NCBI GenBank assembly: GCA_041170785.1
Contig: JBEDND010000146.1
Location: 1 to 48,893, forward strand
Origin: Bacteroidota bacterium
Lineage (GTDB): Bacteria > Bacteroidota > Bacteroidia > NS11-12g > UBA955
Reading direction: 5' to 3'
Length of the DNA stretch: 48,893 bases
Below the pieces are notes generated by a model. The model had not been told where the DNA came from. It was given only the letters and a program-made list of their open reading frames with translations, and ran no database searches. Made by a program: the position numbers and the translations under genes. Shown here one piece after another: positions 1-48,893 of this stretch (position 1 is the first letter of the stretch; each line of letters begins with the position of its first letter).

Positions 1-2
1 AC

Positions 3-476
3 GGAAAAGAAATAGCGCTTGGCGAAGCCGGGGGCCATTGGGTCGCGGATGGTATGGATTCACTGGATATACATCCAATTTCCGAGCGCAGGTTTCACAT
101 GATTGCCGGAAACCGCAGCTATGACGTGGAAGTACTCGCCATTCATTCCGCTGAAAAGAAAGTGGTTTTGCGCATGAACAACCGCCTTCATGAAGTGGTA
201 CTTTCTGACGCTTTTGATCGGCTGTTGCACGACCTTGGTATGGATAAAGCCACTTCGCACAAGGTGAACAACATCAAAGCCCCAATGCCCGGCCTGGTGC
301 TTCGGCTGGAAGTTGCGGAAGGCGATACGTTGAACGCCGGCGATAAGGTGCTGGTGCTGGAAGCCATGAAGATGGAAAACGTAATCAAATCCCCTGGTTC
401 AGGAAAGGTGAAGCAGATTATGGTGAAGCCGGGCACGCCGGTTGAAAAGAACCAGGTGCTCATCGAGTTGGAATAA
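3..476 (+). CDS. Biotin carboxyl carrier protein subunit of an acyl-CoA carboxylase, probably 5'-truncated by the window edge
   Basis: C-terminal biotinyl domain IKAPMPG...LEAMKMEN carries the biotin Lys. The frame is open from position 3 to the ORF-track ATG at 54. Confidence 0.9.
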   Translation, partial: GKEIALGEAGGHWVADGMDSLDIHPISERRFHMIAGNRSYDVEVLAIHSAEKKVVLRMNNRLHEVVLSDAFDRLLHDLGMDKATSHKVNNIKAPMPGLVLRLEVAEGDTLNAGDKVLVLEAMKMENVIKSPGSGKVKQIMVKPGTPVEKNQVLIELE

Positions 477-477
477 T

Positions 478-1962
478 ATGTGGCGGCAACAAGTCGCCTG
501 GCTTCGCATCTTGAATCTTCGCCGGCAAAACATATTGCCCTTTTTACTGCTGGCAGTCTTTGCCATGCCTGTGTTGATTAATCTTGCGCAGGTTCCTGTT
601 GCCTGGCTGGATGAAACCATGAACCTGGACCCCGCGGTCCAATGGCATCTGAAAGGAACTTTTTCGAGTGCATTGTGGCCAAATCAAGGCGCAGAGCAGA
701 AGTTTATGTGTTACCTGCCCCTCGTTGAGTGGTTCCACATGCTCAATTTGCAGTATTTACCCTGGGAGCTTTTTTGGGTGCGTCTTCCATTCTTGCTTTT
801 GTTTCTGCTCGCGGCGTACAGCTTTTACCTGCTGCTGAACCAGGTTTGGAAACTTCATCCTGCCTGGTCGTTGTTGTTGCTTGGCATGCTCCTGTTTGAT
901 AAAGCGGTGTTTGAAATCCTGCGCAGTGTGCGCAGTGAAACGCTAGAGTTGTCGCTGTTGTCGCTGTGGCTGTTCCTGAACTTCAAACATCCAAAGCATC
1001 TGGTTGTGCCCATCCTTGCCGGATTGTTGTTTATGGCACATCCGAAACTATGGCCGGCCATTGGCGTAGGCATGCTTTTCCAGTTGCCGCAATGGTGGGG
1101 TACGTTTCGCTTTTGGCTTGCGCCGATGTTGTTTGCCGTGCCCACGCTGGCCTATTTCCTTTGGCTGGATGCGCCTTTTGCCGCCTGGTGGCAACAACTG
1201 CAGGGACAGGCGGCCATGCATGGTGCCTCCACGTCCAAATTATACGATCATGTTGTGGCGCGCTACTGGCCGTACTTTAAAGAACAACCCTGGATGCCCA
1301 TATTGCATGTGTGCACGTGGATTCCTGCCATCGGGCTGGCGCGCGTTCACGGAAGAACACTTCAGGCCATGCCGGCCTGGATGTGGATGGTGCAGGATCT
1401 GTCATGGCTGCTGATTTTGGCGCCACACCATCGATATCTTCCCCCGCACCACCTGCTGATGTATGTGGTTTGGGCCCAGTGGCTGGTGCTGAAAAAACTT
1501 CCTTGGAAAAAGACCTACCGATGGGTGCTGTTGCCCATGGTTTTCTTGCTGGTGTTGCCGTATTCCGGCAGGATGGCGCTGGGGATTTTACAACGGGAGG
1601 AGCGCGATCCGGAGCGTGTGCTGCAATGGCTGGGGCGGGAATTGCCACCCGGACAGCACGGAAGAACACTCGTCATTGGCCACAGCATCGCACATTATTA
1701 CCTGCTTCGGCATCGGGATACCAACATGCATTTTGCCCTGGAAATTTATCCGCAGAAATTCCGGTTCCGTGATTTTGATCGGGTCTATTACCTCGGACCT
1801 GGCCTGCTTTCGGCACCCGGTAAAGCCTATCCGCTGCCTGATCCGAAATATGGTATCCCGGAATCGTGGAGTGCTACTTACCGGGGTTTGGTGCTGACTT
1901 CCGTGCGGACCGAAGCGCAGATGGAAGCACTGGTGGGCCGCTACCGCATCCCATACCCTTGA
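478..1962 (+). CDS. Polytopic membrane protein, probable GT-C fold (ArnT/PMT-like) glycosyltransferase
   Basis: Many hydrophobic helices, an acidic WLDE motif in the first extracytoplasmic loop, an RSVRSE motif and an HHRYL motif. ATG 478 lies 1 nt after the upstream TAA. Confidence 0.55.
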   Translation: MWRQQVAWLRILNLRRQNILPFLLLAVFAMPVLINLAQVPVAWLDETMNLDPAVQWHLKGTFSSALWPNQGAEQKFMCYLPLVEWFHMLNLQYLPWELFWVRLPFLLLFLLAAYSFYLLLNQVWKLHPAWSLLLLGMLLFDKAVFEILRSVRSETLELSLLSLWLFLNFKHPKHLVVPILAGLLFMAHPKLWPAIGVGMLFQLPQWWGTFRFWLAPMLFAVPTLAYFLWLDAPFAAWWQQLQGQAAMHGASTSKLYDHVVARYWPYFKEQPWMPILHVCTWIPAIGLARVHGRTLQAMPAWMWMVQDLSWLLILAPHHRYLPPHHLLMYVVWAQWLVLKKLPWKKTYRWVLLPMVFLLVLPYSGRMALGILQREERDPERVLQWLGRELPPGQHGRTLVIGHSIAHYYLLRHRDTNMHFALEIYPQKFRFRDFDRVYYLGPGLLSAPGKAYPLPDPKYGIPESWSATYRGLVLTSVRTEAQMEALVGRYRIPYP

Positions 1963-1972
1963 ACGTTGATTT

Positions 1973-3289
1973 TTAGTCTGGGTTGTTGCTGTAAAAAGAA
2001 TTTTTCTTCAGCACAGGTGTATCGGAACCTTCTTCCTCTGCCAAAACCATCTTTGAAATAAACTGCTTGTCGCTTTCAGGAACCACTTCCAGCTGCACAC
2101 CCATGCGCAGATATGCCGGCGTATTCAGCTGGTCGTCAGGGCCTTGCTGCTGATAAGGAAGATTGATGGTTTGTTGCTTCGGATACTGGACTTGCTTGAG
2201 TTGAGGCGCAAATGGCGGTGTGGGAACCTGCGCTTCATTGTGTTCCTCGAGGTCAATGGGGATGTGGACCAAATCTTCGGGTTCAGGTGCTTCTTCTACA
2301 GGCGCTGCTCCGGAAAACTTATCCTGGAAGCTGGTGGCAATCACCGTAACACAAAGTTCTTCACTGAGTTCGGGATTGTGTGTAAGCCCCCATTTCAGCT
2401 TGGCGGTTTGTCCGGCTTGATCCTGCAGGTAACTGGTGATGGTTTTGATTTCCTTCATGGTGGGCTCGCTGTTTCCGTGCACAATGTTCACCAACAGGTG
2501 CCTGGCGCCAATGAGCCTGACGTTGTCGAGCAAGGGAGAGTCGAGCGCGTTGCTTACAGCCAGCGCTGCGCGACGTTCACCTGCACCGGTGCCCATACCC
2601 ATCACCGCCCTGCCGCTGTTGCGCATGGCCGTTTCCACATCCTTGAAGTCCACGTTCATGTAGCCGGTACGTGTGATGATTTCAGCGATGCCCTTGGCGG
2701 CGGTACACAATACATTGTCTGCGCTGGCGAAGGCCTTGCTGATGGGCAGGTCCTCGTACATTTCCAGGATGCGGTCGTTGATGATAACCAGGAGTGCATC
2801 TACGTGTGGGCGGAGCCTTTCAAGCCCCTGTTCCGCCTGGTGTCTGCGCTCCGGCCCTTCATCTTCAAAAGGAATGGTAACAATGCCCACGGTAAGGATA
2901 CCCATCTGCTTGGCTATTTCCGCAATGACGGGCGCAGCGCCGGTTCCGGTACCACCACCCATTCCCGCCGTGATGAATACCATTTTGGTTTGTTGGCGCA
3001 GCATTTCCGCAATTTTATCGGCACTTTCCAGGGCGGCTTTCTGGCCTTGTTCCGGCTCTGAACCCGCACCCAAACCCTCGGTGAGTTGTGCACCGAGCTG
3101 GATTTTATTGGGAACCGGACTGCTGCGCAGTGCCTGAGCATCGGTATTGCATACGTAAAACTGTACGCCTTCAATGCCTTGATTGAACATGTGGTTTACG
3201 GCATTGCTTCCGCCGCCGCCCACACCAATAACTTTGATGATGGCCGGGCTGAGGGCAGGAATATCGGGGATGATGTTGTTTAATGGCAT
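1973..3289 (-). CDS. ftsZ: Cell division protein FtsZ
   Basis: IKVIGVGGGGSNAVN, the GMGGGTGTG tubulin signature and NVDFKDV; terminal gene of the dcw cluster. Confidence 0.99.
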   Translation of the reverse strand: MPLNNIIPDIPALSPAIIKVIGVGGGGSNAVNHMFNQGIEGVQFYVCNTDAQALRSSPVPNKIQLGAQLTEGLGAGSEPEQGQKAALESADKIAEMLRQQTKMVFITAGMGGGTGTGAAPVIAEIAKQMGILTVGIVTIPFEDEGPERRHQAEQGLERLRPHVDALLVIINDRILEMYEDLPISKAFASADNVLCTAAKGIAEIITRTGYMNVDFKDVETAMRNSGRAVMGMGTGAGERRAALAVSNALDSPLLDNVRLIGARHLLVNIVHGNSEPTMKEIKTITSYLQDQAGQTAKLKWGLTHNPELSEELCVTVIATSFQDKFSGAAPVEEAPEPEDLVHIPIDLEEHNEAQVPTPPFAPQLKQVQYPKQQTINLPYQQQGPDDQLNTPAYLRMGVQLEVVPESDKQFISKMVLAEEEGSDTPVLKKNSFYSNNPD

Positions 3290-3298
3290 GGGTTTAAC

Positions 3299-4594
3299 TT
3301 ATTTGAAATCGTCAATACTGCGGTCGTCTAACAAGTTTGTAATACGGCCAAAAAGCCCGTTGAAAAGACCTGTTGTTTTTTTGTTTTTTTCGGGTTCTGC
3401 TGTGGTTTGAACAGTTGGGAGGTTATGAATGCTGGTGTCGTATCCCTTCAATACCAGGCCAACGCCGGTAGCGTACATAGGGCTTTTTACTTCATCCACC
3501 ATGCCCATGCCCAGGTGTTGGTTTGGAATACCCATTTGGGTATCCAGACCGGTGATGCTTTCCATCAACAGGTTGATGTATTGCAGGTTGGCACCACCAC
3601 CCGTAAGTACGATACCGGCAGCCAGTTTGTTGGCATAACCCGACATCCGTATCTGATCGTAAATCAGGTTGATGATTTCCGTAGCCCGCGCATGAATCAC
3701 CAGCGACAGGTTGTATACGGAAATTTCCTTGGGCTTTCGTCCCGGGAAATCCTGGATGCTTTGGATTTGGTTCTTTTTTGATTCTTCAGGATAAGCACTT
3801 CCACACTTTACCTTCAGGGCTTCAGCCTGTTCTTTGCCCAGTTGAAACGCTTCGCGGATGTCGGCAGTGATGATGTCGCCACCGTATGGAATAACGGCAG
3901 TATGCCGGATGAGGCCATTGTGGAAGATGGCGATATCGGAAGTGCCTCCGCCAATGTCAACAAGGGCCACGCCTCCTTCCATTTCTTCCGGACTCAGCAC
4001 CGCCCTTGCAGACGCAACCGGTTCTACAAACAATCCATCCACTTCAAGGCCCGCACGTTGAACTGCCTGGGTAATGTTTCGCGCTGCTGTGGTTTGTCCG
4101 GTAATTACATGATAACTGGCTTCAAGGCGCATGCCGGTCATGCCAATGGGGTCGATGATGTCAGGCTCCCCGTCCACCTTGTATTCCTGGGGCATGATGT
4201 GGATGACTTCAAGGTCATTCCCGAGGTAAATGTTTTGCATTTCCTCTTCCATACGCTTCAGCTCGTCGGCGCTGATCTCCTCGTGGCTGTTGGTGCGGAT
4301 TTTTGTTTTTGGGAATTGTTTGCTGTTGATATGGTGCCCGGCGATACCCACATGCACCCTGGCAATGTCGATATTGCTTTGCTTGCTGGCAATGGCAACG
4401 GCCGCTTTGATGGCATCCACCGTTTTCCCGATGTTGCATACCATTCCTCGGGCAACACCCCCCATGCTGGGAGATTTCCCAATACCCAGTACGTTGATTT
4501 TGCCGTGTTCGTTCATCTGCCCGACAATCGCACAAATTTTAGTTGTGCCTATGTCCAGTCCCACAATAATTTTCTCTGATTTTTCCTTGCGCAT
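3299..4594 (-). CDS. ftsA: Cell division protein FtsA
   Basis: VGLDIGTTKI, LVDIGGGTSD and VLTGGGA actin-like ATPase motifs; directly upstream of ftsZ. Confidence 0.98.
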   Translation of the reverse strand: MRKEKSEKIIVGLDIGTTKICAIVGQMNEHGKINVLGIGKSPSMGGVARGMVCNIGKTVDAIKAAVAIASKQSNIDIARVHVGIAGHHINSKQFPKTKIRTNSHEEISADELKRMEEEMQNIYLGNDLEVIHIMPQEYKVDGEPDIIDPIGMTGMRLEASYHVITGQTTAARNITQAVQRAGLEVDGLFVEPVASARAVLSPEEMEGGVALVDIGGGTSDIAIFHNGLIRHTAVIPYGGDIITADIREAFQLGKEQAEALKVKCGSAYPEESKKNQIQSIQDFPGRKPKEISVYNLSLVIHARATEIINLIYDQIRMSGYANKLAAGIVLTGGGANLQYINLLMESITGLDTQMGIPNQHLGMGMVDEVKSPMYATGVGLVLKGYDTSIHNLPTVQTTAEPEKNKKTTGLFNGLFGRITNLLDDRSIDDFK

Positions 4595-4604
4595 GGGTAT
4601 TTAT

Positions 4605-5450
4605 TTATTGTCCAGTATTTTGTTCGTTGCTCTGACCTGCATTCAGGTCGCCAGATGTTATGACCGCATTGCGGCGTGTAGCTACTACCTGACCTCGGTA
4701 GCTCAGGTTGATTTTGCTGTAATGATCCCAGCCCAAGCTGGGCAAGGCTTTCGTGTAGAAAATCCTGAGTTTTCCCATTTTTTCCTCCAGTTGTTCACAG
4801 GTGCCCAAGGCAATGCTATGGTTTCCCACCCTTGGTATCAAAAGAAACTCGGAGAAATTATCTACATACACCTGTTCAATCTGGGCTGACCACATCGGAT
4901 GCTTGTTCAGATATGCCGCCAGTTGTTGCAGTTGCTTCAGCACCGGGGTTTTTGGATATGCACTGTCTTGCAGCTGTTCTTCAATGAATCCACTGGCCAC
5001 AGGAACATTTGGGGTGAACTTATTGCTGAAAGGCAGCTTTTGCCCGTCTTCACCCAGATAATAGCTTTGTCCGGTTTTGTTGATGATGCGCAGCAGCACA
5101 TTTTTTTGCCGGATGCGTACCTGAATGTTGCCACTTAAATCTGCATGTACTTCACATGCTGCCACATATGGGTGTTCCTGCATTTTAGCTTCCAGCCTGT
5201 CGAGGTGCAGCGACGCTACGGTTTTACCCTTGTATGCACTGCCATCCGGAGCAAGGGCCTGCACTACGTCTTGCGGTGTGATGAAGTACAATCCCGTATC
5301 CGGTGCGATGCGGATGTCCAGGTTTTTTACCAATTGTTTGCCTTCGGCACCTGAAGCCATCATCAAGCCAGAAACCACCGCCAGCAGCAGAATCCCGGCA
5401 GTGGTGAGCTGCAGCCATTTTTGTTTTTTAGTTCCGCCCAACAGGTTCAT
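4605..5450 (-). CDS. ftsQ: Cell division protein FtsQ/DivIB (Bacteroidota type)
   Basis: Single N-terminal TM helix, POTRA-like LEAKMQEHPYV segment and C-terminal YSKINLSYRGQVV; lies between murC and ftsA. Confidence 0.88.
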   Translation of the reverse strand: MNLLGGTKKQKWLQLTTAGILLLAVVSGLMMASGAEGKQLVKNLDIRIAPDTGLYFITPQDVVQALAPDGSAYKGKTVASLHLDRLEAKMQEHPYVAACEVHADLSGNIQVRIRQKNVLLRIINKTGQSYYLGEDGQKLPFSNKFTPNVPVASGFIEEQLQDSAYPKTPVLKQLQQLAAYLNKHPMWSAQIEQVYVDNFSEFLLIPRVGNHSIALGTCEQLEEKMGKLRIFYTKALPSLGWDHYSKINLSYRGQVVATRRNAVITSGDLNAGQSNEQNTGQ

Positions 5451-6855
5451 AAATCGCTTTTACAGGTGAGGCCAAACGGTCTATATCGCCAGCTCCGAGG
5501 AGCAGCAGTAATTCAGGCCGGGTATTGCGCACATGAGCCAGGATGGCATCGTGGTTCATCAGCTTCTTATCCTTGTGGTTGATTTGTGCCAGCAGCCATT
5601 CGCTGTTGATACCGGGGATGGGTAATTCCCGGGCAGGGTAGATGTCCATCAAGATCAGTTCGTCGGCCGTAGCCAGGGCTTCTGCAAAACCCTCGGCAAA
5701 ATCACGGGTCCGTGTGAACAGGTGTGGCTGGAACACGGCGGTGAGTTTGGCATTTGGATACAAGGCCCGTACCGATTGAAGGATGGCCCGCAGTTCTTCA
5801 GGATGGTGCGCGTAGTCATCAATCACAATATGCTTTGGCTGTTGCACCAGGTATTCAAACCTGCGTTTCACCCCGGCAAAGGAATTCAGGCCTCTGCGTA
5901 TGTCTGATGGGTCGAGTTTCAGAATATTCAGCAGCAGTGCAAGCGCTGCCGTGGCATTTTCAATATTGTGGAAGCCGGGCAGGCCGCAGTATAGGCTTTG
6001 TTCGGTATGTGTTTCGTTTCGGTAGTTTCCGGAATAATCAAAATAGAAATGTCCTGCTTCTATTTTGGTCGGAGAAGCAACACAATCAGGGTTTTTACCG
6101 GCCGCTTTTAATCCGTATTGAATCACTTCAACATGCTCTGGCCAGGACTGCTGCAATGATTGCTGCACAACGAGGGTTCCGCCCGGTTTGATTTTGCTGC
6201 TGAAGGTTACAAATGCTTCGGTAAATGCCTCTTTGGTTTCGTATATATCCAGGTGGTCCGGGTCGATGGCCGTGATGATGGCGTAATCTGGATTGAGCCG
6301 GTGGAAGCTGCGGTCGAATTCATCGGCTTCAAGCACCACAATGGGGCGATCCGGAAACAAGTTGCGGCCATCGGTTTTGTGGATGTAGTTGTTGTTGAAG
6401 TTGGCTGAAATGCCGCCCAGGAATGCCGTGAAGTTGATACCGCAGGCGTCGAGCAAACAGGCAATGAGGCTGCTGGTGGTGGTTTTCCCATGTGTTCCTG
6501 CAACGGCGATGCAGCAGGCGTGCCGGCTGATGAGGCCAAGCACTTCGCTGCGCTTGTATAATTGAAAATCACCTTGCTTCAGGTATTGCAGTTGCGGATG
6601 TTCCGCCGGAATAGCAGGTGTATAAACAAACAGCGTTTCTGTTGGATGTTCGTAAACAAAGGCGGGAAGGGATTCCAGGGTATCGTCAAATTGAACATAA
6701 ATGCCTTCAGCCTGCAGGGCGTCTGTGAGCGCGGTCGGTGTTTTGTCGTAGCCCTGCACCTGCACACCCTGGGCGTGAAAATAGCGGGCAATTGCGCTCA
6801 TGCCAATGCCGCCGATGCCCAGGAAATAAGCGTATTGATATCCGGTATTGTTCAT
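5428..6855 (-). CDS. murC: UDP-N-acetylmuramate--L-alanine ligase
   Basis: FLGIGGIGMSAIA, AGTHGKTTT, EADEFDRSF, DDYAHHP and FQPHLFTRT motifs. Start set at ATG 6855, which forms an ATGA overlap with the murG stop. Confidence 0.98.
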   Translation of the reverse strand: MNNTGYQYAYFLGIGGIGMSAIARYFHAQGVQVQGYDKTPTALTDALQAEGIYVQFDDTLESLPAFVYEHPTETLFVYTPAIPAEHPQLQYLKQGDFQLYKRSEVLGLISRHACCIAVAGTHGKTTTSSLIACLLDACGINFTAFLGGISANFNNNYIHKTDGRNLFPDRPIVVLEADEFDRSFHRLNPDYAIITAIDPDHLDIYETKEAFTEAFVTFSSKIKPGGTLVVQQSLQQSWPEHVEVIQYGLKAAGKNPDCVASPTKIEAGHFYFDYSGNYRNETHTEQSLYCGLPGFHNIENATAALALLLNILKLDPSDIRRGLNSFAGVKRRFEYLVQQPKHIVIDDYAHHPEELRAILQSVRALYPNAKLTAVFQPHLFTRTRDFAEGFAEALATADELILMDIYPARELPIPGINSEWLLAQINHKDKKLMNHDAILAHVRNTRPELLLLLGAGDIDRLASPVKAIYEPVGRN

Positions 6856-7949
6856 TTTTTGATGATGCTTAATACCTGGTTTGCGATGCGGTTGGCTGCA
6901 TCCGGCATGGAACACTGTTTTACGGCAGCCTCCATGCGTGCGCGTGCTTCGGGTGCGGCCATAAGTTTGATGATTTCTGTGCAGAGCGCATCGCCTGCGG
7001 CGGCGTCGGGCAACAGGATGGCAGCACCCTTATCACTTAGTTTCCGGGCGTTGCGGGTTTGATGGTCGTCGGTTACGTTGGGGCTGGGCACAAGGATGGA
7101 CGCTTTTCCGCAAACGGCAATTTCAGCGACGGAAAGGGCTCCGGCCCTGGAAACCACCAGATCGGCAGCAGCATAAGCCTGTTCCATGTGTTGGATGAAT
7201 ACCGATTGAAAAACGCCGCTTCTGGGCGTGTGCAACCACGACGGTTCTTTGGCAGGGCTGTAATTTTTGCCTGTTTGCCAAATCACCTGAATGCCTGCTT
7301 CGCGCAGCCTGTGCAGTCCTGATTCGATGCTTTGGTTCAAGGTTCTTGCACCCAGACTTCCGCCAACCACCAGGCAGACAGGCTGTTCTGGGTTGAGTCC
7401 AAAACTGTTACAGGCGTTTTGCCTGTCGGGCAATTGCAGCATTTCCCTGCGCACGGGGTTCCCGGTATAAACAATTTTTTCTTTGGGGAAGTAAGCTTCC
7501 ATGCCTTCAAAACCCGTACAAATACAATCCACTTTCTTCCCCAGCCAGCGGTTGGTCAATCCGGCGTAGCCGTTTCCTTCCCAAATCAAGGTAGGTATGC
7601 GCTGCAGGTAAGCTGCATAAAGGACGGCAGCACTGGCATAGCCGCCGGTGCCGATCACAGCATCGGGTTTATAGCTGCGCAGCAGCTGAACCGCCATGCG
7701 CAAACTTTTCATGAAGGCGAAGGGAATACCGAGGTTTGACAGGCTGAGCGTTCTTTGCAGGCCGCGAATGGGCAGACCGGTGATTGGATAGCCCGCGGCA
7801 GGAACCTTTTCCATTTCCATACGTCCGAGGGCGCCTACAAAATGGAATTCGGCATCGCCCAATGTCTCGCGCAGGGCTTCGGCTATGGCCAGTGCCGGGA
7901 AGATGTGTCCACCCGTGCCACCGCCGGAAAGGATGAATTTATGCGGCAT
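6852..7949 (-). CDS. murG: Undecaprenyl-PP-MurNAc-pentapeptide GlcNAc transferase
   Basis: SGGGTGGHIFPA, TGNPVR, GGSLGA, SRAGA and DHQTRNA motifs. Start set at ATG 7949. Confidence 0.98.
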   Translation of the reverse strand: MPHKFILSGGGTGGHIFPALAIAEALRETLGDAEFHFVGALGRMEMEKVPAAGYPITGLPIRGLQRTLSLSNLGIPFAFMKSLRMAVQLLRSYKPDAVIGTGGYASAAVLYAAYLQRIPTLIWEGNGYAGLTNRWLGKKVDCICTGFEGMEAYFPKEKIVYTGNPVRREMLQLPDRQNACNSFGLNPEQPVCLVVGGSLGARTLNQSIESGLHRLREAGIQVIWQTGKNYSPAKEPSWLHTPRSGVFQSVFIQHMEQAYAAADLVVSRAGALSVAEIAVCGKASILVPSPNVTDDHQTRNARKLSDKGAAILLPDAAAGDALCTEIIKLMAAPEARARMEAAVKQCSMPDAANRIANQVLSIIKK

Positions 7950-9132
7950 GTGCTGCTCCTTCCATCTTTTGTGCTTTCGGTTCTTTGGAGGCCGGTTCCT
8001 GTTCATCTTCCAGTCCGCGGCTTACGCTCAGGATCACGCCGAAGGCAATGCTGGTAAACACCAAACTGGTTCCGCCCATGCTTACCAAGGGCAATGTGAG
8101 GCCGGTAACCGGGAGCAGTCCAACGGCTACGCCCATATTGATAAATGCCTGAATGACCATGCTGATGCACAGCCCAAAGGCAAGGAAGGCTCCATAAGCG
8201 CGGGGTGTTTTCACCACAATCAGGAGGCATCGGTATAAAAGAGTAAGGAAGAGCAGGATCACAAAGAGCCCGCCCATCAGGCCATATTCTTCAACGATGA
8301 TGGCGAAAATGAAATCTGAATAGGGGTGGGGAAGGAAGTTTCGCTGGGTGCTTCCGCCCGGTCCTTTGCCTGTAAAACCTCCGGTGGCAATGGCAATTTT
8401 TGATTGTATGGCCTGGTCGCTTTCCTGACTGTTGCCAATGAAGGCTTCAATCCTTTTTTTCCATGTTGGAATGCGACCTGCCGAGGCCCAGCCGTCGGTA
8501 TCTACATTCAACAGGATAAAACCCGCCAGGGTGAGCAGAAGCACACCACTGCCCAAAACCATGATCAGGTATTTGATGTGGATCCTTCCGATAAAGAGCA
8601 GCAGCATACATGTGCTGAACAATACCAATGCGGTACTGAGGTTTTCCGGAGCAATCAGCAGCACCACGATACTGATGATTCCCGTGATGCGCCAAAAGGC
8701 TTTGGGTGATTCGATTTCGTCCTGGTTTCGCGCCAGGTACCGGGCGATGTACATGATGAGCACCAGCTTCGCCATGTCTGATGTCTGAAAGGTGATGCCC
8801 AAACCGGGAATCGGCAGCACGCGGGTTGCGCTGTTTACTTCACTGCCAATGGCTAGGGTAACGCACAGCAGTCCGATGGACACCCAAAGCATCCATTGAC
8901 TCAGGCGGGCGTAGTACCGGTAATTCACCAAATGCGTGAGGTACATGAAAAACAAGCCAATCACCAGGAAGCCGGTATGTCTGAAGAAGTAAAATTCGGT
9001 ATTGCCCCCTTTTTTGTTCATAGCCAGGGAGCTGCTCGCCGAATAAACAGCAAGTATGCCAAGCAGCGAAAGGGCTGCCACAACCATCCATATATATTTA
9101 TCCCCTCGAAAAATTCGGGCAGGCTGCTGCAT
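7939..9132 (-). CDS. ftsW: SEDS peptidoglycan glycosyltransferase FtsW
   Basis: Polytopic membrane protein with LPHPYSDFIFAIIVEEYG and PVTGLTLPLVSMGGTS motifs. Confidence 0.96.
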   Translation of the reverse strand: MQQPARIFRGDKYIWMVVAALSLLGILAVYSASSSLAMNKKGGNTEFYFFRHTGFLVIGLFFMYLTHLVNYRYYARLSQWMLWVSIGLLCVTLAIGSEVNSATRVLPIPGLGITFQTSDMAKLVLIMYIARYLARNQDEIESPKAFWRITGIISIVVLLIAPENLSTALVLFSTCMLLLFIGRIHIKYLIMVLGSGVLLLTLAGFILLNVDTDGWASAGRIPTWKKRIEAFIGNSQESDQAIQSKIAIATGGFTGKGPGGSTQRNFLPHPYSDFIFAIIVEEYGLMGGLFVILLFLTLLYRCLLIVVKTPRAYGAFLAFGLCISMVIQAFINMGVAVGLLPVTGLTLPLVSMGGTSLVFTSIAFGVILSVSRGLEDEQEPASKEPKAQKMEGAAHAA

Positions 9133-9145
9133 GGCTCAAACTTGA

Positions 9146-10486
9146 TTAGAGGTTTCTTACCGATTCCTTGAACAGGCGACCGCGTTCTTCGTAGTTGTGG
9201 AACAGGTCGAAAGAGGCGCAGGCAGGTGAAAGCAGTACCACATCGCCGCGATTTGCCAGTCCTGAAGCCACGTGCACGGCTTCTTCCATGCTGCCGGTAT
9301 TCACAATCATGTCCACGTCTTTCTGGAAGGCTTCGTGGATTTTGCGGTTGTCAACGCCTAATGCCACGATCACGCGCACCTTTTCGCGCACCAGGGCACG
9401 CAGCGCATTGTAGTCGTTGCCCTTGTCCACACCGCCGGCAATCCAAATCACAGGACGTTCCATGCTTTCCAGCGCATACCAGGCTGAATTGACATTGGTT
9501 GCTTTGCTGTCGTTGATGTATTCAACACCCTTTATTCTGCCGGCAAACTCAAGCCGGTGTTCGATGTTTTGGAAATTGGCCAGGCTTTCGCGGATTTTGT
9601 CTTTCCGGATGTCCAGCAATCCTGCAACCACAGCCGAGGCCATGCTGTTGTAGGAGTTGTGGATGCCACGCAGTGACAGTTCATGTATGGTCATGGTAAA
9701 TGGGGGATTTTCGTTGGTTTTTACGTAGATGGAGCCCGCTGAAATCCAGGCTCCATAATCGAAGGTTTGCTGATTGCTGAAGGGCAGCAGCCTGCTGTTG
9801 ATTGGGTGCTGCCGCATATATTCCCGGGTGAGCGGGTCGTCGGCACAATAGATGAAATAATCCTGTGCCGTTTGGTTGTTGGCCAGCCGGAACTTGGATG
9901 CGGCGTATTTGGCCACATCGTATTCGTAGCGATCCAGGTGATCCGGGGTAATATTGGTCAGCACGCTGATGTGCGCGTGGAAGTTGTACATGCCATCCAG
10001 CTGAAAGCTGCTCACTTCAAGTACATAGTAGTCGTGTTGTTCGGTCGCCACCATACGGGCGAAGCTGTCACCGATGTTTCCTGCACAGCCCACGTTTAAT
10101 CCTGCCTCTTTCAGGATGTGGTAGGTAAGCGCGGTGGTGGTCGTTTTTCCATTGGTGCCGGAGATGAGGATTTTTACGGCATCTGTAAAGCGTCCGGCGA
10201 ACTCAATCTCTGAGATCACCGGAATACCTGCCTTGCGCGCGGCAACGATGATGGGTGCGGTATCCGGAATGCCCGGGCTTTTGATGATTTCACCGGCAGC
10301 AAGAATGCGTTCTGTGCCGTGGGTTCCACTTTCGTAGGGAACACCGATTTCGTCTAGTTCCCTTTGGTAGTGCTCCTGGATGTTTCCGGCATCGCTGACA
10401 AACACGTCATACCCCTGCTGAACCCCGAGGAGGGCAGCACCACAGCCGCTTTCGCCGGCACCGAGTATCACGAGTTTTTCTTTCAT
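9146..10486 (-). CDS. murD: UDP-N-acetylmuramoyl-L-alanine--D-glutamate ligase
   Basis: SGTNGKTTT, EVSSFQLD, PDHLDRY, INDSKATN and LLSPACASFD motifs. Confidence 0.98.
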   Translation of the reverse strand: MKEKLVILGAGESGCGAALLGVQQGYDVFVSDAGNIQEHYQRELDEIGVPYESGTHGTERILAAGEIIKSPGIPDTAPIIVAARKAGIPVISEIEFAGRFTDAVKILISGTNGKTTTTALTYHILKEAGLNVGCAGNIGDSFARMVATEQHDYYVLEVSSFQLDGMYNFHAHISVLTNITPDHLDRYEYDVAKYAASKFRLANNQTAQDYFIYCADDPLTREYMRQHPINSRLLPFSNQQTFDYGAWISAGSIYVKTNENPPFTMTIHELSLRGIHNSYNSMASAVVAGLLDIRKDKIRESLANFQNIEHRLEFAGRIKGVEYINDSKATNVNSAWYALESMERPVIWIAGGVDKGNDYNALRALVREKVRVIVALGVDNRKIHEAFQKDVDMIVNTGSMEEAVHVASGLANRGDVVLLSPACASFDLFHNYEERGRLFKESVRNL

Positions 10487-11620
10487 TTAGCGCAGTTTGA
10501 GCAGGGCAATGGTGAAAATGACCAGGATGAGTGTTACGATCCAGAAGCGCACCGTGATTTTGCTTTCGGGGATGTTTTTCTTCTGAAAATGATGATGGAG
10601 AGGTGACATCAGGAAGATGCGCCGTCCTGCTCCGTAGCGTATGCGTGTGAATTTGAACCAGCCTACCTGCAGCACCACGCTCAGGCTTTCGGCGAAATAC
10701 ACACCACACAAAATGGGTATGAGTAATTCCATTTTGATGATGATGGCCACGGCCGCCACTGCGCCGCCCAGTGCCATGCTGCCGGTATCGCCCATGAATA
10801 CCTGGGCAGGAAATCCATTAAACCACAGAAACCCGATGCATGCGCCAATGAACGCTGCCAGAAATACCACTACTTCGCCACTTTCAGGCACGTACAGGAT
10901 GTTCAGGTATTCGCTCATCCGGGTATTGCCCGCGGCATAGGCAAGGATGCCAAGTCCGCCGCCCACAATGGCTGTGGTTCCTGCTGCCAGTCCGTCGATG
11001 CCGTCGGTCAGGTTCACTGCATTGGTCACGGCGATGACGATGAACACAATGATGGGTACGAACAGGAACCAGGCGTTACCCATGCCGAAAATGCTGCTGT
11101 AATCGAAAGGCTCTTTGATGAAGGGCACATTCGTTTCCAGCGGCAGCTGATGGAAATGGTGGTTGATGTCGATGGTGATGGCGATGATGGCACCCAAAAC
11201 CAGCTGGCCCAACACTTTGAACCAACCTTTTAGACCTTCTTTATCCTTTTTGAATACTTTGATATAATCGTCAATCAGCCCAATGCCACCCATCCACAGG
11301 GTGCTGAGCATCATCAGCAGCACATAGGGATTGCTCAGTTTGGCAAAGAGCAGCGTTGGCAGCAGGATGGCAATGATGATGATGATGCCGCCCATGGTTG
11401 GCGTTCCTTTCTTTTGCATTTGACCTTCCAGGCCCAGATCGCGGATGGTTTCCCCAATCTGTTTTTGCTGCAGCCAGTTGATGATTTTCTTGCCAACCAG
11501 AAGCGTAATAAGCAAGCTGAGGATGGCGGCCATGGAAGCCCGGAAAGAGATGTACTGGAACACACCCGCCCCGGGGAAGCCCAGCTTATGTAGATATTGG
11601 TAGAAGAGCCAGTACAGCAT
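10487..11620 (-). CDS. mraY: Phospho-N-acetylmuramoyl-pentapeptide transferase
   Basis: [31 protein letters not shown] and PLHHHF motifs. Confidence 0.98.
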
Positions 11621-13080
11621 CAGTAGTGGTTGTTAAAAAGTTCGGTGATGATTTGCCGGTCGTCGAAGGGGTGTTTCACGCCCTGGATTTCCTGATAGGT
11701 CTCGTGTCCTTTGCCGGCAATCAGGATTACGTCGCCCTTTCCGGCCAGTGCCAACGCTGTTTTGATGGCTTCTTTCCGGTCGGTGATGCTCAGTATTTTT
11801 TTGTAATCCTGCGGTTCAACACCGGCTTTAATTTCCTCGATGATGGCGGCAGGATCTTCCATTCTGGGATTATCCGAGGTGAGGATGACCCTGTCGCTGA
11901 GCCTGCCTGCAATCCTGCCCATTTCGGGTCGTTTGGCACGGTCTCGGTTTCCGCCACATCCCATCACCGTGATGAGTTGTTCGTTGCGGCTTCGTATTTG
12001 GTTGATGGTTTCCAGCACATTTTGCAATGCGTCCGGCGTATGCGCATAGTCAATGATGGCTGTAATGCGGTTGGGCCCGGAAACGGGTTCAAATCGTCCA
12101 TGAACCCTGCCCACCTTACTAAGTGCAACGGTGAGGTTTTCGCTCCCTTCGGTCAGCAGAAAAGCAGCTGCATAAACCGCCATCAGGTTGTATGCATTGA
12201 ACGCGCCAATCAGTGAGAACCAGGCCTCCTGGCCATTCATCTGCATCAGCATGCCGCTGAAGTCGCGCTCCAGAATTCTTCCTTTGAAGTCGGCATTGCC
12301 GTGCATGCCATAGGTATATCGCGACGCCTTGGTGTTTTGAATCATTATCTGTCCGTTGCGGTCGTCGCGGTTGGTGATGGCGAAGGCGTCGCGGTCCAGA
12401 TGGTCAAAGAAGCTTTGTTTGGCTTTCAGGTAATTAGCAAAGCTGCCGTGGTAGTCGAGGTGGTCGTGGGTGATGTTGGTGAAGATTCCTCCGGCGAAAT
12501 GCAGGCCTGCGATGCGACGTTGGTCGGCGGCATGTGAACTTACTTCCATGAAACAGTAGCCGCATCCATCGGCCACCATGCGTGCCAGCAGCGCGTGCAG
12601 GGAAACCACATCAGGCGTGGTATGGGTGCTGGGGAAGCTTTCCGTGCCGATGATGTAACTCACGGTACTGATCAGCCCACATTTGGCGCCCATTCCTGTA
12701 AACAGCTGATACAACAGGCTGCTTACGGTGGTTTTGCCGTTGGTTCCGGTTACGCCTATCAGGGTGAGTTTACGCGAAGGATCGTCGAAGAAATTGCGGC
12801 AGATTCCACCAAGGGCTTCACGCACATCTGGCACCAGCACATAGCTAACAGTGTCATGCAGTTGTGCCGGCAAGGTGCTGCATAAAACAGCCTGACACCC
12901 TTGGGAAATGGCAGCATCTATAAATTGGTGGCCATCGTGTTGGGTTCCCGGAACGGCTGCAAACAAAACGCCGTCCATGGCTTTTCTGGAATCGAGCGTG
13001 ATGGAGCCGATTTCCTTGGTTTCGGGACCGTGAATGTCACATGGTCCAATACCGCTCAGGATTGCTTGTAGGCTTTTCAT
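11620..13080 (-). CDS. murE: UDP-MurNAc-dipeptide--meso-diaminopimelate ligase
   Basis: [29 protein letters not shown] (DAP specificity motif) and AGKGHETYQ. Confidence 0.97.
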
Positions 13081-15203
13081 GGTTCGCTGCTCAGGGTTAA
13101 GGTGATGGTCATCCCCGGCCTGATGCGTGTTCCAGGGTTTAGGCTTTGGCTGCGCACCGATCCATAGCCACTGGTGCGCACGGTTAATCCTGCGTTTTCC
13201 AGGAGAAACAGGGCATCGCGCAGCCCCATGCCTCGGGTATCAGGCACAATTTTGTCTTCTATAGTTACCGGAAACAGCGCCACAGAATGCTGTTTCGGGG
13301 TGGCGCGCACCAGCTGGCTGCCCCTGGATCCGGCGCTGTGTGCGCTGATGCCGAGTTCGTTCAGGGTGATTTTCGTCTGACTGCGGTCGCCGGGTTTTAT
13401 TTCAGGCATGCGGGGATATATGGGCGGCTTCAGGCCGGGATGCAGCTTGTACGAGCTGCTGTACACCCTGTCGGCGATTTCGCGGAATACCGGTCCTGCG
13501 ACAGTTCCGCCGTAATAACCGCTGTCTTTGGGGTCAACCACCACCACGATGCAGGTAAATTGCGGGTTGTTAGCCGGGAAATAGCCTACAAAGCTGGCCT
13601 TATGCCTGTCCTTGGCATAAGTACGGTTGATGACCAGCTGATTGGTCCCGGTTTTACCTGCCGTTTGGTAGTTGGGGTTGCGCAGGTTTGTGGCGGTGCC
13701 TTCTTCCACCACATCCAGCATCATGGATTGAAGGGCCTTCAGTGTTTCCTGCTTGCAAATTTGTTTTTTCAGTACTTCGGGCGCACGTTGCTCGATCAGT
13801 TTGCCGTCCAGTCTTATTTCCTTCACCAGAAAAGGTTTCACCATGGTTCCGCCATTGGCAATGGCATTGTATAGGGTGAGCATCTGCAGCGGACTGAGGC
13901 CGGTTTCGTAACCGATGCTCATCCAGGGCAAGGTGGTGGGATACCAATGGGAACTTCCGGGGTTTTTGATGGTGGGACGACCCTTTGCCTTGATGTCAAA
14001 TTCCAGGGGCTGATCCAGTCCAAGCGCCTTCACATACTTCACGAAAGATTTGGGTTTGTTGCCGTAGGCATCCAAGATGAATTTGCTGATACCTACATTG
14101 CTTGACTCAATAAAGCTTTCGCGCAAGGTGAGGAAGCGTTTGTCGGGTCGTTTGGAATCTTCCATTTTGGTGCCGTTGATGTAGGCTTCACCCCACTGTG
14201 CATCTACGCTGTCATTAGGGGTGAAGTAGCCTTCATCCAGCAGGGCCATCACGCTCAGCAACTTGAAGGTGGATCCGGGGTCGCTGAATTCATCTACGGC
14301 ATAGTTCAGCGATTCGCTGAAGGTTCCATTGCCGTTGTTTTTCAGGTTGGCTATGGCTTTGATGGCGCCGGTGGAGGTTTCCATCAACACGGCGCAGCCG
14401 TGGTCTGCACGGTGTTTCGCTAGTGCCTTGCGCAGGGCAAACTGAGCCACGTCCTGTAGGTTTACATCCAGGGTGGTTACAATGTCCATCCCGTTGATGG
14501 CTTCTAATTCATCTTCGGAGCGCACAGGTCGCCAGGCGCCGCCATACATTTTCTGTTCCGTGCGCAGGCCATTGCGCCCGCGCAGCAGGCTGTCGAAGGC
14601 GCCTTCCAGACCGTAATACACGATTTTCCCGCCAAGCTTTTTAAACGCACCTACACTGCGCTTGGCCAGGTCACCCATGAAATACACACGTTGGTTGTAT
14701 TCGCGTGTCCAAAACCCGCCTTTGTATTTCCCCAGCGCGATGAGCGGCCATTTTTTCATCATCCGGATTTGCTCAAAGCTCAGTGCTTTGGCTACGGTGA
14801 TGCCCCGCATCCGGCGAGCACGGGCTTCCCGGAAATAGCGGCGCCATTGTTCTTCGCTCTTGGTTGGTACATGCAAGGCAAAGAGCATGGCAAGGGAATC
14901 AATTTTGCTGTTGAACACGCCTTGGTTCAGTCCATCGGCCAGGGGGTCGAAAATCAGGTCGTAGTAGGGAACAGAAGTGGCCAGCAGGTTTCCGTCGGCG
15001 GCGAAGATGTTTCCGCGGATGGCTTCTACTTCATTGGTGCGGAAGCGCTTCTCCCTGCTTAAGGAATCGTAGCGACTGCGTTCCGTCCATTGGAGTTTGG
15101 TTACCGAAAAAACAATGGCAAAGCCAAAGCACAGCACCAGGGTGAACGCGATGTACGCCCGGATCAAAACCACTTTGCGGATATTTACCTTATTTCCGGC
15201 CAT
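13077..15203 (-). CDS. ftsI: Class B penicillin-binding protein FtsI/PBP3 with C-terminal PASTA domain
   Basis: STFK (SxxK), SSN (SxN) and KTG catalytic motifs; C-terminal VPDTRGMGLRDALFLLENAGL PASTA repeat. Confidence 0.95.
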   Translation of the reverse strand: MAGNKVNIRKVVLIRAYIAFTLVLCFGFAIVFSVTKLQWTERSRYDSLSREKRFRTNEVEAIRGNIFAADGNLLATSVPYYDLIFDPLADGLNQGVFNSKIDSLAMLFALHVPTKSEEQWRRYFREARARRMRGITVAKALSFEQIRMMKKWPLIALGKYKGGFWTREYNQRVYFMGDLAKRSVGAFKKLGGKIVYYGLEGAFDSLLRGRNGLRTEQKMYGGAWRPVRSEDELEAINGMDIVTTLDVNLQDVAQFALRKALAKHRADHGCAVLMETSTGAIKAIANLKNNGNGTFSESLNYAVDEFSDPGSTFKLLSVMALLDEGYFTPNDSVDAQWGEAYINGTKMEDSKRPDKRFLTLRESFIESSNVGISKFILDAYGNKPKSFVKYVKALGLDQPLEFDIKAKGRPTIKNPGSSHWYPTTLPWMSIGYETGLSPLQMLTLYNAIANGGTMVKPFLVKEIRLDGKLIEQRAPEVLKKQICKQETLKALQSMMLDVVEEGTATNLRNPNYQTAGKTGTNQLVINRTYAKDRHKASFVGYFPANNPQFTCIVVVVDPKDSGYYGGTVAGPVFREIADRVYSSSYKLHPGLKPPIYPRMPEIKPGDRSQTKITLNELGISAHSAGSRGSQLVRATPKQHSVALFPVTIEDKIVPDTRGMGLRDALFLLENAGLTVRTSGYGSVRSQSLNPGTRIRPGMTITLTLSSEP

Positions 15204-15576
15204 CTGCTTTTGGGGTTTGTTCCAGTTTTACCGGTGGCTTATCCAAGGGTTTCAAACCTGCTTCTTTGAGTTTTTGGGCAACCTCGCTCTGTCTGGAGCG
15301 AACCATCATGTCGCTTTCTATGCTGATGAACTCGGCACGGAGTTCCTTGATGCTTGTTTTCAGTTGATCTTTCCTTTTGAGCGCTTTTCCGGCATGCAGC
15401 TGATTGGCCAGGTAAAGCAGCATAAGCAGGAATACCAGCAAGCCGAAGGGAATCAGCACGGCAGGACGCAGCCAGGCCTTCAGCGACTGCAGCGTTGGCT
15501 TGTCGAAGGGTGCGCTTTCTTCTGCAGTAAGTCCCTGATTTCTGGTTTGAAGCAATGATTCGTCCTCTTTTTTCAT
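15190..15576 (-). CDS. ftsL: FtsL-like cell division protein
   Basis: Single TM helix followed by a coiled coil (IKELRAEFISIESDMMVRSRQSEV); lies between rsmH and ftsI. Start set at ATG 15576. Confidence 0.8.
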   Translation of the reverse strand: MKKEDESLLQTRNQGLTAEESAPFDKPTLQSLKAWLRPAVLIPFGLLVFLLMLLYLANQLHAGKALKRKDQLKTSIKELRAEFISIESDMMVRSRQSEVAQKLKEAGLKPLDKPPVKLEQTPKADGRK

Positions 15577-15580
15577 CGCC

Positions 15581-16513
15581 TTATCTTTTAATGCCAATGC
15601 GCATTTTCGCGCTGCGCGCACGGCGGTTGCGGTTGATCTCTTCATCGTCCGGCATCATGGCCCGGTTTTGTGCCGGGTCAAAGGGGCGGCTGATGTTTCC
15701 GAATACATCGGTATTGCGTGTTCCCTCCATATTCCCGGTAGCCAGGAAATGTTTCACCATGCGGTCTTCCAGAGAATGATAGCTGATGACGACCAGTCGT
15801 CCTTCCGGTTTCAGCACTTCGGCACTCTGTTCCAGCATGGCTTCCAGGGCGTGCAGTTCAGCGTTTACTTCCATTCTTATGGCCTGAAATACCTGACTGA
15901 AGTATTTGTTTCTGGTTTGTACCGAAGTACAGGTACTCAGGATGTCGCACAGGGCACCTGTGCTCTTGATTTCGTGTTGTTTGCGCGCATCTGCGATGCG
16001 GGAAGCCAGCTTGCCCGCATTGTTGATTTCGCCGTAGTTTCTGAAGATGCGCACCAGCTCAGCCTCTGTGTATTGATTGATGACTGTTCCGGCGTGTAGC
16101 GCAGCTCCGCGGTCCATGCGCATGTCGAGCGCCGCATCATAGCGGTGTGCAAAGCCGCGGGTTGCTTCGTCAATCTGATGGGAAGAAATACCCAGGTCGG
16201 CCAGGATTCCATCCACGGGAAAACAGCCGATATAACGCAGGAAGCGGTACAAATGCGCGAAGCTGTGCGGAACGAAGTGCAGCCTGGGGTCGTTGATGAT
16301 GTTGGCGGCGGCATCGGCGTCGCGGTCGAAGGCAATCAGTTTGCCCTCGGGGCCGAGCCTGGAAAGGATTTCGCGGCTGTGGCCGCCACCGCCAAAGGTG
16401 CAGTCCACATAAACACCATCAGGACGGATGTTCAGGGCATCCACCGATTCCTGCAACATCACCGGAAGGTGATATGCGGCGGTTAGCGCGTCGTCAGGCC
16501 GAAGTTCCATCAT
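15581..16513 (-). CDS. rsmH: 16S rRNA m4C1402 methyltransferase RsmH (MraW)
   Basis: YHLPVM, DCTFGGGGHS, DLGISSHQID, ISYHSLEDR and NRRARSAKMR motifs. Confidence 0.98.
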   Translation of the reverse strand: MMELRPDDALTAAYHLPVMLQESVDALNIRPDGVYVDCTFGGGGHSREILSRLGPEGKLIAFDRDADAAANIINDPRLHFVPHSFAHLYRFLRYIGCFPVDGILADLGISSHQIDEATRGFAHRYDAALDMRMDRGAALHAGTVINQYTEAELVRIFRNYGEINNAGKLASRIADARKQHEIKSTGALCDILSTCTSVQTRNKYFSQVFQAIRMEVNAELHALEAMLEQSAEVLKPEGRLVVISYHSLEDRMVKHFLATGNMEGTRNTDVFGNISRPFDPAQNRAMMPDDEEINRNRRARSAKMRIGIKR

Positions 16514-16973
16514 GGCTGCGTGTGGCTGAACGGTTGAAAAACTGCTGGGCCAGCCTGCTCAGCTCGTCAGCGTCCACATTGAGTTCGCTGTCGTAAGCCT
16601 TCTGACTCCAGATTTCTACTTTGTTGCCATACGCAGTCAACACCACATCGTCCTCAAGGCCTGCGTATTCAAGCAACTTCTTAGGAATAAGGATTCTGTT
16701 GGCATTGTCCAACTGCACCGGGGTGGCCCCATTGGTGAACAGTCGTTTAAACCGGCGCACCTCCGGACTCATAAAGTCATCCAGGTGATCCAGTTTAGCG
16801 GTTTCAGCCAGCCAGTCCTCTCGGGTGAACAGCACGAGGCACTGCTCAAACCCACGGTTCACCACCACTGTATTCCCGGCGCTTTCAGGAATCTGCGCAC
16901 GCAGACGTGCAGGCAGCATGATCCTGCCCTTATCGTCCACTTTGCAGCTGAATTCGCCGATGAATTGAGTCAT
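16494..16973 (-). CDS. mraZ: Transcriptional regulator MraZ
   Basis: FIGEFSCKVDDKGRIMLP and LDNANRILIP AbrB-like repeats; first gene of the dcw cluster. Start set at ATG 16973. Confidence 0.97.
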   Translation of the reverse strand: MTQFIGEFSCKVDDKGRIMLPARLRAQIPESAGNTVVVNRGFEQCLVLFTREDWLAETAKLDHLDDFMSPEVRRFKRLFTNGATPVQLDNANRILIPKKLLEYAGLEDDVVLTAYGNKVEIWSQKAYDSELNVDADELSRLAQQFFNRSATRSHDGTSA

Positions 16974-17017
16974 GGTTGTTCCTAAGACTTCTGACCTGCT
17001 AAATAAAACCAATGCTT

Positions 17018-17042
17018 CCCACTTTTACCCACAATTTCCCCC
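17018..17042 (-). promoter_or_regulatory. MraZ operator: three GTGGG-type boxes at 10-bp period
   Basis: Plus strand reads CCCAC 17018-17022, CCCAC 17028-17032 and CCCCC 17038-17042, starting 45 bp upstream of the mraZ ATG. This matches the known phased MraZ-binding repeats. Confidence 0.8.
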
Positions 17043-17160
17043 AGCTTTTGCACATGAACGTGGAGAAACCCTCTTTTCGTGCGTTTGTGCCGGGAGTTTG
17101 TGCCATGAGATCGAAGCTGAAAGCCTTGATTTCCAGCGAATATAGAGGCTTTTTTAGGTT

Positions 17161-17175
17161 GTGGGAAAATGTGGG
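17161..17175 (+). promoter_or_regulatory. Second, oppositely oriented pair of GTGGG boxes at 10-bp period
   Basis: GTGGGAAAATGTGGG at 17161-17175, with another GTGGG at 17223-17227. Confidence 0.5.
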
Positions 17176-17228
17176 AAGAAATTTCTTCCGCAAATGCTAT
17201 TCTGCACCCAATTTTGGAACTTGTGGGA

Positions 17229-18215
17229 ATGCGTATTTGTCTGGTAGAAAACGGGCAGCTTCCGGTATCGGCCTACGGTGGAACCGAGCGCGTGGTTTGG
17301 TATTTGGCGGCTGAACTGCATCAGCGTGGCCATCAGGTTACCTTGCTGTGTAAGCCGGGCAGCAGCTGTTCTTTTGCCCGCGTACTTCCGCTGAACAACA
17401 ATCTTCCACTGGCTGCACAAATTCCCACCGACTGCGACATTGCACATCTGCACTTCCCCAGCGCGGAATCGCTGCCCATTCCTTCCCTCATCACCAACCA
17501 CGGAAACCGGAACAGCTCCGAGCCTTTCCCTGTGAATACCGTGTTTCTTTCGAAAAACCATGCGGCCCGTTATGGCGCAAGCACCTTCGTGCACAACGGT
17601 TTGAACTGGGATGATTATGGACTTCCGAATTTGGAACAGCCGCAGCGCCGCTATGCGCATTTCCTGGGTAATGCGGCCTGGAGGGTGAAGAATGTGCAGG
17701 GAGCCATTCAGGTGGCGCGCAAGGCGCAAACCCGGCTGAAAGTGCTCGGCGGAACGCGTTTAAACCTGAAAATGGGATTTCGCTTCACCCTTGATCCCCG
17801 AGTGCAGTTCTACGGCATGGTGGGAGGCGCGCAGAAGCTGGAACTGCTGCGGGATTCTTCCGCCTTGGTCTTTCCTGTGCGCTGGCATGAGCCGTTTGGC
17901 CTGGCGGTGATTGAAAGCATGTTCTTCGGAAGTCCGGTATTCGCTACGCCGTATGGCGCGCTCCCTGAACTGGTGGACGAACACAGCGGAACCCTGAGCA
18001 GCAGCGCCGATCAGCTGGCCTATAGCCTGAAACATGTACAGCGCTTCGACCGAAAATATTGCCACCAACGCGCCCGCGATCTGTTCCATGCCCGGCGCAT
18101 GTGCAACGACTACCTCAAACTCTATGAACAGATACTGAATGGGGAAACCTTAAATCCGGCGCCGCCCGTATTGCAGACCCTGCAAGAGGAAAAGTTCCTT
18201 GCCTGGAATCAGTAA
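17229..18215 (+). CDS. Glycosyltransferase family 4 (GT-B fold)
   Basis: N-terminal YGGTERVV and C-terminal WHEPFGLAVIES (EX7E) motifs. Start set at ATG 17229. Confidence 0.9.
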   Translation: MRICLVENGQLPVSAYGGTERVVWYLAAELHQRGHQVTLLCKPGSSCSFARVLPLNNNLPLAAQIPTDCDIAHLHFPSAESLPIPSLITNHGNRNSSEPFPVNTVFLSKNHAARYGASTFVHNGLNWDDYGLPNLEQPQRRYAHFLGNAAWRVKNVQGAIQVARKAQTRLKVLGGTRLNLKMGFRFTLDPRVQFYGMVGGAQKLELLRDSSALVFPVRWHEPFGLAVIESMFFGSPVFATPYGALPELVDEHSGTLSSSADQLAYSLKHVQRFDRKYCHQRARDLFHARRMCNDYLKLYEQILNGETLNPAPPVLQTLQEEKFLAWNQ

Positions 18216-19078
18216 GTGCGCGTCATCTGTTCGGGGATGATGATGATGAAATCTCCTTTGTTTTTCTGTTCTGAAGCCAGTGGAGCGGTTTGTTCCTGCA
18301 TCTGACTGCTGATGGTCACCACCTTCAGGCCCGGTTTGTATTGCTTCAGATACCATTCGATGCCTTCGTGGTTGTCGCTGTGATAGGTGCCGTTGTAATG
18401 GATGAACAGACCGCCTGGTTTGAGGTTTTGGGCGATGAACCAACCCATGGTGGCGTCTTTGATGGCCTGGGCTTTGGGCAGATTGGGCGTACCGTGGCCA
18501 CCCACCGCCATGAAGATGTTTTTGTAGCCTGGCAACATGCTGTCGTAAGGAACCGGAGCAGGTGCGATGAACGCTTTTGCGGAAGCGGGCAGCGTATCTA
18601 ATGCTTCGAAGCCGCCGCGATACACGGTGCCGGCGTATTTGCGCGGGATGTTGGTGGCGATGAACGGCAGTTTGTGCTGCATGGCCAGTTCCACCAGCGG
18701 ACGGTAATCGGTTTGGTAATTGGGCCATGCGCGGCACAGCTTCTTCATGTCTTTTTCAGAAAGCGAGGTGTCGCCTGCCAAAAAGCGGTTGAAGGCAGCC
18801 TGCACATCGGCTTCGAACATTTCCGCGCCGAGCACCACTTGATCCGCGCCGCGTTGGGCAATCAGGTCGCGGGTGGCCTCAGCCTGCAGCCAATGCACAA
18901 TTGGATTGTCGTGCAGTTCGCCGAACAAAACCACATCGGCGCTTGCCAGGGTTTTCACCATATCGCGGTAAGCAACGGCTTTGCCTTTGGCATTGTAGAG
19001 GGCGTATGCGGGTTTGTCCTGCGCGGAAATCCCGGAAATCCAGCAAAGGGAAAGGCAGATGCTGAGGAGGTTTTTCAT
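18209..19078 (-). CDS. ChaN-family (heme-binding/iron-regulated) exported protein
   Basis: VVLFGELHDNPIVHWLQ, LGAEMFE, YRPLVELA, ATNIPR and AQAIKDATM motifs; SPI signal ending GISA|Q. Confidence 0.8.
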   Translation of the reverse strand: MKNLLSICLSLCWISGISAQDKPAYALYNAKGKAVAYRDMVKTLASADVVLFGELHDNPIVHWLQAEATRDLIAQRGADQVVLGAEMFEADVQAAFNRFLAGDTSLSEKDMKKLCRAWPNYQTDYRPLVELAMQHKLPFIATNIPRKYAGTVYRGGFEALDTLPASAKAFIAPAPVPYDSMLPGYKNIFMAVGGHGTPNLPKAQAIKDATMGWFIAQNLKPGGLFIHYNGTYHSDNHEGIEWYLKQYKPGLKVVTISSQMQEQTAPLASEQKNKGDFIIIIPEQMTRTY

Positions 19079-19117
19079 GAGGTGCAAAGAAAAGGGAATG
19101 GGCTGATTGGAAACACT

Positions 19118-20014
19118 TCAAGCCCCTTGTGTTATGAACTGTGCTCTGTGACGCTCAAGAAAAACCGCGTTTTCACTGCTAAAGTTCTTGATGATTTCTT
19201 TACCACTCACACCAATTTTCTGGAAGGCTTCCGGTTCAATCTTGTCAGATAAAATGATTTGCCCATGATTTTCAAAGCTAATCAGATGTCGGTCGAACAG
19301 TGCATCATAAACCGGTGAAAGTAAGATGCCGTTGTGAACGTTCAGCCGTTCCTCATTGTTGGCTGCAGCCCAGGGTACAATATGGGAGGCGATTAAAATA
19401 TCCAGTTTGTTGAATGAAGTTACGGCGCATTGATATTCCCAGCGGTGGATGATGCTTGAACGGAAGGCACCCTGACCCACGCGTGAGGTTACCAAACCTT
19501 TGCGTTCTGTCACATTGGGTTGCAGTATTTTATATAATTCCTGCGGTGGCTTATCTGCATAAACGGCTTCCCCCAATATGTCTGTTTTGGGAATGTATAA
19601 ACCTTTGCGTTTGAAGAAGAATTTAATTCCCGTTCTGATATTTTTATTGCTGTCGTGGGTTTCAAAAAAACCGATTTCATGAATCTCGACCTCAGCAATG
19701 AACTTCACAAAACCCTTTCCTGCCTGCTCAAACAGAAATACGCGTTTTCCTTGATTCAGATGCTCACGCAGGGCAAGGTTGCCGCGTGTAAATTCCATAT
19801 CTCCGCTTTGGCCTTCGCCAGTATACGAAAATACATTATGATTCTCCCAGCGATCTGCATATCCATGCTGGGCGCCCGCTTTTCCGGTGAAAATAAAGAT
19901 AAATGGATGGGTCGCGCTTGTGGAAATTCCTGATTGCCAATTACCTCCATAACTGCCGTGGATGTCTCGCCTTCTGTGGTATATATGATCCGGTATGAAC
20001 GGCAGAATATCCAT
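19118..20014 (-). CDS. SRA-like domain-HNH endonuclease, putative type IV (modification-dependent) restriction enzyme
   Basis: N-terminal IHGSYGGNWQSGIS...GYADRW...YTGEGQSGDM resembles an SRA-like domain. The C-terminus RVGQGAFR...CAVT...ASHIVPW...NGILLSPVYDALFDRHLISF is an HNH domain. Visibly AT-richer than its neighbours. Confidence 0.8.
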   Translation of the reverse strand: MDILPFIPDHIYHRRRDIHGSYGGNWQSGISTSATHPFIFIFTGKAGAQHGYADRWENHNVFSYTGEGQSGDMEFTRGNLALREHLNQGKRVFLFEQAGKGFVKFIAEVEIHEIGFFETHDSNKNIRTGIKFFFKRKGLYIPKTDILGEAVYADKPPQELYKILQPNVTERKGLVTSRVGQGAFRSSIIHRWEYQCAVTSFNKLDILIASHIVPWAAANNEERLNVHNGILLSPVYDALFDRHLISFENHGQIILSDKIEPEAFQKIGVSGKEIIKNFSSENAVFLERHRAQFITQGA

Positions 20015-20029
20015 TCAATAAATACTGGC

Positions 20030-20037
20030 CAAAGATA
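20030..20037 (-). promoter_or_regulatory. Bacteroidota -7 promoter element for the HNH gene
   Basis: TATCTTTG (TAnnTTTG consensus) on the minus strand, 15 nt upstream of ATG 20014. Confidence 0.6.
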
Positions 20038-20257
20038 AATGTAATTACTTCACACTAAAATCTTCATGAACGATTCAATTTGGGAAGCCATGAATTCTAT
20101 ATGATTGATCACATATACTGAAATATAAAAGGCATACTTGCCCGTGAAAAAGTGTCGTATGTGTGATGATCAGCAGGATTCAGACCAGGTCTGTAATCGT
20201 TTAATTCGATGGGATGCAGCGCAGGCGTTCAACAGCAACAAGATGCTGCTCCCCAAC

Positions 20258-21232
20258 TCACCAACCCAGCACCCAGGCAAAAATCAATGGCGCCACAATG
20301 GTCGCGTCGCTTTCCACGATGTACTTCGGCGTGTGGATGTCCAGCTTGCCCCAGGTAATCTTCTCGTTCGGAACCGCGCCGGAATAGCTGCCGTAACTGG
20401 TGGTTGAGTCGCTGATCTGACAGAAATAGCTCCAGAACGGAACATCATGCCATTCCAGATCCTGATACATCATCGGCACCACACAAATCGGGAAATCACC
20501 GGCAATGCCTCCGCCAATCTGGAAGAAGCCAACGCCCTTCCCACCTGAATTTTCGCGGTACCACTGACTCAGCCAAACCATGTATTCAATACCACTCTTC
20601 ATCGTGGTGGCTTTAATTTCATTTTTAATCACATAGCTGGCGAAAATATTCCCCATGGTGCTGTCTTCCCAGCCGCCTACAATGATGGGCAGGTTGCGCT
20701 CGGCAGCCGCAATCATCCACGAGTTTTTAGGGTCAATTTCATAATACTGCTCCAGCACGCCGCTCAGAATCATCTGATACATAAACTCATGCGGGAAATA
20801 GCGCTCGCCCTTGTCGTCCGCCTCCTTCCACAGCTTGTGGATGTGCTGCTGCAAACGTCGGAACGCTTCTTCCTCAGGGATACAGGTATCAGTAACCCGG
20901 TTCAGACCTTTTTCCAGCAAATTCCATTCTTCCTGAGGCGTCAGGTCGCGGTAATTCGGGATACGGCGGTAATGACTGTGCGCCACCAGGTTCATCAAAT
21001 CCTCTTCCAGGTTGGCGCCCGTGCAGGAAATGATGTCCACCTTCCCCTGACGAATCATTTCCGCCAGACTCACGCCCAGTTCTGCCGTACTCATGGCACC
21101 GGCCAGCGTCACCATCATCTTCCCGCCTTCCAGCAGGTGTTGTTCATAGCCTTTGGCGGCATCTTTCAGCGCAGCCGCGTTAAAATGACGGTAGTGGTGT
21201 TCAATAAACTGTGAAACCGGGCCTTTATTCAT
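20258..21232 (-). CDS. Deoxyhypusine synthase-like protein (probable homospermidine biosynthesis enzyme)
   Basis: TLAGAMSTAELG, SCTGANLEED, NRVTD, IGGGIAGDF and SGAVPNEKITWGK motifs. Start set at ATG 21232. Confidence 0.9.
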   Translation of the reverse strand: MNKGPVSQFIEHHYRHFNAAALKDAAKGYEQHLLEGGKMMVTLAGAMSTAELGVSLAEMIRQGKVDIISCTGANLEEDLMNLVAHSHYRRIPNYRDLTPQEEWNLLEKGLNRVTDTCIPEEEAFRRLQQHIHKLWKEADDKGERYFPHEFMYQMILSGVLEQYYEIDPKNSWMIAAAERNLPIIVGGWEDSTMGNIFASYVIKNEIKATTMKSGIEYMVWLSQWYRENSGGKGVGFFQIGGGIAGDFPICVVPMMYQDLEWHDVPFWSYFCQISDSTTSYGSYSGAVPNEKITWGKLDIHTPKYIVESDATIVAPLIFAWVLGW

Positions 21233-21236
21233 GCCG

Positions 21237-21244
21237 CAAAAGTA
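21237..21244 (-). promoter_or_regulatory. -7 promoter element for the DHS-like gene
   Basis: TACTTTTG followed by 4 nt and then ATG. Confidence 0.6.
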
Positions 21245-21291
21245 GTGCAGGCAAGGCAAACCTCAGGACGCCCGAAAGATGTGGTTTTTTT

Positions 21292-21440
21292 GGGCCTTTT
21301 TCCGGTCTTGCGCTGTACGCTTCGCACCTTTGCCGGCATGTGCAGGTCCGCGACTTGGCTTACTGCCGTTCGCCATGCGCGCGCGGCACATGCAAGGTCA
21401 AAGGCGCTGCAGGGTGCCGCTTCAGCCCGGGGCAGGGTCC
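21292..21440. ncRNA. Candidate structured ncRNA or palindromic repeat element (about 150 nt, nested stems)
   Basis: Nested inverted repeats: GGGCCTT/AGGGTCC, TTCCGG/CCGGGG, GCTG/CAGC, GCACCTTTG (21324-21332)/CAAAGGCGC (21399-21407), GCATGTGC (21336-21343)/GCACATGC (21386-21393) and TGGC/GCCA. Confidence 0.5.
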
Positions 21441-21504
21441 CCTTCTTGGGCGAAATCTGTTTTCATCATTGCCGGAACCCATCCGCACAAAGTACTGAAC
21501 AGTG

Positions 21505-22563
21505 TTACCAAAAAACATCCATCGCCGGAAGCGCGCGTCCCTGAAAGTCCCAGAGTGCCTGATTTTCCCAAGATGAGCCATCCAACGCAGTATTGCCCTT
21601 CCAGGCTGTCCATTCACCGCCCCAATAGCAGAAGCCAAGGCCGCCTTCCACCGAAAGCACCAAGTTGCGGATGGCCCACAAAAAAGCTTTTTGACCTTCA
21701 GGACTCGCTGGAAATTGCGGCAATAGTTGATCGTCCAATCCAACCACATTATGGGTTTGGTCGTTCCATCCCAAGGTAAACGGGTAGGAGGTTTCTGCCA
21801 ATAAAATCGGTTTCTTGAAGGATTGATGCAATAATTCCATGCGTTGTTTCAGCAGGTTCAGATCCTTGCCATGCCACATGGGGTAATAGCTCAGGCCCAG
21901 AACATCGTAATCCACATTCCGAAAGGGTTCCAGCGTCGCGGCCACATCCTCGAGCATGGCCATATGAATCACCACCTGGGTTTTAGGCGCTACCTCTCGC
22001 ACCGCCTGGATGCCCGCCCGAATCAAGGCCAGCATGCCGGCGGTATCGCGGCTGTTGCCTTCAGGCCAGAGCAAACCGCCATTTATTTCATTGCCAATTT
22101 GGATGTAATCCGGTTGCAGAGCCAGCATCACCCGCTTAGTGTAGGCATAGACGCTGTCGGCCAGCGTTCGGACATTGATGTTGTTCCAGGCTTCGGGCTT
22201 GCTTTGATGCGCCGGATCTGCCCAGGTATCCGAATAATGCACACTGATGAGCGTATTCAAACCCAGGCTGCGCAGTTCGGCACACAGTTGCTGTGCCTCG
22301 CTGAGCCTGGCGCCTGCTTCAGGTTTATACCACAACCGCAAGCGCACCATATTGATTCCTGCACGCAGCAGGGTTTGGAGCATGTCTTCAGGTTGCCCTT
22401 TGCTGTTGTACCAAAGGCCGCTGCTTTTACGCAGTTCAGGAAGCATGGATAAATCAGCACCCACCAATGCCGGCTTGGCGTAGAGGGGAGGGCCGATTTC
22501 AGGTTTTTTACAAGCCTGAAGGGCGCTGCACAGCGCTGCCAGGCCGATAAAAAACCTCAACAT
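21505..22563 (-). CDS. GH53 endo-beta-1,4-galactanase, lipoprotein
   Basis: GADLS, VRLRLW, HYSDTWADPAHQ, QIGNEIN (acid/base Glu) and AETSYP (nucleophile Glu); lipobox LQA|C. ATG 22563 overlaps the upstream TGA. Confidence 0.92.
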   Translation of the reverse strand: MLRFFIGLAALCSALQACKKPEIGPPLYAKPALVGADLSMLPELRKSSGLWYNSKGQPEDMLQTLLRAGINMVRLRLWYKPEAGARLSEAQQLCAELRSLGLNTLISVHYSDTWADPAHQSKPEAWNNINVRTLADSVYAYTKRVMLALQPDYIQIGNEINGGLLWPEGNSRDTAGMLALIRAGIQAVREVAPKTQVVIHMAMLEDVAATLEPFRNVDYDVLGLSYYPMWHGKDLNLLKQRMELLHQSFKKPILLAETSYPFTLGWNDQTHNVVGLDDQLLPQFPASPEGQKAFLWAIRNLVLSVEGGLGFCYWGGEWTAWKGNTALDGSSWENQALWDFQGRALPAMDVFW

Positions 22564-24569
22564 CAGGGCAGTTTTACGTAGCTGCACGAGCTGCTTCGGT
22601 AGCCGGATGCCTCCACTTGTATCAAGTACACGCCTTGACGCAAGCCACTCAGGTCGGCTTCAAGTGTTTGGGCCGCTGCATCGAATTGCTGCGACAGCAT
22701 CAAGCGTCCATTCATGTCAAAAACCCTGATTGATGCCTGGCGCACGGTCTCGGAAAGCGCCACTTGCACCAGCCCATTTCCGGGATTTGGGTAGGCCCGC
22801 ACACCCAATGCAGCATCAGAAAAGTTGCTGTTGGCGTTGGTATGCGATACCGCTGTATAAGGACCGCCGCTGGCGTTCCACCAGGTTCCTGAATTGGTGG
22901 TTTCCAAGCGCAATGCCCGCACGGTATAAAGGTTTCTTCCTTTCAGGTAATTTGTGCTGTCGTAATACACCGTATCGCTGATCAGGTATCCTTTATTCAC
23001 CCTAAAATAGCCGTTGCTCGCGCTGTCGTAACGATATACGGCATAACCATCTACAGCTCCGTTGGCGCGGTTCCAGGTGAGTTTCACACGGTTGGAAATG
23101 CTTTGGGCCTTGAGGTTTGAAGGGCCGGGCACATAAGCCATACGCAAGGTTGGATCGCCCATCAGCGCGATGTGGATGCCTTGTTGTGAATAGTTGAAGT
23201 TTCCGCTGAAATAAAAACTACTGTTGTTCTGTGAAATCCTGGTCCCAAACCCAATATGTTTACCCAGTGCCATGTGGTGTACATACCATTTTGGAATGCC
23301 GCCCCAGAAACAGGCCAGTGCGCTGTTGGCCAGCGGAGCACGCAGGAAGTTGTTGTTTACATCCCAATCGCCGAAATAGCTGCCTGCCAGGATGGTGAAG
23401 ATGTTCCGCAGCGAATCAGCCGCGAAATTATTTGTGTTACCGATGCCGCTGCATGAGGTATAAGAACCCGCGCCGCAGCCATAGCTCCACAAATAGGCGC
23501 CGCTTTTCTGGGCTGTGAAATAATCGCGGTTGTCAAAAATGCTGTCGGTGCGGAAAAAGGTGGCGAAGTTGTGGTATCCGGTGGATGCCAGGTTCAGGCC
23601 GGTGAAGTTGTTGTCAATCAGGGCGCGGTTTACCGAGCGCAATTGACCGGTGCGCCACAGGTGGTTGCGGTTCAGGTATTTACGCACCAGCAGGGTGTCG
23701 TTTTTGCTGAAGGAGGTCATGTCGAACAGATCCACACGGCCCACTTCCAGATCCACGGCGCCGGGAACTTTGGTTTGGTCCATTTTGCCGTCGCCGGGAA
23801 TGTTGTGCAACCGCGGCGAGGAGCCTGTGGTGCGTGTCACCTCGCTGTCGAACCATTCGCCGTCAAGTTCCCCGTAATACAAGTCGGCGGGCCAGGCGCC
23901 GGTATGGTTTCCGGAGCCTTCCACGTGCCCGTCGGGCGGTGGAATGAACGATGAACTGTAATCGCCGGAATAGGGAACCGGCACATGCCCAATGATGTAA
24001 AGGGTACTTACTTTACCACCACGGCGCTGGTATTCCGCCTGGATGCGGCTGCGCACGGCGGCGGGTTTTTCTTTTCTGCCTGCATACAACATGCTGGTGC
24101 TCCAGCCTTCAGACTGTAATTGTTGGTTCAAACGGTTGATTTCATTGTTCAACGGCAGGCGGTAATTGCTGTCAATCAACAGGATGATGCCGCCGTTACC
24201 TGGTTGTTCTTCATAACGGTTTCCCGCCCAAACATAACCAAGTGCATCAGTCTGGTTGCTGGCATTCACCTTGGCCACCAAATACTCGTAGGCAAATCCT
24301 GCCTTGGCCGAGGCATCTTTCCAACTGGCCGCATTTCCTGCTGCGGTGCCAACCGGCGCCGACCCCCAATCTTCATTGTTCAGGTCGCTGCGGCGGTAAA
24401 TCTGCCAGCTTCCTGAATAAGATTCCTGAGGCCAGTAAATGGTGATGGTTCCGTCGGGATTGGCAATGGCGCCGGCCATCACCACCTGTGTTTTTGCTAC
24501 CTGTGCCCATGTATCAGCGCAGGTAAGCAGAAAGCTGAGGAACAATGACCGGGTAATAATTCTTTTCAT
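22563..24569 (-). CDS. T9SS type A cargo protein with Fn3-like domains and a central C25 (gingipain)-like domain
   Basis: Signal peptide DTWA|Q and C-terminal AYPNP...RVFDMNGR...GVYLIQV CTD. The centre contains LYIIGHVP, ADLYYGELDG, LEVGRVD and LMGDPTL. Confidence 0.7.
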   Translation of the reverse strand: MKRIITRSLFLSFLLTCADTWAQVAKTQVVMAGAIANPDGTITIYWPQESYSGSWQIYRRSDLNNEDWGSAPVGTAAGNAASWKDASAKAGFAYEYLVAKVNASNQTDALGYVWAGNRYEEQPGNGGIILLIDSNYRLPLNNEINRLNQQLQSEGWSTSMLYAGRKEKPAAVRSRIQAEYQRRGGKVSTLYIIGHVPVPYSGDYSSSFIPPPDGHVEGSGNHTGAWPADLYYGELDGEWFDSEVTRTTGSSPRLHNIPGDGKMDQTKVPGAVDLEVGRVDLFDMTSFSKNDTLLVRKYLNRNHLWRTGQLRSVNRALIDNNFTGLNLASTGYHNFATFFRTDSIFDNRDYFTAQKSGAYLWSYGCGAGSYTSCSGIGNTNNFAADSLRNIFTILAGSYFGDWDVNNNFLRAPLANSALACFWGGIPKWYVHHMALGKHIGFGTRISQNNSSFYFSGNFNYSQQGIHIALMGDPTLRMAYVPGPSNLKAQSISNRVKLTWNRANGAVDGYAVYRYDSASNGYFRVNKGYLISDTVYYDSTNYLKGRNLYTVRALRLETTNSGTWWNASGGPYTAVSHTNANSNFSDAALGVRAYPNPGNGLVQVALSETVRQASIRVFDMNGRLMLSQQFDAAAQTLEADLSGLRQGVYLIQVEASGYRSSSCSYVKLP

Positions 24570-24670
24570 AAGCTGATGTTGTGTTGGCGAATCTAAAGAA
24601 TCCTGTCCTTTATTTCCTCAAGCCTTAACGGCGCATGTGCTGCCATTCAAAATTGGGTTCTTGTTAAAAG

Positions 24671-25330
24671 CTATTCCCGCCAAACAAATCCAAACAATAT
24701 GAGGCTGAGGTAAATAAGCAGGACATCGAGGGTGAACACCACCATCAAGTCTTTGTAGAATGCGGAGGGAAGAAAGGTTTCCAGACACTTGCGGCTGGCG
24801 CTCATTCCGGCAAGCAACACCGGTATGATGACCGGCATGCTGAGTACAGGCGCAATAAGTCCGGCGTGGCGCGTTTTCGCAGAAATGGCCGACACCAGCG
24901 TGAGCACGGTGCTGACGCCCAATCCTGTGAGCCAAACGCTGAGCAGGTAAGGCCACCACTGAGGCGCATAAAAACCAAGGAAGAACGAATACAGCAACAA
25001 GGTGCCCAGCATCAGAACCGTCATCACCAGGCTGTTATACATGATTTTTGCCAGGATGAGCGAACCCGGATCGCATAGCTGGTAGAGGTAAAGCCAGCGA
25101 CCCGCAGGCACGGCTATAAAATTCTTTACGATGCCCTGCATGGTTCCGGTAATCACCAGAATCCAGAACATGGCGTTCCAAACCGCTGTTGGCATAACCT
25201 GCACGGCCAGATAACATACCAGTACCGTGGTGAATAACTGCAGCATCACACCGGCCAAAACCGCCTTCTGGCTTAAATCACTTTGCCATTCGGCGCGAAT
25301 CAGTTGAAGAGTTTTGTGCCTGCTTGCCAC
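24671..25330 (-). CDS. ccmB: Heme exporter protein CcmB (cytochrome c maturation)
   Basis: About six TM helices, ILAKIMYN and LTLVSAISAKTRHAGLIAPVLSMPVIIPVLL; GTG start. Confidence 0.8.
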   Translation of the reverse strand: MASRHKTLQLIRAEWQSDLSQKAVLAGVMLQLFTTVLVCYLAVQVMPTAVWNAMFWILVITGTMQGIVKNFIAVPAGRWLYLYQLCDPGSLILAKIMYNSLVMTVLMLGTLLLYSFFLGFYAPQWWPYLLSVWLTGLGVSTVLTLVSAISAKTRHAGLIAPVLSMPVIIPVLLAGMSASRKCLETFLPSAFYKDLMVVFTLDVLLIYLSLILFGFVWRE

Positions 25331-25346
25331 CTTTTTAGTTATTTCG

Positions 25347-25354
25347 CAAAGTTA
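25347..25354 (-). promoter_or_regulatory. -7 promoter element for ccmB
   Basis: TAACTTTG, 16 nt upstream of the GTG at 25330. Confidence 0.55.
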
Positions 25355-25368
25355 TTTAGCGAATCCCA

Positions 25369-25842
25369 ATGCTCGACCACATCCACCATTTAACCGAAGA
25401 AGAGAAGAATCTGGTAATTCAGGCACCTGTTTATGTTAGTCTGCTGATTGCCGGCGCCGACGGACATTTTCAACAGGAAGAACAAAAACGGATACTGGAA
25501 TTGGTGCATACCAAAACCTTTTCTGAACAGTACGAACTGCGTGAACTTTACTCCTCATTGGATCACAACCTGGCCGAGCACCTTCGTCAGATGATGGCAT
25601 CCCTCCCTGAAGATACCGAAGAACGCCAGGCCATGCTCAGCGGTCTGCTCAGCGGACTGAATGATGTTTTCCCGCGCCTGGAACAGTTCTTCGCCCGCCA
25701 ACTGTACAAAAGTTTGCGTGAATTTGCGCATTACATCGCACATGCAGATGGCGGTTTCTGGGGCATCTCTGCCGTAAGTGATGCCGAGCGCCAGTGGGTC
25801 AAGCTGCCCATGTTGCACGAACCCTTTTCAGAAGAAGATTAA
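25369..25842 (+). CDS. Hypothetical protein, possibly TerB-like fold
   Basis: LLIAGADGHFQQEEQKRI and IAHADGGFWGISAVSDAE resemble the paired ADG...E motifs of TerB-like helical proteins. Confidence 0.5.
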   Translation: MLDHIHHLTEEEKNLVIQAPVYVSLLIAGADGHFQQEEQKRILELVHTKTFSEQYELRELYSSLDHNLAEHLRQMMASLPEDTEERQAMLSGLLSGLNDVFPRLEQFFARQLYKSLREFAHYIAHADGGFWGISAVSDAERQWVKLPMLHEPFSEED

Positions 25843-25853
25843 CATCGCTGCTC

Positions 25854-27356
25854 TTGAGCCTGTTTGAGAAAATCCTGGTTGCCAACCGCGGTGAAATTGC
25901 CATCAGGGTGATGCGCGCCTGCCGTGAAATGGGTATCCAAACCGTAGCAGTTTACAGTGAAGCCGACCGCAACGCGCTGCATGTGCGCTACGCCGACGAG
26001 GCCTTTTGCATTGGTCCCGGTCCGAGTAATCAAAGCTATTTGCGCGGCGATGCCATCATCGAGGTTTGCAAAACCACAGGTGCGCAGGCCGTGCATCCGG
26101 GCTACGGATTTCTTTCTGAGAATGCCGGCTTTGCCCGTGCACTAAAGGAAGCAGGTATCGTATTGATAGGCCCTTCTCCCGAAGCCATGGAGGTGATGGG
26201 CAGTAAAATTGGCGCCAAGCAGGCCGTAGAAAAATTCGGCGTGCCTTTGGTACCGGGCATCAACGAAGCCATCAGCGATGCCGATGCCGCGCTGCGCATT
26301 GCACAGCAGATTGGGTTTCCCGTATTGGTAAAGGCCAGTGCAGGCGGTGGAGGTAAGGGCATGCGCATCGTTGAACGTGCCGAAGATTTTGTGGATGAGT
26401 TGGGCAGGGCACAAAGTGAAGCCCGCAGCGCCTTCGGCGACGATTCTGTGTTTATTGAAAAATACGTGGGTGGCCCGCGCCATATTGAATTCCAGATTAT
26501 GGCCGACACCCACGGGAATATCTGTCACCTGTTTGAACGCGAATGTTCCATCCAACGACGCCACCAAAAGCTGGTGGAAGAGGCGCCCAGCCCGGCGGTA
26601 AATGAAGCACTCCGCCAACGCATGGGAGCGGCCGCGGTAAACGTGGCCCGTGCATGTAATTATACCGGCGCCGGCACCGTAGAGTTCCTGGTGGGTAATG
26701 ATGGCAACTTTTATTTTCTGGAGATGAATACCCGCCTGCAGGTGGAACATCCCGTTACAGAAATGATCACCGGCATTGACCTGGTGCGCGAACAGATCCG
26801 TGTAGCCGCCGGACTGCCGCTCAGCTTCACACAGGAAGACCTGCGCATCAATGGCCATGCCATTGAGTTGCGCGTTTGTGCCGAAGATCCGGAAAATAAT
26901 TTCCTGCCCGATATCGGAACCATTACCGAATACAGCACCCCGAAAGGTCCCGGAATCCGCGTGGATGACGCCATGGAAGCAGGCATGGAAATTCCAATCT
27001 TCTACGACAACATGATCGCCAAGTTGATTGTTTGGGGAAGTTCCCGCGAGGAAGCCATGAGCAGGATGCTGCGCGCCATTTCAGAATACAGATTGTCCGG
27101 AATTGCCTCTACGCTTGCATTCGGTGCTTTTGTGATGAAGCACGAAGCCTTCACTTCAGGCCATTTTGACACAGGGTTCATCGGCCGGCATTTCAAGCCA
27201 GAGTACCTGAACCACCACGCATTTGAGGGTGAAGAAGAAGCCGCTGCAGCGATGGCCGCTGCCTTCGCCTGGAAAAACAAAGCTGTTGCCGCACCCACAG
27301 TAGTGCAGGCGCCTGCTGCAAGCTTGTGGAAGCTCCGCAGGGAACGAAGAAGGTAA
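25854..27356 (+). CDS. accC: Biotin carboxylase subunit of an acetyl/propionyl-CoA carboxylase
   Basis: KILVANRGEIA, HPGYGFLSENA, GGGGKGMR, ERECSIQRRHQK and LEMNTRLQVEHPVTE motifs. No ATG lies at the homologous start; TTG 25854 or CTG 25860 is likely. Confidence 0.9.
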   Translation: MSLFEKILVANRGEIAIRVMRACREMGIQTVAVYSEADRNALHVRYADEAFCIGPGPSNQSYLRGDAIIEVCKTTGAQAVHPGYGFLSENAGFARALKEAGIVLIGPSPEAMEVMGSKIGAKQAVEKFGVPLVPGINEAISDADAALRIAQQIGFPVLVKASAGGGGKGMRIVERAEDFVDELGRAQSEARSAFGDDSVFIEKYVGGPRHIEFQIMADTHGNICHLFERECSIQRRHQKLVEEAPSPAVNEALRQRMGAAAVNVARACNYTGAGTVEFLVGNDGNFYFLEMNTRLQVEHPVTEMITGIDLVREQIRVAAGLPLSFTQEDLRINGHAIELRVCAEDPENNFLPDIGTITEYSTPKGPGIRVDDAMEAGMEIPIFYDNMIAKLIVWGSSREEAMSRMLRAISEYRLSGIASTLAFGAFVMKHEAFTSGHFDTGFIGRHFKPEYLNHHAFEGEEEAAAAMAAAFAWKNKAVAAPTVVQAPAASLWKLRRERRR

Positions 27357-27465
27357 CACTGCTGCCGTTGCTCAACCCATGTTCATCGTTCTCCAAAGTA
27401 CGGATGAACTTATGGTTTGTGGAAGATAATTTCGAATTCAATAATCCGAATCAACAAACGGGCCC

Positions 27466-28443
27466 ATGAACAAAATCCTCATCATAGACGACGTACATCC
27501 GCTGCTGATGGAAGCAATGGAGACAGCCGGCTTCGAGGTTGTTTATCGCCCTGATTGTACCAAGGATGAAGTGCTGGCATTGGCTGCTGATTGTTCGGTG
27601 CTGGTGCTGCGCAGCAAAATCACGGTGGATGAGGCGCTGCTTCGGGCATTACCCAAGCTTCGGCTCATCGCCCGCGCCGGGGCCGGTACCGATAATATTC
27701 ATGAAGCGTCTTGTAATGAGCTAGGCATTGGTGTGGTACATGCAAGTGGTGCCAACAGCGATGCGGTAGGCGAACAAACCCTTGGCATGCTGCTTTCACT
27801 GATGTCGCGAATTGCCAAAGGAGATCGTGAAGTGCGCCGTGGTATTTGGAATCGGGAAGGAAACCGCGGCGTGGAACTGAAAGGTAAAACCGTGGGCGTT
27901 ATTGGCTGCGGTTATACAGGCAGCGCCTTCGTGGAACGGCTGGCGCCCTTTGGTGTTCAAGTATTGGTTTTCGACCCGTACAAAGAAATTCCCCAATGGC
28001 CGCATGTGCGACAAACCGGAATGGATGCGCTGTTTCAAGATGCCGACGTTTTGAGCCTGCATGTTCCCCTGACCCATGAAACCCGTTTCATGGTGAATGC
28101 CGATTTCCTCTCCAGATTCAGCAAGCCGATTTATTTACTGAATCTAAGCCGGGGCGCGGTTTTGCGTACTAAAGATGCAGCCCGCGCACTGCAACAGGGA
28201 CAACTTCGGGGGCTGGCTCTGGATGTTCTGGAACAAGAACCGCCGGAACACATGTCTTCCGAAGATAAACTTTGGTTTGCGAAACTTCTGGCCATGGAAG
28301 AAGTACTTTTTACCCCGCATGTAGGCGGTTGGAGTACAGAATCATACGAGCGAATTTCGGGAGTATTGGCTGCTCGAATAATCCGCTGGTTCAATCGAGA
28401 AGCCAAAATGCCTGTTTCACTATTGGATTATTACAAAATTTGA
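27466..28443 (+). CDS. D-isomer-specific 2-hydroxyacid dehydrogenase (short SerA-like)
   Basis: RAGAGTDNI, Rossmann GVIGCGYTG, SLHVPLT, NLSRG, LDVLEQEP and TPHVGG motifs. Confidence 0.9.
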   Translation: MNKILIIDDVHPLLMEAMETAGFEVVYRPDCTKDEVLALAADCSVLVLRSKITVDEALLRALPKLRLIARAGAGTDNIHEASCNELGIGVVHASGANSDAVGEQTLGMLLSLMSRIAKGDREVRRGIWNREGNRGVELKGKTVGVIGCGYTGSAFVERLAPFGVQVLVFDPYKEIPQWPHVRQTGMDALFQDADVLSLHVPLTHETRFMVNADFLSRFSKPIYLLNLSRGAVLRTKDAARALQQGQLRGLALDVLEQEPPEHMSSEDKLWFAKLLAMEEVLFTPHVGGWSTESYERISGVLAARIIRWFNREAKMPVSLLDYYKI

Positions 28444-28490
28444 GGGAATTTGCGCCCTTGCTCTAAAACTGTAAAAGAGATAAACAGAGT

Positions 28491-31400
28491 ATGAATAAAA
28501 CACTACGTTCACTGCTTGCTGTCACAGCCTTTATAGGCTTCAGCTTCGGCCTTCAGGCACAGACCAACTATGGGGAGCTGCGCGGTGTGGTGACCAATGC
28601 TGAGACCAAACAACCCATTGTAGGTGCCACCCTCGTGCTTGTGCGCGACGGCGTGGAGGCCGGCAAGGTGAATAGCGGTAATGGCGGTCGCTACTACTTT
28701 AAGACCATTGACCCGGGGAATTACATGCTCATCACTTCATTCAATGAGATGGGTACAGATTCCGTTACGGTGAAGATTGTTGAAAACGTACCCCAGGAAG
28801 AAAACGTGCGCTTGTATCCTAAGGCGAGCAGCATGCGTACACTCGTGATCCGTAGCAAGGTTCAGAAAAAGGTAATCGACCGCACGGGCAACACGGCGGT
28901 AGTTACTCGAGATGATCTTGTTAAAATGAACAGCCGCAGTGTGGCCAGCATTGCTACGGCAAGTGCCGGTGGTGTGGTTTCCACAGCGCAAGGCATTTCT
29001 TTCCGCGGATCGCGGGCAGATGGAACGGCTTACTACGTGGACGGAGTTCGCGTAATTGGTAACCTCACGTCCATCCTTGCAGGCCAGCAGCAAGTAACCG
29101 TAATCCAGGGTGGTGTTCCCGCTCAGTACGGTGACTTTACCGGTGGTGCAATCAGCGTAACCACGCGCGGTATTTCCAGAAATTACATCGGCAGCCTTGA
29201 AGCCATCACCTCACAGCAATTGGACCCCTATGGATACAACCAGATTGAAGGTTACCTGTCGGGTCCGCTGCTCATTGCGAACAAAGGAAACAAATCAAAG
29301 GAATTTGTTCGCCTCGGTTTCTCTTTGTCCGGAAGTGGTAACTACACCAAAGACCGCGCCCCTGTGGTAACAGGTGTGTATGTGGTGAAAGAAGATAAAC
29401 TGCGCGAAATCGAAGAGCGTCCCCTCATTGCCACACCCAACGGCTTGGTGCATTCAGGGAACTTCCTTCGCGAGAGCGATCTGGAATTGCTGAAAGCCAG
29501 ACCAAATTCCGGTGCCAACACCGCCGCCCTGCAGGGTAAGCTGGTGTATCAGTTCAACAAACAAACAGACTTTACGGTGTTTGGCAGCTACTTCGGCCAG
29601 AGCGCATATTCAGCATCTAACTCCATCATGAACTTTGGTCTGAACCCCCGCACAGACGCCAGCACTGTGCGTACATATGCCAGGTTCACACAAAAATTGA
29701 AGAATGCAGAAGGTTCTGCCATCCAGAACGCATTTTATACCATCCGCTTTGATTACCAGAGCAGTGCATCCAAAACACGCGATGCAAATCACTTGGACAG
29801 GTACTTCGATTACGGAAACCTCGGTGCCTTCACACATTATCCCACCGAAGCATTTGCGTATTCTCATGGCGATGCCAGCGGAAACCCAAACAGGCAGCCA
29901 CGCCGGGTGCGCGACCAGTTCGGCAACATCGTATTTATCAGGGACTACTGGGAACAAATAGGTTTTACCGACACACTGGTAACCTTTACGCCCAGCGGCC
30001 TGAACCCCTTGCGTGCCAACTATACCAGCAACCTTTACGATTATATCGCTGGTTTGGGCGGCAAGGTGCGTAACGACAATACCATCATCAACAACCAAGG
30101 TTTGTTGAATGGATTCAATCCTCCAAACGTTTACTCACTGTGGTCCACTCCAGGAACTGTAACCGCCAACTGGAGTAAAAGCCAGGCGGAGCGTTATACC
30201 GTGTTTGCAATGGGTGAGTTCCAAGTGAAAGGCAAGGAAGCGGAAGGTCAGTTGCGTACACCACACGACATCCAGTTTGGCTTGACCTACGAACAGGAAA
30301 TCCAGCGCGGCTATGGCCTTGGCGCCAATGGACTGTGGATTCTGATGCGCCAGCTGGCCAACAAACACATCTCTGAACTGGATGTAAACAATCCCATCCT
30401 TTCTTACGATCAATGGGGCGTTTTCCAGGATACCGTGCGCTACAACCGCCTCATCAACTACAACGAACAGAGCATGTTCGACAAGAACCTCCGCTCCAAG
30501 TTGATCGCAAGCGGTGCTAAAGACGTGTACGGAAAACCAATCACCGAAAGCACCTTCCTGGACATCAATGCCATGGATCCTTCAACCTTCGACCTGAACA
30601 TGTTCAATGCAGATGAACTGCTGAACAATGGTAATGGTTACGTTTCTTACTTCGGTTATGACCATTTGGGTAATAAGGTGCGCGGACGTCCGGCCATCGA
30701 TAACTTTATCTTCGACCGCGACAACCGTACCATTGGTGCCTTCCAGCCTGTGTATATGGCTGCCTGGGTTCAGGACCAGTTTGCATACAAAGACCTGATT
30801 CTTCGTGTGGGTCTGCGTATGGAACGCTATGATGCGAACCAGCGCGTACTGGAAGATCCTTACAGCCTGTATCCAATGAAGACTGCTGCTGAGGTTACTG
30901 AATTGAATGGTCTAAATGTACTGCATCCCGACAACATCAAGGGTACATATAAAGTTTATGTGAACGACATCAATTCACCCACCCGCATCATTGGATATCG
31001 CGATGGTGTACAGTGGTATGATGCCAATGGCGGTGAAGTAACCAACCCTGAAATTCTTGCAAACCAAACCAGCAACGGACGTATTGCACCTTACCTGGTT
31101 GACCCGAATAACCAGCAGATTACACCTGCGTCCTTCAAAGACTTTACCCCGGCAATCAACATGTTGCCACGTATTTGGTTCCAGTTCCCCATCGACAGAA
31201 CCAAATTGTTCTACGCCAGCTACGACGTACTGGCACAGCGCCCCAATGCCGGTGCTTCTTTCCTGACCATTGATGAATTATACTTCCTTAAAAACAGACA
31301 GGGTAGTGTAATCTCCAATGGCGACTTGAAGCCACGTATTAAAACCGATTATGAAGTGGGCTTCAAGCAGCAAATCGGAAGAACAAGCGGCATTGAACTT

Positions 31401-32234
31401 ACTGCGAGCTACAGTGAAATTCGCGGGGATTTCGGATTGTATCAAATCAACCAAGGCTTTCCGGTTACCTATTCTACTTACAGAAACATTGACTTCAGTA
31501 CTGTCAAGAGTTTCCGAGTGCAGTACATCCTGACCCAACTCGGTCCGGTTAGCCTGACCGCAAACTACACCTTGCAGTTTGCCGACGGAACAGGTTCCAA
31601 CATCAACTCTCAGCAGGCGCTGATTGCCAGCAACCAGCCCAACCTGCGCACCATGATTCCTTTGGGTGAACTCGACATCCGTCATGCCATCAAAGGTGTG
31701 TTCAACATTGGTTGGGAAGGTGGCAAGGATAAGTATGGTAAGAACCTCTACACCGGCCCAAGGATTGGTGGAAAAGAAGTGTTCAAATTCACCAACCTGA
31801 ACATGATGTTCTTCGCCATCAGCGGAGCACCTTATACACCCACTACACAGCCTGTACAGATTGGCGCCGTAGATCGTGCACAGATCAAGGGCGTTCCGTT
31901 TGGAGCCCGTTTGCCCTGGCAGTTTACCATCAATGCCAACCTGAGCAAGTCGTTCGAAATCAACCGCGGAACCGGCAAGCGCCCGCTGATGGCTAATGCA
32001 TACCTGTGGGTAGAAAATGCACTCAATGGCCGCAACATCGTGAGCGTTTATCGCTACACCGGACTGCCTACAGACGATGGATTCCTGAATTCACCACAAG
32101 GTCAATTGGCCATTCAGCGCCAAATCAATGCACAGAGCTATGTTGATTTGTACCGCGCACTGCTGAACACCCAGGGTGGTAACTACGCAGCACCAAGAAC
32201 CATTCGTTTGGGTATTCGCTTCAACATCAACTAA
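28491..32234 (+). CDS. Large TonB-dependent-receptor-like outer-membrane barrel with an N-terminal carboxypeptidase-regulatory-like domain
   Basis: Signal GLQA|Q; GELRGVVTNAETKQPIVGA Ig-like domain; plug FRGSRADGTAYYVDGVRV...GGVPAQYGDFTGGAISVTTR; C-terminal PRTIRLGIRFNIN strand. Confidence 0.8.
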   Translation: MNKTLRSLLAVTAFIGFSFGLQAQTNYGELRGVVTNAETKQPIVGATLVLVRDGVEAGKVNSGNGGRYYFKTIDPGNYMLITSFNEMGTDSVTVKIVENVPQEENVRLYPKASSMRTLVIRSKVQKKVIDRTGNTAVVTRDDLVKMNSRSVASIATASAGGVVSTAQGISFRGSRADGTAYYVDGVRVIGNLTSILAGQQQVTVIQGGVPAQYGDFTGGAISVTTRGISRNYIGSLEAITSQQLDPYGYNQIEGYLSGPLLIANKGNKSKEFVRLGFSLSGSGNYTKDRAPVVTGVYVVKEDKLREIEERPLIATPNGLVHSGNFLRESDLELLKARPNSGANTAALQGKLVYQFNKQTDFTVFGSYFGQSAYSASNSIMNFGLNPRTDASTVRTYARFTQKLKNAEGSAIQNAFYTIRFDYQSSASKTRDANHLDRYFDYGNLGAFTHYPTEAFAYSHGDASGNPNRQPRRVRDQFGNIVFIRDYWEQIGFTDTLVTFTPSGLNPLRANYTSNLYDYIAGLGGKVRNDNTIINNQGLLNGFNPPNVYSLWSTPGTVTANWSKSQAERYTVFAMGEFQVKGKEAEGQLRTPHDIQFGLTYEQEIQRGYGLGANGLWILMRQLANKHISELDVNNPILSYDQWGVFQDTVRYNRLINYNEQSMFDKNLRSKLIASGAKDVYGKPITESTFLDINAMDPSTFDLNMFNADELLNNGNGYVSYFGYDHLGNKVRGRPAIDNFIFDRDNRTIGAFQPVYMAAWVQDQFAYKDLILRVGLRMERYDANQRVLEDPYSLYPMKTAAEVTELNGLNVLHPDNIKGTYKVYVNDINSPTRIIGYRDGVQWYDANGGEVTNPEILANQTSNGRIAPYLVDPNNQQITPASFKDFTPAINMLPRIWFQFPIDRTKLFYASYDVLAQRPNAGASFLTIDELYFLKNRQGSVISNGDLKPRIKTDYEVGFKQQIGRTSGIELTASYSEIRGDFGLYQINQGFPVTYSTYRNIDFSTVKSFRVQYILTQLGPVSLTANYTLQFADGTGSNINSQQALIASNQPNLRTMIPLGELDIRHAIKGVFNIGWEGGKDKYGKNLYTGPRIGGKEVFKFTNLNMMFFAISGAPYTPTTQPVQIGAVDRAQIKGVPFGARLPWQFTINANLSKSFEINRGTGKRPLMANAYLWVENALNGRNIVSVYRYTGLPTDDGFLNSPQGQLAIQRQINAQSYVDLYRALLNTQGGNYAAPRTIRLGIRFNIN

Positions 32235-32281
32235 GATCTTAGGATAGCATCTATTAAATAGGTCTTTAAAGCAACAGTGAT

Positions 32282-35200
32282 ATGAGACAAAGAGCAAAAT
32301 ATATCTTCAGCGGTATGCTGATGTTGGTGGCCCTGTCAGCCGTTCAGGCCAGGCCCGTTACCAACTTGAATCCACGGAGTAAACCCATTACCCAGGATCG
32401 CCGCATGAACATGTTCGCCAATACCTGCGAACCTGCTACGCAGAGTGCCGACATGGACATCAATAACGTGCGTACCAAAATCCTGAACGGTGGCGACATG
32501 TGGTGGGATTTGAACAATCCTAAGTATGAAGTACCAAAAGTTACCGATGCAAATGCAGTGCGTAAACATGCGCTGTTTAGCGGTGCCTTGTGGATTGGCG
32601 GTCTGGACGACGGTGGGAACCTGAAGCTGGCGGCCATGACTTACCGTCAGCGCGGAAGCGATTTCTGGCCGGGTCCGTTGGACACAACAACCGCCGGCAC
32701 CGATCCACAGCGTTGTAAAGCCTATGACCGTATCTGGAAAGTGACCAGAACGGAAATGGAAGAAGCCGAAGCCAATAACTGGATAAATCCGGCTGCCGGT
32801 ATCACCGAATGGCCTGCTGGTCTGAACCGTCCTTATGCCACCAGTTCTACAGAGCCTAAATCATTGGCACCATTTAAAGACATCAACAGCAACGGCATTT
32901 ATGAACCATTTCAGGGCGAACACCCGGTACTGGATACCCGCCGACCTATCAGTGAAAACGGCGTAGATCGCCAGCCCGACATGATGCTGTGGTTCTGCTA
33001 CAACGATAAAGGAAACATCCACAGTGAAACACAAGGCGTTCCCATTGGTATAGAACTGCATACCACCGCATTTGCCTTCGCTACGAACGACGAAGTGAAC
33101 AACATGACTTTCTATTCTACAGAAGTCATCAACCGCAGTTTCAGCAAAATCAACCAAACCTATTTCGGCCAGTGGGTTGATGCGGATCTTGGCAACTACG
33201 CGGATGACTACGTTGGTTGTGATGTAGATCGCGCTCTGGGTTACTGCTACAATGGTGATGAAGACGATGAAGGCGTATTGGGTTATGGCCTGAATCCTCC
33301 TTCTGTTGGGGTTGACTTTTTCGAAGGTCCGCGTGACTCTGCCGGTAATGAACTGGGCATGGGCGCGTTCATGTATTACAACAACGACAACAACCCCATC
33401 AACGGAAACCCCGATCTGGCTCAGGAATTTTACAACCTGCTTCGCGGCCGTTGGCTCGGTGGCCAGAACGTAACCTTTGGCGGAAACGGCATCGGCGGGT
33501 CACAAACTACCCGTTACATGTTCTCTGCAGGTACTGATCCTGAATTCCCTGGTCAATGCTGGGATGAACGCAGCTCAGGGAACCGCCCGGGTGACCGCCG
33601 CTTCTTGCAGTCTTCCGGCCCTTTCACCATGTATCCCGGTGCAGTTAACCGTGTGACCGTGGGTGTGGTTTGGGCGCGTACCACTTCCGGTGGCGCGGGT
33701 CAGCCATGTGCCGGTGCTGCTCAGGGTTCCTTAACCTTGCTCAGATTGGCTTCCGACAAAGCACAGCGTTTGTTCAACAACAACTTTAAAATCCTTGACG
33801 GGCCTGATGCTCCAGATGTGGAAATGCAGGAACTTGAAGGTGAACTGGTGATGAAGCTGGTAAACACCAACAGCAAAAAAGTTGAAGGTTACACTGAAGC
33901 CTACATCAACGAAGCCAATAAGCAACTTACCTATAAATTCCAAGGTTACCTTGTGTATCAGCTCAAAGACGCTACCGTAAATACCGGTGACCTTGAGAAT
34001 GTGGATAAGGCGCGCCTCTTGTTCCAGTGCGACGTGAAAGACAATTTTGCACAGATCATCAACCGCGTATTCGACCCTAAGGTGAATGCCTATATTCCTG
34101 AGGAAAAAGTAAACGGTGAGAACAATGGGCTGAGCCATTCCTTCAGCATCAAGAAGGATCTGTTCGCAACCGGTGCCAACCAGGGTTTGGTGGATTTCAG
34201 AACCTACTATTACATGGTGCTTTCCTATGGCGTACTTGCGGATGATACCTTGTCCACAGAGCCTGTGCAGTTCCTTGCAGGCCGTAGGAATATTCAGGTA
34301 GTAAAAGCAATTCCTCACAAAACAGATCCTGAGAATTTCGGAACCCGTTTGAATGCGGGCTACGGCAGCGGTCCTACGCTGCAGCGCATTGAAGGACGTG
34401 GAAATGGTGGAAACGTGCTTGAGTTCACTGAGGAAACCGTCAACGAAATATTGGCGAACAACGAAAGCAAGTTCCCCAAATACCTGGGCGGAAATGGCCC
34501 GGCGAAAATCAAAGTTGTAGATCCGCTGAAAGTTCCTAAAGCGAATTTTGAACTCTACATCTTGGAGCCTAATCCCCGCACGCAGCCTACTGCGCAGGGA
34601 TGGCAGGACACCATCCGTTCTACGAGTCGTTGGATGTTGGTGAACAAAACCACCAACGATACCGTATTCAGCGATACCACGCTTGCGTACAAGTTTGAAT
34701 CACTGCAAGGAAGGGCTGCCCTGACCAACAATCCAAGTCCATCCAAGGTGGGAAGGGTAAATTTGAACGATTGGGGTCTGAGTATTGAAATGGAACAGGT
34801 GAATAACCCTGGCACCAAGCCTCAGGCAGATGTTGCGAATGGACTGCTCGACTGGAGTGTTGAGTTTGAGGATCCGGGAAGGCCCTGGCTCACAGCAATT
34901 GTCGATAACGATGCTGCTCAGGGAACAGGCATTTGGCAAAACTGGATCCGTTCAGGCAATGCAGGTCGCGGAAGTACCTTCAGTCCCTATGAGCATGACA
35001 TGCAGGATGCAAGCGGAAACCCGCTGGATCCCAACGGTTCGTATGAGAAAATCTGGAATGGAAGAATCGCACCCTATGCCCTGGCAGCACGCGCCGGTCT
35101 TGAAGCCACCACCAATAGAAACACTTTTGGAATGGCTTGGAGAAACAGTGCTGTTTCTGACAATCCATTAACCGAACTCGCAAGCATTGACCTGGTGATT

Positions 35201-36205
35201 ACTCCGGATCGTTCCAAATGGACAGAATGTATCGTTCTTGAAATGGCGGATGATCAGGTGAAGAGCAGCACTGAAGGTCAGATGGATAAATTCAACATGC
35301 GTTGGGGAAGCAGCCGCGACAGGGAGCTGAAAGCTACCGGTGGTCAGGGCAAGAGTTATTTCCCGGGTTATGCCATGAATTTGGAAACCGGCGAACGATT
35401 GAATCTGGCTTTTGGTGAAGACAGCTATCTGCCAGGGGAAAACGGTCAGGATATGATCTGGAACCCTACATCAACGTTCTTTAACGACAATGGCAATTAT
35501 CCTGCATTGGGCGGTAAGCACTTCATCTATGTATTCGGAACCGGTCATAGTTTCGGTGTACAGCGCACTGTAAAAGGTAAAAAGTATCCTGAGGGCATCA
35601 ACGATTATGCTTCTGTGCTTCTTCCCGGTTCTGCCGGAGCTTCACCCGGAACCGTTGACAAGAGAAGGGTACTTTCTCAAATTATGTGGGTGATTCCAAC
35701 GATGATGACACCGGGCTATTCTATGAAAGATGGAGTTCCGCCAACTGAAGTTCGCATCCGCATCCGAATAAAGAAGGCATACACCACCTATAACACTTCA
35801 GGAGCACCTGTCAATAACAACCTGCCGGTTTATGCCTTCAACAGCGAAGACATTGCTCCGGCCATTTCCACAGAGCATGGTAAGAAATCTCTGGATTTGG
35901 TAAATGTGGTGCCCAACCCTTACAGGGCATTCAGTAAATACGAAACCAGTCCAATTGATGCACGTGTGAAAATCACAAACCTGCCACCAACATGTACCAT
36001 CAGTATTTACAACCTGAGTGGTGCTCTGGTGAGGCGTATTGAGAAGGCTGATGACCGCACCTTCGTAGATTGGGATTTGAAGAATGACGCCAGTGTTCCG
36101 ATTGCGAGTGGTTTGTACATCATCCACGTAAAGGCCCCGGATTTAGGTGAGAAAATCATCAGGTGGTATGGCATCATGCACTCTGTGGACCTTGATAGTT
36201 ATTAA
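32282..36205 (+). CDS. Large secreted protein (1307 aa) with a T9SS-like C-terminal domain, function unknown
   Basis: Signal peptide, N-terminal MDINNVRTKILNGGDMWWD and C-terminal VNVVPNPY...ISIYNLSGALVR...WDLKND...IASGLYIIHV. Confidence 0.75.
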   Translation: MRQRAKYIFSGMLMLVALSAVQARPVTNLNPRSKPITQDRRMNMFANTCEPATQSADMDINNVRTKILNGGDMWWDLNNPKYEVPKVTDANAVRKHALFSGALWIGGLDDGGNLKLAAMTYRQRGSDFWPGPLDTTTAGTDPQRCKAYDRIWKVTRTEMEEAEANNWINPAAGITEWPAGLNRPYATSSTEPKSLAPFKDINSNGIYEPFQGEHPVLDTRRPISENGVDRQPDMMLWFCYNDKGNIHSETQGVPIGIELHTTAFAFATNDEVNNMTFYSTEVINRSFSKINQTYFGQWVDADLGNYADDYVGCDVDRALGYCYNGDEDDEGVLGYGLNPPSVGVDFFEGPRDSAGNELGMGAFMYYNNDNNPINGNPDLAQEFYNLLRGRWLGGQNVTFGGNGIGGSQTTRYMFSAGTDPEFPGQCWDERSSGNRPGDRRFLQSSGPFTMYPGAVNRVTVGVVWARTTSGGAGQPCAGAAQGSLTLLRLASDKAQRLFNNNFKILDGPDAPDVEMQELEGELVMKLVNTNSKKVEGYTEAYINEANKQLTYKFQGYLVYQLKDATVNTGDLENVDKARLLFQCDVKDNFAQIINRVFDPKVNAYIPEEKVNGENNGLSHSFSIKKDLFATGANQGLVDFRTYYYMVLSYGVLADDTLSTEPVQFLAGRRNIQVVKAIPHKTDPENFGTRLNAGYGSGPTLQRIEGRGNGGNVLEFTEETVNEILANNESKFPKYLGGNGPAKIKVVDPLKVPKANFELYILEPNPRTQPTAQGWQDTIRSTSRWMLVNKTTNDTVFSDTTLAYKFESLQGRAALTNNPSPSKVGRVNLNDWGLSIEMEQVNNPGTKPQADVANGLLDWSVEFEDPGRPWLTAIVDNDAAQGTGIWQNWIRSGNAGRGSTFSPYEHDMQDASGNPLDPNGSYEKIWNGRIAPYALAARAGLEATTNRNTFGMAWRNSAVSDNPLTELASIDLVITPDRSKWTECIVLEMADDQVKSSTEGQMDKFNMRWGSSRDRELKATGGQGKSYFPGYAMNLETGERLNLAFGEDSYLPGENGQDMIWNPTSTFFNDNGNYPALGGKHFIYVFGTGHSFGVQRTVKGKKYPEGINDYASVLLPGSAGASPGTVDKRRVLSQIMWVIPTMMTPGYSMKDGVPPTEVRIRIRIKKAYTTYNTSGAPVNNNLPVYAFNSEDIAPAISTEHGKKSLDLVNVVPNPYRAFSKYETSPIDARVKITNLPPTCTISIYNLSGALVRRIEKADDRTFVDWDLKNDASVPIASGLYIIHVKAPDLGEKIIRWYGIMHSVDLDSY

Positions 36206-36234
36206 AGGATTTTAACCCCAAAAAGAAAAGAAAC

Positions 36235-37332
36235 ATGAATCTTAATAAAGCATGGAGCCTTGCCGCAGCACTTTGTTCAGGTATTGCGCTATGGGCAGGT
36301 AATCCCGACCGTCAGGGACAGGCAGGTGCCCAACAATTGGTGGTGAATGGCTGGGGCCGCAACTCCTCATGGGGTTGGTCTGGGGTAAGTACTGCCAAGG
36401 GTGTTGAAGCAAGTTATGTGAATATTGCCGGCCTGGCTCGTGCAAACATGACCGAAGCAGCGTTCTCACGAACCAATTGGCTCAGCGGCAGCGGTATCAA
36501 CATCAATAGTTTCGGACTGGCTCAGAAGGTGAGTGAAGACGGCGTGCTTGGCGTAAGCGTCATGCAATGGCAAGTGGCACCCATCGTGATTACCACCGAA
36601 GATCAGCCTTATGGCGGTTTGGGAACATACCGCGTGAGCATGACAAACTTTGGTGTTGGCTATGGTAAAACCTTCAACACCATCACTGCCGGTGTAATGT
36701 TCCGTGCCGTAAGTGAAGGAATTCCGGATGCCAGGGCATTGGGTGTGAGTATGGATGCCGGCGTTCAATATGTGAATTCTGCCAATCCTGCCAGTACCAT
36801 TAAGAAGAACGACATCCATTTCGGTTTGGTGGTGAAGAACATCGGTCCGGATATGCGCCACACCGGTGATGGTTTGAGCACCAAAGCGGTGGTTACAAAT
36901 GGTGATTATACCAAAACCCTCCAGCATCGCGTGGATCGTTTCCAGCTGCCTACCGTGCTTGCAATGAGTGCCGCTTACGATTTCCGTCTGGACCGTGACC
37001 CCGGATTGTACATGCACCGTTTAACCTTGGCACTTGGTTTCGCAAACCATGCCTTCCAGAATAACGAAACGAGTCTGGGCATGGAATATGCGTACAACAA
37101 CTTCATTTCCGGAAGATTGGGCTTTACCTATCAGGAGGGCATTTTCAATTACGATACGCGAATCACTGCCTACACAGGACTGAATGCAGGCTTGTCTTTG
37201 GATGTGCCCTTTAAGACAGGTAAGGACAGCAAATCCAACCTAGGTATTGATTACAGCTATCGCGCCACGAATCCGTTTGGAGGAACACATACCTTCGGTG
37301 TGCGCATTGACCTGAATTACGAAAACGAATAA
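36235..37332 (+). CDS. PorV/PorQ family (FadL-like) outer-membrane beta-barrel
   Basis: GQAGAQQLVVNGWGRNSSWG...ASYVNIAGLA...AFSRTNWL N-terminus and IDYSYRATNPFGGTHTFGVRI C-terminus. Confidence 0.75.
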   Translation: MNLNKAWSLAAALCSGIALWAGNPDRQGQAGAQQLVVNGWGRNSSWGWSGVSTAKGVEASYVNIAGLARANMTEAAFSRTNWLSGSGININSFGLAQKVSEDGVLGVSVMQWQVAPIVITTEDQPYGGLGTYRVSMTNFGVGYGKTFNTITAGVMFRAVSEGIPDARALGVSMDAGVQYVNSANPASTIKKNDIHFGLVVKNIGPDMRHTGDGLSTKAVVTNGDYTKTLQHRVDRFQLPTVLAMSAAYDFRLDRDPGLYMHRLTLALGFANHAFQNNETSLGMEYAYNNFISGRLGFTYQEGIFNYDTRITAYTGLNAGLSLDVPFKTGKDSKSNLGIDYSYRATNPFGGTHTFGVRIDLNYENE

Positions 37333-37342
37333 GGCCGAAACT

Positions 37343-37350
37343 TATCTTTG
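37343..37350 (+). promoter_or_regulatory. -7 promoter element upstream of greA
   Basis: Exact TATCTTTG, 66 nt before the greA ATG. Confidence 0.55.
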
Positions 37351-37351
37351 T

Positions 37352-37387
37352 AGTGTTGCACTCTAAAGGGTGCAACACTTTTTTTTT
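37352..37387 (+). terminator. Intrinsic terminator between the PorV-like gene and greA
   Basis: AGTGTTGCACTC-TAAA-GGGTGCAACACT forms a 12-bp stem with one G.U pair, followed by a T-run to 37387. Confidence 0.85.
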
Positions 37388-37416
37388 AACCCCAAGCGAT
37401 AAAGCGAATAAGAATT

Positions 37417-37890
37417 ATGAGCGAGATTACATATCTGACAAAAGAAGGCATGGAGAAACTGAAGCAGGAACTCCATGAATTAAAAGCGGTGGAACGTCCC
37501 AGAATTTCACGCGCTATAGCTGAGGCACGAGAAAAAGGTGACCTCAGTGAAAATGCTGAATACGATGCGGCAAAAGAAGCTCAGGGTATGTTGGAAATGA
37601 AGATAGCGCAGCTGCAAACCTTGCTGTCTAATGCCCGCCTCATTGATGCTTCTAAGGTAGATACAAGTAAGGTTACCATCCTCAGCTCTGTTCGCGTCAT
37701 GAATTTCAGTCTGAAAAAAGAATTCACCTTTATGTTGGTGAGCGAGAAAGAAGCAGATTTAAAGCTTGGTAAGATTTCAGTTAAATCTGCGATTGGTTCG
37801 GCTTTGATGGGCCGTCAAGTTGGGGATGTAGTGGAAGTGCAGGTTCCTGCCGGCCTCATGAAAATGGAGGTTCTGGAAATATTCCGTTAA
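37417..37890 (+). CDS. greA: Transcription elongation factor GreA
   Basis: YLTKEG, AREKGDLSENAEYDAAKEAQ and KISVKSAIGSALMG motifs. Confidence 0.97.
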   Translation: MSEITYLTKEGMEKLKQELHELKAVERPRISRAIAEAREKGDLSENAEYDAAKEAQGMLEMKIAQLQTLLSNARLIDASKVDTSKVTILSSVRVMNFSLKKEFTFMLVSEKEADLKLGKISVKSAIGSALMGRQVGDVVEVQVPAGLMKMEVLEIFR

Positions 37891-38289
37891 ATGGCGTCTA
37901 TTTTTACGAAAATCATAAACCGGGAAATACCGGCACATATTCTTGCAGAATCAGAACGTTTTATTGCGTTTCTGGACGTGAACCCCTTGGTTATGGGCCA
38001 TGCTTTGGTTGTGCCGAAGGCTGAAGTGGATGATGTGTTCGATTTGGCTGACGTTGAACTTCAGGAGGCACTGACATTCGCGCGCACCGTTGCCCAGGGC
38101 ATCCGGAAAGTGATTTCCTGCCGGAAGGTTGGTGTTTCAGTAGTTGGGCTTGAGGTGCCACATGCCCATATTCACCTGATTCCGCTGAACCGCGTGGATG
38201 ATATGAATTTTGGAAAACCCAAGCTGAAACCGGAACAAAGCGAATTGGCCAGTTTGGCAGCAGCAATACGCACCGCTATCGAGCACTAA
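37891..38289 (+). CDS. HIT family nucleotide hydrolase
   Basis: SIFTKIINREIP, FLDVNP...GHALVVPK and the VPHAHIHLIP histidine triad. Confidence 0.95.
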   Translation: MASIFTKIINREIPAHILAESERFIAFLDVNPLVMGHALVVPKAEVDDVFDLADVELQEALTFARTVAQGIRKVISCRKVGVSVVGLEVPHAHIHLIPLNRVDDMNFGKPKLKPEQSELASLAAAIRTAIEH

Positions 38290-38871
38290 TTACAACAGCC
38301 TTTTAGGGTTGTTGCTGATAAACTTAGCCCAGGCATCCTTTTTAGCATTCTTTTTGTTCTGTGTGCGGCCAATTTTGCCGGGGTCAGCTTGAAAGAAATG
38401 GCAAACGCTGGCCGCGAGCCCGTCCGTAGCGTCAAACTTTTCCGGAAGAACATCAATAGACATTAATTGTTGTAGTATGGCAGCAACCTGTTCTTTGCTG
38501 GCGCTCCCATTGCCTGTTACGCTTTGCTTGATTTTTCTGGGACTGTATTCGAATACTTCAACATCTTTATCAAGGGCAGCACCAATAGCAACACCCTGAG
38601 CACGTCCCAGCTTCAGCATGCTTTGTACGTTTTTGCCAAAAAATGGAGCTTCTAATGCCATCTCGCCAACACTATGTAACAAGATCAGCTCTGTCATTCT
38701 TATGTGGATACGCTTTAGTCGTTCGGCATGGTCTCTAACTTTCTCCAACCGAAGTACACCCAGGTCAAGCATCTCGAAACGTTTCCCATTACAGCCAATT
38801 ACGCCATACCCAAGAATTTGGGTGCCGGGGTCAACGCCAAGAATGATACGCTCAAAGGAAATTGGTGCCAT
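38290..38871 (-). CDS. ruvC: Holliday junction resolvase RuvC
   Basis: ILGVDPG, LEAPFFGKNVQSMLKLGRAQG, IKQSVTGNGSASKEQV and DATDGLA motifs. Start set at ATG 38871. Confidence 0.97.
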   Translation of the reverse strand: MAPISFERIILGVDPGTQILGYGVIGCNGKRFEMLDLGVLRLEKVRDHAERLKRIHIRMTELILLHSVGEMALEAPFFGKNVQSMLKLGRAQGVAIGAALDKDVEVFEYSPRKIKQSVTGNGSASKEQVAAILQQLMSIDVLPEKFDATDGLAASVCHFFQADPGKIGRTQNKKNAKKDAWAKFISNNPKRLL

Positions 38872-38919
38872 AGTGGCAAAGTTCCGATTTTGTCGGGGCA
38901 TTTTAAATTTTAAATATCC

Positions 38920-38963
38920 GTTGATTCGAACCCGTCCCTACGTTGTAGGGATGCCAGGGCGGC
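38920..38963 (-). repeat. tRNA-Asp-derived repeat B containing a 17-bp palindrome
   Basis: Minus strand reads GCCGCCCTG-GCA-TCCCTAC-AAC-GTAGGGA-CGGGTTCGAATC-AAC. It starts immediately after the GIY-YIG stop codon and is 40/44 identical to 39435-39478. Confidence 0.9.
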
Positions 38964-39233
38964 TCAGAAGATGAACTGTTGCACAATGTTTGTGTGTTCA
39001 GCGATTTTGAACAGGAGTTTTTCCCGGCTGTATTTTTTAATTTTTCGTTCCATGATCAGCGCCTCTGTTTTGGAGGGATAAAGAAAAACTGCCACGAGTT
39101 TCCATGGCCCTTTCTGAGCAGTGGAAGCCACTTCATTGTTGTTGTGTTGTAAGATTCTGATTTTGGGCTGAGCAGAAACTCCCTTGTAAAAACGTCCGTT
39201 GTTGTTTTGGATGATGTAGAGGTAAAAGGACAT
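38964..39233 (-). CDS. Stand-alone GIY-YIG nuclease (89 aa, UPF0213/SLX1-like)
   Basis: FYLY and FYKG (GIY and YIG motifs), RILQHN (catalytic Arg and His), GPWKLV and EALIMERKIK (metal-binding Glu). Start set at ATG 39233, below the tRNA terminator. Confidence 0.88.
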   Translation of the reverse strand: MSFYLYIIQNNNGRFYKGVSAQPKIRILQHNNNEVASTAQKGPWKLVAVFLYPSKTEALIMERKIKKYSREKLLFKIAEHTNIVQQFIF

Positions 39234-39249
39234 AAAACATGCAAATGAG

Positions 39250-39283
39250 AAAAAAAGAAAAGCCCCCATTACTGGGGGCTTTT
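39250..39283 (-). terminator. Intrinsic terminator after tRNA-Asp
   Basis: Minus strand AAAAGCCCCCA-GTAA-TGGGGGCTTTT followed by CTTTTTTT. Confidence 0.85.
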
Positions 39284-39294
39284 GCAACGGATTG

Positions 39295-39368
39295 CGGAAC
39301 GGACGGGACTCGAACCCGCGACCTCCGCCGTGACAGGGCGGCATTCTAACCAACTGAACTACCGATCC
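39295..39368 (-). tRNA. tRNA-Asp(GTC)
   Basis: GGATCGGTAGTTCAGTTGGTTAGAATGCCGCCCTGTCACGGCGGAGGTCGCGGGTTCGAGTCCCGTCCGTTCCG folds as a cloverleaf with anticodon GTC, a GTTCGA T-loop and discriminator G. CCA is not encoded. Confidence 0.97.
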
Positions 39369-39558
39369 GTAAAAGAACAAAGTCGTTAATTTTTAGAGTC
39401 TTGAGGCGACGACCGTTTGACTGTATTTTTAGTAGTTGACTCGAACCCGTCCCTACCCAGTAGGGATGCCAGGGCGGCATGCTGAGCAACTGAACTACCG
39501 ATCCGTAAAAGAACAAAGTCATTAATTTTTAGAGTCTTGAGGCGACGACCGTTTGACT
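39334..39558. repeat. Tandem direct repeat of tRNA leader plus tRNA 5' half (89 bp, 136-bp offset)
   Basis: 39334-39422 versus 39470-39558 differ at 4 positions: 3 in the D-arm region and 1 in the 54-bp leader. Confidence 0.95.
39435..39504 (-). pseudogene. Pseudo-tRNA-Asp (repeat A) with the anticodon-stem 3' strand and variable loop replaced by a palindrome and the acceptor 3' strand missing
   Basis: Minus strand reads GGATCGGTAGTTCAGTTGCTCAGCATGCCGCCCTG-GCA-TCCCTAC-TGG-GTAGGGA-CGGGTTCGAGTC-AAC. Confidence 0.85.
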
Positions 39559-39596
39559 TACCTGCTTCTTTTCAGGGTTTTCCCCATACGGGAGTG

Positions 39597-39604
39597 CAAA
39601 GATA
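39597..39604 (-). promoter_or_regulatory. -7 promoter element of the tRNA-Asp locus
   Basis: Exact TATCTTTG upstream of the first leader copy. Confidence 0.7.
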
Positions 39605-39635
39605 AAAAACCTGTTTCCAAAATTGCAAGTCGATT

Positions 39636-40844
39636 TCAGAAATCCGAAGATTTTTTTGTGTTAGGTGTGAAAAACCTGAGAAACAACAAGCCAAGAAACG
39701 CTGCGGTTGCACTGGCAATGAGGATGCTAATCTTTCCTGTTTGAATGAACGTTACATCATGAAAAGCGAGGTTGGCAATGAAAATGGACATCGTAAAACC
39801 TATTCCTGCCAGCATACCCGATCCCAATACGTGGGCGAATCTTACACCTTTTCCTAGTTTTGTAAAGCCCAGCCAATTACTCGCATAGGCGAACAAGGTT
39901 ATTCCCAATGGTTTACCAATGAGCAAGCCTAGGAAAATGCCCATGCTTTCCGGATTTCCAAGAGATTCCATGATTTCAGATTCAAGGATTAAAGCAGTGT
40001 TTGCAAGGGCAAAAAGTGGAATGATGATGAACCCTACCGGTTGATGCAACGCATGTTGGAGTTTGTAGGAAACACTCCCTTTCGTGCCTTGTTCAAAAGG
40101 AATAACAAATGCGAGTAAAACACCTGTAATTGTGGCATGAATGCCGGAATGCATCATGAATATCCACATCAGCAAGCCCGCAGGTAGGTATATCCACAAA
40201 TTCGTGATGCCGCGTTTGGCGAGTATGAAGAGGAAAGCCAGAATGGCCATGGCTAAACCAAAATACAACAGTGAAAATCCATGCCCATAAAAAATGGCAA
40301 TCACGAGAATGGCACCAAGGTCATCAATAATGGCCAATGCAGTGAGGAATACTTTTATACTCAGGGGAACCCGGCCACCTACAAAACTCATGATGGCAAT
40401 GGCAAAGGCGATATCAGTTGCCGTAGGAATTCCAATGCCGCTTAAGGTGTCCGTGCCACGGTTGAACAACCAGTAAATCAATGCGGGAACAATCATTCCC
40501 CCTACAGCTCCGATAACAGGCAACAGCGCACGCTTTCGATCGCTTAGTTCACCGATGTACAATTCACGTTCAATTTCCAATCCAACCATTAAAAAAAAGA
40601 TGGTCATCAATCCATCATTAATCCAATTGGCGATGCTCAGATTAAAGTCCAACGGTCCCAAATTGAAACCCAACTTGTATTCCCAAATAGAAGCATAAGT
40701 ACTTCCGATGCTGCTGTTTGCAATCAATAATGATATGACCGTACAGACAAAGAGCAGAATGCCAGATACCTTTTCGCTTTTTAGAAAGTCTTTGAATAGT
40801 GCGGTTAATCTCAGAGACCTCTTGCTGTTTTTTCCACCGGACAT
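39636..40844 (-). CDS. nhaA: Na+/H+ antiporter NhaA
   Basis: WINDGLMTIFFLMVGLEIERE, IPTATDIAFA, LAIIDDLGA, SGIHATITGV, LIGKPLGI and GIGFTMSIFI motifs. Confidence 0.97.
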   Translation of the reverse strand: MSGGKNSKRSLRLTALFKDFLKSEKVSGILLFVCTVISLLIANSSIGSTYASIWEYKLGFNLGPLDFNLSIANWINDGLMTIFFLMVGLEIERELYIGELSDRKRALLPVIGAVGGMIVPALIYWLFNRGTDTLSGIGIPTATDIAFAIAIMSFVGGRVPLSIKVFLTALAIIDDLGAILVIAIFYGHGFSLLYFGLAMAILAFLFILAKRGITNLWIYLPAGLLMWIFMMHSGIHATITGVLLAFVIPFEQGTKGSVSYKLQHALHQPVGFIIIPLFALANTALILESEIMESLGNPESMGIFLGLLIGKPLGITLFAYASNWLGFTKLGKGVRFAHVLGSGMLAGIGFTMSIFIANLAFHDVTFIQTGKISILIASATAAFLGLLFLRFFTPNTKKSSDF

Positions 40845-40848
40845 GCGG

Positions 40849-40886
40849 CAAAATTAAAGGTTTGATTCAAGCGGACTCTATTTTTG
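40849..40886. promoter_or_regulatory. Divergent -7 elements for nhaA and ribD
   Basis: TAATTTTG (minus, 40849-40856) and TATTTTTG (plus, 40879-40886), each exactly 4 nt from its ATG. Confidence 0.6.
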
Positions 40887-40890
40887 AAGG

Positions 40891-41922
40891 ATGGTCGATG
40901 AACGGCTTCACAATTTGTGGATGCGTCGCTGTTTTGAACTGGCGCAACGCGGCTTGGGATCAACTGCGCCAAATCCGTTGGTCGGATGTGTGGTGGTGCA
41001 GGATAACCGCATCATCGGCGAAGGTTGGCACCAAAAATACGGTGGCCCTCATGCTGAAGTTGCGGCAATAACTTCTTCCGGCTTGTCCCAAATTCCTTCA
41101 GATGCTACCGTTTATTTGAACCTGGAACCTTGCGCCCATTTTGGCAAAACACCTCCATGTGCCAATATGCTGGTGGAATTTGGCGCCAAACATGTGGTTA
41201 CAGCCATGCAGGATCCTTTTCCTGCTGTTCAGGGTAAAGGCTTACAAATACTCCGCGCAGCCGGTGTTGTTGTAGAAACAGATGTGCTTTCTGAAGAAGC
41301 CAGATGGCTCAACCGCCGGTTTGTGAGTGCGGTGATCCAAAAGCGGCCCTGGATTATTCTTAAATGGGCCGAAACAGCCGATGGTTTTATGGCTGATCTG
41401 CAAGTGCAACGCCGTCAAATTTCCGGCGCAGCCGCCCAAATCCTGCTGCATCAATGGCGCTCAGAAGAAGGTGCCTTTCTCATTGGAAGAACAACGGCCC
41501 AATCGGATCGTGCCTTATTGACCAATCGTTTCTTTGGGAGCCGTCAGCCCTTGCGCCTGGTGGCCGATCCTCAACTTTCCCTGAACCTTGACCTGCCCAT
41601 CTTCAATGACCATGCGCACACCTGGATCCTCAATGAACACAAGTCGCATGAAGTGGATCACCTGCGCTGGGTTGCCTACGGTGATGATTTTTTTGGGGTG
41701 TTGTTTGCACGGCTGCTCGAAGCCGGAATCCAATCGCTGGTGGTGGAAGGAGGTCCGGAAACGCTACAGCGCTTCATCGCTGCGGGTTATGTAGATGAAG
41801 TCCGCATCATTCGATCAAGAAGGCAATATTGGAGCCATGGAATTCCAGCTCCGGTGGTGCATGGAACCCTGAAGGAATCCATCCAGTTAAAAGAGGATGA
41901 AGTCCTCACCTTTGTGCTATGA
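40891..41922 (+). CDS. ribD: Bifunctional riboflavin deaminase/reductase RibD
   Basis: PNPLVGCVVV, HAE, LEPCAHFGKTPPC, LKWAETADG and LVVEGG motifs. Confidence 0.96.
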   Translation: MVDERLHNLWMRRCFELAQRGLGSTAPNPLVGCVVVQDNRIIGEGWHQKYGGPHAEVAAITSSGLSQIPSDATVYLNLEPCAHFGKTPPCANMLVEFGAKHVVTAMQDPFPAVQGKGLQILRAAGVVVETDVLSEEARWLNRRFVSAVIQKRPWIILKWAETADGFMADLQVQRRQISGAAAQILLHQWRSEEGAFLIGRTTAQSDRALLTNRFFGSRQPLRLVADPQLSLNLDLPIFNDHAHTWILNEHKSHEVDHLRWVAYGDDFFGVLFARLLEAGIQSLVVEGGPETLQRFIAAGYVDEVRIIRSRRQYWSHGIPAPVVHGTLKESIQLKEDEVLTFVL

Positions 41923-42794
41923 TCTGGCTCATTTGTTCCATCTTGCTTTCGGCATCGCTGATGCTCTTGTTCCGATGGTTCTCCAAAGTTGGCATTCATA
42001 CCCAAACGGCCATCGTGGTGAACTATTTCGTATGCATGGTTACAGGTACGGCCCTCGCTGGTAAAAACCACATCTTTCACGTCGATTTGCCAGGTAAGCC
42101 TTGGTTCTGGCCTTGTTTGCTGCTGGGCATTTTGTTCATTTTGGTATTCAGTGCCATGGGGAAATCTGCACGCATTGCAGGAAGCGCTTTAACCGCCATG
42201 GCCTCGAAAATGGGCTTGCTCATTCCGGTGTTCATGGCCGTGTTGTTTTTGGGTGAAGCCTGGAATTGGACCATTATTCCGGGCTTGTTGTGCACCCTCT
42301 TTGCCTTGGTGATGTTAAATCCCGGGCGCAATGGTGCGGGTTCCCAAATGGACATACAGGCGCTGATTGTGCTTCTGGTGGTGTTCTTCGGTTCCGGTTT
42401 TGTAGATGCAGGCGTGAAGCTCATCCAGCATTTTTATTTGGCAGAAAGCAGCGCCGATGAAACCATTACACTTATTTTTTCAGGAGCCTTTATCACCGGA
42501 CTTTTTCAGCAATTGCTCAAAAAGAAATCAGCCGAAAATAAACTCAGTTTGAAAGATCTGGGCGGAGGCGTGTTGTTGGGCGTGTGCAATTACGGTTCCA
42601 TGTACACGCTGATGCAGGCTTTGAATACCAGCGGACTTCCCGGATCGTTTTTGTTTCCGGTGAATAACCTCGGAGTGGTCATGGTAACTACTGCTGCAGC
42701 CATGCTCCTGTTCCGGGAACTGCTTACACGCCGGCAATGGCTGGGCCTGAGCTGCGCCGCCGTTGCCATTTTGCTGCTCAGCATAGGCGCGTAA
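41919..42794 (+). CDS. EamA/DMT family membrane transporter
   Basis: About ten TM helices in two repeats, AIVVNY and FPVNNLGVV motifs; ATGA overlap with ribD. Confidence 0.8.
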   Translation: MIWLICSILLSASLMLLFRWFSKVGIHTQTAIVVNYFVCMVTGTALAGKNHIFHVDLPGKPWFWPCLLLGILFILVFSAMGKSARIAGSALTAMASKMGLLIPVFMAVLFLGEAWNWTIIPGLLCTLFALVMLNPGRNGAGSQMDIQALIVLLVVFFGSGFVDAGVKLIQHFYLAESSADETITLIFSGAFITGLFQQLLKKKSAENKLSLKDLGGGVLLGVCNYGSMYTLMQALNTSGLPGSFLFPVNNLGVVMVTTAAAMLLFRELLTRRQWLGLSCAAVAILLLSIGA

Positions 42795-42805
42795 ATGTGC
42801 GGCGT

Positions 42806-44020
42806 TCAGCGGCAGATGTTGCGAATAGACTGCTTCACCGCCCATGTAGTGTACCACCACAAGATGGCCGACACCAGCAATACCAGCACGATGGATTCCC
42901 AAGATGGCCAAAGGCTGGTTTCAAATCCTTTTTCTCCCAAGAAGTTCCCCATCCAAACTTGTGCAGTTGCCATGCCCAGGATGGAAATTAATGTGATGCT
43001 TGCGAGCATGCGCGTAAACGAACCTGCGATGGGCGCTGCTATCGCGCGCGGCGTGTATCCAATGAGAAACAACACGCGGATGTCACGGGCAGCGCGATAG
43101 GCAAGTATTTGACTGAACTGAATCAATCCGAGCAACGACAACAAAACCACCAGAATGCCAAGTCCCAATACGATGCTCAGCACCACCAGCAGCAAGGTGT
43201 TGAGCCTGGATGTTTTCAATTTATCGCCACCGGCTATTTCGTAGGTTTGTTCCGAAAAAAAGCGACTTATTTCAGGAGAAGCAGGGTCTTCGGCGGCAAC
43301 AATCAGCCGGTCAGGAAGGTCTTTACTGCCGGTGCCATATTCCGTATTTGCCCAGCTTAAAAAAGCGTCCGGAACCAAAACCGAAGGTACGCGCTCGGTA
43401 AACCCGGCGATGTAAGCTTTGTAATATGCCGATTTCCCCCGACCTGTGATCAACACATCGAACCGGATGTTTTTCAGCACTGATTCAGGCACAATAGGCA
43501 AGCCCTGACCTCGGGCAAAGCCGAAATTGTACATTTTGAGGTAATCGGAAGGTATGATCATGGGTAGCTCGGCGTCGCCAGGTTGCCAATCCCACGAAAT
43601 GTCTTCCAGTTCCAGAAAACCATCGGGTACCGACTCGAAAAACAAGTCTGTCGTTAAACCCGGAATTTCCGAACCCATGCCGGCGTTAAACTGGGCACGC
43701 ACCTTAAATGAACTGCTTCTGAAGGAGCCAATCTTACTGATACCCTTAACTTGTTGAAGCGATGCAATATCTTGTGGCGAAAACCGTCCGGCTGAACCGG
43801 AAATGGTGTTCAGCAGCGAGACCTTTTTGTTGATGACCAGATAATCAGCACCTAGCAGGTCTTTTTGTCGGGATAAGATTTTGTGGAAGGTGAGGTAAGC
43901 CTGGCTGCAGGTTCCCAGCAGAAACAAACCGGCAAAAGCTCCGCACAGGGCCAGGACAAGCTGTTTCTTGCTGCCAGAACTGTTGATGAGCTGATGCAAT
44001 AAACCTTTCTGCTGTTTCAT
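42806..44020 (-). CDS. FtsX/MacB-like ABC transporter permease
   Basis: One TM helix, a large periplasmic domain and three more TM helices; DYLVINKKVS, LFFESVPD, YLKMYNFGFA and LFLIGY motifs. Coupled to the ATPase gene. Confidence 0.75.
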   Translation of the reverse strand: MKQQKGLLHQLINSSGSKKQLVLALCGAFAGLFLLGTCSQAYLTFHKILSRQKDLLGADYLVINKKVSLLNTISGSAGRFSPQDIASLQQVKGISKIGSFRSSSFKVRAQFNAGMGSEIPGLTTDLFFESVPDGFLELEDISWDWQPGDAELPMIIPSDYLKMYNFGFARGQGLPIVPESVLKNIRFDVLITGRGKSAYYKAYIAGFTERVPSVLVPDAFLSWANTEYGTGSKDLPDRLIVAAEDPASPEISRFFSEQTYEIAGGDKLKTSRLNTLLLVVLSIVLGLGILVVLLSLLGLIQFSQILAYRAARDIRVLFLIGYTPRAIAAPIAGSFTRMLASITLISILGMATAQVWMGNFLGEKGFETSLWPSWESIVLVLLVSAILWWYTTWAVKQSIRNICR

Positions 44021-44658
44021 ACGCTGAGGTGTTGGAAGGTATGCGGCAGGCGGTGGTCCTGGTCCAAGCCGGTAATCAATACTGCTGCATTCTGCCCTGC
44101 GGCCTGTTCCATTACCAATTCAAGCACCAGGTCTGCATTGGCGCGGTCTAAATGGCTTGTCGGTTCGTCTAAAAGCAAGTATTGAAAAGGCTGGCACAAA
44201 GCCCTGACCACGGCAACTCGTTGCTGTTGGCCCATGCTCAATTGTCCGCATGGTTTTTCCAGATATGGCGCCAGTCCAAGCCGTTCAGCCATGGATATTG
44301 CCTGACTCATGGAGTGCGAAGTTTCAAGGTCACATTTCAATTTCAGGTTGTCATGCGCGCTCAGTTGCGGAAACAACTTCAAATCCTGAAACACACAGGC
44401 AAAGGTGTTTTGTCGCAGTATGGACCAGTCAACGGCATTCAGTACAGAAGCCGGCCGGCCGTTAATTTCATATTTGCCGCTGTAATCATGCCGAATGCCG
44501 TAGGCAATATTGACGAGGGTTGATTTCCCCCGTCCTGATGAGGCGATGATGGCGAAATGATTTCCGGGATGAACCTCCAGCCTTGAGCGCCAAACACTGT
44601 TTTGTGCGGCCTGTTCAGCCAGTGGAACAGGAAGGATATGGTCAAATATCAGCGTCAT
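44017..44658 (-). CDS. ABC transporter ATP-binding protein
   Basis: Walker A ASSGRGKST, Q-loop VFQ, signature LSMGQQQR and Walker B LLLDEPTSHLD. Start set at ATG 44658. Confidence 0.9.
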   Translation of the reverse strand: MTLIFDHILPVPLAEQAAQNSVWRSRLEVHPGNHFAIIASSGRGKSTLVNIAYGIRHDYSGKYEINGRPASVLNAVDWSILRQNTFACVFQDLKLFPQLSAHDNLKLKCDLETSHSMSQAISMAERLGLAPYLEKPCGQLSMGQQQRVAVVRALCQPFQYLLLDEPTSHLDRANADLVLELVMEQAAGQNAAVLITGLDQDHRLPHTFQHLSV

Positions 44659-46216
44659 TTTTTGCGGCCTCAAGGACCATATCCAGAATTTGCGCAAGGG
44701 CGTTTTCCTTCTGATCCTTCATCACCAGTTTGAGGGTGCTGTGCTCTGAGTTGCCGCTGGCCACTACGTGTGAAAAACGTTTCATGTTGCGCACAACAAC
44801 TGCCTGCTCCCGCGATGATAAGTTTTGTTCCAGCATCCAGTAGGGGAAATGATCTTCATCGAAATCAATCCAAAATTGAAATGGTTGATCAAAGAAATCA
44901 TCCGTCAGCCGCTTGTCACGCCAAATCTTATAGCTTCCGTCGTGGTGAAGGCCTGAAACAAGTTTCATCATACCGTTCTCTTTATTCAAGGCAATGGGTA
45001 ATGGTGTCGCTGTTTGTGGTGCCTCTGTTTCATCAAATGAATAGGCCGAAGAATTGTGCGCAAGGCGTTGCATATAGCTATTCAAACCCAGGTTAAACAG
45101 GGCCAGTGATGAGTCGAGTTTTGGCGACTGTTCAGCCAAACCAACGCGCATGGCCATACCCAGATTTCCGGAAAGCAGTGGATTGTCCATATTCGGAACG
45201 CTTGGACGCCCCTGATTCCACATTTGCATACTGAAACCATTGCCCAATTCTTTCAGGTACGACATGAATTCTGAATTCATCATTCCTGAGCCAAAGGATT
45301 CCGCATTATTCTTGTCTTGAAGCAAGAATTCCATCATGGGATTGATTTTCAGCGCATACGACATGTGGAAAAATGGCACGATGCCGTTGGGTGTCGTGCT
45401 GAATGATTTTTCTGATTTAGACGCAAGGAATGACTTGGCGCCTTTCTGTACGCCTTCCATCAATATTTCGCCATCCTTGAATTCCAGAGTTCCTCCGGCA
45501 AAATCGCCAAACATTTTGCTTTGGAAGGGGGTAAATCCACCGCGCATGGATTCCAGTGCATCTGAAAGCGTTTTCCCATTGACGCAGAAAGAAACAGCAG
45601 CTTTTTTGTTGAGGATGTCAGCCATTTCTTCTTTGGAACTGATGTTGGCGTCATAAGTCAGATTCAGGTGGTCGCTGATCAGATCCTTCTGGCGACGGCC
45701 ACGCATCGACAGGATCATCAACACTTCATTATTCCATCCCCAATATTCGGAACTGCTGACCTTCATGAAGTACTGATTGTCTTCGAGGTTAATGTCTTCA
45801 TGGTCTTTGACACGATCGTTGATGCAGCCTTTCAGCTGGTTGGGGTCGTTTACCGACAGCAAAATGGCTGTGTAGGTAATGCCTTTTTCAGCGCGCATAA
45901 ACACGTAGGACGGCTTCAGCCAGTTGATGCCTGTTTCTTTCGGATTGCTCATCGCTTGGGAAAGTAATGCGGGGAAGGGGTCAGATTTATCCTTCATGTC
46001 CGCCATGGTTCTTTCAAACGACTCATTCTTTTTTAATGCTTCCAAATCCAATCCCTTAAGGATGGATTTTGGGTCAATTTTCACCACCAGAGAAGCGTTG
46101 TCCGGAATGTACTTTTGAAGCTTGTCACCGCGGCCAGCAAAAAAGATGAAGTAAGAACCTGCGGCCAGAGCAACAAGGCCCACCCCAAGTAAGCTATATT
46201 TGAATATGGGTTTCAT
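44642..46216 (-). CDS. DUF4836-like envelope protein
   Basis: N-terminal hydrophobic anchor followed by YIPDNASLVVKID...NPKETGINWLKPSYVF and C-terminal KENALAQILD; lies upstream of the ABC pair. Start set at ATG 46216. Confidence 0.6.
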   Translation of the reverse strand: MKPIFKYSLLGVGLVALAAGSYFIFFAGRGDKLQKYIPDNASLVVKIDPKSILKGLDLEALKKNESFERTMADMKDKSDPFPALLSQAMSNPKETGINWLKPSYVFMRAEKGITYTAILLSVNDPNQLKGCINDRVKDHEDINLEDNQYFMKVSSSEYWGWNNEVLMILSMRGRRQKDLISDHLNLTYDANISSKEEMADILNKKAAVSFCVNGKTLSDALESMRGGFTPFQSKMFGDFAGGTLEFKDGEILMEGVQKGAKSFLASKSEKSFSTTPNGIVPFFHMSYALKINPMMEFLLQDKNNAESFGSGMMNSEFMSYLKELGNGFSMQMWNQGRPSVPNMDNPLLSGNLGMAMRVGLAEQSPKLDSSLALFNLGLNSYMQRLAHNSSAYSFDETEAPQTATPLPIALNKENGMMKLVSGLHHDGSYKIWRDKRLTDDFFDQPFQFWIDFDEDHFPYWMLEQNLSSREQAVVVRNMKRFSHVVASGNSEHSTLKLVMKDQKENALAQILDMVLEAAKNDADI

Positions 46217-46281
46217 AGCGTTGAGGCCGCAATATCGCAAAACAGAATGAAGCCTTTGACAGCAACTTGTAAAGAATTGCA

Positions 46282-46310
46282 TGCAACCTTTTAGGCCAAA
46301 CCCCGACTAA
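46282..46310 (+). promoter_or_regulatory. Probable autoregulatory ECF promoter
   Basis: TGCAAC-N16-CGACTAA (AAC/CG(T/A)C ECF-type elements), ending 3 nt before the sigma ATG. Confidence 0.55.
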
Positions 46311-46313
46311 TGC

Positions 46314-46877
46314 ATGAACAAAAGGGTGGATGTCATCCAGTCGATTTTATCCGGATGCCGACAAGGGAATCGGAAGGCCCAGCATGAACTATTCTCCATG
46401 TTCGGTCCTCGGATGCTTGGTGTTTGCAGGCGCTATTGCGCCGATCCGGATGATGCCCGAGATGCATTCCAGGAAGGATTCATAAAAGTGTACGCAACCT
46501 TGGAAAAATATCGTGGCGATAGCGCTTTTGAAACCTGGATGACCCGTATTTTCATCAATACGGCCATCGATCATTTCAAGAAAAAACAAAAACTTCAACT
46601 GAAGGAAACAATCTTGCCGGAAGAACTGGACAGCTCCATAGGCGACCCGGATCCCGAAGAATGGTCCTTTCCTTGCAGCCCGGAAGCGGCACTGGAAGCA
46701 CTTGACCAGCTGCCCGCAGGCTACCGCATGGTGTTCAACCTCTACGCGTTGGAAAACATGGGTCATAAAGAAATTGCTGCACTCCTCGGAATATCTGAAG
46801 GCACCAGTAAAAGTCAATATGCGCGGGCCAGGAAATTGCTGCAGCATCTACTCACGCCTAAACCTTCTCAGTATTGA
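46314..46877 (+). CDS. ECF RNA polymerase sigma factor
   Basis: Region 2 DARDAFQEGFIKVY...FETWMTRIFINTAID and region 4 LPAGYRMVFNLYALENMGHKEIAALLGISEGTSKSQY. Confidence 0.95.
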   Translation: MNKRVDVIQSILSGCRQGNRKAQHELFSMFGPRMLGVCRRYCADPDDARDAFQEGFIKVYATLEKYRGDSAFETWMTRIFINTAIDHFKKKQKLQLKETILPEELDSSIGDPDPEEWSFPCSPEAALEALDQLPAGYRMVFNLYALENMGHKEIAALLGISEGTSKSQYARARKLLQHLLTPKPSQY

Positions 46878-48322
46878 GTCAAAAACGGCAGGATATAGAA
46901 TATAAATTTCACGAGGCCTTTAAGGACTTCGAAATTCCTGTCAGCGATTCGGATTGGAACCGCATCGTTTCTTCTTTACCCGAAAATAAAAGCCTGGAAA
47001 AGGATATTCAGGAGGCATTTCAAGGGTATGAAATCCCTGTAAATCAAGGTGACTGGGCCCGGATTTCAGCAGCATTGCCACAAAAGGATAAACGGAGGCG
47101 CGCGATCCTGTGGTATTCCTTTGCCGCGCTATCCTTGGTGGGTGCGTACCTTTTATGGTGGTTTGTTCCCGCAATAAATCCCCCTGCTTCACAGCTTCCA
47201 AATCATGTTGCGGATTTGAACGCCGGCGCCAAACAAAACCATCCCAAGAATGCAGATGCCCTTATGGGTCATCAATCCGCTTCAAGCGCCCCATCGATTC
47301 CAAGCAGGGCAACAGCTGGCATCAAGCAGAACCATGATGCTACGCCAAAGCTGCAATCATCTTTATATCCAGGCCTCAATGAATTTCAGGGCAATGGATC
47401 AAATAATGATGTGTGGTTAACCCACATCGGATTATTTGGCCATCATGATTCGCTGAATGTGGAATCATGGATGATGGATTCAAAGAGACTCAGGTTGTTA
47501 AATAGCCTCGAACATTTCGCGCCAATTGCAGCATATTTATCGTCTGCGGGAACATACTTTCCTGCGAAGCCACTTTGGTTGCGTAAGCCCATGCCTGCAA
47601 TCTGGATCAGGAACGGCGCCTCCTTGTTGTCCACATCAGCATCAATTCCACAAGACGCAGATTGGCAAGGCAAAGCGTTGAACCGCACCCAAGTACAAAA
47701 AGGTTTGGTGCATGAATTCGCCGTAGGGATGCAAATCCCAATTGGTTCAACAGCAATTCAATTTGGATTTGGCGCAACTGAACCCTTAACACCCTTGAAG
47801 CAACATTGGCGTATAAAAACGAGAATGGTTGCAGACTCCATCCCTTACCGGAACATGCCTGGAGACACTTTGTTCTGGATTCCTGTTCGTTTTACAGACA
47901 CCCTGGTGGATGTGGTGACGCAATTTTCTGAAAAACGATTGGTGATTCCATTTCAAATAAGTCAATGTGTTCCGATTTCCCCTAAATTCGGCATCTTATT
48001 CCAGGCCGGTGGGCAAATTGGAATTTTACAATCCATGAAGGCAACCATACCATCACCTTATACCGACTACACTTGGAGTCAGTTGCAGCAAGGCATGGCA
48101 GGAACAGTAAAGACCAATCAGCCGTTGAGGGGTGTTGACGCGGCACAAGCCATCCGCACCCGCCTGGACCTTAGTGCAGGAACAGGATTCTATTACCGTG
48201 TGAATAAGCAGTTGATGTTGCGCACCAACTTAAGCCTGGCGAAAGGTCTTGGGCCGCTCACGAAACAAGGAAGCTCATATCAACAAATCGGAGGGCAGTT
48301 TATGCTGATGTATCAATGGTAA
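46874..48322 (+). CDS. Putative dual-membrane-spanning anti-sigma factor (N-terminal anti-sigma motif, TM helix, linker, C-terminal OM beta-barrel)
   Basis: TTGA overlap with the sigma gene; twice-repeated EAF..EIPV...DW.RI...LP motif; basic RRR then a TM helix; S/A/P/N-rich linker; amphipathic strands ending GQFMLMYQW. Confidence 0.65.
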   Translation: MSQKRQDIEYKFHEAFKDFEIPVSDSDWNRIVSSLPENKSLEKDIQEAFQGYEIPVNQGDWARISAALPQKDKRRRAILWYSFAALSLVGAYLLWWFVPAINPPASQLPNHVADLNAGAKQNHPKNADALMGHQSASSAPSIPSRATAGIKQNHDATPKLQSSLYPGLNEFQGNGSNNDVWLTHIGLFGHHDSLNVESWMMDSKRLRLLNSLEHFAPIAAYLSSAGTYFPAKPLWLRKPMPAIWIRNGASLLSTSASIPQDADWQGKALNRTQVQKGLVHEFAVGMQIPIGSTAIQFGFGATEPLTPLKQHWRIKTRMVADSIPYRNMPGDTLFWIPVRFTDTLVDVVTQFSEKRLVIPFQISQCVPISPKFGILFQAGGQIGILQSMKATIPSPYTDYTWSQLQQGMAGTVKTNQPLRGVDAAQAIRTRLDLSAGTGFYYRVNKQLMLRTNLSLAKGLGPLTKQGSSYQQIGGQFMLMYQW

Positions 48323-48893
48323 AGAAGGGCTTGCAACAATTAACTACTCTTGGCGCAGTCGTTCTTGCTGCGTTCATTGCACTGACCAATGTTGGCTCTG
48401 TGAAAGCACAACTGCTACTCCCATTGGAGTCGCAATTACTTGCCCCGCCGCTGATCAGGCAAATAGAAGGAAACATTTATGCGGTATGGCCCGAGCGCTA
48501 CTCCGATACCATGGATGTGTATAGACTTTCCAGGTATGACGGGCGCACCTGGACGCATATGCCTAATTTAAGTATTCAAAAAGGCGGCACCATCATGGAT
48601 ATTGCCTTGTTCTCTGGGAAGATTTATGTTTCAGGGAACTTTAGGTTGTTTGCAGATCCCCAGTACAATTGTCTGACTGTGTTGGATAATCGCACGTGGA
48701 CCGGTGTAGCTTCTTTTACGGCATTCTTTACCCAGGTTCCCACCATTCAAACCATGACTGTGTTCAACAACCGGCTTTATGCCGGTGGCCGTTTCAGCAG
48801 AATGAATGGCACGCTGGTGAACAATCTGGTGGTAAATACCGGAACTGAATGGGGTGCCGTTGGTACTGCCGTGCCCGGTGCAGATGGTACGAT
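48316..48893 (+). CDS. Exported beta-propeller-repeat protein, 3'-truncated at the window edge
   Basis: Manually translated open frame MVKKGLQQ...VKA|QLLL with repeats IYVSGNF, LYAGGRFS, YDGRTW and TGTEW. No stop codon occurs before the window end, so it is missing from the ORF track. Confidence 0.7.
   Translation, partial: MVKKGLQQLTTLGAVVLAAFIALTNVGSVKAQLLLPLESQLLAPPLIRQIEGNIYAVWPERYSDTMDVYRLSRYDGRTWTHMPNLSIQKGGTIMDIALFSGKIYVSGNFRLFADPQYNCLTVLDNRTWTGVASFTAFFTQVPTIQTMTVFNNRLYAGGRFSRMNGTLVNNLVVNTGTEWGAVGTAVPGADGT

What the first reader, a model, noticed from the sequence alone, without database searches (positions are those of the whole stretch)
38920..39604. GIY-YIG nuclease plus tRNA-Asp bracketed by palindrome-tagged tRNA-fragment direct repeats: candidate integrase-free tRNA-resident element
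Seen, in minus-strand order: promoter, leader, pseudo-tRNA carrying repeat A (39435-39478), second leader, intact tRNA-Asp, terminator, 89-aa GIY-YIG ORF, then repeat B (38920-38963), which begins at the base after the stop codon. A and B are 40/44 identical and 515 bp apart. Relative to the real tRNA they share three derived changes: CTGTCA to CTGGCA, CGGCGGAGGTCG replaced by TCCCTAC-NNN-GTAGGGA, and a break to AAC in the T-stem after TTCGARTC. Known: tyrosine-integrase islands usually duplicate the tRNA 3' end and encode an integrase, and neither holds here. SLX1-like GIY-YIG enzymes cut branched DNA, and REP/RAYT systems pair a nuclease with short hairpins. Inference: the nuclease and hairpins form a minimal mobile or self-amplifying module at tRNA genes. 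Recombination between A and B would delete the nuclease together with the only intact tRNA-Asp at this locus, which could stabilise the element.
Basis: partly seen in the sequence, partly recalled or inferred. Interest (0 to 1): 0.88.

Follow-up and report, generated by a model that had tools for sequence, protein, structure and literature searches.

The report
Small nuclease cassette at tRNA genes
A tiny DNA-cutting enzyme gene sits just behind a transfer-RNA gene and is followed by a hairpin-marked scrap of that same gene, a layout that recurs behind many tRNA genes in related bacteria and behaves like a very small selfish DNA element.

Summary

This is one locus of a widespread module: tRNA gene, intrinsic terminator, promoter-less single-domain GIY-YIG nuclease of the UPF0213/SLX1-like kind, then a remnant of the same tRNA interrupted by a perfect hairpin.
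- Among 80 loci found by protein similarity, 55 have an intact tRNA within 150 bp upstream on the same strand.
- 43 of 49 usable loci carry a fragment of that tRNA within 150 nt after the stop codon, against 0 of 49 control regions.
- 33 of 39 interrupting segments hold a perfect stem of 6 bp or more, against 25 of 780 shuffles.
- Hairpin class follows nuclease clade, not tRNA or host.
- Units are often tandemly amplified.
- At an orthologous tRNA-Leu site in another lineage I found empty, single, double, decayed and deleted states.

Best reading: a minimal, integrase-free, SegB-like selfish cassette. Cleavage and mobility are not shown for this locus. I found no description in print.

The parts
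39636..40844 (-). nhaA (Na+/H+ antiporter), upstream flank; conserved neighbour in the genus
   Evidence: Pfam PF06965 E 2.9e-137. The same neighbour is seen in G006, G007, G002 and G001.
39597..39604 (-). Promoter-like -7 box that would drive the pseudo-tRNA(s) and tRNA-Asp
   Evidence: Read. It matches the Bacteroidota -7 consensus as I recall it, which I did not test. The sigma-70 scan found nothing. A similar box sits upstream of the tRNA in relatives.
39422..39557 (-). 136-nt unit of leader 1 + pseudo-tRNA-Asp + 13-nt spacer; probably about 4 tandem copies in the real genome
   Evidence: 92-nt repeat, 95% identical, spacing 136. A 166-nt cyclic unitig at depth 59.6 against flanks of about 14. 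Three exact 136-nt units in G002.
39435..39504 (-). Pseudo-tRNA-Asp: tRNA 5' half with altered D arm, anticodon-loop T>G, hairpin in place of positions 39-50, T-arm 5' strand and loop, no 3' acceptor strand
   Evidence: Not called by ARAGORN or by Rfam at E up to 10.
39435..39478 (-). Repeat A
   Evidence: the repeat finder family D2, 91% identical to B.
39450..39466 (.). Hairpin of A (7-bp perfect stem, 3-nt loop)
39369..39421 (-). Leader 2, directly upstream of the true tRNA
39294..39368 (-). Intact tRNA-Asp (GTC); the only tRNA-Asp among 22 tRNAs found in this 84%-complete assembly
   Evidence: ARAGORN; Rfam RF00005, 65.6 bits.
39258..39283 (-). Intrinsic terminator, part of the cassette; ends 24 nt before the nuclease start codon
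   Evidence: Conserved in G006, G003 and G005.
38964..39233 (-). 89-aa single-domain GIY-YIG nuclease (UPF0213/SLX1-like), no promoter of its own seen; its last codons lie in a degenerate tRNA D-arm-like stretch
   Evidence: PF01541 E 4.2e-13. PDB profile hits 1zg2 at 3.7e-20, 1ywl at 1e-16, SLX1 at 7e-7. AlphaFold model pLDDT 91.3, with Foldseek hits to 1zg2 and SLX1. dN/dS 0.11-0.15 against orthologues.
38920..38963 (-). Repeat B: remnant of tRNA-Asp positions about 27-62 with the hairpin; conserved 3' component of the cassette
   Evidence: Present right after the stop codon in G006, G003, G002 and G005.
38935..38951 (.). Hairpin of B (same 7-bp stem as A, different loop)
38290..38901 (-). 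ruvC, downstream flank
   Evidence: Pfam PF02075 E 1.3e-39.

Best explanation
The locus is a vertically inherited copy of a minimal, integrase-free cassette that lives at tRNA genes.

The cassette has three parts: an intrinsic terminator, a promoter-less gene of about 85 aa for a stand-alone GIY-YIG nuclease of the UPF0213/SLX1-like kind, and a hairpin-tagged piece of the host tRNA gene.

Shown here:
- the anatomy of the locus;
- its recurrence behind at least 19 different tRNA anticodons;
- tandem amplification of units;
- linkage between hairpin class and nuclease clade;
- purifying selection on the protein;
- in another clade, presence/absence, decay and loss at one orthologous tRNA site, where the intact tRNA is followed by the cassette's own terminator and the hairpin-tagged displaced tRNA 3' part is followed by the native terminator.

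Inferred:
- The nuclease is made at a low level by read-through of the tRNA terminator.
- It breaks DNA at the tRNA gene or at the extruded hairpin.
- Recombinational repair then uses tRNA sequence on both sides of the cassette as homology arms. This would copy the cassette into cognate tRNA genes, as in homing, and shuffle units by unequal exchange. That would account for the arrays, including the 136-nt leader-plus-pseudo-tRNA units upstream of tRNA-Asp in this genus.
- The hairpin is the clade-specific cognate site or terminus. It also inactivates the extra tRNA copy and interrupts homology. Loss of the nuclease gene by recombination between tRNA and remnant, or between A and B, would therefore destroy the only tRNA-Asp found in this assembly.
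For: Association with tRNA genes.
- 55 of 80 loci have an intact tRNA within 150 bp upstream on the same strand (median gap 41 nt). Four more have one at 150-600 bp, 9 only have a tRNA directly downstream, 5 are cut by contig ends and 7 have none.
- 15 of 29 loci in close relatives show the same arrangement.
- A paralogue in the same genome sits behind tRNA-Arg.

Remnants and hairpins.
- A tRNA fragment lies within 150 nt after the stop codon in 43 of 49 loci, against 0 of 49 controls.
- 33 of 39 distinct interrupting segments hold a perfect stem of 6 bp or more, against 25 of 780 shuffles.

Hairpin class follows nuclease clade.
- The double hairpin at the T loop occurs in 14 of 39 clade-C loci and 0 of 34 in clades A and B.
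- The TCC...GGA class occurs in 10 of 14, 6 of 20 and 4 of 39 loci of clades A, B and C.
- tRNA-Asp loci with a clade-C nuclease carry clade-C-type hairpins.
- This genome holds both classes, one per nuclease clade.

Amplification.
- 22 of 80 loci have two or more nuclease copies.
- G007 has three units at this very locus.
- G002 and G005 have three upstream pseudo-tRNA units.

Mobility and decay. The tRNA-Leu(GAG) series of 9 loci comprises 2 empty, 3 single, 2 double, 1 internally deleted and 1 degenerate. The terminator travels with the cassette and a 21-nt tRNA 3' end is duplicated.

Tree. The tRNA label needs 36 changes against 56.4 in shuffles (as low in 0 of 200; minimum possible 22). 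Lineages therefore keep their tRNA but have switched many times.

Protein.
- The GIY-YIG fold is close to SLX1.
- Y6, G18, R26 and H30 are invariant, and Y16 and E62 nearly invariant, in 13 sequences.
- dN/dS is 0.07-0.20.

Precedent. T4 SegB, a GIY-YIG enzyme encoded among tRNA genes, recognises the T-loop motif, cuts inside tRNA genes and homes (PMC2330249, passages). In T6 its nuclease activity together with homologous recombination gives tandem tRNA-segB units (PMC13096335, passages).
Against: - No cleavage, excision or transfer has been observed.
- At the nhaA-ruvC site the cassette is present in every relative of the genus in which the region is assembled, and dS reaches 0.65-0.95. This copy therefore looks long fixed, and strong purifying selection over that span is unusual for a purely selfish homing gene.
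- The protein has only the catalytic domain. It lacks the DNA-binding domain that gives SegB and I-TevI their specificity.
- The intact tRNA keeps any target sequence, so self-cleavage would have to be tolerated.
- In G043, 9 of 12 double-hairpin sites are not near a nuclease gene. G043 and G044 also hold hairpin-tagged tRNA or tmRNA fragments without an adjacent nuclease gene.
- The hairpins always lie in the sense orientation (20 copies in 14 loci, 0 antisense). They show compensatory changes, a conserved bulge and a G-T pair. These features fit an RNA role as well as a DNA one.
- The clades used rest on weakly supported splits (57-89% SH-aLRT), and related loci are not independent.
- RNA folding of A and B alone is unremarkable (z -1.2 and -1.3).
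Confidence: 0.58

Rival explanations
1. RNA-level system. The hairpin-bearing pseudo-tRNAs are functional RNAs, for example decoys or an antitoxin-like partner, and the GIY-YIG protein acts with or on them. The layout would then resemble type III toxin-antitoxin loci: repeat array, terminator, nuclease gene. The module persists because its loss is harmful or because it benefits the host.
For: - Tandem pseudo-tRNA units lie between the promoter and the terminator upstream of the nuclease in this genus and at a tRNA-Met locus.
- A contig from an RNA library spans pseudo-tRNA, leader and tRNA (weak, since DNA can be present in such libraries).
- Hairpins are only in the sense orientation.
- There are compensatory changes, a conserved bulge and one G-T pair.
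- dN/dS is low over long divergence, including among old tandem copies.
- The 2006 survey of the superfamily noted a prokaryotic Slx1-cluster domain fused to a TrmH-like tRNA methyltransferase and suggested a role in RNA metabolism (PMC1564403, passage).
Against: - As far as I recall, the characterised GIY-YIG enzymes act on DNA.
- Most loci have no upstream array.
- The pattern of empty, filled, decayed and deleted alleles at one site is what selfish DNA shows.
- There is no specific match to a known defence or toxin family in PADLOC: none for the window protein and only weak PDC-S14 hits for two paralogues.
Confidence: 0.15
2. No functional link. The nuclease gene is merely a promoter-less passenger that survives behind strong tRNA promoters. 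The tRNA remnants come from ordinary tandem duplication, and the hairpins are REP-like repeats spread by another system or by replication errors.
For: - The same double hairpins occur in ordinary intergenic DNA and at tRNA or tmRNA ends without a nuclease gene.
- Y1 transposase (RAYT-like) genes exist in G000, G006, G041, G043 and G044.
- Two further copies of this genus's stem lie in a repeat-rich spacer on contig C88.
Against: - Hairpin class tracks the nuclease clade even within one genome.
- REPs next to the RAYT genes that I looked at are different sequences.
- Remnant and hairpin lie next to the stop codon in 43 and 44 of 49 loci.
- The strict T-loop form was found in only 2 of 401 genomes sampled across the phylum.
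- The stem of this genus occurs in 6 of 8 genomes of the genus and 0 of 183 others of the order.
Confidence: 0.15
3. Scar or satellite of a tyrosine-integrase island. The duplicated tRNA pieces are attL and attR, and the small cassette is what remains, or is moved in trans by an integrase encoded elsewhere.
For: - The interruptions sit at the anticodon side or in the T loop. From recall, these are the sublocations that integrases use.
- In the tRNA-Leu series a 21-nt tRNA 3' end is duplicated, as at att sites.
Against: - There is no integrase in the 734-bp interval.
- B lacks the tRNA 3' end.
- Cassettes are about 0.4 kb.
- A 40-nt hairpin pair separates the two half sites.
- I did not scan the 80 loci for integrases.
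Confidence: 0.05
4. Chance similarity or mis-assembly of a metagenome bin.
For: The window comes from a fragmented assembly of 263 contigs, and unitigs break at the repeats.
Against: - The architecture is independently assembled in four congeners.
- 40 of 44 identity.
- Unitig breaks fall exactly at repeat borders, as true repeats would give.
Confidence: 0.01

Closest known systems
SegB of phages T4/T6 (free-standing GIY-YIG homing endonuclease in the tRNA gene cluster)
   Same: - A GIY-YIG nuclease gene lying among or behind tRNA genes.
- Target and homology lie in tRNA genes: SegB recognises the T-loop motif.
- Nuclease-dependent tandem amplification of a tRNA-plus-nuclease unit by homologous recombination, with the 3' end of the ORF abutting tRNA-like sequence (PMC2330249 and PMC13096335, passages).
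   Different: - SegB is a phage protein with a DNA-binding part. The protein here is cellular, about 85 aa, and has the catalytic domain only.
- It belongs to the UPF0213/SLX1-like branch. tblastn against phages found weak matches in only 3 of 50,697 records, and the viral contig scan found none.
- No hairpin-tagged pseudo-tRNAs are described for SegB in the passages I read.
UPF0213 proteins (BH0048, EF2693) and the SLX1 nuclease domain
   Same: Best sequence and fold matches. Single-domain size matches the UPF0213 proteins. SLX1 cuts branched DNA (titles of the PDB entries).
   Different: - No function or genomic context is attached to UPF0213 in what I could search. One paper holds the word, and it is unrelated.
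- SLX1 has a RING domain and a partner, SLX4.
- The tie to tRNA genes and hairpins is not described.
REP/REPIN elements with their RAYT transposases
   Same: - A single small nuclease gene paired with short, lineage-specific hairpin repeats.
- Mostly vertical inheritance.
- One paralogue in this genome (contig C133) is flanked by inverted copies of a repeat, as RAYT genes are.
   Different: - The enzyme is GIY-YIG, not an HUH Y1 transposase.
- The hairpins are few and sit inside tRNA remnants rather than being dispersed in hundreds.
- The RAYT genes inspected in G000 (2), G006 (1) and G043 (1) carry other REPs or a different flanking hairpin.
- No paper in the library combines GIY-YIG with REP, RAYT or REPIN terms; the one listed GIY-YIG paper holds no REP or RAYT term.
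Tyrosine-integrase islands at tRNA genes
   Same: Insertion at a tRNA gene, with duplication of part of the tRNA and restoration of an intact gene.
   Different: - No integrase.
- Cassette of about 0.4 kb.
- The duplicated piece is interrupted by hairpins, and here it is internal to the tRNA, without the 3' end.
Type III toxin-antitoxin loci (ToxIN-like architecture; recalled)
   Same: Promoter, then a tandem array of structured RNA repeats, then a terminator, then a small nuclease gene.
   Different: - A real tRNA lies inside the unit.
- Most loci lack the upstream array.
- The protein is not of a known type III toxin family.

Membership tests
GIY-YIG nuclease superfamily | Match to the GIY-YIG catalytic domain profile above the curated cut-off | tested here: met
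   PF01541, 49.8 bits against a cut-off of 22.6, E 4.2e-13, residues 3-71.
GIY-YIG nuclease superfamily | Conserved Tyr, Tyr, Arg, His and Glu of the active site (their roles are recalled) | tested here: met
   Y6, G18, R26 and H30 are invariant, and Y16 and E62 are at 90% or more, in 13 sequences.
GIY-YIG nuclease superfamily | Three-stranded sheet with flanking helices, similar to solved members | tested here: met
   Model pLDDT 91.3. Foldseek hits: 1zg2 at E 1e-5; SLX1 7cq3 at rmsd 2.0 over 72 columns.
UPF0213 / SLX1-like branch | Closest solved relatives are UPF0213 proteins and SLX1; single domain of about 90-100 aa | tested here: met
   Profile against PDB: 1zg2 at 3.7e-20, 1ywl at 1e-16, SLX1 at 7e-7. 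Length 89 aa.
Free-standing homing endonuclease gene (SegB-like) | Nuclease gene next to its presumed target gene, here a tRNA gene | tested here: met
   61-nt gap to tRNA-Asp. 55 of 80 loci show the same.
Free-standing homing endonuclease gene (SegB-like) | Presence/absence polymorphism at orthologous sites, with decay and loss | tested here: inconclusive
   Not seen at nhaA-ruvC, where all assembled congeners are filled. Seen for another clade at tRNA-Leu: 2 empty among 9 loci. Also seen at tRNA-Arg, which is empty in G007 with a remnant in G004.
Free-standing homing endonuclease gene (SegB-like) | Separate DNA-binding domain giving a long recognition site | tested here: not met
   The 89 aa are filled by the catalytic domain.
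Free-standing homing endonuclease gene (SegB-like) | Site-specific cleavage of the allele lacking the gene, and biased inheritance | not testable with these tools
   Needs enzyme assays and crosses.
REP/RAYT system | HUH Y1 transposase as the associated enzyme | tested here: not met
   The enzyme is GIY-YIG. The PF01797 genes of G000 lie on other contigs and have other REPs.
REP/RAYT system | Many dispersed copies of the hairpin in the genome | tested here: not met
   The stem of A and B occurs at 4 places in this assembly, 2 of them here. By contrast, the double hairpin occurs at 12 sites in G043.
Integrase-type genomic island at a tRNA | Tyrosine integrase gene next to the tRNA, and direct repeats of the tRNA 3' end | tested here: not met
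   The only ORF in the interval is the nuclease. A and B lack the 3' acceptor strand.
Type III toxin-antitoxin | Known toxin family with an RNA repeat array upstream of a terminator | tested here: not met
   No PADLOC match for the window protein. The repeat array is present only in part of the loci.

The most novel reading that the evidence does not exclude
Stand-alone UPF0213-type GIY-YIG proteins and their clade-specific hairpins form an unrecognised class of minimal mobile elements of bacterial chromosomes.
- The cassette homes into tRNA genes, either at the anticodon side or in the T loop.
- It restores the gene with its own copy of the tRNA 3' part and its own terminator.
- It leaves the displaced native part tagged by the hairpin.
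- The hairpin is the structure that the DNA-binding-domain-less nuclease recognises.

This would be a hairpin-directed cellular counterpart of SegB, and the first function for the UPF0213 family.
Probability: 0.4. Interest if true: 0.88.

Novelty: new variant of a known kind. Interest (0 to 1): 0.8.

Why it matters
If the reading holds, several things follow.
- The UPF0213/YhbQ-like proteins, a widespread family with solved structures but no function in what I could search, would gain a biological context.
- It would add a very small integrase-free element, roughly 0.4 kb with one 85-aa protein, to the list of elements that use tRNA genes as landing sites.
- It would extend the SegB principle, a GIY-YIG nuclease driving homing and tandem amplification at tRNA genes, from phages to bacterial chromosomes.
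- It would pair a nuclease that lacks a binding domain with a cognate hairpin, which makes structure-directed targeting directly testable.

There are practical consequences too.
- It explains hairpin-interrupted partial tRNA genes that confuse tRNA annotation. A preprint on partial tRNA genes, 10.1101/2022.07.05.498093, was seen only in a search listing.
- It may explain why metagenome assemblies break at such tRNA loci: many matches lie at contig ends.
- It may explain why copy number there is under-called.

Tried and rejected
- Rfam. Only tRNA reached threshold in the window region at E up to 10 and in 8 related loci at gathering scores. The hairpin remnants are therefore no described RNA family.
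- NCBIfam, PADLOC, PHROGs. Nothing specific. There were weak N-terminal hits to group I intron or homing endonuclease models for paralogues only.
- Phage origin. The viral contig scan found no relative (its sensitivity is limited to one peptide pattern). tblastn against phages found 3 weak records of 50,697.
- RAYT as the mover of the hairpins. Y1 transposase genes exist, but the REPs beside the ones I inspected differ. I rejected this as the simplest link, but it is not excluded.
- Empty site in the nhaA-ruvC interval. G001 and G004 lack ruvC in their assemblies. In three other genera ruvC is not next to a tRNA. No comparison was possible.
- Orthologous tRNA-Arg site. Contigs break there in most congeners. 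Only G007 (empty) and G004 (remnant of the ORF start) were informative, and they lie in a different flank.
- Genome-level co-occurrence of the T-loop hairpin with the nuclease across the phylum. Only 2 of 401 genomes matched the strict pattern, too few for a table.
- Folding energy of A and B alone. Not different from shuffles, so the case for the hairpins rests on comparison, not thermodynamics.
- A single structure line on alignment A3. The gap placement shifts the register between rows, so I did not run the count of structure pairs and folded the four distinct sequences separately instead.
- The T-loop motif as a universally disrupted target. It is split by the double hairpins, but it is intact in several tRNA-Asp remnants. 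I therefore did not claim it as the target in this clade.
- Reads. All runs were Logan contigs, so starts, ends, circles and true copy number cannot be read. I saw no contig joining A to B (table 5: none), which proves nothing.
- Literature. These searches found no description of the module:
  - GIY-YIG, tRNA gene, Bacteroidetes;
  - GIY-YIG, downstream of tRNA;
  - GIY-YIG, tRNA genes, homing endonuclease, pseudo-tRNA;
  - GIY-YIG with tRNA fragment terms;
  - GIY-YIG with REP/RAYT/REPIN;
  - GIY-YIG with tRNA adjacency phrases;
  - UPF0213;
  - one search was spoilt by a name that matched surnames.
- Limits of the literature check. Subscription journals and supplements are not covered. The supplementary data of PMC13096335, which list SegB homologues, could bear on the novelty claim, and I could not see them.
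Full report
**What is in the window.**

Read on the minus strand between nhaA (39636-40844) and ruvC (38290-38901), the 734-bp spacer holds the following, in order:
- a promoter-like box (39597-39604);
- a 52-nt leader;
- a pseudo-tRNA-Asp (about 39504-39435);
- a 13-nt spacer;
- a second copy of the leader;
- the intact tRNA-Asp(GTC) (39368-39294);
- an intrinsic terminator (39283-39258);
- 24 nt further on, an 89-aa ORF (39233-38964) that matches the GIY-YIG domain (E 4.2e-13);
- starting at the base after the stop codon, repeat B (38963-38920).

Repeat A (39478-39435) is the 3' part of the pseudo-tRNA and is 40 of 44 identical to B, 515 bp away. A second repeat of 92 nt (95% identical, spacing 136) covers the leader plus the tRNA 5' half. 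Relative to the true tRNA, A and B share three things: the T>G change in the anticodon loop, a 17-nt perfect hairpin in place of 12 nt (positions 39-50), and loss of similarity right after the T loop.

**The assembly probably understates the locus.**

All four runs were Logan contigs. In the best DNA holder, unitigs break exactly at the repeat borders. A 166-nt unitig (136 + 30, the length of a cycle at k = 31) covers leader, pseudo-tRNA and leader at depth 59.6, against 14.6 and 13.7 in the flanks. The nuclease gene is split between two variants at depths 6.85 and 5.92. The closest relative, G002, has three exact 136-nt units before the true tRNA. G005 has three and G001 at least two. I infer about four units here, but contig depth is not a copy number.

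**The same locus in the genus.**
- G006 has nhaA, one tRNA-Asp, terminator, nuclease (80% identical), B and ruvC, and no pseudo-tRNA upstream.
- G003 and G002 have nuclease plus B plus ruvC up to a contig end.
- G005 has the upstream array and B.
- G007 has one upstream pseudo-tRNA, the tRNA, and then three tandem units. Each unit is nuclease plus a nearly full-length hairpin pseudo-tRNA plus terminator.

B is therefore an old, conserved part of the cassette, and A is a derivative of tRNA 5' half plus B-type sequence. The 7-bp stem is the same in all species. The loops differ, and some are extended by further perfectly paired bases. Across the order, the motif 'anticodon-loop end plus this hairpin' was found in 6 of 8 genomes of the genus, in 0 of 183 other genomes, and in 0 reversed-pattern controls.

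The protein is under purifying selection. dN/dS is 0.11-0.15 at dS 0.65-0.95 between species. Among the three G007 copies dN/dS is 0.07-0.20 at dS 0.37-0.52, so even the tandem copies are old and maintained.

**The protein.**

A profile of 13 relatives hits the two solved UPF0213 proteins (3.7e-20 and 1e-16) and SLX1 (7e-7). The AlphaFold model (pLDDT 91.3) matches the same entries, with rmsd 2.0 A to an SLX1 nuclease domain. The Tyr, Tyr, Arg, His and Glu positions are conserved. Beyond the catalytic domain there is only a short C-terminal helical tail.

**The pattern is general.**
- The same genome has a paralogue (34% identical) right behind tRNA-Arg(ACG). Between them lies a second copy of the terminator and a tRNA-Arg-like piece whose T loop is replaced by two hairpins.
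- In 40 relatives, 20 of 41 genomes (counting G000) have matches. Many are at contig ends or in tandem, and 15 of 29 loci show a tRNA directly upstream.
- A scan of one genome per species returned 80 loci, mostly Bacteroidota, with a few from Thermodesulfobacteriota, Opitutales, SR1 and others.
- Of those 80 loci, 55 have an intact tRNA within 150 bp upstream on the same strand (median gap 41 nt, 19 anticodons). Four have one at 150-600 bp, 9 only have a tRNA directly downstream, 5 are cut by contig ends and 7 have none. Twenty-two have two or more nuclease copies.
- In 49 usable loci, a fragment of the upstream tRNA lies within 150 nt after the stop codon in 43, against 0 of 49 control regions. 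A perfect hairpin of 6 bp or more is there in 44, against 13.
- I found 43 pseudo-tRNAs in which blocks of tRNA sequence are interrupted. Of 39 distinct interrupting segments, 33 contain a perfect stem of 6 bp or more, against 25 of 780 shuffles.

**Two hairpin classes, tied to the nuclease clade.**
- One class is a single hairpin that starts TCC and ends GGA and replaces some 3-15 nt. At tRNA-Asp of clade A it always follows the anticodon loop.
- The other is a pair of hairpins of about 40 nt. In 10 of 20 copies it is inserted exactly before the T loop. Its second hairpin has a conserved loop and covarying stem across His, Ser, Leu, Gly, Phe, Met and Arg loci and across families.
- On a tree of 73 proteins, the paired class occurs in 14 of 39 loci of one clade and 0 of 34 of the other two. 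The TCC...GGA class occurs in 10 of 14, 6 of 20 and 4 of 39 loci.
- tRNA-Asp loci whose nuclease belongs to the large clade carry that clade's hairpins, not the window's. This genome carries both classes, one per clade.
- The clade splits are weakly supported and related loci are not independent, so this is a pattern and not a test.
- The tRNA label is clustered on the tree (36 changes against 56.4 in shuffles, as low in 0 of 200) but far from the minimum of 22. Lineages are therefore faithful to a tRNA yet have switched repeatedly.

**A discrete insertion with a life cycle.**

Around the tRNA-Leu(GAG) locus of the Maribacter-like genome behind L110, 19 of 26 related genomes matched. Nine loci could be read from the tRNA to a conserved downstream flank.
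- Two are empty: tRNA, native terminator, flank.
- Three have one cassette. In one of these the hairpins are truncated. One has a second unit that is internally deleted.
- Two have two cassettes.
- One has lost the ORF between two 11-nt direct repeats at its ends but keeps the hairpins.
- One has a shortened, diverged ORF.

In filled alleles the intact tRNA is followed by a terminator of one shared type. The hairpin pair is followed by a duplicated 21-nt tRNA 3' end and then by the native terminator. In G601 that terminator is the one that directly follows the tRNA in the empty G603 allele. The terminator, ORF and hairpins thus move as a unit, and the native tRNA 3' part is displaced. Among these orthologues the first hairpin keeps its fold and a one-base bulge, while both stem segments change in a compensatory way. 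At tRNA-Arg, G007 is empty and G004 keeps only the first codons of the ORF.

**How it most likely works.**

The nearest studied system is SegB. That GIY-YIG enzyme is encoded among phage T4 tRNA genes. It recognises a 27-bp site containing the conserved T-loop motif, cuts inside tRNA genes and homes (PMC2330249, passages). In T6 its catalytic activity together with homologous recombination produces tandem repeats of a tRNA-plus-segB unit (PMC13096335, passages).

By analogy I propose the following.
- The small nuclease is made by read-through of the tRNA terminator. The start codon follows the terminator by 24 nt here and by a median of 41 nt after the tRNA in general.
- It causes breaks at the tRNA gene or at the hairpin.
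- Repair uses tRNA sequence on both sides of the cassette. This gives insertion into cognate tRNA genes and unequal exchange between tRNA and remnant, hence the arrays.
- The hairpin would be the cognate structure for a protein that has no binding domain. It would also inactivate the spare tRNA copy.

In this window any recombination between tRNA and B (12 + 12 nt of shared sequence) or between A and B would remove or ruin the only tRNA-Asp found in the assembly (22 tRNAs, 84% complete). All of these steps are inferred.

**What speaks against it, and the rivals.**
- This copy is fixed in its genus and strongly constrained. That fits a useful or addictive function as well as a selfish one.
- The hairpins are always in the sense orientation, they covary with a conserved bulge, and they lie in the tRNA transcript.
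- The 2006 survey noted a fusion of a prokaryotic Slx1-like domain to a tRNA methyltransferase. An RNA-level role is therefore a serious rival.
- In a Chitinophaga-like genome the paired hairpin occurs at 12 sites, only 3 of them near a nuclease gene. Some of the others lie in plain spacers, and some are in tRNA or tmRNA end fragments without a nuclease. The hairpins can therefore exist apart from the gene, either as relics or as independent repeats.
- RAYT genes are present, but the ones I inspected carry other REPs.
- An integrase origin is unlikely, but I did not scan for integrases at all loci.

**Novelty.**

The association of segB with tRNA genes has been surveyed in phage genomes only. 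Seven usable searches and one reading of the superfamily survey found no account of small cellular GIY-YIG genes behind tRNA genes, of hairpin-interrupted tRNA remnants, or of any function for UPF0213. I rate it a new variant of a known kind: a free-standing GIY-YIG element at tRNA genes, with a new and testable feature in the clade-specific hairpin tag.

Noticed in passing
L003:840-1350 (G000 contig C133): A third GIY-YIG paralogue (98 aa, the longer UPF0213-like form) is not next to a tRNA. It is flanked by one inverted and three direct copies of a repeat of about 25-30 nt. That repeat occurs nowhere else in the assembly, apart from one weak 3-mismatch match on contig C241, so the layout resembles an IS or RAYT gene.
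   Followed up: partly
G000 contig C30:1-300 (from the laid genome): At a contig start there is a tandem array of units of about 95 nt, each with two GC-rich hairpins (one of the TCCCGC...GCGGGA kind). It is not a CRISPR array, because there are no spacers.
   Followed up: no
G000 contig C88:11250-11480: Two more hairpins with the same 7-bp stem as A and B lie 198 bp apart in a repeat-rich spacer, with no tRNA-like flanks that I could see.
   Followed up: partly
L141 (G000 contig C116:5890-6600): A Y1 transposase (RAYT-like) gene is followed by five tandem copies of a 50-nt unit. Each unit holds a 7-bp hairpin unrelated to those at the tRNA loci.
   Followed up: partly
window 38964-38990: The last codons of the nuclease ORF are encoded by a stretch that looks like a degenerate tRNA D arm. 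The ORF seems to have grown into an older, longer pseudo-tRNA. In G007 the remnant starts at the D arm right after the stop codon.
   Followed up: partly
L021:1198-1273 and 1744-1819; L079:2262-2337: ARAGORN calls odd tRNAs beside nuclease genes. One has a four-base anticodon next to tRNA-Ala, and one reads a stop codon (anticodon tta). They may be pseudo-tRNA variants without a hairpin.
   Followed up: no
L157, L154, L158 (tRNA-Leu series): An 11-nt direct repeat occurs near both ends of the nuclease ORF and marks the deletion that removed the ORF in G601. Nearly the same point, 2 nt further on, is the breakpoint of the truncated second unit in G606. Arrays in other loci also often end in an ORF cut after 21-60 codons.
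   Followed up: partly
L136 and L138 (G044), L132 (G043): Double-hairpin-tagged duplicates follow what look like 3' ends of tRNA or tmRNA genes, without a nuclease gene beside them. L136 and L138 are identical over the stretch shown, which points to a duplicated region.
   Followed up: no
L049 and L071: Two contigs of one metagenome bin share 91-96% identical flanks but carry four (the fourth truncated) versus one nuclease unit behind tRNA-Gly(GCC). This is probably two strains binned together, and so a case of copy-number polymorphism.
   Followed up: partly
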